From positions 32,781-96,780 of the forward strand of contig JAZQJZ010000007.1 of assembly GCA_045541915.1 (NCBI GenBank): DNA of 64,000 bases, in the 5' to 3' direction. The notes under the pieces were generated by a model. The model did no database searches. It was not told where the DNA came from and worked only from the letters and a program-made list of their open reading frames with translations. This DNA is from Eubacteriales bacterium (GTDB lineage: Bacteria > Bacillota > Clostridia > Oscillospirales > SIG627). The first letter of the stretch is position 1. Each line of letters opens with the position of its first letter. The translations under genes and the position numbers were made by a program. Positions 1 to 64,000 of the stretch are shown here, one piece after another.

Positions 1-561
1 GGAATGTCCTTCCCTAAAAATACCAAGCATTCTTCGACGGGAAAGCCACCCGGAAAAAGCATCGAAATTCACCTGAAAGTAGCATCCCATATCCGAAAGA
101 TGCTGCAAAAGTCCCAAATCGCGATACAAAAACGGATATCGGTCAATATGCGCCAAAACGGGAACAATCTGATGCTCCTGGATCAGTCGAAGCAGTCTTT
201 TTTCCGTATATACCGAAAAGGAGCTTTTCGTTTCCAACTCCGTCAGCATCAATCTGGTGCCGGCATAGCAAAGGGGAGTCAGATCCGCGTAGTTAAACAG
301 AGTGTCGGTAAAATACACTTCCGCGCCCAAGGACAAGGTGAAAGCCTCTGCCTCCGGAAAGGTCAAGAACTCTTCAAAAGCTGCTTGACGACGGTGGCAA
401 AACCGTTCCAAAGAATCCTGGGTAGGGTAAAAATGAGGGGTCAGTGCCAAATGCGTGATTCCCTGACAGGAAAGAGAGGAAAGCGCCTCCTGAAGTCCGA
501 AGCGAGTGGAGATGCCGTCATCAATGCCACGCAAAAGATGCGAGTGGATATCTGCTCTCAA
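1..561 (-). CDS. PHP-family protein-tyrosine phosphatase (CpsB/YwqE-like), 3' end beyond window edge
   Basis: Not in the ORF track. My minus-strand translation from TTG at 561 reads (M)RADIHSHLLRGIDDGISTRFGLQEAL...LTPHFYP...VLAHIDRYP and is open to position 1. It has the HxH/DD metal motifs of CpsB/YwqE. GGAGG lies ~9 nt upstream, and the start is 2 nt after the BY-kinase stop. Confidence 0.7.
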   Translation of the reverse strand, partial: MRADIHSHLLRGIDDGISTRFGLQEALSSLSCQGITHLALTPHFYPTQDSLERFCHRRQAAFEEFLTFPEAEAFTLSLGAEVYFTDTLFNYADLTPLCYAGTRLMLTELETKSSFSVYTEKRLLRLIQEHQIVPVLAHIDRYPFLYRDLGLLQHLSDMGCYFQVNFDAFSGWLSRRRMLGIFREGHS

Positions 562-563
562 GG

Positions 564-1367
564 TTATGCCTCCGGCTGTTCACTCGGGGCTTGTTCTTCT
601 GCTACACTTTCTTCCTTCGGTTGTTCGGAAAAAGCCTTTTGGTTTTCTTCTTGAGTCTTCGTTCCGTAAGATTTGTAGCCATAACCATAGCGCTGACCGT
701 AGCGTCCGTAACGATGTTTTTCATCCTGTGCGCCGTTGACCACAACGCCCAAGATCTTTCCGCCGGCAAAATTCACCTGCTCCACGGCCTTTTTCAAATC
801 ACTGCGCGTGGTATAGTTGGGACGGGCAACCAGCACCACCCCGTCGGCCTGACTGATTAAGGTCAGGGCGTCGGAAACAAAATTGATGGGAGGAGTATCC
901 AAAATGATGTAGTCGTACTGCTCTCTCATTTTTTTAATGAGCTCTGCCACGCTGTCACTTCCCACGATTTCTGACGGATTGGGAGAAACATCACCGGAAC
1001 AAATCACATCCAAATTGGTGAAAACATTCTTGTGAAGCACCTCTTCCCAAGTATTCATTCCGCTCAGAAAGTTGGTCAGGCCGGGCTTTGCATCGCACTT
1101 GACCAAGCGGCTTAACTGAGAGGAGGGGCCTCTGAGATCCACGTCGATCAAAAGTACCTTTTTATCACTTCTGGCAATGGAAAAGGCGATGTTGGCAGAG
1201 GTGGTGGTTTTTCCTTCTCCGGGAACAGAACTGGAGATCACCACAACCTTACAGCCGGGTTTGATCAAGGAAAATGCCAGATTGGCACGGATGGTTCGGT
1301 ATGCCTCCTTTGCGGCAAACAAAACACCCTTTTCATTCATTCCGTAATAGCCTTTGTTGTTGGTCAT
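564..1367 (-). CDS. BY-kinase, capsular polysaccharide tyrosine autokinase (CpsD/YwqD-like)
   Basis: Walker A GEGKTTT, A' VLLIDVDLR, Walker B YDYIILDTPP, and a C-terminal Tyr cluster HRYGRYGQRYGYGYKSYG. I moved the start to ATG 1367 (MTNNKG), 1 nt after the upstream stop, with GGAGG inside the upstream gene's end. Confidence 0.85.
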   Translation of the reverse strand: MTNNKGYYGMNEKGVLFAAKEAYRTIRANLAFSLIKPGCKVVVISSSVPGEGKTTTSANIAFSIARSDKKVLLIDVDLRGPSSQLSRLVKCDAKPGLTNFLSGMNTWEEVLHKNVFTNLDVICSGDVSPNPSEIVGSDSVAELIKKMREQYDYIILDTPPINFVSDALTLISQADGVVLVARPNYTTRSDLKKAVEQVNFAGGKILGVVVNGAQDEKHRYGRYGQRYGYGYKSYGTKTQEENQKAFSEQPKEESVAEEQAPSEQPEA

Positions 1368-1368
1368 T

Positions 1369-2055
1369 TCAAATGCCTCCCTTCTTCTCACCGGCATTGA
1401 AATCGGGAACAATACCAAGCACGGGGAGACCGAACAATTCCGTGATCTCTTCCGCAGAACGGATTCGATTATCGCTCAATTCCTTCAGCACCACAAGACC
1501 GGCAGCCAAGAGCGCACCTACAAGAAAACCGAAAATGGCTTTTTCCAGTGCATTGGCGTTCACAGGGGAAACCGGCAGCTCCGGAGACTGGATCACTTCC
1601 AGTGCTCCCACCTCCTGGAAGCTATCGATTCTCTTGGAAGCCGTATTGGATACCGACAGAGCAATATCATAGGACAGATTGGGATCATGCGTCTGCACGC
1701 TCACATAGAATGTGGAGGTTTCAGAAACCACCGAGGAAAAGGAAACATAACCGGAAATCACCTTGGGAGCCAAAGTCCTACCCGTTGTCTCCTCCAGATC
1801 CTTGGAAACCATTTCAAAAAACTCATTGACATTCAAAAATTCAATGTACTGCCAGGCAATGGATCGGGTGGCGTCCCCATAGGTATTGCCACTTTCCTTA
1901 TTGCTGGCATAAAACTTCACGTTAGCCTCATAACGGGGCTGAACAAAATATTTGGTATAAACAAATGCGCCGATACCAAACAGCACCGCAATGATCAGAA
2001 TAAAGGCAATGCCCTTGATCAGCCAATTATAAATATCCTTTAGAGAAAACTCCAT
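1369..2055 (-). CDS. Polysaccharide chain-length determinant / BY-kinase transmembrane modulator (Wzz/CpsC/YwqC-like)
   Basis: N-terminal TM (IAFILIIAVLFGIGAFVY) followed by TKYFVQPRYEA, and a C-terminal TM (FGFLVGALLAAGLVVL). It sits immediately upstream of the BY-kinase. Confidence 0.8.
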   Translation of the reverse strand: MEFSLKDIYNWLIKGIAFILIIAVLFGIGAFVYTKYFVQPRYEANVKFYASNKESGNTYGDATRSIAWQYIEFLNVNEFFEMVSKDLEETTGRTLAPKVISGYVSFSSVVSETSTFYVSVQTHDPNLSYDIALSVSNTASKRIDSFQEVGALEVIQSPELPVSPVNANALEKAIFGFLVGALLAAGLVVLKELSDNRIRSAEEITELFGLPVLGIVPDFNAGEKKGGI

Positions 2056-2105
2056 CGTATCCGATTTGCTCCTTCCACAAAAAACTCAATTTGGTGCCAC
2101 CGAGA

Positions 2106-3218
2106 TCATCCTTTTGCACAGCGCAAATTGATCTCCTTCATAGCGTCGAATTTTTTCATCATATCCAATGCCAGCGCCAACTGGCTTCTGCCCCGTTCCA
2201 AATTGTGATTGGGACGGTGGATCTTGAAATACTTATCCCCGTTCAGGTAATCCTCCAGAAAACGGGCAGCCAGTTCAAAGCTCATGACAATGGCGCCCAC
2301 TGCAAGGCTTTCCATTTCTTCAGGGGTACAGAAATCGCGGCAAGCGGAAATAAATCCGGAGGCAAATGCCTCATAAAGCTCCAGGTTCAAGCCGACCTTT
2401 GACGTGTCCGGCTCGTCCTCCACTGCAAAGTTGGCAGAAAAGCGGATGGCATCTCCGAAGTCATAAGCACAAAGACCGGGGGTGACCGTATCCAGATCGA
2501 TCACGCAAACTGCCTTTCCTGTGTCCTTATCAATGAGGATGTTGTTATACTTGGTATCGTTATGGGTAACGCGCAGTGGCAAAATGCCCGCTTCACGCTG
2601 CTTTTCAAGGCAAGACCAGATCTCTTCGTTTTCCTTTAAGATCCGGATCTCCTCCTCCACCACATGACGTCTTCCCGCTTCGTCCCTTTCGCAGGCGGCG
2701 AAGAAATTCTCCATTCTTTTCACCGTATTGTGGAAATTGGGCATGGTATCCTGCAACTGGTCCATAGGAAAATCCGAAAGCTGTCTCTGGAACAGACCAA
2801 AGGAATACCCTGCGTTTTTCAACACCATAGGATCCTCTGCCTGATCGTAGGTGATGGTATTGGGGACGTAGCGATAAACTCGCCAGAAGTTTTCCTTGTC
2901 CTCAAAATAATAGTTGGTTCCGTCTTCTCTCTTTAAAAAATCCAGAACCTTTCCTTCGGGATCAATGCCCTGGCTGAGAAGCTTTCTGCGAATGTGATTG
3001 GTTACCTTATCGATATTCTCCATAATTCCCACAGGGTTGGGGAATACATAGGTGTTGATTCTTTGCAATACAAAGCTGTCATTTTTGCCTTTGAAGCGAA
3101 CATCCACCTTGTGAGTGGAATTGATATGGCCGCTATGAAATGTCTCTACACGAAACGAGTCAAATTGCACGCCAAAGTGCTGCAACACGGAGGTGATTTT
3201 TCTGCTTTCATAACTCAT
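2106..3218 (-). CDS. APH-fold sugar kinase, N-acetylhexosamine 1-kinase (NahK)-like
   Basis: I moved the start to ATG 3218 (AAGGAGA RBS). Landmarks HSGHINSTHKV, PLRVTHNDTKYNNILID, VIDLDTV..YDFGDAIRF and FLEDYLNGDKYF match NahK as I recall it. Confidence 0.7.
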   Translation of the reverse strand: MSYESRKITSVLQHFGVQFDSFRVETFHSGHINSTHKVDVRFKGKNDSFVLQRINTYVFPNPVGIMENIDKVTNHIRRKLLSQGIDPEGKVLDFLKREDGTNYYFEDKENFWRVYRYVPNTITYDQAEDPMVLKNAGYSFGLFQRQLSDFPMDQLQDTMPNFHNTVKRMENFFAACERDEAGRRHVVEEEIRILKENEEIWSCLEKQREAGILPLRVTHNDTKYNNILIDKDTGKAVCVIDLDTVTPGLCAYDFGDAIRFSANFAVEDEPDTSKVGLNLELYEAFASGFISACRDFCTPEEMESLAVGAIVMSFELAARFLEDYLNGDKYFKIHRPNHNLERGRSQLALALDMMKKFDAMKEINLRCAKG

Positions 3219-3355
3219 GGTAAAATCTCCTTGGCTTTTTTGAGCCAAAACCATATTTGATGCCCAGTGGTATATAACCCACCACAGTATCACTCTTGAT
3301 TATACCACAAAAAAAAGAAAAAGCAAGGATTTTTCCAAACTCAAGCAAAAGAAAC

Positions 3356-3398
3356 AAAGCACGGTTCTCCGCAAAAAAAGGAGAACCGTGCTTTCTTT
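3356..3398. terminator. Rho-independent terminator downstream of pfkA
   Basis: 15-bp perfect stem AAAGCACGGTTCTCC / GGAGAACCGTGCTTT with U-rich flanks on both strands. Confidence 0.7.
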
Positions 3399-3408
3399 TC
3401 ACGAAAAA

Positions 3409-4389
3409 TCAATACAAAGAAAGAATCTTGCTGGTGCGGATCAGATCGTCATCAATGTCCTTTTTCATAGAAAGGGCTTCTTCGATATCAATATCCACAA
3501 CAGAATCTCCCTTCATGGCCACAATTCTGCCGGAGACCCCATTGGCCAAAAGCTCTGTGGCCTTGGCTCCCATCAGGGAAGCCGCCACGCGGTCACGTAC
3601 CGTGGGACTGCCGCCTCTTTGCTGGTGGCCCAAAATGGTGGTGGTAGTGGAGATTCCGGTCTTATTGTGGATCTCCTGTGCAATTTCCATAGTGCCGCCC
3701 ACACCCTCGGCATTGATGATAATGTAGTGATGCTTCCCTGCATTCCGACAGGAAAGAATGGGCTTGATGATATCTTCATCCACATTAAATTCCCTCTCGG
3801 GAACAATGCAAGCCTCTGCACCGCCGGCAATGCCGCAGTTCACTGCGATATACCCGGCATTTCTACCCATCACCTCCACCACGCTGCAGCGCTCGTGAGA
3901 ATAGGCAGTATCCTTGATTCTGTCAATGGCTTCCTTTACGGTGTTCATCGCCGTGTCATAACCGATGGTATAGTCACTGCAAGCAATGTCATTGTCAATA
4001 GTGGCAGGAATGCCAATGACCGGAAGTCCGATCCGATGCAGATCTCTGGCGCCGCGGAAGGAACCGTCACCGCCAATGACCACCAAAGCATCCAGGCGGA
4101 AGATCTCTGCCATTCCCTTTCCTCTTTGCACTCCTTCGGGAGTGGAAAATTCCTTGCTTCTGGCCGTGAGAAGCACCGTTCCGCCACGACTGATGATATT
4201 GGAAACCGAGTGGTTATTCATCTCGGCGATTTCACCGTCAAGAAGACCCTCATAGCCGCGCTGAATCCCGAACACTTGAAACCCGTGATACAGTCCGGAA
4301 CGGACCACAGCGCGAATGGCAGCATTCATACCGGGTGCGTCGCCCCCGGAAGTCAGAACACCAATCCGTTTGATTTTGTTTGTTGCCAT
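3409..4389 (-). CDS. pfkA: ATP-dependent 6-phosphofructokinase
   Basis: IGVLTSGGDAPGMNAAIRAVV, VVIGGDGS, GIPATIDND and MGR.AG motifs. 326 aa. Confidence 0.95.
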   Translation of the reverse strand: MATNKIKRIGVLTSGGDAPGMNAAIRAVVRSGLYHGFQVFGIQRGYEGLLDGEIAEMNNHSVSNIISRGGTVLLTARSKEFSTPEGVQRGKGMAEIFRLDALVVIGGDGSFRGARDLHRIGLPVIGIPATIDNDIACSDYTIGYDTAMNTVKEAIDRIKDTAYSHERCSVVEVMGRNAGYIAVNCGIAGGAEACIVPEREFNVDEDIIKPILSCRNAGKHHYIIINAEGVGGTMEIAQEIHNKTGISTTTTILGHQQRGGSPTVRDRVAASLMGAKATELLANGVSGRIVAMKGDSVVDIDIEEALSMKKDIDDDLIRTSKILSLY

Positions 4390-4434
4390 AACGACCTCCG
4401 ATTTTGTTCCTTTTTTCTATTTTTAACATTTCTC

Positions 4435-4463
4435 AGTATATTCCATTCTCCCCTTTTTGGCAA
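4435..4463 (-). promoter_or_regulatory. Putative sigma-A promoter of pfkA
   Basis: Minus strand reads TTGCCA-17 nt-TATACT, about 45 nt upstream of the pfkA ATG. Confidence 0.5.
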
Positions 4464-4492
4464 GAGAAAAATGGAAAAAAGAGTAATTTGTT

Positions 4493-5515
4493 TCACTTTT
4501 CCTCTTCGTAGAAGAAGATTTCCCGGATCCACTGATCCAAAAGCCGATGCTCTGCGGCGGTTTTGGTGCCCAAAAACGCTTCCGGGATCATCTGTGCCGA
4601 GGGAAGCTTGATCAGGATCTGCCCCATCCCGTTTTCACTTTTTAGACTCATATTCATGTGATGCTCCCGACACAGAAGGAATGAAAGGAATAGCGGAGCC
4701 AGGGCAAGATCCTTGGGAAACTCCTTGCCGCTTTCTTGTCGGAAGATCCTTGCCAGAACGGAAAACACCTGCTCCTGATCGGAAAACGAAAAGGACAGCA
4801 CCACCCCATTTCCGGTCTTTTTCACCTGCACCGAAACCTCTTCCAGCCCTTGGTAAACATAGAGAAAACGGATCACGTTCAAAAGGGCAAAGATTAGAGC
4901 ATCGGGAGAAGCCATCACCGCCGCATCCGAGGTGCACTCAAAAGAAAGACTCACACGGGGCTGATGCAATCGGTCGGAAAGGGCTTGAAGGATCCCTGGC
5001 AGACTGCAAACGGACGGGGCCCTCATAGGACGCTTGGACAAGGTGAGAAAATGACGGTACATTTCCATGGCACCGCGCAGCCGATGGGTTCTGGAGATCA
5101 CCCTCTCCTCCAAATGAACATTCCGGGCTGTGCCTTGGAACTCGAATTGGGGCTTCAAGGGCAGGCAAATCTCATCCAGAACGCGCAGACTCTCTCCAAA
5201 AAGGCTTTTGGAAAACGGCTCGCAAAAAGGCATAAAATTTTCCAAAAAAATCAACAATCTCTCTGAGTTTTCCGGTGGAAGAATACACACGAAATAGGAA
5301 ATCTCCTCCAATTCCGCACACATCACACAGCCCTCTTTCTTCTCCTTGGCAAGGGTTTTTAAGTAGCGTTTCAGTCGCCAAGGTGCGGGAAGAAGCTTTT
5401 GCGCTGCCCGGTTCCGAAACAGGAGGGAAAATTCCTCATCGGTCACCACACTGGGAAACACAAAAGATCCGGCCAGAGGCGCAAGGCGGATTTCGTTTAT
5501 CATTTCTTCGGTCAT
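4493..5515 (-). CDS. Hypothetical cytoplasmic protein
   Basis: 340-aa ORF, divergent from lon. No motif I can assign with confidence; the resemblance to a histidine-kinase dimerisation/ATPase layout is only vague. Confidence 0.5.
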   Translation of the reverse strand: MTEEMINEIRLAPLAGSFVFPSVVTDEEFSLLFRNRAAQKLLPAPWRLKRYLKTLAKEKKEGCVMCAELEEISYFVCILPPENSERLLIFLENFMPFCEPFSKSLFGESLRVLDEICLPLKPQFEFQGTARNVHLEERVISRTHRLRGAMEMYRHFLTLSKRPMRAPSVCSLPGILQALSDRLHQPRVSLSFECTSDAAVMASPDALIFALLNVIRFLYVYQGLEEVSVQVKKTGNGVVLSFSFSDQEQVFSVLARIFRQESGKEFPKDLALAPLFLSFLLCREHHMNMSLKSENGMGQILIKLPSAQMIPEAFLGTKTAAEHRLLDQWIREIFFYEEEK

Positions 5516-5727
5516 ATTTTCACTCCCTTTCGGTTTCTTTTGGTTTTAAATGGCATTTTTGACTTTTCTGTAACGGATAGTATACCACAAAACTGAAAAA
5601 AACGAAAATTTTTTATGAAAATTAGCAGAAAGTGATTTCTTTTTCCCAAGAAATATGATATATTAATGCAATAATGGGTTTTTATACTCGAAAGTTCATC
5701 AATTTGGAAAGGATTCCCCAAAAAGAA

Positions 5728-8067
5728 ATGTCGTACTATACCGAAAAACTGGACCGGGTGGCATTGCCCGTCATTGCCCTGAGAGGTCTGGTTGTTTTCC
5801 CAAATATTGATACCAGCTTTGAAGTAGCTCGCCCCCAAACGGTGCGCGCTACGGAAATGGCTCTAAAGGCTGACGGGCTGATTTATCTGGTAACCCAAAA
5901 GGATGCCCAGGTAGAAACGCCGGAGCCGGCGGATCTGCATAAGGTAGGTGTGGTTGCCCGCATCAAGCAGTCCATCAAGCTTCCCGATAAAAGCTATCGC
6001 ATCATCACCGAAGGCATTGCCAGAGGTGAAACACAGAATATATTCCGTCTGGAAAGCGGCGCTCTCACCGCAGAGGTTCTGCAAAAGGAGATCACCGTTC
6101 TGGACGATATTTCCGCCGACGCTTACCGAAGAAGCATTCTCCACAGCGTGGAGGATCTGTCTGTTTTTCTCCCCAAGCTTTCCGCCGATGTGACGGCAGC
6201 ACTGCAAAGCATTGACGAGCCCGGTTTTCTGTCGGACTTTGTGGCGGCAAACATTCTCCGTCGGGTAGAAGATAAGATGGAAATTCTCAAACAGTTCGAT
6301 CCGGAAAAAAGAGCCCTTAAGCTCAAGGAGATCCTGGAGAGAGAAATTCAGGTGGCAAAGCTGGAGAGCCGACTGGCTCGCAAGGTCCAAAGTCACATGG
6401 AGGATCAGCAAAGGGAGGCTTATTTGCGGGAGCAGCTTCGGGTGATCCAGTCCGAGCTTTCCGGCGGCGAAGCCTTTGCCGGAGAGGACGACGATGACGA
6501 TGTTCTCGCCCGGATCCAGAAGGCCGCACTTCCCGATTCCATTCGGGAAAAGCTGATTTCCCAAGCAAAAAAGATCCGTCAAATGCCCTTCGGTTCTTCG
6601 GAATCGGCCCTTCTTCGAGGCTATATTGATACCTGTCTTGAGATCCCGTGGCTGGAATATACCGAGGATGAGGTGGACCTGAAAAAGGCAGAAGCCATCC
6701 TGGATCGGGATCACGATGGTCTGGAAAAAGTAAAGGAGCGGATCCTGGAATTTTTGGCGGCCGGTCTTTTGCGCGGAAAGGTGCAGGGACAGATCCTGTG
6801 TCTGGTGGGCGCACCCGGTGTAGGTAAAACCAGCATCGCTTCCTCCATTGCGGAGGCGCTGGGTAGAAAATACGTGCGCGTATCTCTGGGCGGTGTCCGG
6901 GACGAGGCAGACATTCGCGGTCACAGAAAGACCTATATTGGCGCTATGCCCGGCAGAATCATCAATGCCCTTTGCCAAGCAGGATCCATGAACCCCTTGA
7001 TCACCCTGGATGAAATTGACAAATTGACCCGGGATTCTCACGGCGATCCCTCCTCTGCTCTTCTGGAGGTTCTGGATTCTGCCCAGAACCACGCATTCCG
7101 GGATCATTTCATCGAATTGCCGGTGGATCTTTCCGCCTGTATGTTCCTGGCCACTGCAAACGATGTTTCCACCATTCCTCCGGCTCTGCTGGACCGTATG
7201 GAGGTCATTTCCATCCAAGGCTATACGGAAAGTGAAAAATGCGACATTGCCAAGCACCACCTGATCCCCAAAGAGGAAAAGGAGCACGGCATTGAGAAAA
7301 ACCGCTTAAGTATCAGCCAAGGCGCTTTGCGAAAGATCATCCGTTCCTACACCAGGGAACAGGGCGTGAGAAAGCTGGAAAGAGAAATCGCCAAGATCTG
7401 CAGAAAGAGCGCAAAGATGATCTATGACGGCCAGGAGAAAATCTCCGTGACCGAAAAGAATCTAACCGATTTTCTGGGGAAAGAAAAAATCCTTCCCGAA
7501 AAGAAAAACATTCCCCCTCGCGTGGGCGTGGTCAACGGTCTTGCATGGACCATGTCCGGCGGTGAGATGCTGGAGGTGGAGGCTCTTTGTCTCCCCGGTA
7601 GCGGAAAATTGGAATTGACCGGCTCCTTGGGCGATGTGATGAAGGAATCGGCAAAGGCCGCCGTTTCTCTGATCCGTTCCCGGAGCGATGCCCTTGACAT
7701 TGAAAACCCCAATTTTTATAAGGAGTGCGATCTGCACATTCACTTCCCGGAGGGCGCCATTCCCAAGGACGGCCCCAGTGCCGGTGTGACACTGGTTACC
7801 TGTCTTGCTTCCCTTCTTTCCGGCAAAAAGGTCCGGGGCGATGTGGCTATGACGGGCGAGATCACCTTACACGGCAAGGTGCTCCCCATCGGCGGTCTGC
7901 GAGAGAAGGCCGGTGCGGCTCTGCGCAGCGGTATCAAGACCGTTCTCATCCCTGCCGACAACGAAAAAGATTTAGAGGAAGTAGATCCGAAAGCGCGGGA
8001 GAAGATGGAGTTTATCCCTTGCCGCACCATCGATGACGTACTGAAGATCGCCTTGGTCCATTCATGA
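5728..8067 (+). CDS. lon: ATP-dependent Lon protease (endopeptidase La)
   Basis: LPVIALRGLVVFPN N-domain, Walker A GAPGVGKTS, catalytic KDGPSAGV. I chose the start MSYYTEK at 5728 rather than the track start at 5674. Confidence 0.95.
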   Translation: MSYYTEKLDRVALPVIALRGLVVFPNIDTSFEVARPQTVRATEMALKADGLIYLVTQKDAQVETPEPADLHKVGVVARIKQSIKLPDKSYRIITEGIARGETQNIFRLESGALTAEVLQKEITVLDDISADAYRRSILHSVEDLSVFLPKLSADVTAALQSIDEPGFLSDFVAANILRRVEDKMEILKQFDPEKRALKLKEILEREIQVAKLESRLARKVQSHMEDQQREAYLREQLRVIQSELSGGEAFAGEDDDDDVLARIQKAALPDSIREKLISQAKKIRQMPFGSSESALLRGYIDTCLEIPWLEYTEDEVDLKKAEAILDRDHDGLEKVKERILEFLAAGLLRGKVQGQILCLVGAPGVGKTSIASSIAEALGRKYVRVSLGGVRDEADIRGHRKTYIGAMPGRIINALCQAGSMNPLITLDEIDKLTRDSHGDPSSALLEVLDSAQNHAFRDHFIELPVDLSACMFLATANDVSTIPPALLDRMEVISIQGYTESEKCDIAKHHLIPKEEKEHGIEKNRLSISQGALRKIIRSYTREQGVRKLEREIAKICRKSAKMIYDGQEKISVTEKNLTDFLGKEKILPEKKNIPPRVGVVNGLAWTMSGGEMLEVEALCLPGSGKLELTGSLGDVMKESAKAAVSLIRSRSDALDIENPNFYKECDLHIHFPEGAIPKDGPSAGVTLVTCLASLLSGKKVRGDVAMTGEITLHGKVLPIGGLREKAGAALRSGIKTVLIPADNEKDLEEVDPKAREKMEFIPCRTIDDVLKIALVHS

Positions 8068-8663
8068 ACAAACACAACATTTCACTGAAAATCTCCGCTG
8101 GAAGGCGAGATCAGATCATCCGGGACGGAAAATGCCAGATCGCCTTTTCCGGTCGAAGCAACGTGGGAAAAAGCTCCGCGCTGAACCGCCTTTTGGGCAG
8201 AAAAAGCCTGGCAAGGGTTTCCTCTACTCCCGGTAAGACCATCACCATCAATTTCTTTGATCTGGACAACACCTGCTATTTGGTAGACCTGCCCGGATAC
8301 GGCTTTGCCAAAAGAAGCGAAAAGGAAAAAAGAGCGTGGTCGAATCTGACGGATTCTTATTTTCAAAATCACGAAAACCTGGCCCTGGTTTTGCAGCTGG
8401 TGGATCTGAAAACCGGCCCCAGCCGGGACGATGAGACCATGATCGGCTTTTTGAAGGAAGTGGGGATCCCCTTTGTGATCGTGGCAACCAAGCTGGATAA
8501 ATTAAATAAGACCAATCAGGCAAAAAACTTAAAGGCCCTGGAGGATGCTATGTTTCCCGTGCCGGTCTTTCCCTTTTCTTCCCTATCGGGAGAAGGAGTG
8601 GAGAGTGTCTGGAGTCTGATTGAAAAAACCGTAGCCGTGTTTGAGGATCAAAAAGAAGTCTGA
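8064..8663 (+). CDS. engB: Ribosome-biogenesis GTPase EngB/YsxC
   Basis: G1 GRSNVGKSS, DLPGYG, ATKLDK. The ATGA overlap with the lon stop fits the conserved lon-ysxC synteny. Confidence 0.9.
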   Translation: MNKHNISLKISAGRRDQIIRDGKCQIAFSGRSNVGKSSALNRLLGRKSLARVSSTPGKTITINFFDLDNTCYLVDLPGYGFAKRSEKEKRAWSNLTDSYFQNHENLALVLQLVDLKTGPSRDDETMIGFLKEVGIPFVIVATKLDKLNKTNQAKNLKALEDAMFPVPVFPFSSLSGEGVESVWSLIEKTVAVFEDQKEV

Positions 8664-8734
8664 CAGATCTTTTTGTATTTTTTCTCCCTTTTCGGTCATA
8701 ATAGGTGACAAAACGAAAAAAAGCGGGGGAACGT

Positions 8735-9184
8735 ATGAACATTGCTTTGGCAGAGCACATTCCCATTCTGGAGCATTCTCTGAAACAAAAATTGCACTCC
8801 TTTCCTTTCTCCTCCCGGATCCACTTGGAACGAGCGACGCAGGGAAAAGAGTATGATCTGATTCTTTCCGACCTGGATTACCTTTCCGATTCGTGGCGTT
8901 TTTCCTCGGATCTTTTCCTGGTTCCGGGACGGGTGGGAAACAGAAGGTTTTCCGTGGAGGGAACGGTGCTCACAGGCGGAATGAATCCGGCAGACCCGGT
9001 AACCTTTTCCAGCATCGGAGAAGATCGGGCCATGCTTTGCCTTCAGCAAGAAATTCCCTTTGCCGGGCGAAACATCGGGCCCTTTGAAAAGCCCATTGAA
9101 TTCGATCGGAATTTTAGCCTTTACAAAAATCTTGCCATGGGCTTTGCCCTTGCTCTGGCAGAAATCTGGTTTGGGGAGGAATGA
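8735..9184 (+). CDS. Hypothetical protein
   Basis: Start chosen at MNIALAE (GGGGGA RBS). It ends 6 nt before the helicase ATG. No recognisable motif. Confidence 0.5.
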   Translation: MNIALAEHIPILEHSLKQKLHSFPFSSRIHLERATQGKEYDLILSDLDYLSDSWRFSSDLFLVPGRVGNRRFSVEGTVLTGGMNPADPVTFSSIGEDRAMLCLQQEIPFAGRNIGPFEKPIEFDRNFSLYKNLAMGFALALAEIWFGEE

Positions 9185-9190
9185 AAAGCA

Positions 9191-11452
9191 ATGCACCAAT
9201 CTCTTTCTCTGGATGAGGTCCTGGATCTTGTTTTGCCCCTGGATCCTTGCGATAATACTCCCAAAAAACGTCCCGGAAAAGCAGAATGGAGCCTTTTTCC
9301 GGTAGAAGAAAAAAACCGCTATGAGGACATTTCCCTGACGCTGGTTTTCAAAAGCGGAGAGGATGAAATCCGCATCACCGGAATTGCCGATGCAGTGTGT
9401 GTTGAGGATGGCATCTATTATGTGGAGGAGCATATTCTCCTGGATCAGATGGTCTCCTTTGCCCGCTTCCGGGACAGAACCCTTCTCCGGGCGAGATTTC
9501 TTGCCCTTGCTCTGGCAGGAACCAAGAAACTGACACAAGTGGGCACCCGACTGTTTGTTTTCGCCCAAGGACGGGTGGAAACCGAGCCCTGTGTTTTGGA
9601 AAAGGAAGAGCTTTCCCGGACCATTTCCCCCTACATACAAAAAGTCCTTTCCCTTTCCGTTCTGTTTCAAAAGCCGGATGTGAATGTGGTCTTTCCTCAT
9701 ACGCAGCTTCGCGAGGGTCAGAAAAAGCTGATCCACGGAGTCTGGGACGCCATCAAAAGCGGGACCAAGCTTTTTGCCTGCGCCCCCACCGGAATTGGCA
9801 AAACTCTGGCGGTGTTGTATCCGGCCTTACGGGCCCTGGAAACCGGAAGGGCAAAAAAAGTGTTTTATGCCTCTCCTAAAAACACATTAAAGCTGCAAGC
9901 CGCCGCTGCGGTGGAAAGTCTGCAGAAGCTCCGTGGCCTCCGCACTCTGGTGCTGGGAGCCAAAATGAGCCTTTGCCCGGAGGAAAAGGAAGAATGCGAA
10001 AGCCTTGGCTGTCCTTATATGGACGGATTCGGGGAAAAGCTTCCGCAGGCCCTCTCTTTTCTCGCCACCTTCTCCTGCATCACCACAAAGGAGATCCTTT
10101 CTGCAGCCAAAACCTTTCAGATCTGTCCCTTTCAGCTGCAGCTGAAGATCCAACCCTACTGCCAGGTGGTCATTGGAGATTACAATCACATTTTCGACCC
10201 CAACCGCGCCTTATTTGCCCCCTCAAAGGATGCCATTTTGCTCATTGACGAGGCGCACAATCTGCCCACGCGGATTCGGGAAAGCTTTTCCGTGCACCTT
10301 TCCCCCCAGGATCTGGATCCCTTCTTTCGAAATCCGGTCCCGGCCTTTCAAATGCTAAAAGAGCACCTGGCGCCTCTTTCCGCCATTTTTGTAAACGTAG
10401 ACAAAAAAAGAGACGAAAGCAAAGAATATTTTTCTTTCGAAGCCCCCGCCTCCTTGGCAGAAAAGGTAAGCCAAGTGCTTCCCAAGGTGGGCTTTGCGCT
10501 CCACGAGGGCTTTGGCCCTCTTTCCCGGGAAGATAGACGGATCCTCCGGGATTTTTACGGAAAGCTAAAGAAGTTCACCCTTCTTTTCAAGGCCTTTGAT
10601 TCGGATTTTGCCACCGTTTATCCCCCGGAGGGCGGTGTGCGCATCTATCTTGTAAATCCCCGAGAAAAGATCCGAAGCAGTGCAGACGGCTGGAAATCGG
10701 TCACCTTCTTTTCCGCAACCCTTTTGCCAAAGGACTATTATTTCCAGCTGCTTTCCGGCGGCCAGGAAGACAGCTTTCTGGTTCTTCCCTCTCCGTTTCC
10801 CAGAGAAAATCTTTTTGTGGGCATTTGCCATTTGGATGTATCGTACGCCCAGCGCTTTGCCACTGCCCCCAAGCTTTGCAGCATCATTCGCCGTGCCACG
10901 GCATCAAAGCCGGGCAATTATATGGTCTTTCTCCCCTCTTTTGAATACTTAAATCTGGTGAGCCAGGAATATAAAAAGCGCTTTTTTGATCACCGCATCC
11001 TGGTTCAGGAAAAGATCATGACCGGGCAAAAGCGTAAGGAATTTTTAAGAACCTTCGAGGAAAACCGAAAGGGGACGCTCATCGGATTTTGTGTTATGGG
11101 CGGAATCTTTTCCGAAGGAGTAGACCTGAAGGGAGATTCTTTGGTGGGAGAGATCATTGTGGGAACCGGATTCCCTCCTCCCAGCCCCGAAGCGGAGGCG
11201 GAATGTGCTTCCTATTATAAAAGAGAAATGGACGGCAAAAGCTTTGCCTATACCCTCCCCGGCTGGAGCCGGGTGCTTCAGGCAGCCGGACGGGTGATCC
11301 GGGACGAGAATGACCGAGGCTTTCTCATCCTTTGCGATGCACGTTACCAGGGAGAGGATATGCTGGAATTGTTTCCGGAAAGCTGGGACGGAGCAGTTCA
11401 TCTGGAACGGGACGCTCAACTGCAGCAGGAGCTGGAACGATTCTGGAAATAA
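9191..11452 (+). CDS. XPD/DinG (Rad3-related) family ATP-dependent DNA helicase with N-terminal extension
   Basis: Walker A CAPTGIGKT, DEAH box LIDEAHNL, a Cys cluster (LCPEE..EECES..GCPY..ICPF) at the FeS-domain position, and C-terminal QAAGRVIRDENDRG. Confidence 0.8.
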   Translation: MHQSLSLDEVLDLVLPLDPCDNTPKKRPGKAEWSLFPVEEKNRYEDISLTLVFKSGEDEIRITGIADAVCVEDGIYYVEEHILLDQMVSFARFRDRTLLRARFLALALAGTKKLTQVGTRLFVFAQGRVETEPCVLEKEELSRTISPYIQKVLSLSVLFQKPDVNVVFPHTQLREGQKKLIHGVWDAIKSGTKLFACAPTGIGKTLAVLYPALRALETGRAKKVFYASPKNTLKLQAAAAVESLQKLRGLRTLVLGAKMSLCPEEKEECESLGCPYMDGFGEKLPQALSFLATFSCITTKEILSAAKTFQICPFQLQLKIQPYCQVVIGDYNHIFDPNRALFAPSKDAILLIDEAHNLPTRIRESFSVHLSPQDLDPFFRNPVPAFQMLKEHLAPLSAIFVNVDKKRDESKEYFSFEAPASLAEKVSQVLPKVGFALHEGFGPLSREDRRILRDFYGKLKKFTLLFKAFDSDFATVYPPEGGVRIYLVNPREKIRSSADGWKSVTFFSATLLPKDYYFQLLSGGQEDSFLVLPSPFPRENLFVGICHLDVSYAQRFATAPKLCSIIRRATASKPGNYMVFLPSFEYLNLVSQEYKKRFFDHRILVQEKIMTGQKRKEFLRTFEENRKGTLIGFCVMGGIFSEGVDLKGDSLVGEIIVGTGFPPPSPEAEAECASYYKREMDGKSFAYTLPGWSRVLQAAGRVIRDENDRGFLILCDARYQGEDMLELFPESWDGAVHLERDAQLQQELERFWK

Positions 11453-11484
11453 CAAAATCATCATAACAAAAGGAGGATGGCATC

Positions 11485-12795
11485 ATGTTCGGACAAAAAA
11501 GAAAAAAGCAAATCCCGGAAAGAAGCTTCTTTTTGGGCGAAATGGAATCCCGGGAAGCCGGCAATATGCCCTTTTCCGATGAAGATGCCTTCCCTCTCAA
11601 AGAAGAAACAGGAGATGCCTTGACGCTAAAAGCAGAAAAGGAGATTTCCCCAAAGAAAACGGAGCCTGAAAAAGTCGCCGGTGAGAAAAATGCCAAAAAG
11701 CACCGTCATGCGCTAAGAAACATTCCCAATGAAACAAAAGGAAAAAATGTTGCCTCCCCGGAAATCAAGCCCGAAAAAAAGCGCAAACCGTTTCCGAAAA
11801 AGGCAAAACGGGATGTAAAAAAAGACCCGGAGCCAAGCGAGACTTACCGCTCCCTGTTCCCCATGGGCGAAGCGGAGATCAAGGCTTCTCTAGAGGGAAT
11901 GTACGGCGTTTACTCCGATCCGGAAAAAAACAAAAAGAAGACCCTTGGCGCCTTTGACTATGTGCGCTACGGGATCCTCTTTGTTTGCATATTCGGTTTT
12001 TTGACGGCATCGTTTTTTGTGTTCCGCAAGCTCTACGACTATTACCGGGCTTATGTGGTATATTCCGGTCTGCAGGAAATGGTTTCGGAAAAGGACCGCT
12101 TTGCCGATGAATACTTGAAAAAAGCCCTGGTCTCGGTCGAAACCCTTACACCGGCCGACATTCTGGCAGGCAAAACCCATTCAGACAGCGCCGGAAACTC
12201 TACCTTTACCAGTGAGCAGGAGACGCTGGTGGGAAAAATCGCCCAGTTGAAAAAGATCAACGCCGACACTGCCGGCTGGATCAAGATCGAGGGAACGGTG
12301 GTGAATTATCCCATCGTTTGGTCCTCCAAGCGAAACTATTATCTGCACCGGGATTTCTACGGCAAAACCCTTTCCGGCGGCGCGATTTTCATCGATCCGA
12401 GAAATTCCAGTAACATTCCCCAAAATCGCAACACGGTCATTTACGGGCACAATATGTCCGACGGCAGTATGTTTGCCTCCGTTCACGATTTTGCCAGCGC
12501 ATCGGTGTTTTACTCGGCCACCATCGAAATTGCCACTTCTGACGGAATCTATATTTACGAACCCTTTTCCGTTCACGAATCCAATGCCTTTGACAATTAT
12601 TTTGAAACGGATTTTGTTTCCGATGTGGACTTTATCAATTTCTGTGAGCAGATGGCATTCATTTCCCTCTATGAAACGGAGCACACCTTCAACAAAAACA
12701 GTCAGATCATTACCCTGTCCACCTGTGATAACAACGAGCACTCCACCGACCGTCGCTTTGCGGTTCACGCAGTTTTAAGCAAGGTTATACGATAA
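11485..12795 (+). CDS. srtB: Class B sortase with long basic N-terminal extension
   Basis: VIYGHNM (His), ITLSTCDNN (TLxTC Cys), RRFAVHA (Arg). TM at aa ~160-180, preceded by ~155 Lys/Glu/Pro-rich residues. GGAGGA RBS. Confidence 0.85.
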   Translation: MFGQKRKKQIPERSFFLGEMESREAGNMPFSDEDAFPLKEETGDALTLKAEKEISPKKTEPEKVAGEKNAKKHRHALRNIPNETKGKNVASPEIKPEKKRKPFPKKAKRDVKKDPEPSETYRSLFPMGEAEIKASLEGMYGVYSDPEKNKKKTLGAFDYVRYGILFVCIFGFLTASFFVFRKLYDYYRAYVVYSGLQEMVSEKDRFADEYLKKALVSVETLTPADILAGKTHSDSAGNSTFTSEQETLVGKIAQLKKINADTAGWIKIEGTVVNYPIVWSSKRNYYLHRDFYGKTLSGGAIFIDPRNSSNIPQNRNTVIYGHNMSDGSMFASVHDFASASVFYSATIEIATSDGIYIYEPFSVHESNAFDNYFETDFVSDVDFINFCEQMAFISLYETEHTFNKNSQIITLSTCDNNEHSTDRRFAVHAVLSKVIR

Positions 12796-13090
12796 AATCA
12801 ATGGCGGCGCGGCTTTCTCGCAAGGGTCTCATAAAAGCACCTACGGCCTTGTGATCCGGATGCACAATGTACGCATCCAGCGCCTCTTGAGATTCAAAAT
12901 CGGAAATCAGGATCAGATCCGCATTCTCCGGATTGGATCCATCCTTGTTCACGTAAACCAGGCTATTTTTGATCAGGTCGATCTTGGCAGGCAGTGCTTC
13001 CAGCATAGCGCGCGTGGCAGCCACATTTTCTGCCTTACTCTTTCCCTGGGCCTCCTCTTTGAAGCGAAACAGTACAATATGACGAAGCAT
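12785..13090 (-). CDS. Dabb (stress-responsive A/B-barrel) family protein
   Basis: MLRHIVLFRFKEE...HPDHKAV pattern, 101 aa. Its 3' end overlaps the srtB 3' end by 11 nt (convergent). Confidence 0.8.
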   Translation of the reverse strand: MLRHIVLFRFKEEAQGKSKAENVAATRAMLEALPAKIDLIKNSLVYVNKDGSNPENADLILISDFESQEALDAYIVHPDHKAVGAFMRPLRESRAAIDFIV

Positions 13091-13241
13091 TTTGTGTTCT
13101 CCTTTTACTTTTTTCTGTTATTCTAACACAATCCACCGTCACATTCAATCTCCTTTTTCACAGAAAAACAGGATGTTTTCCCGAATCTTCACGATTCATA
13201 GGAAAAAAAGTTTGCAAAACATTTTATTTTTATTAAAATGC

Positions 13242-13270
13242 TTGACATATTTTTTCATTGGTGATATAAT
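13242..13270 (+). promoter_or_regulatory. Consensus sigma-A promoter for the sigma-factor gene
   Basis: TTGACA (13242-13247), 17-nt spacer, TATAAT (13265-13270). Confidence 0.6.
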
Positions 13271-13301
13271 TTATTTTAGGTAGTAATCGAAAGAGGTATC
13301 C

Positions 13302-13880
13302 ATGTCTAACAGCAAGGAAGTGCTTTCCCTTTCCAAGGATGAGAAGGAACTGGACACATGGGCAAAAGAGGCCGCCTCGGGAGGAGATCATTCCTTTTCC
13401 CGACTGGTGGAATATTTTACCCCAGTTCTGTTCTCTATGATCTCGCCCTTGGCAGTTCCGGAAACGGAAAAGGAAGATTTGATGCAGGAAGGTCTGATCG
13501 GTCTTTATAAAGCAGTCCGTTTGTTTGACCCAAGCCTCTCCTCCTTTGCCACCTTCGCCCGGATCTGTATGCGTTCTGCCCTATTGGACGGTGTGAAAAA
13601 ATACCAGAAAAGAGGCGCGGATCTGGATCTTGCAGACTGGGAGGAAACCATCCCCGCTTCCCTGACCGAGACCCCTGAAAGGATCTTTTTGGGTCGGGAA
13701 GAGCTGCAGGAACTGATGGAGCGAGTGGATCGAACTCTTTCCCCCATGGAGCGCCGTGTTTTCGGCCTAAGTCTTCAGGGCAAGGGTCCTTCCCGAATCG
13801 CAGCAGAATTGGGGCTGGGGCAAAAAAGCGTGGAAAACACGCTTTACCGGCTTCGCAAAAAGCTTTCGGCGCCGGTTTGA
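13302..13880 (+). CDS. RNA polymerase sigma factor, sigma-70 family (region 2 + region 4; SigH/ECF-like)
   Basis: Region 2 EDLMQEGLIGLYKAVRLFDP..SFATFARICMRSA, and region 4 LSPMERRVFGL...RIAAELGLGQKSVENTLYRLRKKL. Confidence 0.8.
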   Translation: MSNSKEVLSLSKDEKELDTWAKEAASGGDHSFSRLVEYFTPVLFSMISPLAVPETEKEDLMQEGLIGLYKAVRLFDPSLSSFATFARICMRSALLDGVKKYQKRGADLDLADWEETIPASLTETPERIFLGREELQELMERVDRTLSPMERRVFGLSLQGKGPSRIAAELGLGQKSVENTLYRLRKKLSAPV

Positions 13881-13994
13881 TTTTCGTTGATATGCCCGTG
13901 TAGCTTAAAGAGAGCGTTTTGATCGGCAACGATCTAAAAGGGTGACGGTGCGAGTCCGTTCTGGGCAATTTTAAAAAATTAAGAGGTATGGCAA

Positions 13995-14273
13995 ATGTAC
14001 GAAGACAAGACACTGGTATGCAAGGATTGTGGCAATGAATTCGTTTTCACCGCTGGTGAACAGGAATTCTACGCCGAGAAAGGTTTCCAGAACGAACCCC
14101 AGAGATGCAAGCCCTGCAGAGACGCGAAGAAGAATGCTTCCAGACAGGCAAGAGAGTATTTCACTACCACTTGCGCTAACTGCGGCAAGGAAGCAAAGGT
14201 TCCCTTCCAGCCCACCAGCGATCGCCCTGTTTATTGCAGCGATTGCTTCGCAGCAATGAAGGAGAACGCATAA
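13995..14273 (+). CDS. Zinc-ribbon domain protein (two CxxC...CxxC units)
   Basis: CKDCGNEF...CKPC and CANCGKEA...CSDC. 92 aa, with AAGAGG RBS. Confidence 0.75.
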   Translation: MYEDKTLVCKDCGNEFVFTAGEQEFYAEKGFQNEPQRCKPCRDAKKNASRQAREYFTTTCANCGKEAKVPFQPTSDRPVYCSDCFAAMKENA

Positions 14274-14283
14274 TTTTTCGTTC

Positions 14284-14317
14284 AAAAAAACAGTCACCGA
14301 AAGGTGGCTGTTTTTTT
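14284..14317. terminator. Bidirectional rho-independent terminator
   Basis: A7-CAGTCACC-GAAA-GGTGGCTG-T7, between convergent genes. Confidence 0.75.
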
Positions 14318-14326
14318 GTTTTCTCT

Positions 14327-14881
14327 TTAAAATGGAACAAGAACCGGACGAAAGGGCTGACTTTTTCTCAAGGCTGTGTGCTTGGCGGCATTTTTGGAAA
14401 CTGGATCCATCCGATATTTTTTTCTCGGCAAAGTCCCCTTCACAAGAAACCTGGCAGGCGGGATCCTTTTTTGCTTGGGGGAAACGGCACGCAGCTGCTT
14501 TTTTAATTCGCTTTTGGCTCTTTTTGCGTGACGGTACACCGTCCTTAAGCTAAAAAAACTCATCTCGGCAATTTCTTCATGGGTCAAGCCGTAAAGGTAG
14601 TGCAGTCGGGCAAAATCCCGGATTTCCTCCACGGAGATGAGCGAAATAGCCAGAGCAAGACGGGTAGCATACCGTTCACAAAGCCGCCGGTGACGGTTCA
14701 GCTTTTCCTTCAAGCTGTTCTCCCCCAAGGCGAAGGCGCGGAGCACCGGAGATGCACTTTCACCGAAATGATGCACAAAGGAGCGGTAGCTTTCGCTCTG
14801 CATCAGAGCAAGGCTTTTTTCGTCCTGCTCCACCGCCCTTTGAAGCAACCAATACCGGGAAATGTATTCATCAAAGGTCAA
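14327..14881 (-). CDS. Sigma-70 region-4-type HTH regulator (phage-type late-regulator-like)
   Basis: The only recognisable part is LHYLYGLTHEEIAEMSFFSLRTVYRHAKRAKSELKKQL, which is region 4-like. Basic C-terminal tail. ATGA overlap with the upstream small ORF. Confidence 0.55.
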   Translation of the reverse strand: MTFDEYISRYWLLQRAVEQDEKSLALMQSESYRSFVHHFGESASPVLRAFALGENSLKEKLNRHRRLCERYATRLALAISLISVEEIRDFARLHYLYGLTHEEIAEMSFFSLRTVYRHAKRAKSELKKQLRAVSPKQKRIPPARFLVKGTLPRKKYRMDPVSKNAAKHTALRKSQPFRPVLVPF

Positions 14882-15090
14882 GCGATGGATCCCCAGTCAT
14901 AATATTTTGCACTATCTGCCATGGCCATTTTTTCCGTGCGAACGGAGAGAAGCTCTTCCTGAAGATTCTCCCGAAACCAAGCCATTTCCTCCGCCGTATC
15001 CGAAAGCACTTCCTCCAAAGCCTCCGCCGCTTCCTCTACCTTTTCCAAGGCGAAGACTAGCGCTTCTTCTTTTTTCTGCAAGTATTTCAA
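14878..15090 (-). CDS. Small acidic hypothetical protein (probable coiled coil)
   Basis: TTG start with AAGGAGA 9 nt upstream. 70 aa, Glu/Ala/Leu-rich. First gene downstream of a perfect consensus promoter. Confidence 0.5.
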   Translation of the reverse strand: MKYLQKKEEALVFALEKVEEAAEALEEVLSDTAEEMAWFRENLQEELLSVRTEKMAMADSAKYYDWGSIA

Positions 15091-15132
15091 GTGTGATTTC
15101 TCCTTTTTCGTATTTTCTCATTGCTCGACTGG

Positions 15133-15161
15133 ATTATATCACGAAATTTCGTAATTGTCAA
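15133..15161 (-). promoter_or_regulatory. Perfect-consensus sigma-A promoter
   Basis: Minus strand reads TTGACA (15161-15156), 17-nt spacer, TATAAT (15138-15133). Confidence 0.65.
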
Positions 15162-15181
15162 TACAATTTACGTAATTTCGT
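15141..15181. promoter_or_regulatory. Two 12-bp operator-like sites
   Basis: ACGAAATTTCGT (15141-15152) is a perfect palindrome inside the promoter spacer. ACGTAATTTCGT (15170-15181) matches 11/12 and lies just upstream of the -35. Centres are 29 bp apart. Confidence 0.5.
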
Positions 15182-15248
15182 TCGCATTTTTACTTTTTAA
15201 TGTGCACGACAGGACGTACAGTTTTTTATGAATCTTTTTGAAATTCCC

Positions 15249-15277
15249 TTGCAAAACCCCCTTGTTTTTGGTAAAAT
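15249..15277 (+). promoter_or_regulatory. Putative promoter of the GT2-GtrA operon
   Basis: TTGCAA-17 nt-TAAAAT with a TGn extended -10. Confidence 0.5.
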
Positions 15278-15344
15278 ATCATCGGGTTTATTCGCGTTTG
15301 ACTTCACCTGACTGTTTCACCATTTTTTCATTGAGGAAAACACT

Positions 15345-16433
15345 ATGACCATCATCATTCCTGCCTACAAGCCGGATCAAAAACTGATTGATCTGTTGAA
15401 AAAATTGAAAGAATGCACCACCGCAAGACTTCTGGTTGTAAACGACGGCTCCGGAGAAGCGTATGAGGACATATTTCAAAGTGTCCGGGAGCTGGGGTGC
15501 ACCTTGCTTTGCCACCCTGTAAACAAGGGAAAGGGCGCTGCCTTAAAGACCGGTTTCCGGTTTCTTTTGGAGGAGGGCAAGGAAAAAGAGGCCATCTGCA
15601 CCGCCGATGCAGACGGTCAGCATTTGCCCGGCGATATTCTTCGCTGTATGGAAGAAGCAAAAGCCCATCCGGAGGCGCTGGTTTTGGGTTCCCGGATGTT
15701 CAAAGGGGACGTTCCTGCCAGAAGCCGGATCGGCAACGCCATTTCCCGGTTCACCTTTCACCTTTTAATGGGCACCAAAGTGTATGACACCCAGACAGGT
15801 CTGCGCGCCTTTTCCGCCGGTCTGCTGAACGAAATGCTATCCACCCCCGGCGATCGCTATGAATACGAAATGCAGGTGCTTTGCGATATGGCCAAACACA
15901 AGATCCCCATCCGGGAGGTGGAGATTGAAACTGTCTATTTAGAGGAAAATAAATCCTCACACTTCAATCCCTTGCGTGATGCGGTGAGAGTTTACGGGCT
16001 TCTGCTGAAAAACGCCCTGGGAAGAGCCTTTCAGCCTGTGATCTTTCTGCTCTCATCCTGCCTTGCCTTTTTCCTGGATGTCATTGTTTATTACCTTCTG
16101 TTCAACTTTGTTTTTTCCCATTTTATTCCCTCTCCGGAGGATCTTGCCTTTTGTTCTCTTTTGATTGCAAGAGCCATTTCCTCCGTGGTGAATTTTACCG
16201 TCAACGGAAAAATGGTCTTTCACAATTTAAAGCATCCGGCACGAAGCTTTGTTCTGTATGTGCTTCTGGTGGTGGGCATTTTCTTTGGCAATCATGTTCT
16301 CAACACCCTGTTTTTGGTGGATTTTGCACTTCATGAGATCCCCTCTTTGATCCTGGCGCAGTGCATTTGCTTCCCGGTGAGCTTTTTGATTCAAAAATAC
16401 ATTGTATTTCCCAAAACAAAGGAGACAAAATGA
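15345..16433 (+). CDS. Family-2 glycosyltransferase fused to a GtrA-like membrane domain
   Basis: IIIPAYKPD, VVNDGS and DADGQH (DxD) in the N-terminal half. Four hydrophobic helices in the C-terminal ~130 aa, typical of GtrA. Confidence 0.85.
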   Translation: MTIIIPAYKPDQKLIDLLKKLKECTTARLLVVNDGSGEAYEDIFQSVRELGCTLLCHPVNKGKGAALKTGFRFLLEEGKEKEAICTADADGQHLPGDILRCMEEAKAHPEALVLGSRMFKGDVPARSRIGNAISRFTFHLLMGTKVYDTQTGLRAFSAGLLNEMLSTPGDRYEYEMQVLCDMAKHKIPIREVEIETVYLEENKSSHFNPLRDAVRVYGLLLKNALGRAFQPVIFLLSSCLAFFLDVIVYYLLFNFVFSHFIPSPEDLAFCSLLIARAISSVVNFTVNGKMVFHNLKHPARSFVLYVLLVVGIFFGNHVLNTLFLVDFALHEIPSLILAQCICFPVSFLIQKYIVFPKTKETK

Positions 16434-17362
16434 GAAAAAAGCACCGCCTTTTTCTCCTGTTCTCTCTGGATCTGATCTGCCTTGGGGTGCTTCTTTGCAC
16501 CTTCGCCCTATTTCATCACGTTCTTCCCCGAAGCATCGGCAACCTTTATGGAGCCACCGCGGAGACAGAATTGCAGGATTGGGCAGAAAAATTCCCCGAT
16601 AAATTTACCACTGACGGCTCTGTGGTCAAGGGGGATGGATTTTATATGGATTCCCAGGTAAATGTCACCGTAACCACACACGTGGAAAATGGCGTTACCT
16701 ACTATGTGGCCGATCTTTACGTTCGATACATCACCTCCCTGAAAACTGCCATGGCAGGCGAGACCTTTTCCACCGGTATCTCGGATTCCACCCTGAATCT
16801 TTCCCGTGAAAACAACGCGCTTCTCGGTGTTTCCGGTGATTATTTCGGCATCCGTCAAAGAGGGATCGTCATTCGGAACGGCGAGGTTTACCGAACCTCA
16901 AAGGCCCACCAGATCTGCGTACTCTATTACAACGGAACCATGGAAACTTATTCCTTTTCCTCCTTTGATGTCAATCTTGCCATTGCCGGGGGTGCCTGGC
17001 AGGCCTGGGATTTCGGCCCTATGCTTCTGGACGAAAAGGGGCTGGCCATAGAGGAATTCAGCACCGGCATTTCCGGGGAAAACCCTCGGGTGGCTCTGGG
17101 TTATTACGAGCCGGGGCATTACTGCCTGGTGGCAGTGGACGGAAGACAAAGCCTCTCCCGGGGAATGACCCTGGCGGAATTGGCAAAGCTATTTGAATCT
17201 TTGGGTTGCCGGAGAGCCTATAACCTAGACGGCGGACATTCTGCCGTAATGACCTGGCAAGGAGAGATCTTTTCCTCTCCCAGTAAAAAAGGCGGCAGAG
17301 ACATCAGCGATATTCTCTACATCGCAAGTCCCACCTGGACCTATCAAGGAGAAGAAGAATGA
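16430..17362 (+). CDS. Phosphodiester glycosidase family protein (DUF2233/NAGPA-like), membrane-anchored
   Basis: Start at MRKKHRLF, overlapping the upstream stop (ATGA). N-terminal TM. The YNLDGGHSAVM motif is typical of the family. Confidence 0.7.
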   Translation: MRKKHRLFLLFSLDLICLGVLLCTFALFHHVLPRSIGNLYGATAETELQDWAEKFPDKFTTDGSVVKGDGFYMDSQVNVTVTTHVENGVTYYVADLYVRYITSLKTAMAGETFSTGISDSTLNLSRENNALLGVSGDYFGIRQRGIVIRNGEVYRTSKAHQICVLYYNGTMETYSFSSFDVNLAIAGGAWQAWDFGPMLLDEKGLAIEEFSTGISGENPRVALGYYEPGHYCLVAVDGRQSLSRGMTLAELAKLFESLGCRRAYNLDGGHSAVMTWQGEIFSSPSKKGGRDISDILYIASPTWTYQGEEE

Positions 17363-17568
17363 AAAAGTTCTTTTGTTTTTGCAAGCGACTGTTGCCCCAT
17401 ATCACCTTGATCTTAAGCCTTTCGCTTTTGACTTTTTTCGTCATTGATCTGTTTAACGAGTCTATGGCTTTTCTGAACAATGCCCTGACCAAAGGGATCC
17501 TCGCCGTGTGTGCCGGGCTCACCGTCCTTCTTTCAATCCTTTCTATTTTAGACAACGAAAGAAAATAA
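17359..17568 (+). CDS. Small two-TM membrane protein
   Basis: 69 aa with two hydrophobic segments. ATGA overlap with the upstream gene. Confidence 0.5.
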   Translation: MKKFFCFCKRLLPHITLILSLSLLTFFVIDLFNESMAFLNNALTKGILAVCAGLTVLLSILSILDNERK

Positions 17569-18528
17569 ATGTCCCAAAAGGGATCAGGAGATTTTATGTT
17601 TTTCGACCGTAATATGTTTAAAAAAGCGCTTTTTGTTCTTTGCCCCTTGGCGCTTTTAGCCTTTGTTTTCAGAATTTATACCTTCTGGACAGAAGTGGAA
17701 AACACCATGGGGTTTTTCCGGACAACGCCCTATGCCTGCTATCTTTTCAACGGCATCGGCTTTCTCGTTTTCGCTCTTTGCCTTCTTCTCTCATTCCGAA
17801 AGACCTTGTCGGCACAAAAAAGCAAAGCACCCTTGGAAAACAGTCCTTTTTTAGGTGAAGAATCCTTGCTTTCAGACGAAGCCGAATCTCCCAAAACAGA
17901 GCGTCAAAGCACTGCAGATTCCCTCTCACCCTTTGCAGCCAGAACCGCATCCTGGCAAGGCACTCTCTCTGCCTTTTCCACCTTCTTTCCCGGATTTAGC
18001 TTTTTGGCCTACTCCGTTTCCTGCCTTTTGGATCCGGCCCTAAAGCAAAACAGCTATGCCTGGATGTTCGCCCTTCTTTCTGCCCTGTCCGGCGTTTATT
18101 TTCTTGTGATCGGCTTCCAAAACTCCAGACAAAAAAATTCCACTCGCGCATTCTTCGCTTTGGTACCGGCCTTTTGGTGTACCGTCCGCATGGTGGTGGA
18201 ATACCGTGACCTGGCACGCTTTGTAAACAAGGCGCTTTACATCGGTCAGTTCCTTTTCATCATTTCCGCCCTTCTCTTTTTCCTCTATCAGGCACAGCTT
18301 CTGCTGGGGGAAAAAGCCATGACCCGTCCCAATTCTTACGCGTTTTCCGGACTGGCAGTGGTATTCTTCGGCATTACCGCAAGGCTCTCTTACCTGGTGG
18401 CAGTGGTGGGAGACCGGGTTTCTGCCGATCTGGTGGATATTTCCTCCCTTCTCATTGACCTTGCCATTACCTTGTATGTCATCGTGAAGATTTCTTCCGT
18501 TCTGGAGGAAGACTCTGATATTTTTTAG
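17569..18528 (+). CDS. Polytopic membrane protein, unknown function
   Basis: The start abuts the preceding stop. Multiple hydrophobic helices; no motif recognised. Confidence 0.55.
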   Translation: MSQKGSGDFMFFDRNMFKKALFVLCPLALLAFVFRIYTFWTEVENTMGFFRTTPYACYLFNGIGFLVFALCLLLSFRKTLSAQKSKAPLENSPFLGEESLLSDEAESPKTERQSTADSLSPFAARTASWQGTLSAFSTFFPGFSFLAYSVSCLLDPALKQNSYAWMFALLSALSGVYFLVIGFQNSRQKNSTRAFFALVPAFWCTVRMVVEYRDLARFVNKALYIGQFLFIISALLFFLYQAQLLLGEKAMTRPNSYAFSGLAVVFFGITARLSYLVAVVGDRVSADLVDISSLLIDLAITLYVIVKISSVLEEDSDIF

Positions 18529-18622
18529 AAATTGATGCTTTTTCCCCTTTACAACTTGGCAAATTTTGTAGTATAATAAGGCGGTTAAGCAAAAATAATA
18601 TAATGATAGGAGATGTCAAAAC

Positions 18623-19195
18623 ATGGAAAAGAAAGTTTTGGTTGAAACCTCGGCCCGTCATGTCCACTTGAGCCAGGAGCACATTGAAGCTCTCTTCGGA
18701 AAAGGATATGCCCTCACCCGCAAGAAGGATCTGTCCCAGCCCGGTCAGTTCGCTTGCGAAGAAAGAGTGGATATCACCGGTCCCAAAGGCACCATCAAGA
18801 ACGTTATTATTCTCGGACCTGCCCGTCCTGCATCTCAGGTGGAAGTTTCCGCTACCGATGCCAGAACCCTGGGCATTAAGGCTCCCATCCGCGAATCCGG
18901 CGACGTTGCCGGCTCCGGCGCTTGTACCATTTCCGTTGGCGACAAGTCTGTGGAAGTGGCAGAGGGCGTGATCGTGGCAAAGCGTCACATTCACTTTACT
19001 CCCGCTGATGCAGAAGCATTCGGCGTGAAGGACAAGCAGATTGTGAAAATTCGCGTAGAAGGCGAAAGATCCCTTATTTTCGATGAGGTTGTGGTCAGAG
19101 TCAGCGAAAAATTTGCTGCTGCCATGCACATCGACACCGACGAGTCTAACGCCGCCTGTGCCGCTCCCGGTACCATGGGCGTTCTGGTTGACTAA
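18623..19195 (+). CDS. pduL: Phosphate propanoyltransferase / PduL-type phosphotransacylase
   Basis: SARHVHLS and AKRHIHF duplicated His motifs, GPARP, HIDTDE. 190 aa. Confidence 0.9.
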   Translation: MEKKVLVETSARHVHLSQEHIEALFGKGYALTRKKDLSQPGQFACEERVDITGPKGTIKNVIILGPARPASQVEVSATDARTLGIKAPIRESGDVAGSGACTISVGDKSVEVAEGVIVAKRHIHFTPADAEAFGVKDKQIVKIRVEGERSLIFDEVVVRVSEKFAAAMHIDTDESNAACAAPGTMGVLVD

Positions 19196-19222
19196 ACAAA
19201 ACAAAGAAAGGAATTTGATCCA

Positions 19223-19918
19223 ATGACCATGTTTACAGAAGATGTAGAAAATATGTGCGTTGTGGCCAAAGGTCCCAAGCACGGTCCCGCTCCCATTCCC
19301 GAAGAAGGCAGATGGGTAAAGGCTTATGATGTGACTGACATTTCCGGTCTTTCACACGGTATCGGCTGGTGCGCACCTCAGCAAGGTATGTGCAAGCTGA
19401 CTCTTAACGTTAAAAAGGGTATCATCGAAGAAGCTCTGGTGGAAACCAGCGGCTGCTCCGGTATGACCCACTCCGCTGCGATGGCAGCTGAAATTCTCCA
19501 GGGCAAGACCATTCTGGAAGCTCTGAACACCGACCTTGTTTGTGATGCCATCAACGTTGCCATGCGCGAGATCTTCCTCCAGCTGGTTTATGGCCGCACC
19601 CAGACCGCATTCTCCGAAGACGGTCTTCCCATCGGTTCCACTCTGGACGACCTGGGCAAGGGTCTGCGTAGCCAGGTTGGTACCATTTTCGCTACCAATG
19701 AAAAGGGTGTTCGTTACCTGGAAATGGCAGAAGGCTACATTCTCTCCCTGGGTCTGGACGAAGACAATGAAATCATTGGCTATAAGTTCGTTCACCTCGG
19801 AAAAATGATGGAAGCAATCCGTCACGGCAAGGATCCCAAAGAAGCTTACGAGAGCAATGTGAAGACCTACGGCAGATACGAAGCCGCAGTGAAGTACATT
19901 GATCCCCGTGAAGAATAA
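19223..19918 (+). CDS. NifU/IscU N-terminal-like Fe-S scaffold domain protein
   Basis: GWCAPQQGMC, ETSGCSGM and LVCDA Cys landmarks, followed by a ~110-aa C-terminal extension. Confidence 0.6.
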   Translation: MTMFTEDVENMCVVAKGPKHGPAPIPEEGRWVKAYDVTDISGLSHGIGWCAPQQGMCKLTLNVKKGIIEEALVETSGCSGMTHSAAMAAEILQGKTILEALNTDLVCDAINVAMREIFLQLVYGRTQTAFSEDGLPIGSTLDDLGKGLRSQVGTIFATNEKGVRYLEMAEGYILSLGLDEDNEIIGYKFVHLGKMMEAIRHGKDPKEAYESNVKTYGRYEAAVKYIDPREE

Positions 19919-19930
19919 GGAGGCATAACG

Positions 19931-20932
19931 ATGGTTAAGTTTGAAGGTTACGAAAGAAGAATTGGAAAAATCAACGAGTGCCTCAAAGAATACGGCATCG
20001 CTTCTCTGGAAGAAGCACAGAAGATCTGTCTGGATCTGGGTGTCGATGTTGACGCACTGGTAAAGGGCGTGCAGCCCATCGCATTTGAAAACGCTTCCTG
20101 GGCATACACCCTGGGCGCTGCCATTGCAGTGAAAAAGGGCGTGAAGAGTGCCGCTGAAGCAGCTGAGGCCATCGGTATCGGTCTGCAGGCATTCTGTATC
20201 CACGGTTCCGTTGCCGAAACCAGAGATGTAGGTCTCGGTCACGGTAATCTGGCCGCTATGCTTCTCCGTGAAGAGACCAAGTGCTTCTGCTTCTTGGCAG
20301 GTCACGAGTCCTTCGCAGCAGCAGAAGGCGCCATCGGTATTGCAAAGACCGCAAACAAGGTTCGTAAAGAGCCCCTTCAGATCATCCTGAACGGTCTGGG
20401 CAAGGACGCCGCTCACATCATCTCCAGAATCAACGGCTTCACCTATGTGCAGACCGAGTTCGATTTCACCGAGAACAAGCTGAACATCATCAAGACCAAG
20501 GCTTATTCCGACGGCGAAAGAGCAAAGGTTCGTTGCTACGGTTCCAATGACGTTCTGGAAGGTGTTGCCATCATGCAGCACGAGTCCGTTGACGTATCCA
20601 TCACCGGTAACTCCACCAACCCCACCAGATTCCAGCACCCCGTTGCCGGAACCTATAAGAAGTGGGCCATCGAAAACGGCAAGAAGTACTTCTCCGTTGC
20701 ATCCGGTGGCGGTACCGGCCGTACCCTGCATCCCGATAACATGGCTGCAGGCCCCGCTTCCTACGGTATGACCGATACCATGGGTAGAATGCACGGCGAC
20801 GCTCAGTTTGCCGGTTCTTCCTCCGTTCCCGCTCACGTGGAAATGATGGGTCTGATCGGCATGGGTAACAACCCCATGGTTGGTGCCACTGTTGCCGTAG
20901 CCGTAGAAATCTCTATGGCTCTCAACAAGTAA
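19931..20932 (+). CDS. GGGtGRT family protein (uncharacterised conserved family)
   Basis: Contains the eponymous motif ASGGGTGRTLHPDN. 333 aa. Confidence 0.85.
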   Translation: MVKFEGYERRIGKINECLKEYGIASLEEAQKICLDLGVDVDALVKGVQPIAFENASWAYTLGAAIAVKKGVKSAAEAAEAIGIGLQAFCIHGSVAETRDVGLGHGNLAAMLLREETKCFCFLAGHESFAAAEGAIGIAKTANKVRKEPLQIILNGLGKDAAHIISRINGFTYVQTEFDFTENKLNIIKTKAYSDGERAKVRCYGSNDVLEGVAIMQHESVDVSITGNSTNPTRFQHPVAGTYKKWAIENGKKYFSVASGGGTGRTLHPDNMAAGPASYGMTDTMGRMHGDAQFAGSSSVPAHVEMMGLIGMGNNPMVGATVAVAVEISMALNK

Positions 20933-20944
20933 GATTTGACTTAA

Positions 20945-20980
20945 TAAAAAAAGAACTGCTCGGTAGAGCAGTTCTTTTTT
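20945..20980. terminator. Bidirectional terminator, copy 1 of 3 near-identical hairpins
   Basis: AAAAAAGAACTGCTC-GGTA-GAGCAGTTCTTTTTT. Confidence 0.8.
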
Positions 20981-21037
20981 CTTTGTTTGGAAAAGGGACC
21001 ACAAATCAATTGGGAATTCCTTTTTTGATAAAAACAA

Positions 21038-21268
21038 TTACAATCCATTCTTTGCAGGCGGATACGGTCTCTTTTCATCTGTTTCGCCTAACAGGTAATC
21101 CACACTGGTTTTATAAAAACGAGAAAGACGAATTAAAACGGAAGAAGGAATATCATTTTCCCCCGTTTCATATTTAGAATACCCCGTTTGAGACATTCCC
21201 AAAATATTGGCAACCTGCGTCTGTGTCAAGTCGGCATCTTCTCGCAAATCACGAATCCGTCGATACAT
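21038..21268 (-). CDS. XRE-family helix-turn-helix transcriptional regulator
   Basis: IRDLREDADLTQTQVANILGMSQTGYSKYETGENDIP is the HTH_3 pattern. 76 aa. Confidence 0.85.
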   Translation of the reverse strand: MYRRIRDLREDADLTQTQVANILGMSQTGYSKYETGENDIPSSVLIRLSRFYKTSVDYLLGETDEKRPYPPAKNGL

Positions 21269-21298
21269 CTTCTCATCCCTTCAAATTACTTCCCCTTC

Positions 21299-21352
21299 AT
21301 TTTATTTAATCTGAATCAGGCTATTGAATTTTAATCTGAAACAGGTTAAAAT
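21299..21352. promoter_or_regulatory. Back-to-back divergent promoters with two 15-bp operator repeats
   Basis: Minus strand: TTCAAT (21328-21323)-18-TAAAAT (21304-21299). Plus strand: TTGAAT (21324-21329)-17-TAAAAT (21347-21352). TTAATCTGAATCAGG (21306-21320) and TTAATCTGAAACAGG (21331-21345) each sit in one spacer. Confidence 0.55.
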
Positions 21353-21473
21353 GGGATCGAATTTAAAGCAGTTATCTCCGGCAAGAAAGCCTTCTTTCCG
21401 TTTTGAAACGCAGTTCAAATAACTGTCTCTCAATCAGCAAATCTCTCAGTGACAGCGTCCTTAGCGTTCCATA

Positions 21474-21507
21474 AAAAAAGAACTGCTCTTTCGAGCAGTT
21501 CTTTTTT
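21474..21507. terminator. Bidirectional terminator, copy 2 of 3
   Basis: AAAAAAGAACTGCTC-TTTC-GAGCAGTTCTTTTTT. Confidence 0.75.
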
Positions 21508-21618
21508 GTGTATTTGGTTGTATTGGGGCGCGCCCCATTCCCCGCAAGGTGCTTTTTGAAAAAAGCCCCTTGACCCCAAAACCTTTTGGCAATTGATAAC
21601 GTTTTCTATCGTTCTTCT

Positions 21619-21831
21619 TCACTTTTGCTTCGGATCGTTGGTCAAACCCAAAATATAATCTGTAGACGTTTGATAGAACCTCGCGAGAATCACCACGAAT
21701 CGAGTGGGGATCTCCCTTTTTCCCGTTTCATAATTACTATAAACTCTTTGGTCGATTCCAAGAAGAGCCGCAACCTCTTTTTGCACCATATCATGATCTT
21801 CTCGCAAATCCTTCAATCTTGGATAATACAT
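21619..21831 (-). CDS. XRE-family helix-turn-helix transcriptional regulator
   Basis: LKDLREDHDMVQKEVAALLGIDQRVYSNYETGKREIP. 70 aa, paralogous in layout to 21038-21268. Confidence 0.85.
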   Translation of the reverse strand: MYYPRLKDLREDHDMVQKEVAALLGIDQRVYSNYETGKREIPTRFVVILARFYQTSTDYILGLTNDPKQK

Positions 21832-21967
21832 ACACTCACCTCAAATTCAGTATATGTACTATCAAACAATAGTATTTATTTTACTACCGAACTATAGTAA
21901 GATAGAAGAAAGACACACCATTCCCCCTATGACATCCCTTCAAAAAAAGCAAAGGCGGACACAAAAA

Positions 21968-22228
21968 ATGAAAAAGAAAATAGACCCATTAGGACGTGTG
22001 GTAATACCAAAGACAGTTCGAAACGATATGGCACTCAACCCCAATGACCTGATTCTGATACATTACGATTCTGACAAAAAAACAATTACGATCAAAAAAG
22101 CAGAAAACCGGTGTTTTGTTTGCGGCGGAAAGGAAGACCTTATTCTCTTGCCAAACCATTATTATCTATGCTGCAGCTGTCTCCGACAAACAAAGCCTTC
22201 TCTTCGGTCTGAAGCACAGATCAAATAA
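21968..22228 (+). CDS. AbrB/MazE/SpoVT-type DNA-binding domain fused to a C-terminal CxxC...CCxC zinc-ribbon-like tail
   Basis: Start chosen at MKKKIDPLGRVVIPKTVRNDM (the AbrB looped-hinge motif), followed by CFVCGG...LCCSC. Confidence 0.7.
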   Translation: MKKKIDPLGRVVIPKTVRNDMALNPNDLILIHYDSDKKTITIKKAENRCFVCGGKEDLILLPNHYYLCCSCLRQTKPSLRSEAQIK

Positions 22229-22280
22229 CCGCCCCTCTCAACCGGTAAATTTATCTGGGGCAACACTCGTCACATCCCAC

Positions 22281-22315
22281 AAAAAAGAACTGCTCGGTAG
22301 AGCAGTTCTTTTTTC
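22281..22315. terminator. Bidirectional terminator, copy 3 of 3
   Basis: AAAAAAGAACTGCTC-GGTA-GAGCAGTTCTTTTTT, identical to copy 1. Confidence 0.8.
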
Positions 22316-22321
22316 TAACAG

Positions 22322-23656
22322 TTATTCTGCCTGCAGGAAATAGGAGGTGTAAAGAGGAAGATTTAGTTCCAGGATCAATTCGTCGCCCGTCAACTCAATC
22401 ACCTTCTCGGTAGCAAGATCGCTTTTTTCGTTTAAAACGGAAATGGACAAGGACTTTTTCCCAGAAAGGCCGGAGAGCATAAGTTTGACCTTTTCGTTGG
22501 AGGCTTCATCCTCCTCCCGGTAGTGACAGATCATAGCACCGGCGGTTTTTTCTCCTGCGGCGGCGCAGGCGTACACCGGGTTCTCCTGATATATGGGCTT
22601 GACATAGCGTCCCATCCGATAAAGGTTGCCAAACATCAGGAAAGGGTAATATCCCTTTAAGGGAGTGAAGAAATCCGTATCAAACAGACCGCACCAGGCA
22701 CAAGGTCTGCCTTCGTAATACATGATCATATCAAGGGGAGAATCCTGTGCCACGCACATACAGCCGGCCGTAAAGGCAGCGCCCTTGATGCCCTTGATGG
22801 CACGGATGGAAGCGTCAAAATCATCACCCGTCCAGCCGCGAACGTAGTTCCACTCGTCCAGAATCAACTCTGTTCCGGAAAGGCCCGCCTCTTCAAGCAG
22901 TTTTTTTGCTCGCAAACCGTATTCGCGCATTGCGATGGGCTCCTTGGCGTAGCGGTGGAAGGAGAAAAAGTCAAGAGAAAGACCCTCTTGACGGATCCGC
23001 TTTAAGAAGGGGATCATATACGAAAACCGTTTTTCCGCCAGAGAAACGAGTGCCGGTCCTCCAATCTTCAATTGCGGAAATGTTTCCTTTAAGTGTCGAA
23101 GTGCCGTAAGGAAAAACTCTTCAAATTCCGCCCAAGTGCCCTGCCAGCAAGGATACGAGCCGTCGGCATTTTGGCAGTCCGGCTCATTCCAGATCTCCCA
23201 ATAGTGAATGGGATAGAAAAAGCCGTTTGCCCACCCTTCGGTATAATGGCGAATGATGTGCTCGCAGATCACTGCCCATTTTTTGAAATCCTTAGGAGGA
23301 TAGGTTCCTTTTTTGGTTTGGTGCTCAATGGCAGCGCCCAGTCGGTAAAATACTTCGCCGCCGGTTTCCATACACGATTTGACATATTGATCCGTCGCCT
23401 CGAAATAATAAGAGGCAGGATCCGTTTCCGACAAAGAAAAATCCGGGAAAATACGATGAACATCCACCGTAAATTCTCCACCGTAGGAAGTGCAAAAAGC
23501 CGCATCGTGATTTCGCATATAGGGAATGCCGGCCTCGCGGAACAAAGCAGCATTGCCACGGCTGGAGCGCATATTACCCACAGGGCCGTTGTTGATGGCG
23601 TGCATCGGCTTAACCGCGCCGTCATCTCTTGAAAAATCGATTCTAATTTCAGTCAT
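22322..23656 (-). CDS. Clan GH-A glycoside hydrolase (GH39-like)
   Basis: I moved the start to MTEIRIDF (AAAGGAGGAGAG RBS). The HYWEIWNEPD acid/base-region motif is present. No signal peptide. Confidence 0.65.
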   Translation of the reverse strand: MTEIRIDFSRDDGAVKPMHAINNGPVGNMRSSRGNAALFREAGIPYMRNHDAAFCTSYGGEFTVDVHRIFPDFSLSETDPASYYFEATDQYVKSCMETGGEVFYRLGAAIEHQTKKGTYPPKDFKKWAVICEHIIRHYTEGWANGFFYPIHYWEIWNEPDCQNADGSYPCWQGTWAEFEEFFLTALRHLKETFPQLKIGGPALVSLAEKRFSYMIPFLKRIRQEGLSLDFFSFHRYAKEPIAMREYGLRAKKLLEEAGLSGTELILDEWNYVRGWTGDDFDASIRAIKGIKGAAFTAGCMCVAQDSPLDMIMYYEGRPCAWCGLFDTDFFTPLKGYYPFLMFGNLYRMGRYVKPIYQENPVYACAAAGEKTAGAMICHYREEDEASNEKVKLMLSGLSGKKSLSISVLNEKSDLATEKVIELTGDELILELNLPLYTSYFLQAE

Positions 23657-23806
23657 CTTCTCTCCTCCTTTTGTTTTTTCATTATAAATCAATCAAACAT
23701 ACTTTGCAATAAAAATTGCTTCATTTTTTTTGCTTTTTTTGGAAACCTATGATATACTTTTCTTGAAGAATAAACTTTTGCATATTACCACAAAAAGGAG
23801 AACAAA

Positions 23807-25339
23807 ATGAAAGAGATCGTAATGCCTTCTTTTGTCCAAAATATCCAGGAAAACCGGATCAATGAAAGCGCCCGGATTTTCGTGTTTTCGGATCAAACGG
23901 AAGAGGGATTTTCCGCCTACTGTACTCGATTGGAAAAAAATGGCTATACAAAAAAAGAAGAAAGACGCGGCTCTCTTTACCGCTACGCCTCCTTTCAAAA
24001 GGAATCCTCCTCCCTCTTTTTGAATTTCTTTTCCAACATCAGGGAAATGACCCTGGTGCAAGAAGAAAACTCACCTTATTTTTCCTACCGAGATGTTTGT
24101 GGCGAGGTTTGCACGGTGCCGCAGATCACCCAGCTTGCCCTTTCGGATTTTGGAATGTCTTATGTGATCGGTCTTTCTGACGGACGCTTGATGGTGATTG
24201 ACGGCGGCAGAGAATTCCCCCAGGATGCCGAAAACCTCTATCAAACGCTTTGTTCCGTCTCCCCTTTGTCAAAGCCGGTGATCGCTGCCTGGATCCTCAC
24301 CCATCCCCATAGCGATCACTTTCATTGCTTCCATGTATTTATGAAGCGTTTCGGCGAGCAGATTACATTGGAAAAGGTCTTTCTGAATTTTCCCGATGCG
24401 GATGATCTTGACCATTTCCCCGCACTTGCGCCTTCAAGTCCGGAAGAAGAAGCCCTTTCCCCTCAGGCAAACATTCCCCTAATGTGGAATGAGATCAAAA
24501 AAGCCGGTGCAGAGGTTTATACGCCCCATACCGGTCAGAGCTACCGGGTAGGAGATGCCCTCATTGAAATTCTTGGTGCAATGGATGATATTCTCCACCG
24601 CTCTCAGATCATCAATGCCTCCTCTCTGGTCTTTCGGATGGAACTGGGAGGACAGGTGATCCTCTGGACAGGGGATGTTTCCTCTTCCTTCAGCCGCCTG
24701 GGTGAACGATATGGAAACGATCTGAAAGCTGACATTCTGCAGGTTCCGCATCACGGCTTTCAGTCCGGAAAGGCAGCCGGAGAGATTCTGCTGTATGATC
24801 ACGTCCGCCCCCAAGTTTGCCTACTTCCCGTGGCAGACCACGAAGCCTACGTGAGCTTTTGCCCCTATCGGAAAGGAACAAAATATCTTCTGACACACCC
24901 GGATGTGAAAGAAGTGATCACGGGAACGCCTCAGCGCACCATCCCTCTGCCCTATACCCCGCCTACCGAGAAAAAAGCAGAGATTGAACGAAACCTGGAA
25001 AACGGAAAGAAAAAGGCAGGGGCCCAGACCTGGATCTTTTCCGACCTTTCTACCGCTTCCCCGGAGGACCTGGTCTTCACCTTGCTGAACACCACCTATG
25101 TTGCCGCCAATGTGCGCATTGATCTGTATTTTGATTCCATTAAAAAAAGAATGAACTGGCAGACCACAACAGGGCGGGTCTCCTTTATCCCCCTCTCCCT
25201 GGAGCAGTCTTTCCGCGAGGCAACGGGTAAGGATCTGCCGAAAAACGAAGCCTTTTCCATTCGCTTCACCTCGGATATTCCCATCGTCGTTTCAAACAAA
25301 AAGAATAAACCCGCTTTTTATTCCTCTGAAAACCTTTGA
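23807..25339 (+). CDS. MBL-fold metallo-hydrolase (ComEC-type lactamase_B domain) with N-terminal unknown domain
   Basis: ILTHPHSDHFHCF (HxHxDH) and LQVPHHGF. Confidence 0.8.
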   Translation: MKEIVMPSFVQNIQENRINESARIFVFSDQTEEGFSAYCTRLEKNGYTKKEERRGSLYRYASFQKESSSLFLNFFSNIREMTLVQEENSPYFSYRDVCGEVCTVPQITQLALSDFGMSYVIGLSDGRLMVIDGGREFPQDAENLYQTLCSVSPLSKPVIAAWILTHPHSDHFHCFHVFMKRFGEQITLEKVFLNFPDADDLDHFPALAPSSPEEEALSPQANIPLMWNEIKKAGAEVYTPHTGQSYRVGDALIEILGAMDDILHRSQIINASSLVFRMELGGQVILWTGDVSSSFSRLGERYGNDLKADILQVPHHGFQSGKAAGEILLYDHVRPQVCLLPVADHEAYVSFCPYRKGTKYLLTHPDVKEVITGTPQRTIPLPYTPPTEKKAEIERNLENGKKKAGAQTWIFSDLSTASPEDLVFTLLNTTYVAANVRIDLYFDSIKKRMNWQTTTGRVSFIPLSLEQSFREATGKDLPKNEAFSIRFTSDIPIVVSNKKNKPAFYSSENL

Positions 25340-25367
25340 AGTAAAAAAAGCAAAGGGTAACCTGTCA

Positions 25368-25402
25368 CAAAAAAAGAGACGCAAATTGCGTCTCTTTTTT
25401 CT
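25368..25402. terminator. Bidirectional rho-independent terminator
   Basis: A-tract-GAGACGC-AAATT-GCGTCTC-T-tract, between convergent genes. Confidence 0.75.
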
Positions 25403-25408
25403 TTTTTG

Positions 25409-28400
25409 TTATGCTTTCCACGGAGCGGAAAGACCTTCGATCTTTTCGCCGTTGTAAAGCTGGCAGGAGAAGTGGATCTTCTCGCCGGCAACGGACTGCA
25501 TCTCTTCCCAGGGAAGAATCTTTGCCAGAGGCATTTCCTTAATGAAGAAGTCAGGCGCACGATAAACAGTGCGATACACTTCCTCGCCCTTGGCGTCAGT
25601 GATGGTAACAAACACATCGGAAATGGGGAAGTTGGACTTGAGGGATGCCTCTTTCAGGTTCTTCTCTTGGGAGATTTCAACCTTGCCATCCTCCACTTCC
25701 TTGGTGCCGATCAATTCTGCAAAGGTAAAGGGAATGTAAAAGGTATCAAACAGCTGCTTGAAGGTATATTTCATATCCACCATACCCTGAGCGCAGTAGT
25801 GGGTTCCGTCAGGATGCTTGCGGATATTGTTGCCCACACCGGTGGAATAGCAAACCTGCTCGGTCATAAGCGTATAGCTCTTATCACCGTCAATGAAGCC
25901 GTTTTCATCGCGAACTACAGTAGGGTAAGCAGAGTTCATTCTCACGTGACCGGTGCTGACCACACCGTCAGCAGGAAGCATTGCCGCATAGGATTCGTAC
26001 ATCACCTGCTCGCCGTTATCTTTGCAGACAGACTTCTGGTTGTACTTTTCAGCATTGCGGAAGCTCTTGAACTCTTCGGGGTACTTATAAGGTCCAACCG
26101 GAAGGAAGCCCTGCGCCTTGCACATACCGAAGGTATAGCTGAAGTTTGCGGAATTGACCACACGGCTCCAGGAAATGCTGGCACCGCCGGAGCAGGCATT
26201 TCCGAAGATTCTTGCATTCTGGATACATTCGCTTGTGGCGTCCAGAACACCCGTTTCGGGATCGCAGATCTCTGCCATACGGTAAAGGTTACCGGATCCG
26301 CAGGTCACATAGGGAAGACCGCCGTGAACCATACCGGCTGGCATATGTCTTTCTTTTTTCTGACTTCCGATGGTATAGGTCACATTTTCGCTGAGCAGAT
26401 GGGGGAATTCACACTGGAGCTTCATATAATCCAAGCAGATCTGACGGAGACGGTATTCACGCATACCGGGCTTGGCCACGGGAATCTGCTTCAGCTGCTG
26501 TACCAGGCTCTTACCGGGAATGGTTGTGGAGGTGCCGCCCTTGCCGGGGAGAATGGCAACCTTAAATCCGCGGTAGCCCTTGAGGAGTTCACCATTGTAA
26601 AGCTGGAACTGCATATTCAAGGTATAGGGAGCCTCGAAGATCTCCAGTCTCTTCATATCTTCTCTGGGGAGCATATCGCCAAGTTTTGCCTTGTAGGTAG
26701 CAAAGGAGATGGAACGCCATACGCCCTCTGCCATCACCTTGCCGTGAACGTCGGTCACCTTGTAGAAGGCATCGGACAAGGGATAGTTGAAGCTAAATTC
26801 CACTTCATTCAATTCATCTGCGTTAAAGCACTTCTTGTTGGAGTTGGGAACGGCATAGGCCTGTTTCACCGGTGCCTGACCCAAGAATTCCTTGAAGGTG
26901 AAGGGCAGATAGTTGGTGTCATACAGTTTCTTAAAGGGGATCTTCACATCCACACAGCCCTCAACCACATAGTAGTCGCCGTTTTTCTGCTGTCTGACGT
27001 GGTACCAGTCAACGGTGATCATACCCTGATCGCTGAAGACTGCATAGCTCTTGTTGCCGTCAATGGTTCCGTCAGGATTGCGAACCACATGGGAAAGACC
27101 CGTTGCCATACGGATATGGCCGGGGCAGTTCAGACCGTCACCGGGCTGAAGCAGAGCGTAGGATTCAAACATCACCTGCTCGCCGTTTTCCTTACATACA
27201 GTCTTGGCTGTATACTTTTCCGGATTGTGGAAGCTTCTGATGTCCTTGCGATAGGTATAAGGGCCAACGGGAATGACGCCATTTGCCTGGGTCATTTCAT
27301 GGGTCCATCCAAGACGGACAGAGGTGATACATCTTGCCCAGGAGGTAGCACATCCGCCAGAGCAGGCATTACCGAAGATTCTCTTGTTTCTGCCAAACTC
27401 CTTCATATTCACAATACCGGTTTTGGGATCCATATGCTCGGCCCAACGGTAAAGGCTGCTGCCGCCTATATTTACATAAGGAATACCGGCGTGAACCTCG
27501 TCCTTTTTCAGACGAACCTTATAGTCCTGTCTTTCCACCCAGTATTCAAAGTCTTCCTCCAGCTTATAGGGGAAAGAAACCTGCAGACGCATAAAGTCTA
27601 CACACATTTTTCTCAACTGCTCGGGAGCCATTCCTTCTTTTGCAATGGGAATTGCTTTGAGCTTTTCATGGAGGGTCAGATCCTCGGGCTGCAATTCGCT
27701 GGCGATCTTACCGGGGATGAGCGTTCCCTTGAAGCCGGACCAGCCACTCTTGGTCACACCGTTGAGCAGACGGATCTTCAGTTCCAGGGTGCTTCTGCCG
27801 TTCTGGAACAGCTTCAGATCCTCCAACTTCAGAATATCCTTCAGTGCCAGAGCATACTTGTGATGGGTGGGGCAACGGTAAACATCCTCGTAAAGAAGGG
27901 TGCCGTCCCGATCCGTTACAGTGATGAATATATCGGAGAAGGGATAGTTTGCCTGAATCTCGATCTCTTTTAAGTGCTCGGTGGTGAAAATGGTGCGGAG
28001 AATGTTCTCGCCGGTGGCGATCTCCTTCATTCGGATCACAGGCTTTGCATAAGAAGCCTCACCGGTGAATTCCTTGAAGGTAAAGGGAATATAGTGCTTT
28101 TCGAACAAGGTTTTAAAGTCTACCTTGATGTCAATGCCACCCTGAACATAAACGGGCGTTCCGTCTGCCTGGAGGGTATCGGTGTGATAGAGGTATTCCT
28201 TTTCGCCGTTTTCCTTTTCCTTCACCTCGGTCTGGTATGGCGTTGCCACCTGATCCATATACAGGATATAGCTCTTTTCGCCGTCAATTTCGCCATTTTC
28301 ATCCCGTTCCACATGAACCTGGGAAACCATTCTCACGTGGCCGCGGCTATGAACACCGTCAGCAGGCTTCAAAGCGGCGAAGGATTCGTACATCACATCT

Positions 28401-28978
28401 CTTCCCATTTCGTTTCCGATGTTATGGGAGGTATAATCATACTTTCTTTCCGGATCTTCCGCCAAGGTGTAAGGCGCCTTGATAAACAAAGGAAGCTCCT
28501 TCATATAGGTATAAGGACCAACATTCTGATAGCCCATCAACTGGGTCATGCCGGAGGTGTAGGTCATCTTGGCAGAAGAGACGCATCTTGCCCAAGCAAT
28601 GCAAGCTGCACCGGAGCAAGCGTTACCGAAAATCTGGGGATTTTCCTTCAGCTTGGAAATATCAAGAACACCGGTTTCTTCATCGTAATATTCCATTGCG
28701 CGATAAAGGTTTCCGGAGCCCAGATTCACATAGGGAAGACCGGCATAAACCGTATCGGTGGAAAGCTTCACCGGGCGCTTTGCGCTCTTGATGGTATATT
28801 CAAAATCTTCACTGGGAACCCAGCGGAAGGAAAGCTGCGCTCTCATAAAATCAAGACAAATCTGACGCATTTCCTCCGGGGTAGAGGAAGCCTTAGCGGT
28901 GGGAAGTGCCTTCAGCTTTTCCTGGCTAAAGGGATCCTGAACTGCGGGATACTGTTTTTTCGTTGTGGTATTCGCCAT
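25409..28978 (-). CDS. Tri-modular 1189-aa protein; each module has an NlpC/P60-like Cys/His signature (function unknown)
   Basis: Three homologous modules at aa ~20-425, ~438-815 and ~827-1189. Each repeats IFGNACSG (C121/C539/C929) and LxPxDG..GH(V/I)RM (H214/H621/H1011). AAAGGAG RBS. No signal peptide or TM. Confidence 0.85.
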   Translation of the reverse strand: MANTTTKKQYPAVQDPFSQEKLKALPTAKASSTPEEMRQICLDFMRAQLSFRWVPSEDFEYTIKSAKRPVKLSTDTVYAGLPYVNLGSGNLYRAMEYYDEETGVLDISKLKENPQIFGNACSGAACIAWARCVSSAKMTYTSGMTQLMGYQNVGPYTYMKELPLFIKAPYTLAEDPERKYDYTSHNIGNEMGRDVMYESFAALKPADGVHSRGHVRMVSQVHVERDENGEIDGEKSYILYMDQVATPYQTEVKEKENGEKEYLYHTDTLQADGTPVYVQGGIDIKVDFKTLFEKHYIPFTFKEFTGEASYAKPVIRMKEIATGENILRTIFTTEHLKEIEIQANYPFSDIFITVTDRDGTLLYEDVYRCPTHHKYALALKDILKLEDLKLFQNGRSTLELKIRLLNGVTKSGWSGFKGTLIPGKIASELQPEDLTLHEKLKAIPIAKEGMAPEQLRKMCVDFMRLQVSFPYKLEEDFEYWVERQDYKVRLKKDEVHAGIPYVNIGGSSLYRWAEHMDPKTGIVNMKEFGRNKRIFGNACSGGCATSWARCITSVRLGWTHEMTQANGVIPVGPYTYRKDIRSFHNPEKYTAKTVCKENGEQVMFESYALLQPGDGLNCPGHIRMATGLSHVVRNPDGTIDGNKSYAVFSDQGMITVDWYHVRQQKNGDYYVVEGCVDVKIPFKKLYDTNYLPFTFKEFLGQAPVKQAYAVPNSNKKCFNADELNEVEFSFNYPLSDAFYKVTDVHGKVMAEGVWRSISFATYKAKLGDMLPREDMKRLEIFEAPYTLNMQFQLYNGELLKGYRGFKVAILPGKGGTSTTIPGKSLVQQLKQIPVAKPGMREYRLRQICLDYMKLQCEFPHLLSENVTYTIGSQKKERHMPAGMVHGGLPYVTCGSGNLYRMAEICDPETGVLDATSECIQNARIFGNACSGGASISWSRVVNSANFSYTFGMCKAQGFLPVGPYKYPEEFKSFRNAEKYNQKSVCKDNGEQVMYESYAAMLPADGVVSTGHVRMNSAYPTVVRDENGFIDGDKSYTLMTEQVCYSTGVGNNIRKHPDGTHYCAQGMVDMKYTFKQLFDTFYIPFTFAELIGTKEVEDGKVEISQEKNLKEASLKSNFPISDVFVTITDAKGEEVYRTVYRAPDFFIKEMPLAKILPWEEMQSVAGEKIHFSCQLYNGEKIEGLSAPWKA

Positions 28979-29077
28979 TTCAATTCTCCTTTTTTCAAGT
29001 TGTAATGAAAGTGATTCCGGCTGGTTTCATTCTGCCATTCGACAACTCAAATGTAAATGGACAATTTAATGACAACC

Positions 29078-29104
29078 GCACAAAATAACGTACGAATTTT
29101 GTGC
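29078..29104. promoter_or_regulatory. 9-bp-arm inverted repeat upstream of the tri-modular gene promoter
   Basis: GCACAAAAT-N9-ATTTTGTGC, with a CGTACG core in the spacer. A putative promoter TTTACA-17-CAGAAT lies just downstream on the minus strand. Confidence 0.35.
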
Positions 29105-29142
29105 TACTCGAAATCCTTGTGCCATTTGCTTTTCTAATTGAT

Positions 29143-29184
29143 TCCGAAGAAAAGAAAAGAGTCGCGCAAACCATCGCGCGGCTC
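29143..29184 (-). terminator. Terminator downstream of the queG-like gene
   Basis: Minus strand reads GAGCCGCGC-loop-GCGCGACTC (1 mismatch) followed by TTTTCTTTTCTT. Confidence 0.6.
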
Positions 29185-29973
29185 TTATTTTTTAATGTTT
29201 CTTCGAAGGATCTCTCTGCCCCGCCAGGAAAACGCCCGGGTAAGAAATTTCTCCTTGGGACTTTCGATCACATCCTCCGTCAGCTCCGAAATATGATCCT
29301 CCTGAAAAAAGGAAATGGGAGTTTTTTCCGGCGTGGCATTCATCGGACAAGCGCTCTGGCACAGATCACATCCCCATTTGCACTTTGCTTGAGAAAGCAG
29401 CCTTTCCTCCTTTTCGCTTCGAATCTTCTTTTGAGAGATCAAGGAAAGACACTCTTTTCGTTCCGGATCCAAAATGGCGCCGGTGGGACAGGCAGTGCGA
29501 CAAAGGGAGCAACCGCGACAGTGCTGGATCTCTTTTGGTTTTTGAGGGGAAATGGCCTTGGTCAGAAAAAATTCACCGATAAAAAAATAGGAGCCATACC
29601 GGGAATTTAAGACCAGTCCGTTTTCTCCCAGAACGCCAAGTCCGGCACGAAGCGCCGCTTCCCGTTCCCGGATGGGAGAGGAATCGGTAAAGCCGCAAAA
29701 GGCGATAGGACTTTTCTTCTCCTCCAGATATTCTCCCAGGCGCTGGGAAAGAAGACGCAAATACAAATGGTAGTCCCGTGGCTGCGCGTAAATGGAAAGA
29801 TTGGTGGTTTTTTGCCCGGAAAAATATGGGATCAGAAACAAAACGGCACTTTCCACCTTGCCGATCTTCTGCTCCATTTTTTGAAATTTTGTTTCATCCC
29901 AGATAGAAAGATCCTCTATGGCAAGCTCTCCATAACAAAAGATCCCCTGGGATTCCAAAAATGAACCGATCAT
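29185..29973 (-). CDS. Epoxyqueuosine reductase (QueG)-like 4Fe-4S protein
   Basis: DSSPIREREAALRAGLGVLGENGLVLNSRYGSYFFIGEF, plus two ferredoxin motifs CRGCSLCRTACP and CKWGCDLCQSACP. Shorter than canonical QueG. Start chosen at MIGSF (GGAGG RBS). Confidence 0.65.
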   Translation of the reverse strand: MIGSFLESQGIFCYGELAIEDLSIWDETKFQKMEQKIGKVESAVLFLIPYFSGQKTTNLSIYAQPRDYHLYLRLLSQRLGEYLEEKKSPIAFCGFTDSSPIREREAALRAGLGVLGENGLVLNSRYGSYFFIGEFFLTKAISPQKPKEIQHCRGCSLCRTACPTGAILDPERKECLSLISQKKIRSEKEERLLSQAKCKWGCDLCQSACPMNATPEKTPISFFQEDHISELTEDVIESPKEKFLTRAFSWRGREILRRNIKK

Positions 29974-30022
29974 CTTGTATTCCTCCCCAAAACAGTGTAG
30001 CAAAGGGAAGGAGAGAAGTCAA

Positions 30023-31393
30023 TTATTTTTTGAAAAAGCGAAGATAACTGTCATCCCTCTTTTCTTTTCCGAAAAATTCGGCGCGGAGATCCCGTTCCTT
30101 TTTCTTTGGAATCTTTTCTTCTCCCGGCAAAAACGGAAGGGAGGACAGGGCGTATCGCAGAGCGTCCGGCGCGTGGGTATATTCATGGGGAGTCAGAGCG
30201 GCATCCTCGGTTTTGATGGGATCAAAGGTCAGGCGTGGAAGGGTTCGAAGAAGGTTTTTACACTGGGGAAAGATCCCCAAAAACGCCTTCTCTTCCCGTT
30301 CGGCACGCAAAAATTCTCTCATTCTCCGCCAACCGGGGATTCTGGCATTGTCTGCCGGAACCAGGCCCCGAACGCCCCCTTTTTTTAAGATATCAAAGCC
30401 GCTTTTTCCCCCATCCTGGCGGCGTCCGGCAAGGTCAGGAGAAGCGGTAATATAGCGCACCTCTTCCCCGGCGATGGTCTCTCGGATCTTTTCCGCCGCC
30501 TCCGACAGCACCAGATCCGGCTCATACAGCTCCCGATACACCACAACACAGCTTCGATCCGGAGGATAAGCCAAAAGCAAAAATGCGGTCATATCCAAAC
30601 CGTAATCCAGCGCGCCGAAGCGGATCCAGTTCTCTGGCACGGAAAAGGGGCTGATCTCGTGCTTTCTTCGGTCAAATTCCGTGAAATACTGTCCCTCAAA
30701 GGCATCCCAGTCGCCGTCCAGCATGGCCCGACGGCGAAGGGGAGGCAGACTTTCCAGGGTTCGTACATATTCTGGGTTTTCCTTCAGCAAATAGCGGTTG
30801 TCATACACCGTGGAGGGAATGAAAATATAATCCTCCGCCTTTTCCCCCTCCCGGTATTCCCGATCGATAAAAAGCCGTTTTACCCAGGCATGTCCCACAC
30901 CGCCCGGGTTGCAGGTAAAATACATCCGCGGAACAAAGGGCTCCTGTAACAGTCCGGCCAAACGACAGCATTCAGTCATGGCATAGTACTGACTTTCCGT
31001 AAACTGGGTGGCCTCCTCCATTCCGATCACCTCGTACGCCTGTCCCTGATACTGGAGCGCATCCCCCTCCTCGCTCAAATATCCCAATTTGATCCGAGAT
31101 CCGCCCGGAAACAAAAATTCCTTGGTGGAATCCTTATAGGAAGCGATCCCATAAAGCCATCTTCGAAGCGGATTGATGTGGTTTTCACGTAATTCGGGGA
31201 AGGTGCGGCGCAGCAGCAGGATCTGGATCCCCGGATAGCGCAGGGCAAGCAGCACAAGCTTTGCACGCATGGCAAAGCTCTTTCCCCCTCCTCTGGCGCC
31301 GCCATAGGCAATGCGTCTGGCCCCGGCTCGAAAAAAGGCCTCCTGGGGCGGAAAGGGATGAAGTGTAGATAAAAATTTTTCAATTGCATTCAT
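30023..31393 (-). CDS. Phage terminase large subunit (orphan)
   Basis: Walker A GGARGGGKS, Walker B-like YEVIGMEEA, FTCNPGGVGHAWV, and nuclease-domain GALDYG...HAPDALRY. Start chosen at MNAIEKF (31393). No SD is visible. Confidence 0.8.
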   Translation of the reverse strand: MNAIEKFLSTLHPFPPQEAFFRAGARRIAYGGARGGGKSFAMRAKLVLLALRYPGIQILLLRRTFPELRENHINPLRRWLYGIASYKDSTKEFLFPGGSRIKLGYLSEEGDALQYQGQAYEVIGMEEATQFTESQYYAMTECCRLAGLLQEPFVPRMYFTCNPGGVGHAWVKRLFIDREYREGEKAEDYIFIPSTVYDNRYLLKENPEYVRTLESLPPLRRRAMLDGDWDAFEGQYFTEFDRRKHEISPFSVPENWIRFGALDYGLDMTAFLLLAYPPDRSCVVVYRELYEPDLVLSEAAEKIRETIAGEEVRYITASPDLAGRRQDGGKSGFDILKKGGVRGLVPADNARIPGWRRMREFLRAEREEKAFLGIFPQCKNLLRTLPRLTFDPIKTEDAALTPHEYTHAPDALRYALSSLPFLPGEEKIPKKKERDLRAEFFGKEKRDDSYLRFFKK

Positions 31394-31399
31394 TTTTAC

Positions 31400-31428
31400 T
31401 TGACAAATCGCGAAAAAAAGAATAAGAT
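31400..31428 (+). promoter_or_regulatory. Promoter of the TPP-riboswitch/thiT operon
   Basis: TTGACA (31400-31405)-17 nt-TAAGAT (31423-31428). The -35 lies 7 nt from the terL start codon on the other strand. Confidence 0.55.
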
Positions 31429-31444
31429 AATGGCACGCACAAGA

Positions 31445-31532
31445 GCGGAAAACAGGGGTGCTACGGCTGAGACGCATGAAAATGCGAACCCTTTAACCTG
31501 AGATGGATAATACCGGCGTAGGGAGTTTTTGA
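31445..31532 (+). promoter_or_regulatory. TPP (THI-box) riboswitch aptamer
   Basis: AGGGGUGC..GCUGAGA..ACCCUUUAACCUGAGAUGGAUAAUACCGGCGUAGGGAG matches the THI-element core. P1 pairs AAAAC with GUUUU. Confidence 0.9.
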
Positions 31533-31550
31533 GAGAACCAGATTCGAGTT

Positions 31551-31583
31551 CGCACAGGGCTTCCGTCCTGTGCGATTTTTATT
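31551..31583 (+). terminator. Riboswitch expression-platform terminator
   Basis: CGCACAGG-GCTTCCGT-CCTGTGCG followed by ATTTTTATTT, 18 nt before the AAGGAG RBS of thiT. Confidence 0.75.
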
Positions 31584-31600
31584 TGCAAGGAGTGTTTTTT

Positions 31601-32257
31601 ATGTCACAAAACAAAACAAAAAAGCTGGTCACCTCTGCTATGCTCATTGCCTTGGGAACTGCCGTTTCTCTGGTTTCCGAATGGATCCCCTTTCTCAATC
31701 TTCCCTTTGGCGGCACCATCACCCTGGCAAGCCTTCTTCCTCTGGTTCTGATCTCCTATCTTTACGGAATCCGCTGGGGCCTGGGCGCAGGCTTTGTGTT
31801 CTCACTGCTTCAAATGGCAGTGGGATTTAAGACCGTTTCCGGTCTGTTTCTTCCCAATTCCGATTCTTATATGGGATCGGTGGGAATCGCCTTTGCCATT
31901 TTGCTTTTGGATTACGTTCTGTCCTTCACCTCCGTGGGCCTGGGAGGGCTGTTCCGAAACAAGCTCAACCAAAAATGGGCCCTTGTTTGGGGAAGCGTGC
32001 TGGCGCTGTTCCTTTGCTATTTCTTCCACGTGCTTTCCGGCGCCATTTTCTACGGCGCCTGGGCAGAGTGGTTCTTTTTGGAAAGCGCCGCCAAGGATCT
32101 TGCCATTTCCTCCTTCATTATGGAGACCTTTACCGGCCACGGACTTTCCATTGCCTACTCCGTTGTGTATAACGGACTTTATATGTTTCCGGAAATGCTC
32201 ATCACCGCAGTGGCTGCCGGCGCCATTTCCCGCATCCCTACTTTGAAAAAAATTTGA
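31601..32257 (+). CDS. thiT: Thiamine transporter ThiT/YuaJ (ECF S-component type)
   Basis: I moved the start to MSQNKTKK, downstream of the riboswitch terminator. LPFGGTITLASLLPLVL and six hydrophobic helices. Confidence 0.8.
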   Translation: MSQNKTKKLVTSAMLIALGTAVSLVSEWIPFLNLPFGGTITLASLLPLVLISYLYGIRWGLGAGFVFSLLQMAVGFKTVSGLFLPNSDSYMGSVGIAFAILLLDYVLSFTSVGLGGLFRNKLNQKWALVWGSVLALFLCYFFHVLSGAIFYGAWAEWFFLESAAKDLAISSFIMETFTGHGLSIAYSVVYNGLYMFPEMLITAVAAGAISRIPTLKKI

Positions 32258-32270
32258 AAGGTAGCACTTT

Positions 32271-32879
32271 ATGACTCCCATCTGTCGCATCGTCGGCGCA
32301 GGCGATTTTTCTCCCTCCCTACTTCCCGAATCAAGGCCGGGGGATTTTCTCATCGCCGCAGACGCCGGATTTTCCCGTCTGCACTCTGCCGGTATCCAGC
32401 CGGATCTTTACATCGGTGACGGTGACTCCTTGGGCTACACGCCCCAGGGGGTCGGCGCCGTGGTTCTCCCCAAGGTCAAAGATGATACGGATACCCTGGC
32501 CGCGATCAAAGAGGGGCTTTCCCGAGGCTTTTTGCGGTTTGAGCTGTACGGTGCGCTGGGTGGAGACCGTTTCTCCCATTCCATTGCCAACCTGCAAACC
32601 CTTTTCTATTTGGCAAACCACGGGGCAACAGGGACCATTGTGGATTCCAAATGCACTGTGTCCCTTCTGACACCCGGAACCTATACCCTGGATCTTTCCG
32701 GAGGGTATTTTTCCCTTTTTGCTTTGGATTTGCCGGGTACCGTTTCCATTGAAAATGCCAAATACCCACTGAAAAGTACCACCATTTCCCCTTATTTTCC
32801 CATCGGCGTGAGCAACGAGGGAGAAAAGGAAACCTGTATCACGGTGGAAAAAGGAAATCTCTTTTTGATCCGGGAGTGA
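32271..32879 (+). CDS. thiN: Thiamine pyrophosphokinase
   Basis: IVGAGDF, IAADAG, YIGDGDS, KDDTDT, GALGGDRFSH, plus a C-terminal B1-binding-like half. Confidence 0.85.
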   Translation: MTPICRIVGAGDFSPSLLPESRPGDFLIAADAGFSRLHSAGIQPDLYIGDGDSLGYTPQGVGAVVLPKVKDDTDTLAAIKEGLSRGFLRFELYGALGGDRFSHSIANLQTLFYLANHGATGTIVDSKCTVSLLTPGTYTLDLSGGYFSLFALDLPGTVSIENAKYPLKSTTISPYFPIGVSNEGEKETCITVEKGNLFLIRE

Positions 32880-33275
32880 TCATTCCGCCCAGACCGAGCA
32901 AACGCCCAAATTCAAGGGAGCCTCTTCCTTTTGACCTCCCTCTCCCCAGCGCTGGAAATTCACCGATAAAAACAGCTTGGCGCCGGCGGCGGTATCCTTA
33001 TAAAAAAGCTTTTCCTCTGCATTTTCTTCTACTCGCAAAAGCGCTCGGTCCACGAGCGCTTTTATTTTTTTATCCTTGATCTCTCCCAATTCCTCCCGAC
33101 TTCTCAAGCCCAAGGCGAGGGCAATCCCGGTGACCGTACAAGGTCTCTCCTCAAACAGGATCTCTCCGGTTTTGGCGATGACAAAATTTCCCTCCTGATC
33201 CCGTTTTTCCACCCTTCTGGATCGAAAATACTCACAAAGCAGCCTTCTTGCCTTCTCTTCTGTCATTCTTTTCAC
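32880..33275 (-). CDS. Phage terminase small subunit (P22 gp3-like DNA-packaging protein), orphan
   Basis: LLCEYF...PCTVTGIALALGL...LVDRALLRVEENAEEKLF...GAKLFL parallels P22 gp3 landmarks (CCEYF, MTITGLTLF, RAEQVIYDQKF) as I recall them. GTG 33275 has GGAGG 8 nt upstream. The track start at 33308 lies inside the putative -10. Confidence 0.7.
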   Translation of the reverse strand: MKRMTEEKARRLLCEYFRSRRVEKRDQEGNFVIAKTGEILFEERPCTVTGIALALGLRSREELGEIKDKKIKALVDRALLRVEENAEEKLFYKDTAAGAKLFLSVNFQRWGEGGQKEEAPLNLGVCSVWAE

Positions 33276-33298
33276 GATTTTTTCCTCCTTTTTTTCGG

Positions 33299-33328
33299 AT
33301 CTTACCACAATTTGTCACTGCCAGGCAA
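33299..33328 (-). promoter_or_regulatory. Putative promoter of terS
   Basis: Minus strand reads TTGCCT-18 nt-TAAGAT with a TGn extended -10. Confidence 0.45.
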
Positions 33329-33338
33329 TGCCAATACC

Positions 33339-33367
33339 TTGACGAAAACGATCCTTTTTCATATAAT
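33339..33367 (+). promoter_or_regulatory. Promoter of the membrane-protein gene
   Basis: TTGACG-17 nt-TATAAT. Confidence 0.55.
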
Positions 33368-33395
33368 AATGAGGAAATCAAAACAAGGAGGCGTT

Positions 33396-34250
33396 ATGAA
33401 AAAAAGCTCTGTTCTTTCCCTATTGGCACTCTTTTTTGCCGTCTCTATGCTTGTTTTCACTTTTTTCACCTGCGGCTGGTTTTATTTGGACAATCGTTTC
33501 GAGCAGGGCACTTCCTCGGGAAATACCCTTCCCATTCAATTGGAAAACAGCAACGGCTTTCAATTTGGATTTGAAATCCCCATCGGAACCAAAAACGGGT
33601 TTTTATCCACCCTCAGCGACTGCATCTGGACCTTTTCTCCCTTTCTGATGATCCTGTCGATCGCCCTTTCTTTTTTTCTCCAAGGGGAAAAGGCAAAAAG
33701 AGTTTCCTTCTTTCTTGCCGGAGTGCCGGCGGTTTTATATCCCCTCTCACAAATGATCCTTTTTCTCACCGGAAAAGACGTTCATTTTACTTTTCTTATC
33801 ACCCTGTTCTTTCTCCTTGCCGTAGGGGGACTAACGCTTTTTGGAATTTTTCACCCGGAGGTCAGACCATTCGCCTGGCAAGTGGCGCTGTTTCATGTGG
33901 GTCTTGAAATTCTCCTTCTGATCCTTTCGCTCATCTTCCGGGAAAAGTATTCGTTTTTTTATTTTTCAGAGTATTTTCACAACGGAAACCTTTGGTCCCG
34001 TTTCCATTATTTCATTTTTTCGGTCTTTGTGTATTACATTTCCTACTCCCTCTCCATTGCATTCCTTCACCTTTCCCAAAACAGAAAAGCACCTCGCTCT
34101 CCGAAGTATGCCGTAAAAGAAGAAACCGGCATTTCTCTTCCCTTCGAAAACGAAGCAGAACAAGAATCTCCGGAGACGGAGGAAAATGAAGATCCCGCGG
34201 TCGAGGAAGAGATCCCCCTTTCCCTGGAGGATCTGGGAATGGAGCGATAG
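33396..34250 (+). CDS. Polytopic membrane protein with acidic C-terminal tail
   Basis: Start at MKKSSVLSLL (AAGGAGG RBS). About 7 hydrophobic segments and a Glu-rich tail. Confidence 0.6.
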   Translation: MKKSSVLSLLALFFAVSMLVFTFFTCGWFYLDNRFEQGTSSGNTLPIQLENSNGFQFGFEIPIGTKNGFLSTLSDCIWTFSPFLMILSIALSFFLQGEKAKRVSFFLAGVPAVLYPLSQMILFLTGKDVHFTFLITLFFLLAVGGLTLFGIFHPEVRPFAWQVALFHVGLEILLLILSLIFREKYSFFYFSEYFHNGNLWSRFHYFIFSVFVYYISYSLSIAFLHLSQNRKAPRSPKYAVKEETGISLPFENEAEQESPETEENEDPAVEEEIPLSLEDLGMER

Positions 34251-34254
34251 AAAC

Positions 34255-34292
34255 AAAAAAACTCTTATGCAAGACATAAGAGTTTTTCTTTT
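34255..34292 (+). terminator. Rho-independent terminator
   Basis: ACTCTTATG-CAAGA-CATAAGAGT followed by a T-tract. Confidence 0.75.
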
Positions 34293-34367
34293 TCCCGTGT
34301 TTTCTCCTGTGGCACTTTTCAATCCATCGCATAAAATGAACTGTGGAAAACCGGAAGGAGAGATACC

Positions 34368-35144
34368 ATGGAAGATTTTTTTGTTTTGGGCGAAGACCGA
34401 CGCTTTGACCTTTTATCGGAGATGCTCAAAAGAGATCATTATCGAGTCAGCCGCACCCTTTCCCCCACCGAAGTCCCGTCTGCTTATCTGTTTTCCCTGG
34501 CATCTTCCGGGGATGATGTTTGCAGCGTTCTTGAAAAGGTTCCGAAAAAAAGCTTTGTCCTGGTTGGACGGAGCACGCCAAAGCTTGTTCAATTGGCAAA
34601 AGAAAAAGACCTTTCTTTGGTGGCACTATTGGAGGATGAAACTTATCTTTTGGCAAACTCTCTTGCCACCGCCGAGGGAACCCTTTCCGAAGTGATCCGC
34701 TGTACCGATCATCTTTTGACCGAGGCGAGCATTCTCATTTGCGGATACGGAAATTGCGGAAGAAGCCTTGCGCGGCTCCTTTGGCTTTGCGGCGGCGAGG
34801 TTTGGGTCTGGTCCCGGGAAGGCTCTATGGAACGTGCGCGACAGGACGGATTCAATACCTATCGCGCTCCGGGTAAAAAAATGGGAATGTTTGATGTGAT
34901 CATCAACACCGTTCCCGAACCCGTTTTCACCGAGGAATTTCTGAATTCCATCCACCCGGGAACACATTTTTTCCAGGTGGCCTCCGGCCTTTCGGGAGTT
35001 TTGCCGGATCAAGCAAAGCTCCTTGGCATTCATTTCCACCCCCTGCCCGGGCTTCCCGGGCGCTTCGCACCGGCCACCGAGGCCGGCTCCATCTACCGTG
35101 TCTTGAACCGAACCTTGTTGCGGTCAAACCATGAAAGCGAGTGA
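34368..35144 (+). CDS. dpaA: Dipicolinate synthase subunit A
   Basis: NAD-binding ILICGYGNCGRSLARLL, 258 aa, directly upstream of dpaB. Confidence 0.8.
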   Translation: MEDFFVLGEDRRFDLLSEMLKRDHYRVSRTLSPTEVPSAYLFSLASSGDDVCSVLEKVPKKSFVLVGRSTPKLVQLAKEKDLSLVALLEDETYLLANSLATAEGTLSEVIRCTDHLLTEASILICGYGNCGRSLARLLWLCGGEVWVWSREGSMERARQDGFNTYRAPGKKMGMFDVIINTVPEPVFTEEFLNSIHPGTHFFQVASGLSGVLPDQAKLLGIHFHPLPGLPGRFAPATEAGSIYRVLNRTLLRSNHESE

Positions 35145-35150
35145 ACCTAT

Positions 35151-35720
35151 GTGAAAAAAACCATTGGCTTTGCTCTGACAGGATCCTTTTGTACCCTGGA
35201 CAAAGCCTTTCTTTTAATGCAAACATTAAAAGAGCAGTACAATATCATTCCCATTGTATCCGAACGGGTGGCGAGTACCGATACCCGTTTTTTTGAAAAG
35301 GAAGAGGTTTTGAAAACCATCAAGACCATTTGCGGCCGCGAACCCATTTCCAGCATCACCCAGGCAGAGCCCCTGGGCCCGGGAAAGATGCTTGATTTTC
35401 TTTTGGTATGTCCCTGCACCGGCAATACCCTTTCCAAATTGGCTCTGGGGATCACCGATACCTGCGTGACCATGGCAGTAAAATCCCACCGGCGAAACGG
35501 AGGGGGCGTGCTCATCGCCCTTTCCACCAACGATGCCCTCTCCGGCTCTGCCGCAAATCTGGGCACCCTTATGGAGAAAAAAGGCTTTTATTTTGTCCCC
35601 TTGAGGCAAGACGACCCCGAAGGCAAGCCTTCTTCTCTTCAATGCGATTTTTCCCTGGTCCCCAAAGCGCTGGAATATGCCATGGCGCAAAAACAGCTTC
35701 AGCCCTTTTTCCTTTCATAA
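35151..35720 (+). CDS. dpaB: Dipicolinate synthase subunit B (flavoprotein)
   Basis: GTG start. IGFALTGSFCT, CPCTGNTLSKLA, STNDALS. Confidence 0.9.
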   Translation: MKKTIGFALTGSFCTLDKAFLLMQTLKEQYNIIPIVSERVASTDTRFFEKEEVLKTIKTICGREPISSITQAEPLGPGKMLDFLLVCPCTGNTLSKLALGITDTCVTMAVKSHRRNGGGVLIALSTNDALSGSAANLGTLMEKKGFYFVPLRQDDPEGKPSSLQCDFSLVPKALEYAMAQKQLQPFFLS

Positions 35721-35721
35721 C

Positions 35722-35755
35722 AAAAAACGGCAGACTTTTTGTCTGCCGTTTTTTT
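35722..35755. terminator. Bidirectional terminator
   Basis: A6-CGGCAGAC-TTTTT-GTCTGCCG-T7. Confidence 0.8.
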
Positions 35756-36260
35756 AATCCATTCCCAATTCTTTTCTCACGAAACGGATCACTTCCAGAT
35801 AATCCAGATTCAAAACATAGGAAAACTCGTTGAAGATCAAGCTTTCTGCATCCTTGAGAAAATAATCATCGGTATTATGAATCCGTTTTCCCTCTCCCAG
35901 CATTTCCTTCTTATGGAAGTAAATGTTTTTAATGAGAAGCAGAGCATCTCTGCGATCCGGGGAAGAAAGCGCTTTTTTGGAGATCTCACTGCGCCGGCGG
36001 AAATCACGGATCCATTCCGGCTCCCGCTCGACCACTTCCTTTAATACCGTCTTCACTTCCTCGACGGTCAAGGGAGCGCACATTCTGGCTACCAAGTCTT
36101 CATTATCACAAGGAACATACAAAACCGAGCCCGTTTTAAAAAGCGGAGAAAGCACAAAATACTCTTGCTCTTTTTCTCCGATCTTCATCCTTTTTACTTC
36201 TTCGATCCGGCAAAGCCCTGATTGGCCGTAACGAACCGTTTCCCCTGGGCGGAATTTCAT
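35754..36260 (-). CDS. CarD/CdnL-family transcriptional regulator
   Basis: N-terminal FRPGETVRYGQSGLCRIEEV...EYFVLSP..GSVLYVP, a CarD_CdnL_TRCF-like tudor fold pattern. Confidence 0.75.
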   Translation of the reverse strand: MKFRPGETVRYGQSGLCRIEEVKRMKIGEKEQEYFVLSPLFKTGSVLYVPCDNEDLVARMCAPLTVEEVKTVLKEVVEREPEWIRDFRRRSEISKKALSSPDRRDALLLIKNIYFHKKEMLGEGKRIHNTDDYFLKDAESLIFNEFSYVLNLDYLEVIRFVRKELGMD

Positions 36261-36367
36261 TTTCTTCTCCTTGATGATCTTTCGCTTCTGATTTTTCTAC
36301 CTCTATTATATCATAAAATACCAACAAAGGAAAAGAGAAAATTTCGTTTTTTTTTGATTTTTTTTGT

Positions 36368-37744
36368 TTATTTTCGCCAAATCATTGTATTTTTTTGGAA
36401 TAATATTCGAGGAAAAACGGTTAAAATGAAAAAAGATAAAAAGAAAAAAACAACAAGAATGGAAAGAACCAAAAGCCACGTTTGCCACCTGTTTTCCGAA
36501 GTATTTTCTTTCCTCGGCGCCAAGGAGGTGCTCGTCGGTGCCGGGTTCATAACCTCCATCTCTTCCCTTTCCTCCGGAACAAGATGAGGGGATGAGAGAA
36601 TAGGCAAAGAGGCAAATGCCGAAACACTTCCCCTTGCCGGATCCAGGCAAATTTCTTCCGGCAACGCTTCATACACCGGGATCAAAAAAGTAAGTTTTCC
36701 ATTCAGCTGACCCGTTTCCTCGTAAATTTGGTAAAGCAGATCGGCTTCGGTTTTGGCGGCACCGATGTTTTGCATATACTGCCCCCAGAAATTCCGGATT
36801 TGCCCCTCCGGGGTGAGAGAGCGGATATCCACATTCCACTTTTGCAGATAAAGGGTATTCTGATGGGTAGACACATACTCCCGCGCAATTTTTTCTGTGC
36901 CTCCCCAAAGACCCTTTTCCAGTGTATTCCAACCGGAGAGCCTTGCCTTCTCCGCACCGCTTCGATAAACCTCAAAGGCTCCGTTGCCGGAAGCAGATAC
37001 ATTGAACGGATTGTAGTATCCGTTTAGGGAAAGAAGCTCTTTTGCATCACAGCCGCCTTTTGGGGAAAGCACCGAGCGATCCCCCTCCCACTGGGTTCCT
37101 TCTTGATACCATTGGGAAAGAACCTCTCCTGCCAAACCGGAAAGCAGCACGTTTCCCTCTCTCCCTTGCTCCTGGCGCAAGCGCACTGCCAAAAAACGGG
37201 GATCGATTCCAAATTCCTCCCCCAAGAAAAGAAGTGTTTGGGAAGAGACCTCCCCTTCCAAGGCAGTTTGGGAAAGAATTTTATCAAGAACCTCCGGGGG
37301 AATGGGAGTGGTGTATGACAGATCCAAAAATTGAAACACGCCACTTTCCGAAAGATGAGACCGGGGATCCAAAAAATAGGCCACCGCTTCTCTGGATGCC
37401 CGATGATATCCGGTATCGCTTGTTTCTCCGCCGGGGTCCCAATAGGCGCTATAATCACCGTCACCGGAAACCAGACTCTGCTGAGCAGAGTCCGTTTCCC
37501 GATCCAAAACGTATCCGAAGGTATATTCCTGTCCCTTCTCCCGGGAAAGCTCGGTGATCTTCAGCGCCCTCCATTCCCATTCCGGATGCATCAAGCTCAA
37601 GGCGCAAAGCGGCTCCCAATAGGATTGGCAAAATCCCTTTTCCTGCAAGGACAAGCAAATCTCACAGTTTGTTTGGGCCTCTACGGGAAAAAGCAGTAAC
37701 AAGCTCCCCATCAGAATCCCAAAGCACAGTTTTATCATTCTCAT
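36368..37744 (-). CDS. Exported, C-terminally membrane-anchored protein with GH73-like glucosaminidase signature
   Basis: Signal peptide MRMIKLCFGILMGSLLLLFPVEA. HQNTLYLQKWNVD resembles the QNTLYKMRWN motif of N-acetylglucosaminidases. C-terminal TM. Confidence 0.5.
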   Translation of the reverse strand: MRMIKLCFGILMGSLLLLFPVEAQTNCEICLSLQEKGFCQSYWEPLCALSLMHPEWEWRALKITELSREKGQEYTFGYVLDRETDSAQQSLVSGDGDYSAYWDPGGETSDTGYHRASREAVAYFLDPRSHLSESGVFQFLDLSYTTPIPPEVLDKILSQTALEGEVSSQTLLFLGEEFGIDPRFLAVRLRQEQGREGNVLLSGLAGEVLSQWYQEGTQWEGDRSVLSPKGGCDAKELLSLNGYYNPFNVSASGNGAFEVYRSGAEKARLSGWNTLEKGLWGGTEKIAREYVSTHQNTLYLQKWNVDIRSLTPEGQIRNFWGQYMQNIGAAKTEADLLYQIYEETGQLNGKLTFLIPVYEALPEEICLDPARGSVSAFASLPILSSPHLVPEEREEMEVMNPAPTSTSLAPRKENTSENRWQTWLLVLSILVVFFFLSFFILTVFPRILFQKNTMIWRK

Positions 37745-37885
37745 ACCAGGCTCCTTTTTTCATTATATTATCAAAAGTAAAAAGCGAAAAAGGGAAACTT
37801 TGGTCTCCTCACCGTTAAAATTCCTCCTTTTGGAAATAGTATAAAGAGAAGGAAACGGAAGAATTGTTAATTTTTTGTAAGGACC

Positions 37886-37914
37886 TTGACATTTTTTCCC
37901 TTTCGTGATACATT
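37886..37914 (+). promoter_or_regulatory. hrcA operon promoter
   Basis: TTGACA-17 nt-TACATT, immediately upstream of CIRCE. Confidence 0.6.
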
Positions 37915-37927
37915 ATGAGTAAAGAGA

Positions 37928-37954
37928 TTAGCACTCTCAACCGCGGAGTGCTAA
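37928..37954 (+). promoter_or_regulatory. CIRCE operator (HrcA binding site)
   Basis: TTAGCACTC-N9-GAGTGCTAA, a perfect consensus. Confidence 0.95.
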
Positions 37955-37966
37955 ATTGAAAGGGCG

Positions 37967-39025
37967 GTGATTCATACGGACTTAAGTCAGCGCAAAAGAG
38001 AGATCCTAAAAGAAGTGATTGATCTTTTCATCACCACCGGGGAACCGGTGGGATCCAAAGCGATTATGTCCAGACTGCGCACCCCCTGTTCCTCCGCCAC
38101 CATTCGCAATGAAATGAACGATCTGGAGAAAATGGGTCTTTTGGAACAGCCTCACACCTCTGCCGGACGAATTCCCACCAGTCGCGGCTACCGCCTTTAT
38201 ATTGATGCTCTGATGGAGGATTACCGGCTTTCCTTTGAGGAAACCCTGCTTCTCAATTCACTCCTTTCCGATAAGCTTCGGGATACCGACCAGATCCTTT
38301 CGGATATGTCCTCGCTCCTGGCCCAAATGACCGGCTGCGGCGTAGCTGCCTTTGCCAAAGAACGGTTTGGAACCATCGAACGGTTCGAGGGTGTTCCGGT
38401 GAATGCCAGAAGTTTTCTTTTGGTTATGATCACCTCCTCCGGAAAAGCTATCACCAAGCAGCTTCAAGTGGAGATCGCCGTTCCCTCGGAAGGTGTCGCC
38501 TTTATCATCCAGGTTCTCAATGACCATCTGGCAAAAAAAGAATTGGGCGGCATTACCCTGGAGCGAATGATCGCCATGGAGAGAGAGCTGGGAGAATACC
38601 GAGGACTGATCGGGCCGCTTTTGCAGATCATTTACGATGTTATGGCACAGATCGGAAAAGAAAATATCCAAGTGAAAGGATTTTCCAATCTGGCCTCTTT
38701 CCCTGAATTTCAAGAGGGTGAAATTCTTTCGGATCTGTTCCGGGAGTTGGAGGATGAAAAAGCACTCCTTTCCCGTTTTCAGCAGGATTTCGCTTCCGGA
38801 CTTCGGGTTCGGATTGCCTCCGGCGGAAAAGGGCTGGATGGAGCAAGTCTTGTGATCTGTCCGTTCCGGCTGCGACGGAATTTAGAGGGCGTTGTGTGTA
38901 TCATCGGTCCAAAGCGCATGGACTACGGAAAGGCCATGGCAAGACTGGAATATTTGGCAAAGCAAATCAATGCGGTTCACGGCTTTGAGCCGAATCTGCC
39001 GCTGATCGAAACAAAGGAAATGTAA
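37967..39025 (+). CDS. hrcA: Heat-inducible transcription repressor HrcA
   Basis: GTG start. LSQRKREILKEVIDLFITTGEPVGSK. First gene of the CIRCE-controlled operon. Confidence 0.95.
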   Translation: MIHTDLSQRKREILKEVIDLFITTGEPVGSKAIMSRLRTPCSSATIRNEMNDLEKMGLLEQPHTSAGRIPTSRGYRLYIDALMEDYRLSFEETLLLNSLLSDKLRDTDQILSDMSSLLAQMTGCGVAAFAKERFGTIERFEGVPVNARSFLLVMITSSGKAITKQLQVEIAVPSEGVAFIIQVLNDHLAKKELGGITLERMIAMERELGEYRGLIGPLLQIIYDVMAQIGKENIQVKGFSNLASFPEFQEGEILSDLFRELEDEKALLSRFQQDFASGLRVRIASGGKGLDGASLVICPFRLRRNLEGVVCIIGPKRMDYGKAMARLEYLAKQINAVHGFEPNLPLIETKEM

Positions 39026-39026
39026 A

Positions 39027-39569
39027 ATGGCAAAGAAAAAAGAAGAAGTTTTGGAAGAAACCAAAGAAGAAGTAAAAAAAGAAGAAAAAAAGGACAGTTC
39101 TCGAGAGGAAGCCATCCAGGTGGCAACGCTTGAAAAGGAGCTGGCTGAATTAAAGGAAAAGTGTAGCGAAACAGAAGATCGCTATCTTCGGATTCTGGCA
39201 GAATATGACAATTTCAAAAAGCGCACCTTGAGAGAAAAGGATGAGATCTATTTCGCCGCCAAGGCCGATGTGGTAAAGAAGCTGCTTCCCGTGTTTGATA
39301 ATTTCGACCGTGCCCAGCTTTTTGGCGACGGAGAGGAATATCGAAAGGGCGTGGATATGATCATCCATCAGTTTTTTGAGATCCTGGATTCCATGGACAT
39401 TCACCAAGTGGCAAAAGAGGGAGACGAATTTGATCCGGTCTTTCACGAGGCAGTGTTCCGGGAGGAAAAAGAGGGTGTTCCGGAAAACACCGTCACCGAA
39501 GTGTTGCAAAAGGGCTATGCTTTGGGGGATAAGGTGATCCGCCACGCAATGGTCAAGGTTTCCGGCTAA
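39027..39569 (+). CDS. grpE: Nucleotide exchange factor GrpE
   Basis: RILAEYDNFKKR and VLQKGY.LGDKVIRHAMVKV. Confidence 0.95.
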   Translation: MAKKKEEVLEETKEEVKKEEKKDSSREEAIQVATLEKELAELKEKCSETEDRYLRILAEYDNFKKRTLREKDEIYFAAKADVVKKLLPVFDNFDRAQLFGDGEEYRKGVDMIIHQFFEILDSMDIHQVAKEGDEFDPVFHEAVFREEKEGVPENTVTEVLQKGYALGDKVIRHAMVKVSG

Positions 39570-41465
<1,896 letters not shown>

Positions 41466-41474
41466 TAAAAACTC

Positions 41475-41500
41475 CCCCAAGCCGCCTTTGCGGCTTGGGG
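41475..41500 (+). terminator. GC-rich hairpin between dnaK and dnaJ (attenuator or processing/stability element)
   Basis: CCCCAAGCCGC-CTTT-GCGGCTTGGGG. The downstream U-tract is weak, so termination is probably only partial. Confidence 0.45.
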
Positions 41501-41531
41501 AGATGGCTTTTAGAAGATAAGGAACATATCA

Positions 41532-42686
41532 ATGGCAGAAAAACGCGACTATTACGAGGTACTGGGTCTCCAAAAAGGAGCCGGCGATGACGAAATCAAG
41601 AAAGCATACCGGAAATTGGCGAAAAAATATCACCCGGATATGAATCCCGGCAATTCTGAGGCAGAGGTCAAGTTTAAGGAAGTAAATGAGGCCTATTCCG
41701 TCCTTTCCGACGAGGAAAAGAAAGCTCGCTATGACCAGTATGGCCACGAAGGGGTAGATCCCAATTTCGGCGCCGGCGGCTTTGGCGGCTTTGGCGGCTT
41801 TGGCGGCTTTGGCGGCTTTGGCGGAATGGACTTTGATATGGGAGATATTTTCTCTTCCTTTTTCGGCGGCACCACCTCTTCCGGAAGAAGAAACGGCCCC
41901 GTTCGAGGAGAGGACATTCTCACTCGCATCGTGATCTCCTTTGAAGAAGCCGCTTTTGGCTGTCAGAAGACCATCTCTTTTTATCGGACAGAAACCTGTT
42001 CCTCCTGCTCCGGCTCCGGAGCGGAGCCCGGCACAAAGCCCGAGACCTGTTCCAAGTGCGGCGGCTCCGGACAGATCCGGATCCAGCAAAGAACCATGCT
42101 GGGTATGATGCAGACCACCCGTTCCTGTGATGTATGTGGCGGCACGGGCAGGATCATCAAAACGCCCTGTAAGACTTGTCGTGGACAAGGAACAGAACGG
42201 AAGAATAAGAAATTCGACGCCACCATTCCGGCGGGCATCGGCGAAGGCGAACGAATCCTTCTACGTGGCCAGGGCAATGCCGGAAAACGGGGCGGTGAAA
42301 ACGGTGATCTGATCGTAGAGATCAACATTCGTCCTCATCCCGTATTTGTTCGCCAAGGATATGATATTTACTGTGAGGTGCCCATTTCCTTTGCCGAGGC
42401 CACCTTGGGAGGCGATATTCAGATTCCTACCCTGGAGGGAAAAGAAAACTTCAAGATTCCCGAAGGAACCCAGACCGGCACCCAATTTGCCCTGAAGGGC
42501 CGAGGGGTGCAGGTGATCCGTTCCAGTCGCCGTGGAAATCTGTATTTCACCGTGCAGATCGAGGTCCCGAAGAACCTTTCCTCCAAGCAAAAAGAATACT
42601 TGCGTCAGTTCGATGAAAGCTGCAACAATACCAATCTTTCCGGGAAAAGCAGTTTCGCAGACAAACTGAAAAATTTATTTAAATAA
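41532..42686 (+). CDS. dnaJ: Co-chaperone DnaJ
   Basis: J-domain KKYHPD, a G/F region, and four CxxCxGxG zinc motifs. Confidence 0.95.
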
Positions 42687-42715
42687 AAAAAGACCGCAAA
42701 AGCGGTCTTTTTTTA
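42685..42715. terminator. Bidirectional terminator
   Basis: A7-GACCGC-AAAA-GCGGTC-T7. Confidence 0.8.
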
Positions 42716-43648
42716 TTCTTCAATCTGATCCAAAAGAGAAAGATAATCTTCTTTTGTTTCCGCGTGGCTGGCGCGATCTCGAAGAGAGGCGGCGCCGCGA
42801 AAGCCCTTGCAATACTGCGCCATATGCATTCGCATTTCTCTTCCGGCAGAATCAGGCTTATAAGTAAACGCCCGTTCCAGATGAGATCGAATGGCCTCCT
42901 TCCGATGGATGATCGGCTTCTCTTTTCCCTCCAGAAAGCACCGGATCTCCCGAAAAATCCAGGGAGCACCAACTGCGCCTCTTCCGATCATCAGTCCGTC
43001 ACAGCCGGTCTCCTCCAGCATTCTCACTGCGCTTTCTCCGCTTAGAACATCACCGTTTCCAATAACAGGAATGGAAACTGCTTTTTTCACATCACGGATC
43101 ACCGAAAGCCTCACCGTTCCTTCGCGGTAAAAATCCGAACGGCAACGGCCGTGAACTGCAATTCGCCGGGCACCGGCTTTCTGGCACAGCTCTGCAACCT
43201 CCGGCGCATTGATATGTTCCTCATCCCAACCGGCTCGGATCTTCACCGATACAGGAAGCAAAGAGGCGGATGCCACCGCGTGCACAATATCATAAATCAA
43301 AGGCGGATTTTTCATCAAAGCGCTTCCTTCGCCGTTGTTTACAATTTTCGGCACCGGGCAACCAAAATTCAGATCAATCCAGTCCACCTTTTCCGGATCC
43401 CCCAATTTCACTGCCGCTTCCGCCAGAATTTCCGGCTCCGAGCCAAACAGTTGCAATGCTATGGGCCGATCCGTCTTCCCAGTTTCAGCAAGGAGAGCCG
43501 TTTTTCGATCCCCGTAGCGGACCGCCTTGGCAGAAATCATTTCCGTACAGAAAACATCTGCACCGAATTGGGCACAGGTTTCCCGGAATGCTCGGTCTCC
43601 GGCCCCTGCCATAGGCGCAAGATAGAGCATCGTTTCACAATTTTTCAT
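42713..43648 (-). CDS. dusB: tRNA-dihydrouridine synthase
   Basis: LAPMAGAGDRAFR, DLNFGCP, IGNGD. Neither candidate start (43648 or 43630) has an SD. 43648 sits at the predicted TSS, so the mRNA may be leaderless. Confidence 0.88.
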   Translation of the reverse strand: MKNCETMLYLAPMAGAGDRAFRETCAQFGADVFCTEMISAKAVRYGDRKTALLAETGKTDRPIALQLFGSEPEILAEAAVKLGDPEKVDWIDLNFGCPVPKIVNNGEGSALMKNPPLIYDIVHAVASASLLPVSVKIRAGWDEEHINAPEVAELCQKAGARRIAVHGRCRSDFYREGTVRLSVIRDVKKAVSIPVIGNGDVLSGESAVRMLEETGCDGLMIGRGAVGAPWIFREIRCFLEGKEKPIIHRKEAIRSHLERAFTYKPDSAGREMRMHMAQYCKGFRGAASLRDRASHAETKEDYLSLLDQIEE

Positions 43649-43654
43649 AGTCTG

Positions 43655-43683
43655 ATTCTATCACAAAATACGACCTTTGTAAA
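43655..43683 (-). promoter_or_regulatory. dusB promoter
   Basis: Minus strand reads TTTACA-17 nt-TAGAAT with TGn. The -10 ends 6 nt before ATG 43648. Confidence 0.5.
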
Positions 43684-43816
43684 GAAGTGAGATCCCGGCC
43701 ATACCCAAGGGAGAGGCAAAAGAGATGAAACGTAAAAAAGCCTTGATTTTTTCCTACTTTTTCTTTATAATACAAAGCAAGAGAACCCATAATAAAAATT
43801 GAATAAGGAGAAAAAA

Positions 43817-44467
43817 ATGAAATCATTACTTTCAATTCTTTTAACTGTCTGCCTTCTTGTCACCTTGATCTCTTGCGGAGCGGAGCCGGAAAACAAAACG
43901 GAACCGGAGAAAACCCAGACCGCTACACAGGAAAAAGAGGATGAGGGCCTGAAGATCCCTCGCGGCGAAATTTCCGGAAATGTTTATAAAAGCTCGTTTT
44001 CCGGATTGACCTACACCGCACCGGAAAACTGGAGATTTGAGAATGACTCTGCCATTGCCAATCAGCTGGGCATTAAGGAATCCCTGTTCCAGGACAATCT
44101 TGCAAACTCCCTGGAAAGTGCCAGTGAAGTGTATGATGCCATGGCAACTGAATCTCAGTCCGCTTCCAATGTTACAATCTCTTACACCAAAGCAGTCACC
44201 CCCGATATGAGCCCGGAAGACCAAATGAAAAAAATTAAGGGCACCTTGGAATCCAATCCCGGATTTGAAGTTATCTTTGACGAGGAGACCGCGAAGGTCA
44301 CCATCGGTGAAAAAGAGTATCTCCGCGGCCATGCAGAAGTAGAAGCAGTGGGAACCGTAACCAACCGTCTTTATTATGTTACCAATGTGGAAGGTGTAAT
44401 GGTCACCGTATCCTTTACCATCTTCGGTGAATATGATGTAGCTTCCCTGGAAGCCACCCTTTCCTAA
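43817..44467 (+). CDS. Lipoprotein, unknown function
   Basis: ATG 43817 with AAGGAGA RBS. Lipobox LVTLISC. Confidence 0.65.
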   Translation: MKSLLSILLTVCLLVTLISCGAEPENKTEPEKTQTATQEKEDEGLKIPRGEISGNVYKSSFSGLTYTAPENWRFENDSAIANQLGIKESLFQDNLANSLESASEVYDAMATESQSASNVTISYTKAVTPDMSPEDQMKKIKGTLESNPGFEVIFDEETAKVTIGEKEYLRGHAEVEAVGTVTNRLYYVTNVEGVMVTVSFTIFGEYDVASLEATLS

Positions 44468-44475
44468 ATAAGTTT

Positions 44476-44506
44476 TGCGGCACTCCAAAAGAGTGCCGCA
44501 TTTTTT
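44476..44506 (+). terminator. Rho-independent terminator
   Basis: TGCGGCACTC-CAAAA-GAGTGCCGCA-TTTTTT. Confidence 0.8.
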
Positions 44507-44513
44507 ATTGCAC

Positions 44514-44545
44514 AAAAAAAGCGACGATTGAAATCGTCGCTTTTT
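44514..44545 (-). terminator. Rho-independent terminator of the SGNH-like lipoprotein gene
   Basis: GCGACGATT-GAA-ATCGTCGC flanked by A7/T5. Confidence 0.75.
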
Positions 44546-44553
44546 CTGATTTC

Positions 44554-45717
44554 TTATTTTTTCAGAAGATCCTGAAGATAGGTGACCAATTTGTCTGCCG
44601 ACTTCTGATGCTCTTCTGCATTGGGATAACGAACCGTGTTGGTTCCGCCGGAGCCACTCTGGCCATATTCAGCCTCAAAGGCATAAACGCCTTCCATTCT
44701 GGAGGCCATTGCCTTAATTTCCGGAACGCGGTGAGCAACATAATAGGTGCCGTAAACCCAAACCACAGGAACATCTTTTCCATAGTAAGAACGGATCAGC
44801 TGGATGAATTCTTCTCCGCGAAGAATGAAATCGCCTCTGGAAAGTTTGGCAACGGTATCATCCATACCCACATGAATCACAATCACATCGGGTGTTCTCT
44901 CAGGTGTATAAAGGAACTCTTCATCACGGTAAGCATTGTGCTGAGCGTAAAGAGTCTGTATGGTGTGAGCACCGGATTTCAAAACCATACCGATCTGGCT
45001 ATGAGCCACCACGGAATAGTCGGCGTCCATTTTTTCACTCACCAGATAGGGAAGGGATGCAGTGAAACTGCACTCATCGTTAATGGAAGAGGAAGAGCCT
45101 TCATTGCCCAAAGCACCAAAGCCGGTGAAGTATCCGTCACCAACAAACTCAATGAGCATTTCCTTCTGATCCGGAGCAGTCTGATCGGTGATGGTACCGC
45201 AAAGGGTCAGGTTCAAAATATTATTGTAGTTGCTACGGGTGGTACCCATCTGCGTATCCTTGATCACACGGATGGTATGTTCCCCTGCAGAAATTCCGCT
45301 GACGATCACAGTATCCTTGTTACCGTTGGTGATCTTAATACGTTCCGGCAATCTCTCGCCGTCCAGATAAACGATCCAGTAGGAAGCGTAGTTAAAACGG
45401 GTACCCATCGAGACGTCAGAGCCGTCTTCTTCTATATTGACATTCACTTCAAAGCCGGAACCGCACCATTCAGCAACCAAAAGACCGCTGTCATTGATGT
45501 TGGTTCTTTCGCCGATCAAGCGGAGCTTATCGCCATGATCCTTGAATGAGAGCTTCTTCGGTTTTACTCCCGTTTCCTCTTCCGTTACCGTTTCCACAGT
45601 TTCAGTGGCGGTTTCCACGGTTTCTTCCAATCCTCCCAGAGAAGAGCCGCAGGAAGCCAGAGATAAAATCATGGAGAGAAGAAGTACTCCGGCCAGAATT
45701 GTTCTTACCAGTTTCAT
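44554..45717 (-). CDS. Lipoprotein with CE2/SGNH-hydrolase-like architecture; catalytic motifs appear substituted
   Basis: Start at MKLVRTIL (AAGGAGA RBS), lipobox LSLASC. IEFVGDGYF stands where GDS is expected, GMDD replaces GxND, and RYPNAEEHQ replaces DxxHP. Confidence 0.65.
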   Translation of the reverse strand: MKLVRTILAGVLLLSMILSLASCGSSLGGLEETVETATETVETVTEEETGVKPKKLSFKDHGDKLRLIGERTNINDSGLLVAEWCGSGFEVNVNIEEDGSDVSMGTRFNYASYWIVYLDGERLPERIKITNGNKDTVIVSGISAGEHTIRVIKDTQMGTTRSNYNNILNLTLCGTITDQTAPDQKEMLIEFVGDGYFTGFGALGNEGSSSSINDECSFTASLPYLVSEKMDADYSVVAHSQIGMVLKSGAHTIQTLYAQHNAYRDEEFLYTPERTPDVIVIHVGMDDTVAKLSRGDFILRGEEFIQLIRSYYGKDVPVVWVYGTYYVAHRVPEIKAMASRMEGVYAFEAEYGQSGSGGTNTVRYPNAEEHQKSADKLVTYLQDLLKK

Positions 45718-45968
45718 GAAATGTCTCCTTTCAAAAAAACAAATCCGTTGTCCATCAAACACGGGCATCAAAAAGAGTCTGCCCCGTATAATATGTTCAT
45801 TATATTTTACCATGAGAATGAGCATCTGTAAAGAGGAAATTTTCCTATTTTTTTAATTGTTTTTTAAGCACATTCCCCAAAAACGGCATTTCCCAAAAAA
45901 AAGCAGAAAAAGAAACACCAAAGAAGAAGGGGCATATAATAAAATGGGGAGCAAGAGAGGAGAACTTG

Positions 45969-46166
45969 ATGCAAACCTTCGTGATTCGTTGTCCCTCTGT
46001 TACCTATGCCCAAAAGGGGCAAAAAGTAATGGAGAATGCCGGCTTTCGTGCACGGCTTACCCGCGCCGGTGCCCACGGTTGCGCCTACGGACTGGAAATC
46101 AACGCCCCCGATCGGAGCGAAGCGCTTCGCCTTTTAGAAGAGGCGGGCGTCATCTTTATTCTGTAA
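45969..46166 (+). CDS. DUF3343-like small protein (putative S/Se carrier-like)
   Basis: 65 aa. RCPSVTYAQKGQKVMENAGF...GCAYGLEI. Sits immediately upstream of a class-V aminotransferase, the usual context. Confidence 0.6.
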   Translation: MQTFVIRCPSVTYAQKGQKVMENAGFRARLTRAGAHGCAYGLEINAPDRSEALRLLEEAGVIFIL

Positions 46167-46187
46167 TTTTCATTTGGAAGGAGCTCT

Positions 46188-47324
46188 ATGATCTATCTTG
46201 ACAATGCGGCCACCAGTTATCCAAAGCCCGTTTCTGTTCTGAGAGAAACCCTCAACACCCTCACAGCTCCCCTGGGCAATCCCGGCAGAAGCGGACATTC
46301 CGCCTCACTTTTTAGTGGCAACGTGGTGTTTCGCGCGCGAGAAAGCCTCGCCCAGCTCATTGGGCTGAATCGTTGCGAAAGGATTGTGTTCACCAGCGGC
46401 GCCACCGCTGCCTTGAATCTGGCCATTACCGGAACCTGCCTGGCGCTTTGTGAAAAGGGTCACACTCCTTTCGTTGTCACCAGCGTTTTTGAACACAATT
46501 CCGTTTTACGTCCCCTTTTTTCCTTGGAAAAAAAGGGCTTGATCCAACTTTCGGTTCTATCGCCGGAAAAAGACGGCAATCTTTCCGCGGAATATTTGGA
46601 ACGAACCAGACCCGATGTGGTAGCCGTCACCTGCAAATCCAATACCACCGGCCACCTGTTCCCCTTAAGACCGGTCTTTGACCGCTTGCGAAGGAAAGGC
46701 TGCATTGTCATTTTAGATGCAGCACAGGCCATGGGCAGCCAGATCTGCACCTTTGCCGATACAGGCGCTTCCATTCTTTGCGCCGCCGGTCACAAGGGCC
46801 TTTTTGGCATGATGGGCGGCGGTTTTCTGGCCCTCCGCGAGGATCTTCCCCTTCTTCCCGAGCCCATTTTACTGGGCGGAAGCGGAAGCGAAACCTTCAA
46901 CCCCTCGATGCCTTCCGTCTTGCCCGACCTTCTGGAAGCAGGAACCCTGCCGGTTCCCGCCATTGCCTCGATGGATGCCGGTGCTCGCTTTCTTCTTCGG
47001 GAAGGAGTTCAAGGAATCTGGGAGAAAGAAAAAGAAGACAAAAGAATTCTCACCGAAGGAATCCTTAATCTTCCCGGATTTCTCCTTTATGAACCGGAGT
47101 ACAAAAGCGGCCCTGTTCTGTTTAACCGGATCGGTGTAAAGGCGGAAGAGCTTGCCGCCCTATTGGCGGAAAAGGGCATTATGGCGCGAGCCGGGTTTCA
47201 CTGTGCTCCCTTGGCCCACCGCTATTTGGGAAGCGAAACATCCGGTGCAGTGCGCCTATCCCCCGGACTTTTTACCGAAAAAAAAGACCTTTACCGCACG
47301 CTTTTTGTACTGAGCAAATTATAA
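46188..47324 (+). CDS. Class-V aminotransferase / cysteine desulfurase family protein
   Basis: IYLDNAATSYPKP, a PLP-lysine region AAGHKGLFG, and ARAGFHCAPLAH (active-site Cys loop). Confidence 0.85.
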   Translation: MIYLDNAATSYPKPVSVLRETLNTLTAPLGNPGRSGHSASLFSGNVVFRARESLAQLIGLNRCERIVFTSGATAALNLAITGTCLALCEKGHTPFVVTSVFEHNSVLRPLFSLEKKGLIQLSVLSPEKDGNLSAEYLERTRPDVVAVTCKSNTTGHLFPLRPVFDRLRRKGCIVILDAAQAMGSQICTFADTGASILCAAGHKGLFGMMGGGFLALREDLPLLPEPILLGGSGSETFNPSMPSVLPDLLEAGTLPVPAIASMDAGARFLLREGVQGIWEKEKEDKRILTEGILNLPGFLLYEPEYKSGPVLFNRIGVKAEELAALLAEKGIMARAGFHCAPLAHRYLGSETSGAVRLSPGLFTEKKDLYRTLFVLSKL

Positions 47325-47360
47325 AAAAAAGACCCGTTGCGTTTTGCAACGGGTCTTTTG
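47323..47360. terminator. Bidirectional terminator
   Basis: A8-GACCCGTTGC-GTTTT-GCAACGGGTC-TTTT. Confidence 0.8.
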
Positions 47361-47369
47361 TAACACAAA

Positions 47370-48491
47370 TTAGTGGCAGATGCAGATTTCGGTGTCCTTA
47401 TCGAACAGGTGAAGTCTGTTCACATCGAACGCAACCTTTACAACGTCGCCAACTTTTGCCTTGGATCTGGGAGATACTCTGGCAATAAAGTTCTGTTCCT
47501 GAGAGTTCAGATACAGGAAGATTTCAGCACCCATCAACTCGGTTACGTCAACATTTGCTTCGATTACCCAATCAGAGTACTGAGACAGATACATAGGATC
47601 GTCGTGAATGGCCTCGGAACGAATACCTGCGATCACTTCCTGACCGATATACTTCTGAACTTCGTCATTCTCGCACTTCTCCTGAGGAAGCTTGAATTCG
47701 TGGTTCTCGCCAAAAGTGAAGTAAACAGCATCATCGCCCTTCTTCTTGATCAGCTTGCCGTTGAAGAAGTTCATCTGAGGAGTACCGATAAAGCCTGCAA
47801 CGAACAGGTTTACGGGCAGATCGTACAGATTTTGAGGAGTATCTACCTGCTGGATGATACCGTCCTTCATAACCACGATTCTGGAAGCCATGGTCATAGC
47901 CTCGGTCTGGTCGTGGGTAACGTAGATGAAGGTGGTCTGCAGCTTCTGATGAAGCTTGGTCAACTCAGTTCTCATGGAAGCACGGAGTTTTGCGTCCAGG
48001 TTGGAAAGAGGCTCGTCAAGAAGGAATACCTTCGGTTCACGCACGATGGCACGACCCAGAGCAACACGCTGTCTCTGACCACCGGAGAGAGCCTTCGGCT
48101 TACGGTCGAGAAGGTGAGCAATGTCAAGAATACGAGCAGCTTCTTCCACTCTTCTCTTGATTTCTTCCTTGGGAACCTTTCTCAATTTCAAACCAAATGC
48201 CATGTTTTCAAACACAGACATATGAGGATACAGAGCATAGTTCTGGAACACCATCGCAATGTCTCTGTCCTTAGGAGCAACGTCGTTCACCAGTCTGTCG
48301 CCGATGAAGAGTTCGCCTTCGGTGATTTCTTCCAGACCTGCTACCATACGAAGGGTGGTGGACTTACCGCAACCGGAAGGACCTACCAGGATGATAAACT
48401 CTTTGTCCTTGATTTCAAGGCAAAAGTCGGTAACTGCAGTAACGCCGCCGGGATATTTCTTAAAAATATGTTTTAAAGATACGCTTGCCAT
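47370..48491 (-). CDS. Orphan sugar ABC-transporter ATPase (MsmX/MsmK/UgpC type)
   Basis: [34 protein letters not shown], and a C-terminal TOBE-like domain. No adjacent permease genes. Confidence 0.9.
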
Positions 48492-48788
48492 TTTTTCCTC
48501 CTAAAAATAGACATAGGGATCTCCCTACGATTTACAACATCATTATCTTAACAAATTTTTCACTCAAAGGAAAGATGTTTATTTCCCAAAAATCCAAAAA
48601 ACAATTTATGTATTTTCAACAAAATGAAAAATTAAAATTATAATCGATATTAAAATTATATTGGAATTCAACCACTTTTTAGTTTTTATTACATATTTTC
48701 TATTTTCACAAATTATTTTTTATACGATGTTATTGTTAAACAATAAAAAATAAATTTCAATTTTATTCACAAAACTTCCGATTTTTCC

Positions 48789-48818
48789 TTGCAAGGCAGG
48801 TGATTTTCTTGGTATAAT
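48789..48818 (+). promoter_or_regulatory. Promoter upstream of 48852
   Basis: TTGCAA-18 nt-TATAAT with TGn. Confidence 0.5.
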
Positions 48819-48851
48819 GAAGAAAATTTATGGTATAAACGAGGCAAACGA

Positions 48852-49211
48852 ATGCACTTCAACAAACGAATCTTCTCCATTTTACTGGAGAAAGCAAAGG
48901 GAGACCGCTCCTGGCGGCAATTCGCAATGGATTGCGATATCAGCTATATTCAGATGAGAAAGCTGGCGCTGGAGCAACAGGAAAATTCTCCCCGAAAGAA
49001 ATTAATGACCAAGATCGCGCAAAATGCCGCAGGCGGCATCACCCTGGAGGATCTGATGTTCTGCTCCGGAGTGGGAGAAGAAAATGAAGAGAAAAAGCCC
49101 TCCGGTGCAGCCGGCCGTTCCGGCGATCTCTTGAATGAAAAATTCCAGTCCCTCTCTATGGGTCAGAGAAAAATGGTGCTGGATTTCATTGATTTTCTGG
49201 TGGCACGATGA
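48852..49211 (+). CDS. Hypothetical protein (possible N-terminal HTH)
   Basis: SWRQFAMDCDISYIQMRKL looks HTH-like. ATGA overlap with the polyprenyl synthase start. Confidence 0.45.
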   Translation: MHFNKRIFSILLEKAKGDRSWRQFAMDCDISYIQMRKLALEQQENSPRKKLMTKIAQNAAGGITLEDLMFCSGVGEENEEKKPSGAAGRSGDLLNEKFQSLSMGQRKMVLDFIDFLVAR

Positions 49212-50296
49212 ACCAGGCTCTCCTTTCTTATTTAAAAGAGACCGGCGATAAGATCCTTTCCTACTACAAGGAGAATCCTCCCTTTGCCTTGACCCCGGCA
49301 GAGCTAATGGAAGGAACCTTCGTTTATTTCGAACGCGGCGGAAAGCGCTTGCGTCCGGCCATCTGCCGTCTTTGTGCCGGCATTTTGGGCGGAAAACTGG
49401 CAGAAGATGAAGCCATTCCCTGTGCCTTGGCCCTGGAGCTTTATCACAACTGGACCTTGGTTCACGATGATATGATCGACCACGACGATACCCGTCGCGG
49501 AAAAAGCGCCGTGCACAAGCTGATCCAGGATCAGTTTCTTTCTCAAACCGAGAAAGAAGTCGCCCAGGAATACGGCTTCGATGCCGCTCTTCTGGCAGGC
49601 GACGCCCTTCACAGCGCCTCTATTTCCTACCTTTCCCATCTTTCGGATACAGGATTTGTTCCGCCGGAGGTGACCTTAAAGATCATTTCCCTTTTGGAAG
49701 GGGAATACGGCCCTCGGCTCATCAGCGGAGAAACCGTGGATACCAAAAACGGCCTTCTTTACGGGGCCGATGGCTTCTGGCGCCTCACCCGGGAGGAGAT
49801 TGTGGATATGATGGCCGGCAAAACCGGCGCTCTGTTTGCCATCAGCGCTCTTTCCGGCGCTCTGATCGGTGCCGGGAATACCAATACAGAGGATCCCAGC
49901 GTGAAGACTCTGGCCCTGTTTGCAGAGAATTGCGGCATTGCCTTTCAGCTTCAGGATGATATTTTGGGCATTACCAGCACCCAGGAAAAGCTGGGAAAGC
50001 CCATCGGCAGTGACATTCGCGAAGGAAAACCCACCTTGCTTTTGCTTTCCGCCTATCAAAATGCCTCGCCACAAGAGCAAGCCTTCTTGCGCCAGGTGGT
50101 GGGCAGATCCAAAAATGAAGAAGAAATTCTTCGGGCTAGAGAAATTCTTTTGCGTTGCGGCGGTGTGGAAAAGACAAAAGAGATTGCCAAAAAGCACCTG
50201 GACAAAGCCGCTCGGTGCCTTGCTGTTTTGCAGGATTCCCCAGCCAAGAGCTTGCTTTCTGCTTGGTGCGACTTTATGCTGAATCGAGATTTATAA
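49208..50296 (+). CDS. Polyprenyl diphosphate synthase family protein
   Basis: First Asp-rich motif LVHDDMIDHDDTRRG, second FQLQDDILG. Confidence 0.9.
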   Translation: MNQALLSYLKETGDKILSYYKENPPFALTPAELMEGTFVYFERGGKRLRPAICRLCAGILGGKLAEDEAIPCALALELYHNWTLVHDDMIDHDDTRRGKSAVHKLIQDQFLSQTEKEVAQEYGFDAALLAGDALHSASISYLSHLSDTGFVPPEVTLKIISLLEGEYGPRLISGETVDTKNGLLYGADGFWRLTREEIVDMMAGKTGALFAISALSGALIGAGNTNTEDPSVKTLALFAENCGIAFQLQDDILGITSTQEKLGKPIGSDIREGKPTLLLLSAYQNASPQEQAFLRQVVGRSKNEEEILRAREILLRCGGVEKTKEIAKKHLDKAARCLAVLQDSPAKSLLSAWCDFMLNRDL

Positions 50297-50311
50297 AAAA
50301 TAGGAACGGTT

Positions 50312-51649
50312 ATGAAAAAATTTCTTTCTCTTATTCTGGCTCTGACCTTGCTTTTCCCCCTCTCCTTCTCGGCAAAAGCGGAGAAGGATGCCATTTACGA
50401 TCTGGTGCTGGATTCCCAAGGAGCTTATGTTTTCAATCTGGAAACCGACACTGCCATTTATGAAAAAGCACAGGATTCCAGAATGTTCCCCGCCTCTACC
50501 ACCAAAATCATGACGGCTTTGGTGGTACTGGAGAACTGTCCCGATCCCAAAAACACCTTCATTACAGTGGAGGACACGTCCCTGTTCCGATATATCATCG
50601 AAGACGGTGGTGTTCATATGAGCCTGATGAACGGGGAAACCTTTACTGTTTATGACCTTCTTTTGGGTCTGATGATCAATTCGTTCTGCGATGTGGCAGA
50701 GCTTCTGGCCTATCACTTTGGAAACCGGAACGTCGAAAATTTCATCGAAATGATGAACCAGCGTGCCCACAAGATCGGCCTGGAAAACACCCATTTCGAA
50801 AATGCCCACGGGCTACATTCTACCAACCACTACTCCTCTCCCCGGGATGTGGCACTTTTTATGGCAGAGGCTATCAAGAATGAAACCTTTCTGGAGATTA
50901 TCTCCACCCGGAAATACACCATTCCGGCCACCGGCCAACGAGGTGAAAGGCAGCTAAATCACACCGTCAATATTTACTCCGAGAAAAATGACTATTATTT
51001 GGATGCTTTTGTGGGCGGAAAATCAGGATTTACCGATCAAGCCGGACGCTGCCTTGCTACCTATAGCACAAAAGACGGCATTTCTTATGTTTCGGTGCTG
51101 CTGGGTGCCAATATGGATACCAACCGGAACTATTCCGGCAATATGTCTTATATTGAGACCCACACTCTCATCTCCTACGCTTACGAGCACTTCCAGATCC
51201 AGACCGTTTTGGAAAAGGGTGCCCAGATCGGCCAGATTCCCGTTACCGACGGTGAGGTGTCTCTCCCTGTTCTGGCAGGAGAAGAGATTCGGGTTTTGTC
51301 CCGAAAAGGCGAAACTCCCGGATACTTCGTTTTACTTCCCGAGGCGATTTTGCCGGATAAGGTCAAAGACGGAGCCGTAGTGGGTGAAGCGAAATTGATG
51401 TTCAACGGCGAAGAAGCGGAAGGCTCCTATCCCCTTGTCCTGTCCTGGGACGGAGTTCCAATCACCACCAAATCCCAAATTCAGAAGGGGGCGGAAAGCG
51501 CCTGGGGTTCTGTTTCAAAAATTTTCCAGACCGACGAAACTTTTTTAACCCTTCTGATCCTATTGATCTTCATCGTTGCTCTTTGTATTCCGGCTATGAA
51601 GATCACCCGCATTCTTCACAAGAAAAAATCCCATCGACCCAAACACTGA
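50312..51649 (+). CDS. Serine-type D-Ala-D-Ala carboxypeptidase (PBP5/DacB-like) with C-terminal TM anchor
   Basis: Signal peptide, SxxK ASTTKIMT, and KSG FVGGKSGFT. Confidence 0.85.
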   Translation: MKKFLSLILALTLLFPLSFSAKAEKDAIYDLVLDSQGAYVFNLETDTAIYEKAQDSRMFPASTTKIMTALVVLENCPDPKNTFITVEDTSLFRYIIEDGGVHMSLMNGETFTVYDLLLGLMINSFCDVAELLAYHFGNRNVENFIEMMNQRAHKIGLENTHFENAHGLHSTNHYSSPRDVALFMAEAIKNETFLEIISTRKYTIPATGQRGERQLNHTVNIYSEKNDYYLDAFVGGKSGFTDQAGRCLATYSTKDGISYVSVLLGANMDTNRNYSGNMSYIETHTLISYAYEHFQIQTVLEKGAQIGQIPVTDGEVSLPVLAGEEIRVLSRKGETPGYFVLLPEAILPDKVKDGAVVGEAKLMFNGEEAEGSYPLVLSWDGVPITTKSQIQKGAESAWGSVSKIFQTDETFLTLLILLIFIVALCIPAMKITRILHKKKSHRPKH

Positions 51650-51652
51650 AAA

Positions 51653-51688
51653 TAAAAAGAAAGCAGAAATTTCTGCTTTCTTTTTTTC
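51653..51688. terminator. Bidirectional terminator
   Basis: GAAAGCAGAA-AT-TTCTGCTTTC flanked by A/T tracts. Confidence 0.8.
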
Positions 51689-51689
51689 T

Positions 51690-52157
51690 TTAGAACTGTT
51701 TGAAAAAAGTTTCGTCAAAGGGAAGAGAGATCACAAAGCGCATTTCCAATTCCGGATCAGGAAAAGGACAAAGCCCCTGGTGAAACTGTCTTCTGTCCGA
51801 AACAAAGACCATACTAATCCCTGCTTTTTCCTCGCTTCTTCTGGGCTGCGTATTCCCTCCTCGAAGGAGAGTTCCGCAAAGACGCGCGGAGCAAAGAAAC
51901 AGAACCTGGCCATTTTCATCCGGCTCTGTAATGGGTCTGGCCAAAAACAGCTTTGACGGATCAATGCCCAATTCGCCCAGGAACAAAAGAGCTTCCTTTT
52001 CAGCCTTTGACAACAGATACCGAAAGAAGTTTGCCCCCACATCGTTTCCGCTGTATGGGGGGATCGCACTGTACTGTTTTCGGTTTTCCTCTACATCCAC
52101 TTCCAGGATGTAAGAGCCAATCTCAAAGCGCGTCCCTGTCTTCTGCAAATGTCTCAC
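51690..52157 (-). CDS. Hypothetical protein
   Basis: GTG start that would overlap the yigZ 3' end by 35 nt, so the true start is uncertain. No motif recognised. Confidence 0.4.
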   Translation of the reverse strand: MRHLQKTGTRFEIGSYILEVDVEENRKQYSAIPPYSGNDVGANFFRYLLSKAEKEALLFLGELGIDPSKLFLARPITEPDENGQVLFLCSARLCGTLLRGGNTQPRRSEEKAGISMVFVSDRRQFHQGLCPFPDPELEMRFVISLPFDETFFKQF

Positions 52158-52755
52158 CTACTGTTTTTAAAATAATTTTACCGCCTGAAAGATCTGAAAG
52201 AAGCACTTCCAATTCCTCTTTTTCCTTTTGGGAAGTCAGGAGGGAAAGCTCCACTTCCTCTCCGAATTCCTTTCCCATAACGCGATAGGAACGGGCATTC
52301 AGCTCAAATTCCACCTTGGAAAAAAGCGGATAGGGAATCCGTACCTTGGTAATATAAACCTTGGAAAATTGGCAGATTCCTGCTGCGCGCACCGCATCCC
52401 GCGCCCCTCTGGCATAAGCTCTGGCAAGGCCGCCTGCACCCAAAAGAATTCCGCCGAAATATCGGGTCACTACCACGCAAAGGCCGGTAACCTCTTCCTT
52501 TTTCAGAACTTCCAGCATTGGGATCCCACCGGTTCCCTTGGGTTCCCCATCGTCATCAAAGCGTTGAACCGACCCTTCCCGATTGATAAAGGCCGAAACG
52601 TGATGCCTGGCATCCGGATCGATCCTCCTTGATTCCTCCACAAACGCCTGGGCTTCTTCCCAAGTTTGACAGGGCTTTACCCTGCCGATGAATTCACTTT
52701 TCTTTTCCACAAAGCGACTTTCCGCAAAGCCGCAAACCGTCCGATACCGCTCCAT
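52123..52755 (-). CDS. yigZ: YigZ/IMPACT family protein
   Basis: DARHHVSAF, DDDGEPKGTGG.PML, VVVTRYFGG.LLGAGGL.RAY. Confidence 0.85.
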   Translation of the reverse strand: MERYRTVCGFAESRFVEKKSEFIGRVKPCQTWEEAQAFVEESRRIDPDARHHVSAFINREGSVQRFDDDGEPKGTGGIPMLEVLKKEEVTGLCVVVTRYFGGILLGAGGLARAYARGARDAVRAAGICQFSKVYITKVRIPYPLFSKVEFELNARSYRVMGKEFGEEVELSLLTSQKEKEELEVLLSDLSGGKIILKTVGETFAEDRDAL

Positions 52756-54788
52756 CAGTGGGCGTCCGCCAGATCGATATACAAATGACCGTTCTCGGAA
52801 ATGTACCGCTTCCTGCCCTCCAGGTCATCGCCCAGAAGGATCTCGAACATTTCGCGGGTGACCGCCTCATCCTCCGGCATGATCCGGATGAGTCGGCGCG
52901 TGGCGGGATCCATGGTGGTCTTTCTCATCATATCCGGCTCGTTTTCGCCCAGACCCTTGGAGCGCTGCACCTTGTATTTCTTGCCCTCCAGCTTTTCCAG
53001 GATCTTGTTTTTTTCCTTTTCGTCATAGGCGAACATAATGTCATCCTTGCAGCTGATCTCATACAAGGGGGATTCGGCAATGAAGATCCTTCCCTTTTCA
53101 ATGAGTGTAGGCAAAAGCCGATAGAACATGGTCAGGATCAGCGTTCGGATCTGGAAGCCATCCTCGTCGGCATCGGTACAGATGATGATCTTGTTCCACT
53201 TGAGATTGTCATAATTAAACTGGGCCAGGTCCTTGTGTCCCTTGCCGATCTCCACACCGCACCCAATGATCCGGAGAAGATCCACAATGATCTCACTCTT
53301 GAAGATTCGGTCGTATCCGCACTTAAGGCAGTTCAGGGTCTTTCCCCGAACGGGAATGATCGCCTGAAATTCCGCATCTCTTCCCAATTTACAGCTGGCA
53401 AGAGCCGAGTCGCCCTCCACAATATAAAGTTCCCGTACCTCCTTGTCCTTGGAACGGCAGTTGGCAAATTTCTCAATGCGATTGGTCACATCCAGCGTGC
53501 CGGAAAGCTTCTTTTTGATGTTCACCCGAGCGCTTTCTGCACTCTCCCGGCTTCGCTTATTGATGAGAACCTGGGCGGCAATGCGATCGGCATCAGCCGG
53601 GTTCTCCGCAAAGTAAATTTCCAGCTTCTCATCGAAAAACTGGATCATCGCTTCTGCAATGAATTTATTCGTCACTTCTTTTTTGGTCTGATCGGAAAAG
53701 GAGGCCACGTTGGAAAAGCAGTTGGTGACCAGAATCAAGCAGTCCTCCACATCCTGGAAACTGATCTTCTGCTCATTCTTATTGTACTTTCCGCCGTTTC
53801 TCAAATATCCGTCAATGGCCCGAAGAAAACTGGATTTGACTGCCTTCTCAGGACTTCCGCCGTGCTCCAGCCAGCTGGAGTTGTGATAATACTCCAATTT
53901 CTGCCGTTTGGCAGAGAAGCAAAAGGCCACTTCCATGCGAACGTCATATTCGCTTTTATCTTCCCGATCCTTGCCGCGCTTTTCGCCCTGCCAGAATTCG
54001 GGAACAGTCAGGGTTCCCACCTTTCCCTCGGTGGTCACCATTTCATTGTTTTCATTGATTTCGGCCATTTCCCGGACATAATCCAAAATGCCCTCTTTAT
54101 AAAGGAAGGAATGCTCGGACCAGACTCCGTCTGCCCCCTGGTAGCGGAGATTCAGTGTCAGCCCACCGTTTACCACTGCCTGGCGACGCATAGAATCCAC
54201 AAAATACTCCTCCGGGATCCCAATCTCCGTAAATACCTCCAGATCCGGCTTCCAGGTGATCACCGTACCGGTGCGGCGGCGATTGTAGGGTTCCTTGGTC
54301 AGCTCTCCATCCACATTTCCCTTTTTAAAATTGATGCGATAACGGGTATTGTGGGAGAACACTTCCACTTCCATAAATTCAGAGCTATACTGAGTGGCGC
54401 AGGCGCCAAGTCCGTTCAGACCCAGCGAATACTGATAAGCACCGCCCTTGGCGTTGTCGTATTTACCGCCGGCATACAACTCACAAAAGATCAATTCCCA
54501 GTTAAATCTTCCCTCTTTTTCATTCCAATCCAAGGGAATACCCCGTCCAAAATCTTCTACTGTGATCACATGATCCCGGGTGACGGAAACATTGATCACA
54601 TCCCCATAGCCGGCTCTCGCCTCGTCAATGGAGTTAGAGAGGATTTCAAAGAAGGAATGGGCGCACCCGTCCAATCCGTCGGATCCGAAAATAACACCGG
54701 GACGTTTGCGCACGCGATCGGCACCCTTGAGACTCTGGATGCTTTGATCGTTATATTCTGCTGATTTTTTTCTTGCTTCTGCCGCCAT
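52755..54788 (-). CDS. Type IIA DNA topoisomerase subunit B (ParE/GyrB paralogue)
   Basis: IQSLKGADRVRKRPGVIFG, EILSNSIDEA, a Toprim region EL.IVEGDSA, and PVRGK.LN. The stop overlaps the yigZ ATG (TGATG). No A subunit is adjacent. Confidence 0.9.
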   Translation of the reverse strand: MAAEARKKSAEYNDQSIQSLKGADRVRKRPGVIFGSDGLDGCAHSFFEILSNSIDEARAGYGDVINVSVTRDHVITVEDFGRGIPLDWNEKEGRFNWELIFCELYAGGKYDNAKGGAYQYSLGLNGLGACATQYSSEFMEVEVFSHNTRYRINFKKGNVDGELTKEPYNRRRTGTVITWKPDLEVFTEIGIPEEYFVDSMRRQAVVNGGLTLNLRYQGADGVWSEHSFLYKEGILDYVREMAEINENNEMVTTEGKVGTLTVPEFWQGEKRGKDREDKSEYDVRMEVAFCFSAKRQKLEYYHNSSWLEHGGSPEKAVKSSFLRAIDGYLRNGGKYNKNEQKISFQDVEDCLILVTNCFSNVASFSDQTKKEVTNKFIAEAMIQFFDEKLEIYFAENPADADRIAAQVLINKRSRESAESARVNIKKKLSGTLDVTNRIEKFANCRSKDKEVRELYIVEGDSALASCKLGRDAEFQAIIPVRGKTLNCLKCGYDRIFKSEIIVDLLRIIGCGVEIGKGHKDLAQFNYDNLKWNKIIICTDADEDGFQIRTLILTMFYRLLPTLIEKGRIFIAESPLYEISCKDDIMFAYDEKEKNKILEKLEGKKYKVQRSKGLGENEPDMMRKTTMDPATRRLIRIMPEDEAVTREMFEILLGDDLEGRKRYISENGHLYIDLADAH

Positions 54789-54985
54789 AAACGTTTTTCT
54801 CCCTCTTCGGTTCGTGATCCTTACAATACCTTTTTATTATACCGAAAAAAGACGGTTTCGTCAACCGAAAAGCAAAAAGCCAAAGGGGAATGATAAAAGG
54901 CTTTTCTTTTCACAGAAACTGTTAAAAAAACAGAATTTTTGCTTAAAAAAGAGGTTTTTTCGCCTTTTGTTTTTCCGTTTCTCGG

Positions 54986-55014
54986 TTGACTACCTTTCCT
55001 ATTTGTGGTAGAAT
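54986..55014 (+). promoter_or_regulatory. Promoter of the kinase-SIS-TIM-YjbQ operon
   Basis: TTGACT-17 nt-TAGAAT with TGn. Confidence 0.55.
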
Positions 55015-55077
55015 CATAAAGAGTGAAAAAACCGTTTTAACCATTCGCTTCACTTCCGTACTGCAAGGAGTTTGATT

Positions 55078-56505
55078 ATGAATTTACTGGGTCTTGACGT
55101 TGGCACCACTTCTCTGAAAGCCGTTTTGTTTGACGAGGGAGGATGCTGCCTTGCCGAAACCAATCTTGATTATACCCTCGACACTCGGGGAGACCTGGTG
55201 GAGTTCGATGCAAACGAGTATATCCGCATCGCCAAAAAAGCCATTGCAGAAATTGAAAAAACAGCTCCCATTGATGCTATTTGTGTGGATACCCAAGGGG
55301 AAACTATGATCCTCACCGATGAAGATGGAAATCCCACCATGCCCGCCATTGTCTGGCTGGATAACCGTGCCACAAAGGAAGCAGAGGAGATCGCCGCTCA
55401 TTTCGGTCAGGAAAAGATTTATAACATCACCGGTCAGCCGGAAACCACCGGCGGTTGGCCCGGATGCAAGCTTCTTTGGGTGAAGCGGAATTTGCCCGAG
55501 GTTTGGAAAAAGACCAAAAAAGTATTTTTGCTGGAAGACTGGCTCCTTTGGGCCCTTACCGGTGAATTTGTCACCGAGCCCACCATTCAGTCCTCCTCCA
55601 TCTATCTGGATATTACAAAGCTGGATTGGTGGGATGAAATGCTTCAATATATCGGCGTTCCCCGCGAAATGCTGCCGAAGATCGTTCCCTCTGCCACCAA
55701 AGTGGGCACCTTTGGAAAGGCCACCGTGGTTTCCGGTGCATTGGATCAGATCGCCGGTGCAGTGGGCGTCGGTGTGGTGGATGAAAACATCGTCAGTGAA
55801 ATGACCGGCACCATTATGGCCATTTGCGTGGTCACCGATCGCATCCCCACCTTTGATCCCAAATCCAAAATCCCCTGTCACCTTCACGCCATCCCCGGGA
55901 AATTCGTTTCCCTGCTCTGGTCTTCCACGGCCGGCATGGCACTGAAATGGTTCCGTAACAATTTCGCCGAATCCCTTTCCTTCAAGGAATTGGATGAACT
56001 GGCAGAGAAGGCCGGTCCCGGTGCAGAGGGCCTTACCATGCTCCCTCACCTTTGCGGCTCTACCATGCCCGTTTATAACCCCGATGCCAGAGGCTCCTTC
56101 TGGGGCATGACCCTGGCCCACGGAAAGGGTCATTTTGCCCGTGCCATTCTGGAAGCAGTGGCCTTCACCTTGAAGGACGACCTGGAGGTGATCGGCGCCA
56201 AATGCGACGAGATCCGGATCACCGGCGGCGGCGCCGCAAGCCCCCTTTGGGCCCAGATCAAAGCAGACGTCACCGGACTGAAGCTTTCCACCTTGAAGGA
56301 GAAGGAATCCGCGTGCCTGGGAACTGCTATTCTGGCCGGCGTTGGCTGTGGCGTTTATGAAAGCGTGGAAAGCGCCTGCGCCAAGATCATCGCCACCAAA
56401 AAGACCTATTCCCCCAGCGGTACCGATTACACCGCCGCTTATCGCCAGTATAAAAAACTGGATGCCATGCTGAACGACCCGGAAAACAAAATTTCCGAGA
56501 AATAA
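55078..56505 (+). CDS. FGGY-family carbohydrate kinase (xylulokinase-like)
   Basis: LGLDVGTTSLKAVLF, GGGAASPLWAQIKADV. Start at ATG 55078 (AAGGAG RBS). Confidence 0.85.
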   Translation: MNLLGLDVGTTSLKAVLFDEGGCCLAETNLDYTLDTRGDLVEFDANEYIRIAKKAIAEIEKTAPIDAICVDTQGETMILTDEDGNPTMPAIVWLDNRATKEAEEIAAHFGQEKIYNITGQPETTGGWPGCKLLWVKRNLPEVWKKTKKVFLLEDWLLWALTGEFVTEPTIQSSSIYLDITKLDWWDEMLQYIGVPREMLPKIVPSATKVGTFGKATVVSGALDQIAGAVGVGVVDENIVSEMTGTIMAICVVTDRIPTFDPKSKIPCHLHAIPGKFVSLLWSSTAGMALKWFRNNFAESLSFKELDELAEKAGPGAEGLTMLPHLCGSTMPVYNPDARGSFWGMTLAHGKGHFARAILEAVAFTLKDDLEVIGAKCDEIRITGGGAASPLWAQIKADVTGLKLSTLKEKESACLGTAILAGVGCGVYESVESACAKIIATKKTYSPSGTDYTAAYRQYKKLDAMLNDPENKISEK

Positions 56506-56534
56506 ATCACAAAAAGAAAACGAGGTATAAGACG

Positions 56535-57131
56535 TTGAAACCCGAAGCAAAAAAAGCCGCCCAGAATGCCTTTTTACTGGAAGCGGAAGAGATCCGCAGA
56601 GCAAGAGAGGTGATGGATTGGGACGCCTTTGATAAGGCCGTTCAGGTCCTTGCCAAGGCAGAGCGCATCGGAACCGCCGGCTGCGGTCATTCCGGCATCT
56701 GCTGCACCCATTTTGCCCATTCCCTTTGCTGCATCGAACGCCCGGCAAGATTCGTTTCCCCAGCCGAAGCAGTTCACGGCGCCATGGGCTTTATTCAGAA
56801 GGGCGACGTCATGGTCCTGGCCTCTCGCGGAGGCAAGACAGCCGAACTCATTCCCATTATGAACATTGCCAAAACCAAAGGTGCCACCGTCATTTCCGTA
56901 ACGGAGAAGATGGACTCTCCCCTGGCCTTGGGTGCAGACATTGTGCTTCCCATGCGCGTGGAAAAGGAGACGGATAAATACAATTCCCAGTCCACCTCCA
57001 GCTTTGTAGCCCTCAGCGCCGTGTTCGATGCCCTGCAGACCGCGCTGATCGAAGAAACCGGCTATGTAAACGAGCAGTTCGCACTCATTCATCCCGGCGG
57101 AGCCGTGGGTGAAAGACTGAACCAAAAATAA
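56535..57131 (+). CDS. SIS-domain sugar-phosphate isomerase (6-phospho-3-hexuloisomerase-like)
   Basis: TTG start. IGTAGCGHSG, VLASRGGKT, ISVTEK. Confidence 0.7.
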   Translation: MKPEAKKAAQNAFLLEAEEIRRAREVMDWDAFDKAVQVLAKAERIGTAGCGHSGICCTHFAHSLCCIERPARFVSPAEAVHGAMGFIQKGDVMVLASRGGKTAELIPIMNIAKTKGATVISVTEKMDSPLALGADIVLPMRVEKETDKYNSQSTSSFVALSAVFDALQTALIEETGYVNEQFALIHPGGAVGERLNQK

Positions 57132-57148
57132 AGCAAAGGAGAAATCAC

Positions 57149-57859
57149 ATGATCCAAAATTTGAAAATCAAAGCACCCTTCTTTGAAATCGGTCCCAAAA
57201 ACTATCTCTGGGGCGATGACGTTTTGGAACTTGCCAAGGTAGCAGACCAGGCCAGCAAAAAATACAATGTGGATATCATTTTCACCACTCCCATCGTGGA
57301 GCTTCGCAGAGTGAAGGAAGCCACCGAAAAGCTCCACGTTTTCGCACCTCATATGGATTCCTTAAAGCCCGGCAGAGGCCTGGCTGATATTCTACCCGAA
57401 AGCCTGGTGGCCGCCGGCGCTGAAGGTGTTATGCTGAACCACTGCGAAAAGAGCATCACCGTAGCAGAATTGAAAAGCGCCATCAAGCGTGCCGAAGAGG
57501 TCGGCCTTGCCACCATCGTTTGTGCCGATTCCTGCGCAGAGGCAGCTGCCATTGCCCACTTAAATCCCGATATCATTGTGGCCGAGCCCACTGAATTGAT
57601 CGGAACCGGAAAAGCCAGCGATAAGGAGTACGTCGAGGCTTCCACTCGCGCTGTAAAAGACGTAAATCCCGCAATCCTGGTGCTCCAGGGCGCCGGCATC
57701 AAGTGCTATGACGACGTTTACCGCAACATCTTCGCCGGAGCCGATGCCACCGGTTCTTCTTCCGGCATTGTCGGTCTTCCCACTGCCCAGGAGCGCTATC
57801 AGATGGTGGATGATATGATCCGCGCCGTCAGAGAAGCCTGGGACGCAAGACAAAAATAA
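57149..57859 (+). CDS. Triose-phosphate isomerase family protein (short, archaeal-type paralogue)
   Basis: GPKNY, MLNHCE (His region), and VAEPTELIGTG (catalytic Glu region). 236 aa. Confidence 0.7.
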   Translation: MIQNLKIKAPFFEIGPKNYLWGDDVLELAKVADQASKKYNVDIIFTTPIVELRRVKEATEKLHVFAPHMDSLKPGRGLADILPESLVAAGAEGVMLNHCEKSITVAELKSAIKRAEEVGLATIVCADSCAEAAAIAHLNPDIIVAEPTELIGTGKASDKEYVEASTRAVKDVNPAILVLQGAGIKCYDDVYRNIFAGADATGSSSGIVGLPTAQERYQMVDDMIRAVREAWDARQK

Positions 57860-57894
57860 AATCGTTTAAAATTTATTTTCAGGAGGATAATGAA

Positions 57895-58521
57895 ATGGAA
57901 TTTAAAGTATATCAAAAAGAACTGGAGCTCCAGTCCAGAGGTTGGATCCCCACCTTCCACGATGTCTCCAAGGAGATCATGGAGATCGTTGCCGCTTCCG
58001 GTGTCAAATCCGGTACCTGCTGCATCGCTTCTCACCACACCACCTGCTCTGTTATGGTTCAGGAGTGCTCCCACGATATCGACTCCTTCGACCTGGAATT
58101 TCTCCAGCACGACCTTTTGGACATTATGAGAAAGCTCATTCCCGACTTTGCTGAAGAAGGCCAGTACCGTCATCCCGGCCCCATCCACGCTCAGTTCGGC
58201 AGATACGTAAAGGAACCCGGCAACTACACCTCCTATAACACCGACGGTCACCTCCGCTCTGTTTTCTTTGGCAGAAGCGAGACCATGACCATCAAGGACG
58301 GCGTTCTTGACGGCGGCGAATTCGCTCACATTTACTTCATCGACTGGGACCACGTTCGCGCCCGTCGCAGACAGCTGAACGTAACCGTTATGGGTACCAC
58401 CGAGTGCATCACCCCCGAGGAAAGAAAGTTCAACGGCGGCGAAGTGATCAATACCCTTCGTAAGTTCACCCCCGAAGAAACCGCTGAAATGGTGGAATTC
58501 ACCCTCCAGCAGCAGAGATAA
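57895..58521 (+). CDS. YjbQ/UPF0047 family protein with C-terminal extension
   Basis: DVSKEI..IVAASGVKSGTCCIASHHTT.SVMVQE and GHLRSVFFG. 208 aa against the ~140 typical of the family. Confidence 0.7.
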   Translation: MEFKVYQKELELQSRGWIPTFHDVSKEIMEIVAASGVKSGTCCIASHHTTCSVMVQECSHDIDSFDLEFLQHDLLDIMRKLIPDFAEEGQYRHPGPIHAQFGRYVKEPGNYTSYNTDGHLRSVFFGRSETMTIKDGVLDGGEFAHIYFIDWDHVRARRRQLNVTVMGTTECITPEERKFNGGEVINTLRKFTPEETAEMVEFTLQQQR

Positions 58522-58543
58522 ATTTCTCAAAATAAGAAAGCAT

Positions 58544-58582
58544 TACCCGGGTAAGCCCTTTGGCTTCCCGGGTATTTTTTTG
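58544..58582 (+). terminator. Terminator of the sugar operon
   Basis: TACCCGGGTAAGCC-CTTT-GGCTTCCCGGGTA-T7. Confidence 0.75.
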
Positions 58583-58599
58583 TTTTCTCTAAAACGGTT

Positions 58600-58763
58600 G
58601 TCAAATTCAGAAATTCCTCTGGTCTTTGCGGGAGGCAGGTTGCCTCCCCTACAGAAATGTGGGGCAATATCTTTTTTCGGTCTTTGGTACAAACAGTGAT
58701 GAAATACGTTCCTTCGGTGGAATAATCAAAATCCTCCAGGCGATTTCGTTTCCTTTTTGGCAA
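58600..58763 (-). pseudogene. RAYT (REP-associated Y1 transposase) copy 3, 5' fragment only
   Basis: PKRKRNRLEDFDYSTEGTYFITVCTKDRKKIL..EFLNLT, after which homology ends. The native ATG is mutated, and the HUH and Tyr regions are absent. Confidence 0.65.
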
Positions 58764-59000
58764 TTCGTTTTCCCTTTTTTCACGTCTTTATGATATTTTA
58801 TCACGTTTCCTAAAATGGATCAATCCGATCTGATTCCGCGGGTTGATTTGCCTTGTAGGGGAAGGGGTCCTTACGCAAAATATGCACATCACCACGGATA
58901 GAATTCCTTCGTGTAGGGGCCGACGTCCCCGACGGCCCACCAGATCCGCGCCAATCTGCTTTATTCCGCCATTCCACGTAGGGGAGGCAATCTGCCTCCC
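58724..59000. repeat. ~280-bp direct repeat, copy a (REPs + RAYT promoter/5' end)
   Basis: By-eye alignment to 59235-59520 shows only a few substitutions and one 1-nt indel. The offset is ~520 bp. Confidence 0.85.
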
Positions 59001-59296
59001 GATTTCGGGGTCCAATATCATTAAAATTAAATGAATATGGTTCGGCATAATAACGTATTGCGCAATTTCGATGTTATGATAAAACCCATTCATTTCATTG
59101 ATGTTTTTATTGGCAATTTTTCCTAAAATTCAACAAATGGATGTTTTGCGGGGCGTCGAGGACGTCGCCCCCTACAGAAAGGTGTGATAATATCTTTTTT
59201 CGGTCTTTGGTACAAACGGAGAAAAAACGCGCCCTCGGTGGAATAATCAAAATCCTCCAGGCGATTTCGTTTCCTTTTTGGCAATTCGTTTTCCAT
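58978..59296 (-). pseudogene. RAYT copy 2, frameshifted and 3'-truncated
   Basis: ATG 59296 (MENELPKRKRNRLEDFDYSTEG), with a 2-nt deletion relative to copy 1 near 59220. The HUH segment YVIMPNHIHLILMI is retained. Homology stops at a REP (58978-59000). Confidence 0.7.
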
Positions 59297-59520
59297 TTTT
59301 CACGTCTTTATGATATTTTATCACGTTTCCTAAAATGGATCAATCCGATCTGATTCCGCGGGTTGATTTGCCTTGTAGGGAAAGGGGTCCTTACGCAAAA
59401 TATGCACATCACCACGGATAGAATCCCTTCGTGTAGGGGCCGACGTCCCCGACGGCCCACCAGATCCGCGCCAATCTGCTTTATTCCGCCATTCCACGTA
59501 GGGGAGGCAATCTGCCTCCC
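59235..59520. repeat. ~280-bp direct repeat, copy b
   Basis: See copy a. Confidence 0.85.
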
Positions 59521-59542
59521 GCAAAATTCGCGCAATGCCGGT

Positions 59543-60037
59543 TCATTCATCCCCTTGGGAGAAGAAACAATCCTCTTCCCATTTGATGGGGTTTTCATAA
59601 ATGTATTTTGCAATTTTTTCGTAATCCTCGCGGTCTCGGATCACGTGATCGTGAAAGGATCGCTGCCAGATGGATTGACCGATGGATTTTGACACAAATC
59701 GTTTCATATGTCCGATTATGGTTGATATGGTAGGGGAGGCAATCTGCCTCCCGCTTTCGGGTTCCAATATCATTAAAATTAAATGAATATGGTTCGGCAT
59801 AATAACGTATTGATCTAAAATCACATTTGGATATTTTTCTGAAATGTTCTTAATTCCATTCTTTACGCTTTCTCCAACATTTGTTAAATTCAGAAATTCC
59901 ACTGGTCTTTGCGGGAGGCAGGTTGCCTCCCCTACAGAAATGTGGGACAATATCTTTTTTCGATCTTTGGTACAAACAGTGATAAAATACGCTCCCTCGG
60001 TGCACAAAAAACTGTGGCACCGGAAATCCGGTGCCAC
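59543..60037 (-). mobile_element. RAYT / IS200-IS605-type Y1 transposase, copy 1 (catalytic core intact, native 5' end replaced)
   Basis: YFITVCTKDRKKIL, HUH YVIMPNHIHLILMI, WQRSFHDHVIR, and catalytic-Tyr helix KYIYENPIKW. The first 12 codons of the ORF are the upstream operon's terminator hairpin. Homology starts at ~60001. Confidence 0.7.
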
Positions 60038-60039
60038 AG
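60005..60039 (-). terminator. Terminator of the giant-protein/peptide operon
   Basis: Minus strand reads CTGTGGCACCGG-ATTT-CCGGTGCCACAG-TTTTTTG, 19 nt after the small-ORF stop. Confidence 0.8.
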
Positions 60040-60057
60040 AAATGTGATTTTTTTGAA

Positions 60058-60240
60058 TTAGGGATTCAGACGATCGTTGTTGGTGCCGATATCGACGGAA
60101 CCGCCGGACGTATTGCCGGAGCCTTCGGTATTGGTGCCGCTTCCAAAGCCGTCACCGGTATTGGAAAGCACAGTGCCAAGAACATCTTCTGTCTCAAAAC
60201 GAATGACCTCTGCAAGAGGTGAAATATATTCTTTTTTCAT
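60058..60240 (-). CDS. 60-aa peptide, Gly/Ser/Thr/Asn-rich C-terminal half, unknown function
   Basis: GGAGG 9 nt upstream of the ATG, 18 nt after the giant ORF stop, and a terminator follows. MKKEYISPLAEVIRFETEDVL + GTVLSNTGDGFGSGTNTEGSGNTSGGSVDIGTNNDRLNP. Confidence 0.55.
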   Translation of the reverse strand: MKKEYISPLAEVIRFETEDVLGTVLSNTGDGFGSGTNTEGSGNTSGGSVDIGTNNDRLNP

Positions 60241-60258
60241 CTTTCTTCACCTCCAAAA

Positions 60259-63200
60259 TTATGCTGCCTGATAGTTGACACAAGCCTGAACCAGTTCAGC
60301 CAGAGCATCTACTTTTGCTTTTTCAGCTGCATCGTCCGAATCAGCGTATTCGTTTTGTACATACTCGGTCAGACCCTTGATGCTGGTATAGGTTTCAGCA
60401 GCACAGGTGCCGAGAATGCCGGTATACTCGTCAGCAACGTTGCCGTCGATGTAAATACCAACAAACAGGTTTTCATTGGGATTCTCAAGGCTGACATAGA
60501 AATCAACCGTGATATCGGTGCCTTCAACATTTACAGTGTAATAGTAATCAGCAAGTTCGTTCCAAGCGCCATCAACCTTTGCATAGAGGGAGATCTTATC
60601 TGCCAAGCTTGCATCGGTAATGGTACCGGAGAAGCGAATACCAACTGCATCGCCCATCAGCATGGACACAGTGTTGAACTTCAGGCCGAGACCGTTTGCG
60701 GAATAGAACTGAGGATCAGCAGCATCGTGCTTCACAAAGTCAGCTGCAAAATCATACTTCTTCTCCACACCGGCACAAACGGATGCGCCGTAGTTGTAAA
60801 TGGCCTTAAAGAGATTAGCCGCATCTCCTTCAGAGTTCTGGTCAAGACCGAGATCGCAGATCTCGAAGATGGTGAGCTCGTTGCAGAATGCGCTTCCGGC
60901 AAAGGTAACAGCCTTATCGAAGTGATCGGGAGCCACTGCCTTCATTTGGAACTTGTAATAGCCGCCGTCTGCCACGGAATTTTCATTAATCACGCCGGTG
61001 CCAAGCACATAAAGGTTGGAGCCGTCATCGCTCAAATCCATGGTGAGAGTGAACTTCAGTGCGCCGATCTTCTTTTCGCCATCTACGATGATCTCGTTGC
61101 GAGAAGCAGCGTAAGTTTCGTAATCAGTTTCGGAGATCCAAACGTTGAGAATGATTCTGGCATCCACATCCATTACAACGCTGAAGTTCATAGAAGCGCC
61201 GGTGTAAGTGATCACGTCAACTTCATTTTCTTCGCCAACGGTAACGGTGGAATCTGCCTTCTTCAGGTAAACGCCGTTGATGCCAGGAGTAACAGGAACC
61301 ACCTTATCAACGCCATCCTCGGTCAGGAAGGTAACATAGGTCTTGTCGATGGTCCAGCCGTCTTGATTTGCGGAGTAGATTCTCACATCGCCAACTTCGG
61401 TTACTTTGTTCTCATCCAGAACATCAGTCACAGAAGTGGGAACGCCGGTGAGGAAGGATCCGCGGCCGCTGTCTTCATCAATTGCGGAATCGAGAAGGGT
61501 AATGTCGCCAATCAGATAGATATTGATATAGTCATAATCTAAGGCATGGTCTCTCTTGGTGCCTTCCCAAATGGGCTTGTTAAAGGTACCAGCCTTAATA
61601 TAGACGTTGATCTCAGCCTCCTGGGTACCGTTAATATGGCTTCCGGCAAGGCCGACCTGGCTTGCTTTTCTCGTGGAGAATACCGGAATTTCATCGCCAT
61701 ACTTATCAACGTAAACCGTAACAGATCCCGTACCGCCTTTGGTGCCTAAAGCAACAAATTCATGGCCGGTGTAACCACCGTTAAAGTAAATAACGTGGTT
61801 ACCGGTAATTTCGCTGCGGCTGCCCCAGAAGGTGCCGTTAAATTCGCAGCTGTTAACGGTGGTAACAATGTCACCGGTGAATTCGCCGTCTCTGGTCACG
61901 TCATAGTTGCCCGCCACGTAGCAATTCGTCATGGTATTCACTACATCACCGGTCAAGTAAGCTGCACGACCGAGAACGAAGATAGAATAACCACTTTGAC
62001 CATCAGCCGACGAGCCGTTGTAATTAAAGTTGGTATTGGAAATCTCAGACTTCACATTACCCACATTGCCTTTAACACTGTTCAAGCCGTAATAAATTAC
62101 GTTGAAGTTGGAGTTTGTAATATTATTGGTAAGAGCGTAGATGGGATTGCCCTCTCCATCTTCGGTGGCTTCTGCGGTAAGAGCAATCACGCCGGTGCCG
62201 CGGAAGTTACCGTGTTTCACGGTAGTTTCGGTTGTAACTTCATCGCCAGTATCCGGATCGGTCGTCTGGTTGAAGGTCAAACCGTCAATGTTATTGGTGA
62301 TCTTCACATCAACACCTGCTTTGGAACCGCCGTAGAACTCGGTGCCGTTCAGAATGACATTGGTAATGTTGTTGGTAATGTCATACTTATATCCCTGACC
62401 ATTGGTATGGGCACCGCCATAGAAGGTTCCAATGTTAAGGGTAGCAGAGCCTTCTTCGGCGGATGCAGGATCCTTGCAAAGGTGGTTGGTAACCGTTACA
62501 GTAGGTGCAGGATCGGCAGCTTTGTTATTATTACGGGCACCACCGTAGAACTCGGTGATGTTACCGCCGTAGATGTAGTTGTTGATGCTTTCAGGGACGA
62601 GGGTTGATTCACCATTGTAGCCGCAAAATGTAGCAATGTCACCACCATAAATATAGTTTTCAATGGGAGCGTCATTGTTGTGCATTCCATACAAAACGCC
62701 GATATCGCCCGCATAGAACTTATTGACCACTTTTCCGGTGGTAGAGTAAGAACCGTAGAAGGTACCGATCGTGGGAACTCGACCCTCATAGGCCTGAACG
62801 ATTGTTGTTGTCGTTCCACCAACATTACTCTGACCGGATCCCCAAATACGTCCCGCAAAGTTAGAAGCGCCTTGAACGGTCAGATTTACATCGCCGGTGA
62901 TTTCTGAGTGGCTTGCATAATATCTAGAGTTTACATAAGAATCGGTAATGGTTGTCGTAGCATCGCCCATAACTTTTTTGCTGGAGGTTCCGTAGCAACC
63001 TGCGCTGCTACCGGTATTACCGATCTTGACACCGTCGAGAACTACCTCAACGTTACCGGCAACAGTAGCACCACTTCCGGTGAATTGTCCATTCAAAACA
63101 ACATTAGAGCCAGTAACTTTGCCGTCAGCAATCGTAGGAGTTCCTTTGAATTCGGTTCTCACCGCAGTATCAGTGCCATTATTAACAGTAGCACCCAGCG

Positions 63201-64000
63201 CAGCAAAGTTACCTGTAAGAGTAATGGAGCCTTCTTGACCCTCAGCAAGGCCGATAATATTGGTTACAGATTTGCATCCCTTTCTGTTGCCAACAAATTT
63301 ACCGGTAATATCACCGCGAATAATATTGGTAATATGATCAGCAGTGAAGGTAGTATCTGCAGCATAAACGGTGAATTCACCGTCTCCTTCAACTGTAATA
63401 TCAGAAAAGATTTCGGTGGTAAGGCCATTCAGCTCATATTCTGCGGGAATGCTGGCAAGGTATTTATCAGCATCGTAAGTACCGCGAATGACGGTGTGCA
63501 GATTGGAAACACCGGTCGGCAAGGTATAGAAAGCACCTGCCCAGTTTGCAGCGTAGTCATTCTTCAGCGTGGTTACAGCTGAACCTCTGGAAAGGTTGAA
63601 GGTTCCAATTTCGCCGGTTCCGTCGCAAGCAAATACATTATTTACTTCTGCGAGAGTACCAGTGGAGGAGGAACCTGCACCGTAGAAATTGGTAATCGTG
63701 GCACCTTCATAGATGGTGTTGGTGACGGGATAGGTCTGGGCCATGTTTGTGGTACCGCCAAGGCCGTAAAAATTCTTAAGATTCGCGCCTGCATAAACAT
63801 AGTTTTCCACAGGGCCCTTGGAAGCACCGCGGCTTGCGACAAATTGAGATGCTGCACCCGCTGACATATCAGCATAGATATGGTTCTCATTCACTTCAGT
63901 TGCAGAGAAAACGCCGCTGATACCAACGTTATGAACTGTACCGGAGCTATTATTCAGAACGGGTTTTCCATTCACGGTAAGAACTGCTTTACCATAGATG
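60259..64000 (-). CDS. Giant repetitive (predicted beta-helical) surface/adhesin-like protein, N-terminus beyond window edge
   Basis: The frame stays open past the track's GTG at 63975 to position 64000 (...IYGKAVLTVNGKPV), so the protein exceeds 1246 aa. Degenerate repeats NxIYGGxIxxFYGG recur. Gly/Asn/Thr-rich. No LPxTG-type C-terminal signal. Confidence 0.8.
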   Translation of the reverse strand, partial: IYGKAVLTVNGKPVLNNSSGTVHNVGISGVFSATEVNENHIYADMSAGAASQFVASRGASKGPVENYVYAGANLKNFYGLGGTTNMAQTYPVTNTIYEGATITNFYGAGSSSTGTLAEVNNVFACDGTGEIGTFNLSRGSAVTTLKNDYAANWAGAFYTLPTGVSNLHTVIRGTYDADKYLASIPAEYELNGLTTEIFSDITVEGDGEFTVYAADTTFTADHITNIIRGDITGKFVGNRKGCKSVTNIIGLAEGQEGSITLTGNFAALGATVNNGTDTAVRTEFKGTPTIADGKVTGSNVVLNGQFTGSGATVAGNVEVVLDGVKIGNTGSSAGCYGTSSKKVMGDATTTITDSYVNSRYYASHSEITGDVNLTVQGASNFAGRIWGSGQSNVGGTTTTIVQAYEGRVPTIGTFYGSYSTTGKVVNKFYAGDIGVLYGMHNNDAPIENYIYGGDIATFCGYNGESTLVPESINNYIYGGNITEFYGGARNNNKAADPAPTVTVTNHLCKDPASAEEGSATLNIGTFYGGAHTNGQGYKYDITNNITNVILNGTEFYGGSKAGVDVKITNNIDGLTFNQTTDPDTGDEVTTETTVKHGNFRGTGVIALTAEATEDGEGNPIYALTNNITNSNFNVIYYGLNSVKGNVGNVKSEISNTNFNYNGSSADGQSGYSIFVLGRAAYLTGDVVNTMTNCYVAGNYDVTRDGEFTGDIVTTVNSCEFNGTFWGSRSEITGNHVIYFNGGYTGHEFVALGTKGGTGSVTVYVDKYGDEIPVFSTRKASQVGLAGSHINGTQEAEINVYIKAGTFNKPIWEGTKRDHALDYDYINIYLIGDITLLDSAIDEDSGRGSFLTGVPTSVTDVLDENKVTEVGDVRIYSANQDGWTIDKTYVTFLTEDGVDKVVPVTPGINGVYLKKADSTVTVGEENEVDVITYTGASMNFSVVMDVDARIILNVWISETDYETYAASRNEIIVDGEKKIGALKFTLTMDLSDDGSNLYVLGTGVINENSVADGGYYKFQMKAVAPDHFDKAVTFAGSAFCNELTIFEICDLGLDQNSEGDAANLFKAIYNYGASVCAGVEKKYDFAADFVKHDAADPQFYSANGLGLKFNTVSMLMGDAVGIRFSGTITDASLADKISLYAKVDGAWNELADYYYTVNVEGTDITVDFYVSLENPNENLFVGIYIDGNVADEYTGILGTCAAETYTSIKGLTEYVQNEYADSDDAAEKAKVDALAELVQACVNYQAA

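Follow-up and report, generated by a model that had tools for sequence, protein, structure and literature searches.

What is a pair of phage terminase genes doing on the chromosome of an uncultured Clostridia bacterium from the gut, split by a thiamine operon on the opposite strand? The genes for the small and large terminase subunits (terS and terL; Table 1) lie in a 64,000-nt stretch of DNA that was analysed as a whole (the window). As the earlier note had remarked, there are no phage structural genes nearby: a search of the window for portal, capsid and tail homologues found none, and GC content is host-like. The reading that we favour, at a probability of roughly 0.6, is that terS and terL form the packaging module of a dispersed, domesticated phage element resembling a gene transfer agent (GTA), the whole being a phage-derived head-and-packaging set that is fixed in the chromosome and vertically inherited. 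The note had proposed domestication, or a packaging function like that of a GTA or a PICI. Domestication stands and a GTA-like role is the best reading of the pair, while the PICI-like one is not supported, with no integrase or replication genes found and a chromosomal position that is fixed across species.

Table 1. Features of the terminase region and the candidate activator gene (window coordinates).
Feature	Position	Strand	Remarks
Ltr-like late-activator candidate	14327-14881	-	184 aa; sigma-70 region 4/DUF1492-like
queG-like terminator	29180-29163	-	Downstream of queG-like gene
queG-like Fe-S protein	29185-30003	-	In class A always the next gene after terL
queG-like promoter	30022-29994	-	Sigma-70-like with extended -10; own promoter, conserved
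terL, large terminase	30023-31393	-	456 aa; full length; ATPase and nuclease domains
thiT promoter	31400-31428	+	TTGACA-17-TAAGAT; -35 lies 6 nt from terL start codon
TPP riboswitch aptamer	31444-31541	+	Rfam RF00059, 60.1 bits (gathering score 54.3)
Riboswitch expression platform	31550-31585	+	Terminator hairpin (31550-31575) and T-run; conserved in orthologues
thiT, thiamine ECF S-component	31601-32257	+	Pfam Thia_YuaJ, E 1e-21
thiN, thiamine pyrophosphokinase	32271-32879	+	Pfam TPK_catalytic and TPK_B1_binding
terS, small terminase	32880-33275	-	131 aa; GTG start read from sequence
Intrinsic terminator of thi operon	33037-33073	+	11-bp stem and T-run; antisense within terS coding sequence
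terS Shine-Dalgarno	33284-33288	-	GGAGG, read from sequence; 8 nt upstream of GTG start
terS -10 hexamer	33299-33304	-	TAAGAT; 14 nt downstream of direct-repeat box
Direct-repeat box	33319-33334	-	TTGGCATTGCCTGGCA; putative Ltr-type activator site at terS promoter

Both terminase assignments were upheld by profile searches. TerL matches Pfam Terminase_3 and Terminase_6N (E ~1e-11) and the PHROG terL families (E 1e-45 and 1e-38), with a sub-threshold match to the PBSX-family terminase model, and it keeps the complete architecture of a packaging terminase. The Walker A motif GGARGGGKS occupies residues 31-39, and the ATPase and nuclease motifs that had been reported as intact are so in the family: K38, R62/R63, E126/E127, T160/N162, D263, D320, H407 and R413 are invariant in 40 homologues, with D410 conserved but not fully invariant. 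The NCBI call for terL is a longer ORF (484 aa, reaching 31477); orthologues have 455-456 aa. An AlphaFold2 model (mean pLDDT 85.7) finds the TerL of phage D6E (E 1e-21), Sf6 gp2 and T4 gp17 as its top fold matches, and a profile of the TerL family run against PDB sequences also leads to D6E TerL (E 1.7e-6). The D6E large terminase (PDB 5OE8/5OE9/5OEA) is the best match by sequence profile and fold over both domains, although identity is only about 20% and D6E, unlike the terminase set of the window, is a complete 49-kb phage. TerS matches PHROG 606 (E 3e-8). The GP3_package model scores 24.7-24.9 bits on the window protein, under its gathering score of 29.4, and is matched by all 17 family members tested (best E 2e-8); among PDB folds P22 gp3 ranks first, without reaching significance.

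The plausible promoter and good Shine-Dalgarno sequence that the note had given terS are borne out, the promoter being a conserved direct-repeat box with a -10 hexamer and the Shine-Dalgarno recurring in orthologues as AAAGGAG. The family consensus of the box is TTGTCATTGnnTGTCA, and the promoter signal (TGTCATTGnnTGTCA, 14 nt, TAnAAT) recurs with the same geometry in relatives, before terS as well as before portal; in one of them (L009) a promoter scan read the terS promoter as TTGCCT-18-TATAAT. The box has a single match in the whole window, and in 1.18 Mb of loci scanned with at most one mismatch, 31 of 34 matches lie about 45-60 nt upstream of terS or portal. In contigs from metagenomes, ~140-aa DUF1492/sigma-r4 genes have the same box immediately after their stop codon, with terS-like, HNH or scaffold genes downstream of it.

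The pair is widespread among relatives, and not as part of an ordinary complete prophage at this site. Host synteny is conserved, and in 35 of 38 species-level loci terS-terL has no portal gene with it. Apart from a few other settings, these loci fall into two conserved host contexts: class A (hrcA / carD / spoVFBA / membrane gene / terS | thi | terL / queG-like) and class B (PGI / terS-terL / serine recombinase / prmA). Recent horizontal copies as the source of the orthologues are excluded by synteny. The chromosomal TerL proteins form one clade in which L004, with a contiguous cluster, is basal, and the sister group consists of phages of 33-41 kb with TerL at most 58% identical. Over 16 species with saturated dS, terL has the lowest dN (0.166) and dN/dS (~0.09) of 11 neighbourhood genes (hrcA, 0.16), and the dN/dS of terS is ~0.18. 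The earlier note had taken the open reading frames as a sign of selection, and these ratios agree: both terminase genes are under purifying selection, which makes this a case of domestication and not of prophage decay.

The intervening unit proved to be what had been claimed, with its promoter, TPP riboswitch, attenuator, thiT and thiN on the plus strand all confirmed by coordinates, Rfam and Pfam. The thiT promoter is conserved in aligned class A orthologues, and the riboswitch was also detected in L005, L009, L013, L017, L020 and L095. Since terS lies directly upstream of terL in every outgroup locus, overlapping or abutting it, the split arrangement is the derived one, the thi unit having been inserted between once-adjacent genes. 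The stop codons of thiN (32877-32879) and terS (32880-32882) abut as described; however, the junction does not want for a terminator, there being a strong hairpin with a T-run inside terS, over the codons for KALVDRALL. In 14 of 15 class A loci an equivalent hairpin stands about 182-198 nt downstream of thiN; the same terS codons have none in class B and other loci without the thi insert.

How terL is transcribed is a related question. It has no direct-repeat box of its own, no recognisable promoter and no strong ribosome-binding site; for lack of such a box, it is plausible that a terS-to-terL transcript runs through the thi insert in antisense. Terminator prediction on the minus strand gave nothing from terS through the end of the queG-like gene, and the insert is oriented in the only way that keeps its own terminators from stopping such a transcript. 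These features lend indirect support to the excludon-like reading of the earlier note, in which a terS-terL co-transcript would be antisense to the thi operon. That the terminases are wired into host operons was overstated, as the queG-like gene (whose Pfam and NCBIfam QueG matches are under cut-off) has a conserved promoter of its own.

The description of the terminases as orphans holds within the window only. Capsid and portal genes that lack terminases, for which the note had proposed a search, do exist in relatives, including those with the same synteny, as a head cluster elsewhere in the genome that has the same promoter box and encodes portal, scaffold-like, capsid, p127, p569 and p248 proteins. 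This cluster adjoins rnhA-mnmA in L043, L046-48 and L049; a variant in L085 has other host neighbours, with PGK/TIM upstream. Purifying selection acts on all six genes. On contig JAZLXM010000010 a window-type terS|thiT|terL locus and the head locus are 64 kb apart, in L014 pair and head locus fall within 8 kb, and in L004 and L041 terS-terL and the head genes are contiguous. We infer that the window's own genome holds a head locus as well. The capsid protein (278 aa) is PF25209/P22-coat-like, with no N4-gp56 match; its closest cultured-phage match is the D6E capsid (~40% identity). No Prp match was obtained for the small protein encoded between portal and capsid, and p569 and p248 are weakly annotated. 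Class A yielded no clear tail or lysis genes, and a holin occurs only in L004.

Late activators of the Ltr superfamily (RinA, ArpU, LtrA with sigma70_r4, LtrB with DUF1492) are small proteins with a sigma-region-4-like C-terminus. They act at direct repeats immediately before the late promoter of terS, and expression of the late operon needs no other factor (NAR 2013;41:7260, PMC3753634). The metagenome contigs, with the box directly after the activator gene, have this published architecture (PMC3753634). The candidate in the window exceeds the gathering score of Sigma70_r4_2 (27.6 against 25.7 bits) and matches an HMM built on 20 activators whose genes stop at the same box (E 9e-5); hhalign gives 96% probability and E 3e-9. 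An orthologue lies in collinear host synteny in L008, a single other genome, given the short flanks compared. However, phage ltr genes end at the repeats, whereas the candidate sits among host genes, 15 kb from terS, and encodes a basic C-terminal extension of ~55 aa; in the window family the repeats are also duplicated to a second locus, at portal. The product of the candidate gene may be the protein that binds the box, although the box could equally be read by the Ltr protein of an infecting phage.

Taken together, a GTA-like element of this kind might work as follows. An Ltr-type activator, perhaps the candidate gene product, would bind the direct-repeat box (TGTCA-N5-TGTCA, 14 nt upstream of the -10 hexamer), and with the box preceding both terS and the portal gene of the separate six-gene head locus, the two loci would be switched on together. 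Procapsids would assemble, and TerS/TerL would cut DNA and pump it into them. With the riboswitch-controlled thiT-thiN unit inserted between terS and terL, transcription of terL would most likely depend on read-through that starts at the terS promoter and passes the thi genes in antisense, and the thi transcript would end at the terminator evolved inside terS.

The same genes could instead make up a capsid system, satellite-like or defence-like, that is fixed in the chromosome and needs a helper phage; we regard this reading as unlikely but the strongest of the rivals. The box-driven genes would then be silent until an infecting or induced related phage supplied Ltr, and perhaps tails, and the host capsids would package host DNA or compete for phage components, much as capsid-forming PICIs do. 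Many phage-like contigs do use the same box directly downstream of ltr genes, related 33-41 kb phages exist, and a set of heads and packaging with no obvious tail or lysis genes would suit such dependence. However, the host encodes an Ltr-like gene of its own in conserved host synteny, and the closest viral relatives (L052, L053, L070) have divergent recognition helices and, in L053 at least, a different repeat (TGTCGG). Integrase, replication and att features are missing from a set whose position is fixed, its genes occupy two or three unlinked loci and therefore cannot move as a unit, and PADLOC gives no defence-system match.

Co-option of TerS/TerL beyond capsid packaging, for instance as a DNA translocase or nuclease in sporulation or chromosome processing, is improbable. 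It would make the head cluster of relatives an unrelated remnant, yet that cluster is equally conserved, has the same promoter box and is contiguous with terS-terL in basal lineages, and TerL has retained a complete packaging-terminase architecture. The pair does persist without adjacent head genes in about 35 species, next to spoVFAB in class A and a large serine recombinase in class B, but precisely because these neighbours differ there is no shared host partner. As for an ordinary prophage remnant that happens to stay open, the phage origin of the genes and a window without structural genes nearby would fit; the low dN/dS of terL, 156 of 456 TerL residues invariant in 35 genomes, conserved synteny and host-like GC leave it hardly credible.

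The GTA-like reading has counterparts among known systems. RcGTA and other alphaproteobacterial GTAs (see PMC12946183 for a summary) have genes dispersed over several loci and driven by a dedicated sigma-like activator, GafA; they lack replication and integration genes, and are vertically inherited under purifying selection. The set described here shares the dispersed loci, the vertical inheritance, the absence of replication and integration genes and, in the candidate, a sigma-like activator. It differs in phage ancestry and host phylum, and from the siphovirus-type tail of RcGTA and its terS and terL, which are kept together inside the main head-tail cluster. Capsid-forming PICIs likewise have their own terS, terL, portal and capsid protein and no tails, but each is one contiguous mobile island that has integrase, replication and att sites, whereas the genes of the present set are unlinked, keep a fixed position and are inherited vertically. 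PBSX, a defective phage of the Firmicute Bacillus subtilis that fills its particles with host DNA, is in contrast one contiguous element of ~28 kb with a contractile tail.

A precedent comes from the gut Oscillospirales, where Faecalibacterium prausnitzii has FpGTA, a domesticated, podovirus-like or tail-less head-and-packaging set (Nat Commun 2026;17:2046, PMC12946183), and where, as in Christensenellales, widespread GTA-like packaging has been reported (PMC12946183; bioRxiv 2026.07.08.737213). The FpGTA paper also describes it in Oscillospiraceae and Christensenellaceae, without finding gene clusters for it there (PMC12946183). Compared by description, FpGTA has the same gene series of TerS, TerL, portal, scaffold, capsid and a few unknowns, likewise occupies more than one site on the chromosome, and is present in nearly all members of its lineage (PMC12946183). 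However, its terS-terL is contiguous with portal and capsid in the 10.5-kb operon I, and its capsid is annotated as N4-gp56 family with an adjoining Prp protease (PMC12946183); by annotation, the PF25209/P22-coat-like capsid of our relatives sets them apart.

The gene that an earlier note had called a large terminase (terL) is supported in that assignment by profile, motif and fold comparisons. Its product matches Pfam Terminase_3 and Terminase_6N as well as PHROG large-terminase families (E 1e-45 and 1e-38), and the family profile aligns end to end with TerL of phage D6E. On the ATPase side, the Walker A motif G31-S39 (with K38), R62/R63, E126/E127 and the T160-N162 coupling motif are invariant in 40 homologues and align with the D6E protein in the profile. 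The nuclease residues D263, D320, H407 and R413 are likewise invariant in 40 homologues, while D410 is conserved, not fully invariant. In the alignment to the profile, D6E DYG pairs with the motif of D263 and D6E DADRY with that of D410; D320 was paired with D6E VIVDPS by manual realignment only, HMMER having put D327 there. No PDB sequence was matched by the single TerL sequence, although a search with the family profile did match. The AlphaFold2 model (pLDDT 85.7) matches D6E TerL (E 1e-21), Sf6 gp2 and T4 gp17 over ~440 columns. Motifs and predicted fold thus point to a two-domain large terminase with intact ATPase and RNase-H-like nuclease motifs, as the note had claimed. The small terminase (terS), called P22-gp3-like in the note, matches PHROG 606 (E 3e-8) and all 17 TerS family members tested match GP3_package (PF16677; best E 2e-8), but the window protein itself scores 24.9 bits, under the gathering score of 29.4. 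P22 gp3 (3P9A) is the top PDB match of the monomer model (pLDDT 80), at an insignificant E of 0.46 and TM of 0.40-0.45, and a PDB search with the terS sequence profile found nothing.

Both reading frames had been placed correctly, as had the plus-strand thiamine unit (the thi insert) between them, with its promoter, TPP riboswitch, attenuator, thiT and thiN, and the abutting stop codons of thiN and terS. The flanks are host genes: queG-like, a membrane protein gene, spoVFA/B, a carD-like gene and hrcA-grpE-dnaK-dnaJ. Base composition is uniform across the window, and no anti-phage defence system was matched by PADLOC. The reported absence of portal, capsid and tail genes was borne out for the full 64 kb, where neither tblastn nor phmmer with proteins from the relatives' loci L004, L014 and L043 found structural genes.

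Coordinates of the features discussed, in the window and in loci of relatives
Feature	Sequence	Position	Strand	Remarks
Sigma-70-family gene	window	13302-13880		192 aa; beside the zinc-ribbon gene
CxxC zinc-ribbon protein	window	13995-14273	+	92 aa; adjoins the Ltr-like gene
CxxC zinc-ribbon protein	L008	20085-20357		adjoins the Ltr-like gene
Ltr-like candidate	window	14327-14881	-	184 aa; activator-HMM E 9e-5; hhalign 96% probability, E 3e-9
Repeat protein	window	25409-28978	-	1189 aa; adjoins the queG-like gene
queG-like gene	window	29185-30003	-	272 aa
terL	window	30023-31393	-	large terminase
thiT promoter	window	31400-31428	+	TTGACA-17-TAAGAT
TPP riboswitch	window	31444-31541	+	Rfam 60.1 bits vs gathering score 54.3; upstream of thiT
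Attenuator hairpin	window	31550-31575	+	
terS	window	32880-33275	-	GTG start; GGAGG 8 nt upstream
Predicted thi operon terminator	window	33037-33073	+	A-tract / GC-stem / T-run hairpin ~190 nt past thiN, inside terS
Promoter box	window	33319-33334	-	single copy in window; upstream of terS
458-aa protein	window	36368-37744	-	secreted or membrane-anchored
thi insert with thiN only	L018	9281-9889		
terS-to-holin cluster	L004	9613-18762		Clostridiales bacterium GWF2_38_85; ~9 kb
Recombinase/136-aa gene pair	L002	11549-13399		class B
Ltr-like gene and its repeat	L053	3508-3600		41-kb viral contig

Database homologues of TerL number in the thousands. The nearest ones lie on long bacterial contigs, and their identities step down gradually from 87% to 57%. 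One genome per species was scanned, yielding 38 loci that were sorted by synteny mapping. About 17 species share the host context of the window (class A; TerL 75-87% identical to that of the window), with the order hrcA, p458, carD, spoVFB, spoVFA, membrane protein, terS, thi insert, terL and queG-like gene. In class B (~14 species; TerL 62-68%), adjacent terS and terL lie between PGI and a large serine recombinase gene, followed by a 136-aa gene, prmA and rsmE. The pair is also adjacent in other host contexts at L023, L028, L034 and L037 (68-69%), and at L020 and L021 (68-71%) a divergent thiT lies between terS and terL, the TPP riboswitch being confirmed in L020. None of these loci, in either class or outside both, has a portal gene after terL. 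Only L004 (57%) has a contiguous run from terS and terL through portal, scaffold and capsid to holin, and L041 (Congzhengia) has the order p624-p248-terS-terL, preceded by further genes.

A neighbour-joining tree places the chromosomal TerL proteins in one clade with L004 at its base. The sister clade consists of IMG/VR relatives on viral contigs of 33-41 kb, with TerL at most 58% identical and the usual order terL-portal-scaffold-capsid, while cultured phages reach an identity of ~36% at most. The best match in phage databases, at 50% TerL identity, is the 9.6-kb faecal virome scaffold MT836592, an unverified linear fragment from which nothing decisive follows. Among 16 class A genomes, with dS saturated, terL ranks lowest of 11 neighbourhood genes both in dN (median 0.166) and in dN/dS (~0.09); the values in these genomes are ~0.18 for terS, 0.16 for hrcA and 0.18 for spoVFB. 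Together with shared host synteny and the single chromosomal clade, this argues for the note's proposal of selection: comparative sequence evidence describes terS-terL as a conserved, vertically inherited pair and not as prophage decay.

The element may be preserved in a less rearranged state in the L004 cluster, in which four unknown genes stand between capsid and holin. No integrase lies within 10 kb of this cluster, and its terS is not preceded by the promoter box. In class B, the 445-aa large serine recombinase (XisF/Ccr-like) and the 136-aa protein always follow terL and precede prmA-rsmE (L002 and, at the same position, L022, L024-L027, L029-L031, L033, L035, L036 and L039). The 136-aa protein matches no family, and both proteins diverge about as fast as their host neighbours.

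Since the outgroups have terS and terL side by side, the thi unit is, by this sequence comparison, a derived insertion into an ancestrally adjacent pair. The two genes adjoin or overlap in class B, L004, L023, L028, L034, L037 and L041 and were secondarily split in class A. The insertion is older than the split between L020 and class A, always runs on the strand opposite to terS-terL, and carries the TPP riboswitch in six orthologous loci. Its content varies: L018 keeps thiN without thiT or riboswitch, and L013 and L095 keep riboswitch and thiT only. Both terminase genes are intact in these three loci.

The earlier note had seen no terminator where thiN meets terS. The thi operon is instead predicted to end at a hairpin inside terS, found in 14 of 15 class A loci and absent at the same codons in loci lacking the insert. 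From this position, the thi transcript is predicted to overlap the 3' third of terS. The stretch 33037-33063 of this terminator doubles as the terS codons AAA GCG CTC GTG GAC CGA GCG CTT TTG (KALVDRALL). In the sense direction of terS, just four U residues come after the hairpin, which might also partly attenuate terS-terL transcription.

As the note had observed, terL lacks a promoter and ribosome-binding site of its own: the thiT-terL spacer holds neither a sigma-70-like promoter nor a box, and the ribosome-binding site is weak or absent. A terL-specific promoter was rejected: the conserved TGTCAA just before the ATG, which contains the only TGTCA in the spacer, is the reverse of the thiT -35. 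No minus-strand terminator is predicted from terS down to a hairpin at 29180-29163, beyond the queG-like gene. This gene is served by a conserved extended -10 promoter of its own, which overlaps the stop codon of terL. The simplest way to co-express terL would be for transcription to continue from the terS promoter, in antisense to thiN, thiT and the riboswitch. To be an excludon, the locus would have to produce a long antisense RNA that shuts down the adjoining operon while expressing downstream genes; the single box, the lack of a predicted minus-strand terminator between terS and the queG-like gene and the orientation in which the insert lies give this idea indirect support.

The head genes missing from the window are found in relatives, where the proposed search for capsid and portal genes lacking terminases gave a positive answer. 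A terminase-less cluster encodes a portal (~523 aa), a ~148-149-aa protein that is scaffold-like, a capsid protein (278 aa), p127, p569 and p248. It sits among host genes, in most cases next to rnhA-mnmA (L043, L046-48 and L049; L085 is a seven-gene variant). PHROG names cover the portal, the major head protein and p569 ("virion structural protein"). No Pfam or NCBIfam family matches p569, p248, p127 or the scaffold-like protein, the PHROG matches being weak and one PDB match, to a tail tubular protein B, insignificant. In the closest pair, L043/L046, dN/dS is 0.04-0.12 for all six genes, like that of rnhA and mnmA. Both loci occur on the 154-kb contig JAZLXM010000010, where the order is dus, dnaJ, dnaK, grpE, hrcA, p447, carD, spoVFB, spoVFA, membrane protein, terS, thiT, terL and queG-like gene; TerL is 79% identical to that of the window and the portal gene starts 64 kb beyond terL. 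A head cluster at such a distance would fall outside the window because only ~30 kb remain on that side of terL. In a class A relative (JAZODR, L014) the scaffold-like, capsid, p127, p567 and p244 genes lie ~4 kb upstream of terS. Its 278-aa capsid protein matches PF25209 and, like TerL, has homologues of gradually decreasing similarity on long bacterial contigs.

A shared promoter element links the two loci. Alignment of terS upstream regions gave a conserved TTGTCATTGnnTGTCA box, a direct repeat (TGTCA-N5-TGTCA), followed 14 nt on by TAnAAT, and a box of this sequence and spacing stands before the portal genes of L043, L046, L049 and L085. Of 34 matches with at most one mismatch in 1.18 Mb of loci, 31 lie upstream of terS or portal, with class A, class B, L023 and L028 all represented; most remaining terS loci match with two mismatches. 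An exact scan of public metagenomes for the box together with the -10 returned 74 loci. In at least 20 of these, the box comes directly after the stop of a gene of ~140 aa, with a gap of -28 to +6 nt; one representative product carries DUF1492 and sigma-70 region 4 signatures. The genes that follow the box on these phage-like contigs are terS-like, HNH or scaffold genes. Ltr late activators are arranged in this way: their genes lie just before terS, they bind direct repeats located beyond the stop codon of their own gene, and they alone suffice for late-operon transcription (PMC3753634). Neither a sigma-54 promoter nor a Pho box or Spo0A box fits the box in spacing or half-sites, and the Ltr reading, supported by the metagenome loci, is preferred.

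An HMM built from the box-adjacent genes finds an Ltr-like candidate in the window (see table), which also scores 27.6 bits with Sigma70_r4_2, above threshold. Its putative recognition helix SLRTVYRHAKRA, read from our alignment, resembles those of the box-associated activators, and L008 has an orthologue in collinear host synteny. The candidate differs from the phage arrangement in lying 15 kb from terS, whereas ltr genes end at their repeats, and the box here precedes portal as well as terS. Because the box is shared by terS and portal and an Ltr-like gene is present in the window, a regulon of at least three loci (Ltr-like gene, terS/terL and head cluster) is proposed from these comparisons.

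In the related viral contig L053, an Ltr-like gene with a different recognition helix is followed by a different repeat (TGTCGG, 5 nt, TGTCGG), which fits co-variation of activator and repeat in sequence. The zinc-ribbon protein beside the Ltr-like gene is 100% identical between window and L008 over 91 aligned residues; its neighbours are only 50-98% identical.

As expected of a gene transfer agent (GTA), the structural and packaging genes derive from phage, sit at fixed chromosomal positions, are inherited vertically and evolve under purifying selection. Terminase and head genes occur together in the genomes of two relatives, JAZODR and JAZLXM, in the latter 64 kb apart. In class A, neither locus has a replication, lysogeny or integration module in the ±10 kb around it; in class B, the conserved serine recombinase gene adjoins terL. 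A GTA is further expected to form particles carrying random host DNA in pieces too small for the full gene set. Among known systems, FpGTA of Faecalibacterium comes closest, with two loci and podovirus-like particles of ~40 nm that package 8.4-8.9 kb of random host DNA (PMC12946183). The FpGTA capsid protein is annotated as N4-gp56 family, with a Prp protease gene between portal and capsid; here the capsid protein has no NCBIfam match and matches PF25209, and the ~148-149-aa protein encoded between portal and capsid has no Pfam match. Since these features are missing, the present system is analogous and probably an independent family, as far as FpGTA annotation names allow the comparison. Dispersed loci and a dedicated sigma-like activator, here a candidate, are shared with RcGTA. 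The PICI-like packaging that the earlier note had entertained has one point in common with the system, as capsid-forming PICIs also have a head-only gene set. PICIs of both kinds are contiguous mobile islands with integrase, replication genes and att sites, all missing here; the loci are unlinked, keep fixed host synteny in at least 35 species and have no integrase in class A, which speaks against this option. A helper-phage-dependent, satellite-like mode is a possible alternative.

A bolder reading is a three-locus GTA under a domesticated Ltr activator whose packaging is gated by vitamin B1 status through thi antisense transcription, and we consider it a long shot, with a probability of about 0.12. 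Under such gating, TerL would be made only when transcription from the late promoter of terS runs on in antisense to the TPP-riboswitch-controlled thiT-thiN. In thiamine shortage, transcription of thi from the other side would collide, or its RNA pair, with the terS-to-terL transcript and block TerL, so that the filling of capsids would be confined to cells replete in thiamine; the extent of overlap between the two transcripts would be marked by the terminator inside terS.

Recent particle-sequencing studies report that GTA-like packaging of chromosomal DNA is abundant in Oscillospirales and Christensenellales of the gut, and that the responsible genes were often not found (PMC12946183; bioRxiv 2026.07.08.737213). 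Such packaging could be explained by a small and scattered system of the present kind: a packaging locus of two genes, a head locus of six and a single regulator gene, all surrounded by housekeeping genes, would be too small for prophage or GTA finders, and the shared promoter box may offer a handle for locating all parts in a genome. The locus is also an evolutionary example of a terminase pair split by a host operon and long retained, with a terminator written into coding sequence, and possibly connects a riboswitch-controlled operon with particle production.

Some neighbours deserve brief mention. The queG-like gene is joined to the 3' end of terL in all class A genomes; its product covers positions 83-298 of 337 in the QueG model at 137 bits (cut-off 200) and may be a truncated or diverged epoxyqueuosine reductase. 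The adjoining 1189-aa protein consists of three ~390-aa repeats, has no Pfam family above threshold and is kept only in L001/L007 (59% identity). The 458-aa protein also has no Pfam match, and its place between the carD-like gene and hrcA is kept in class A genomes.
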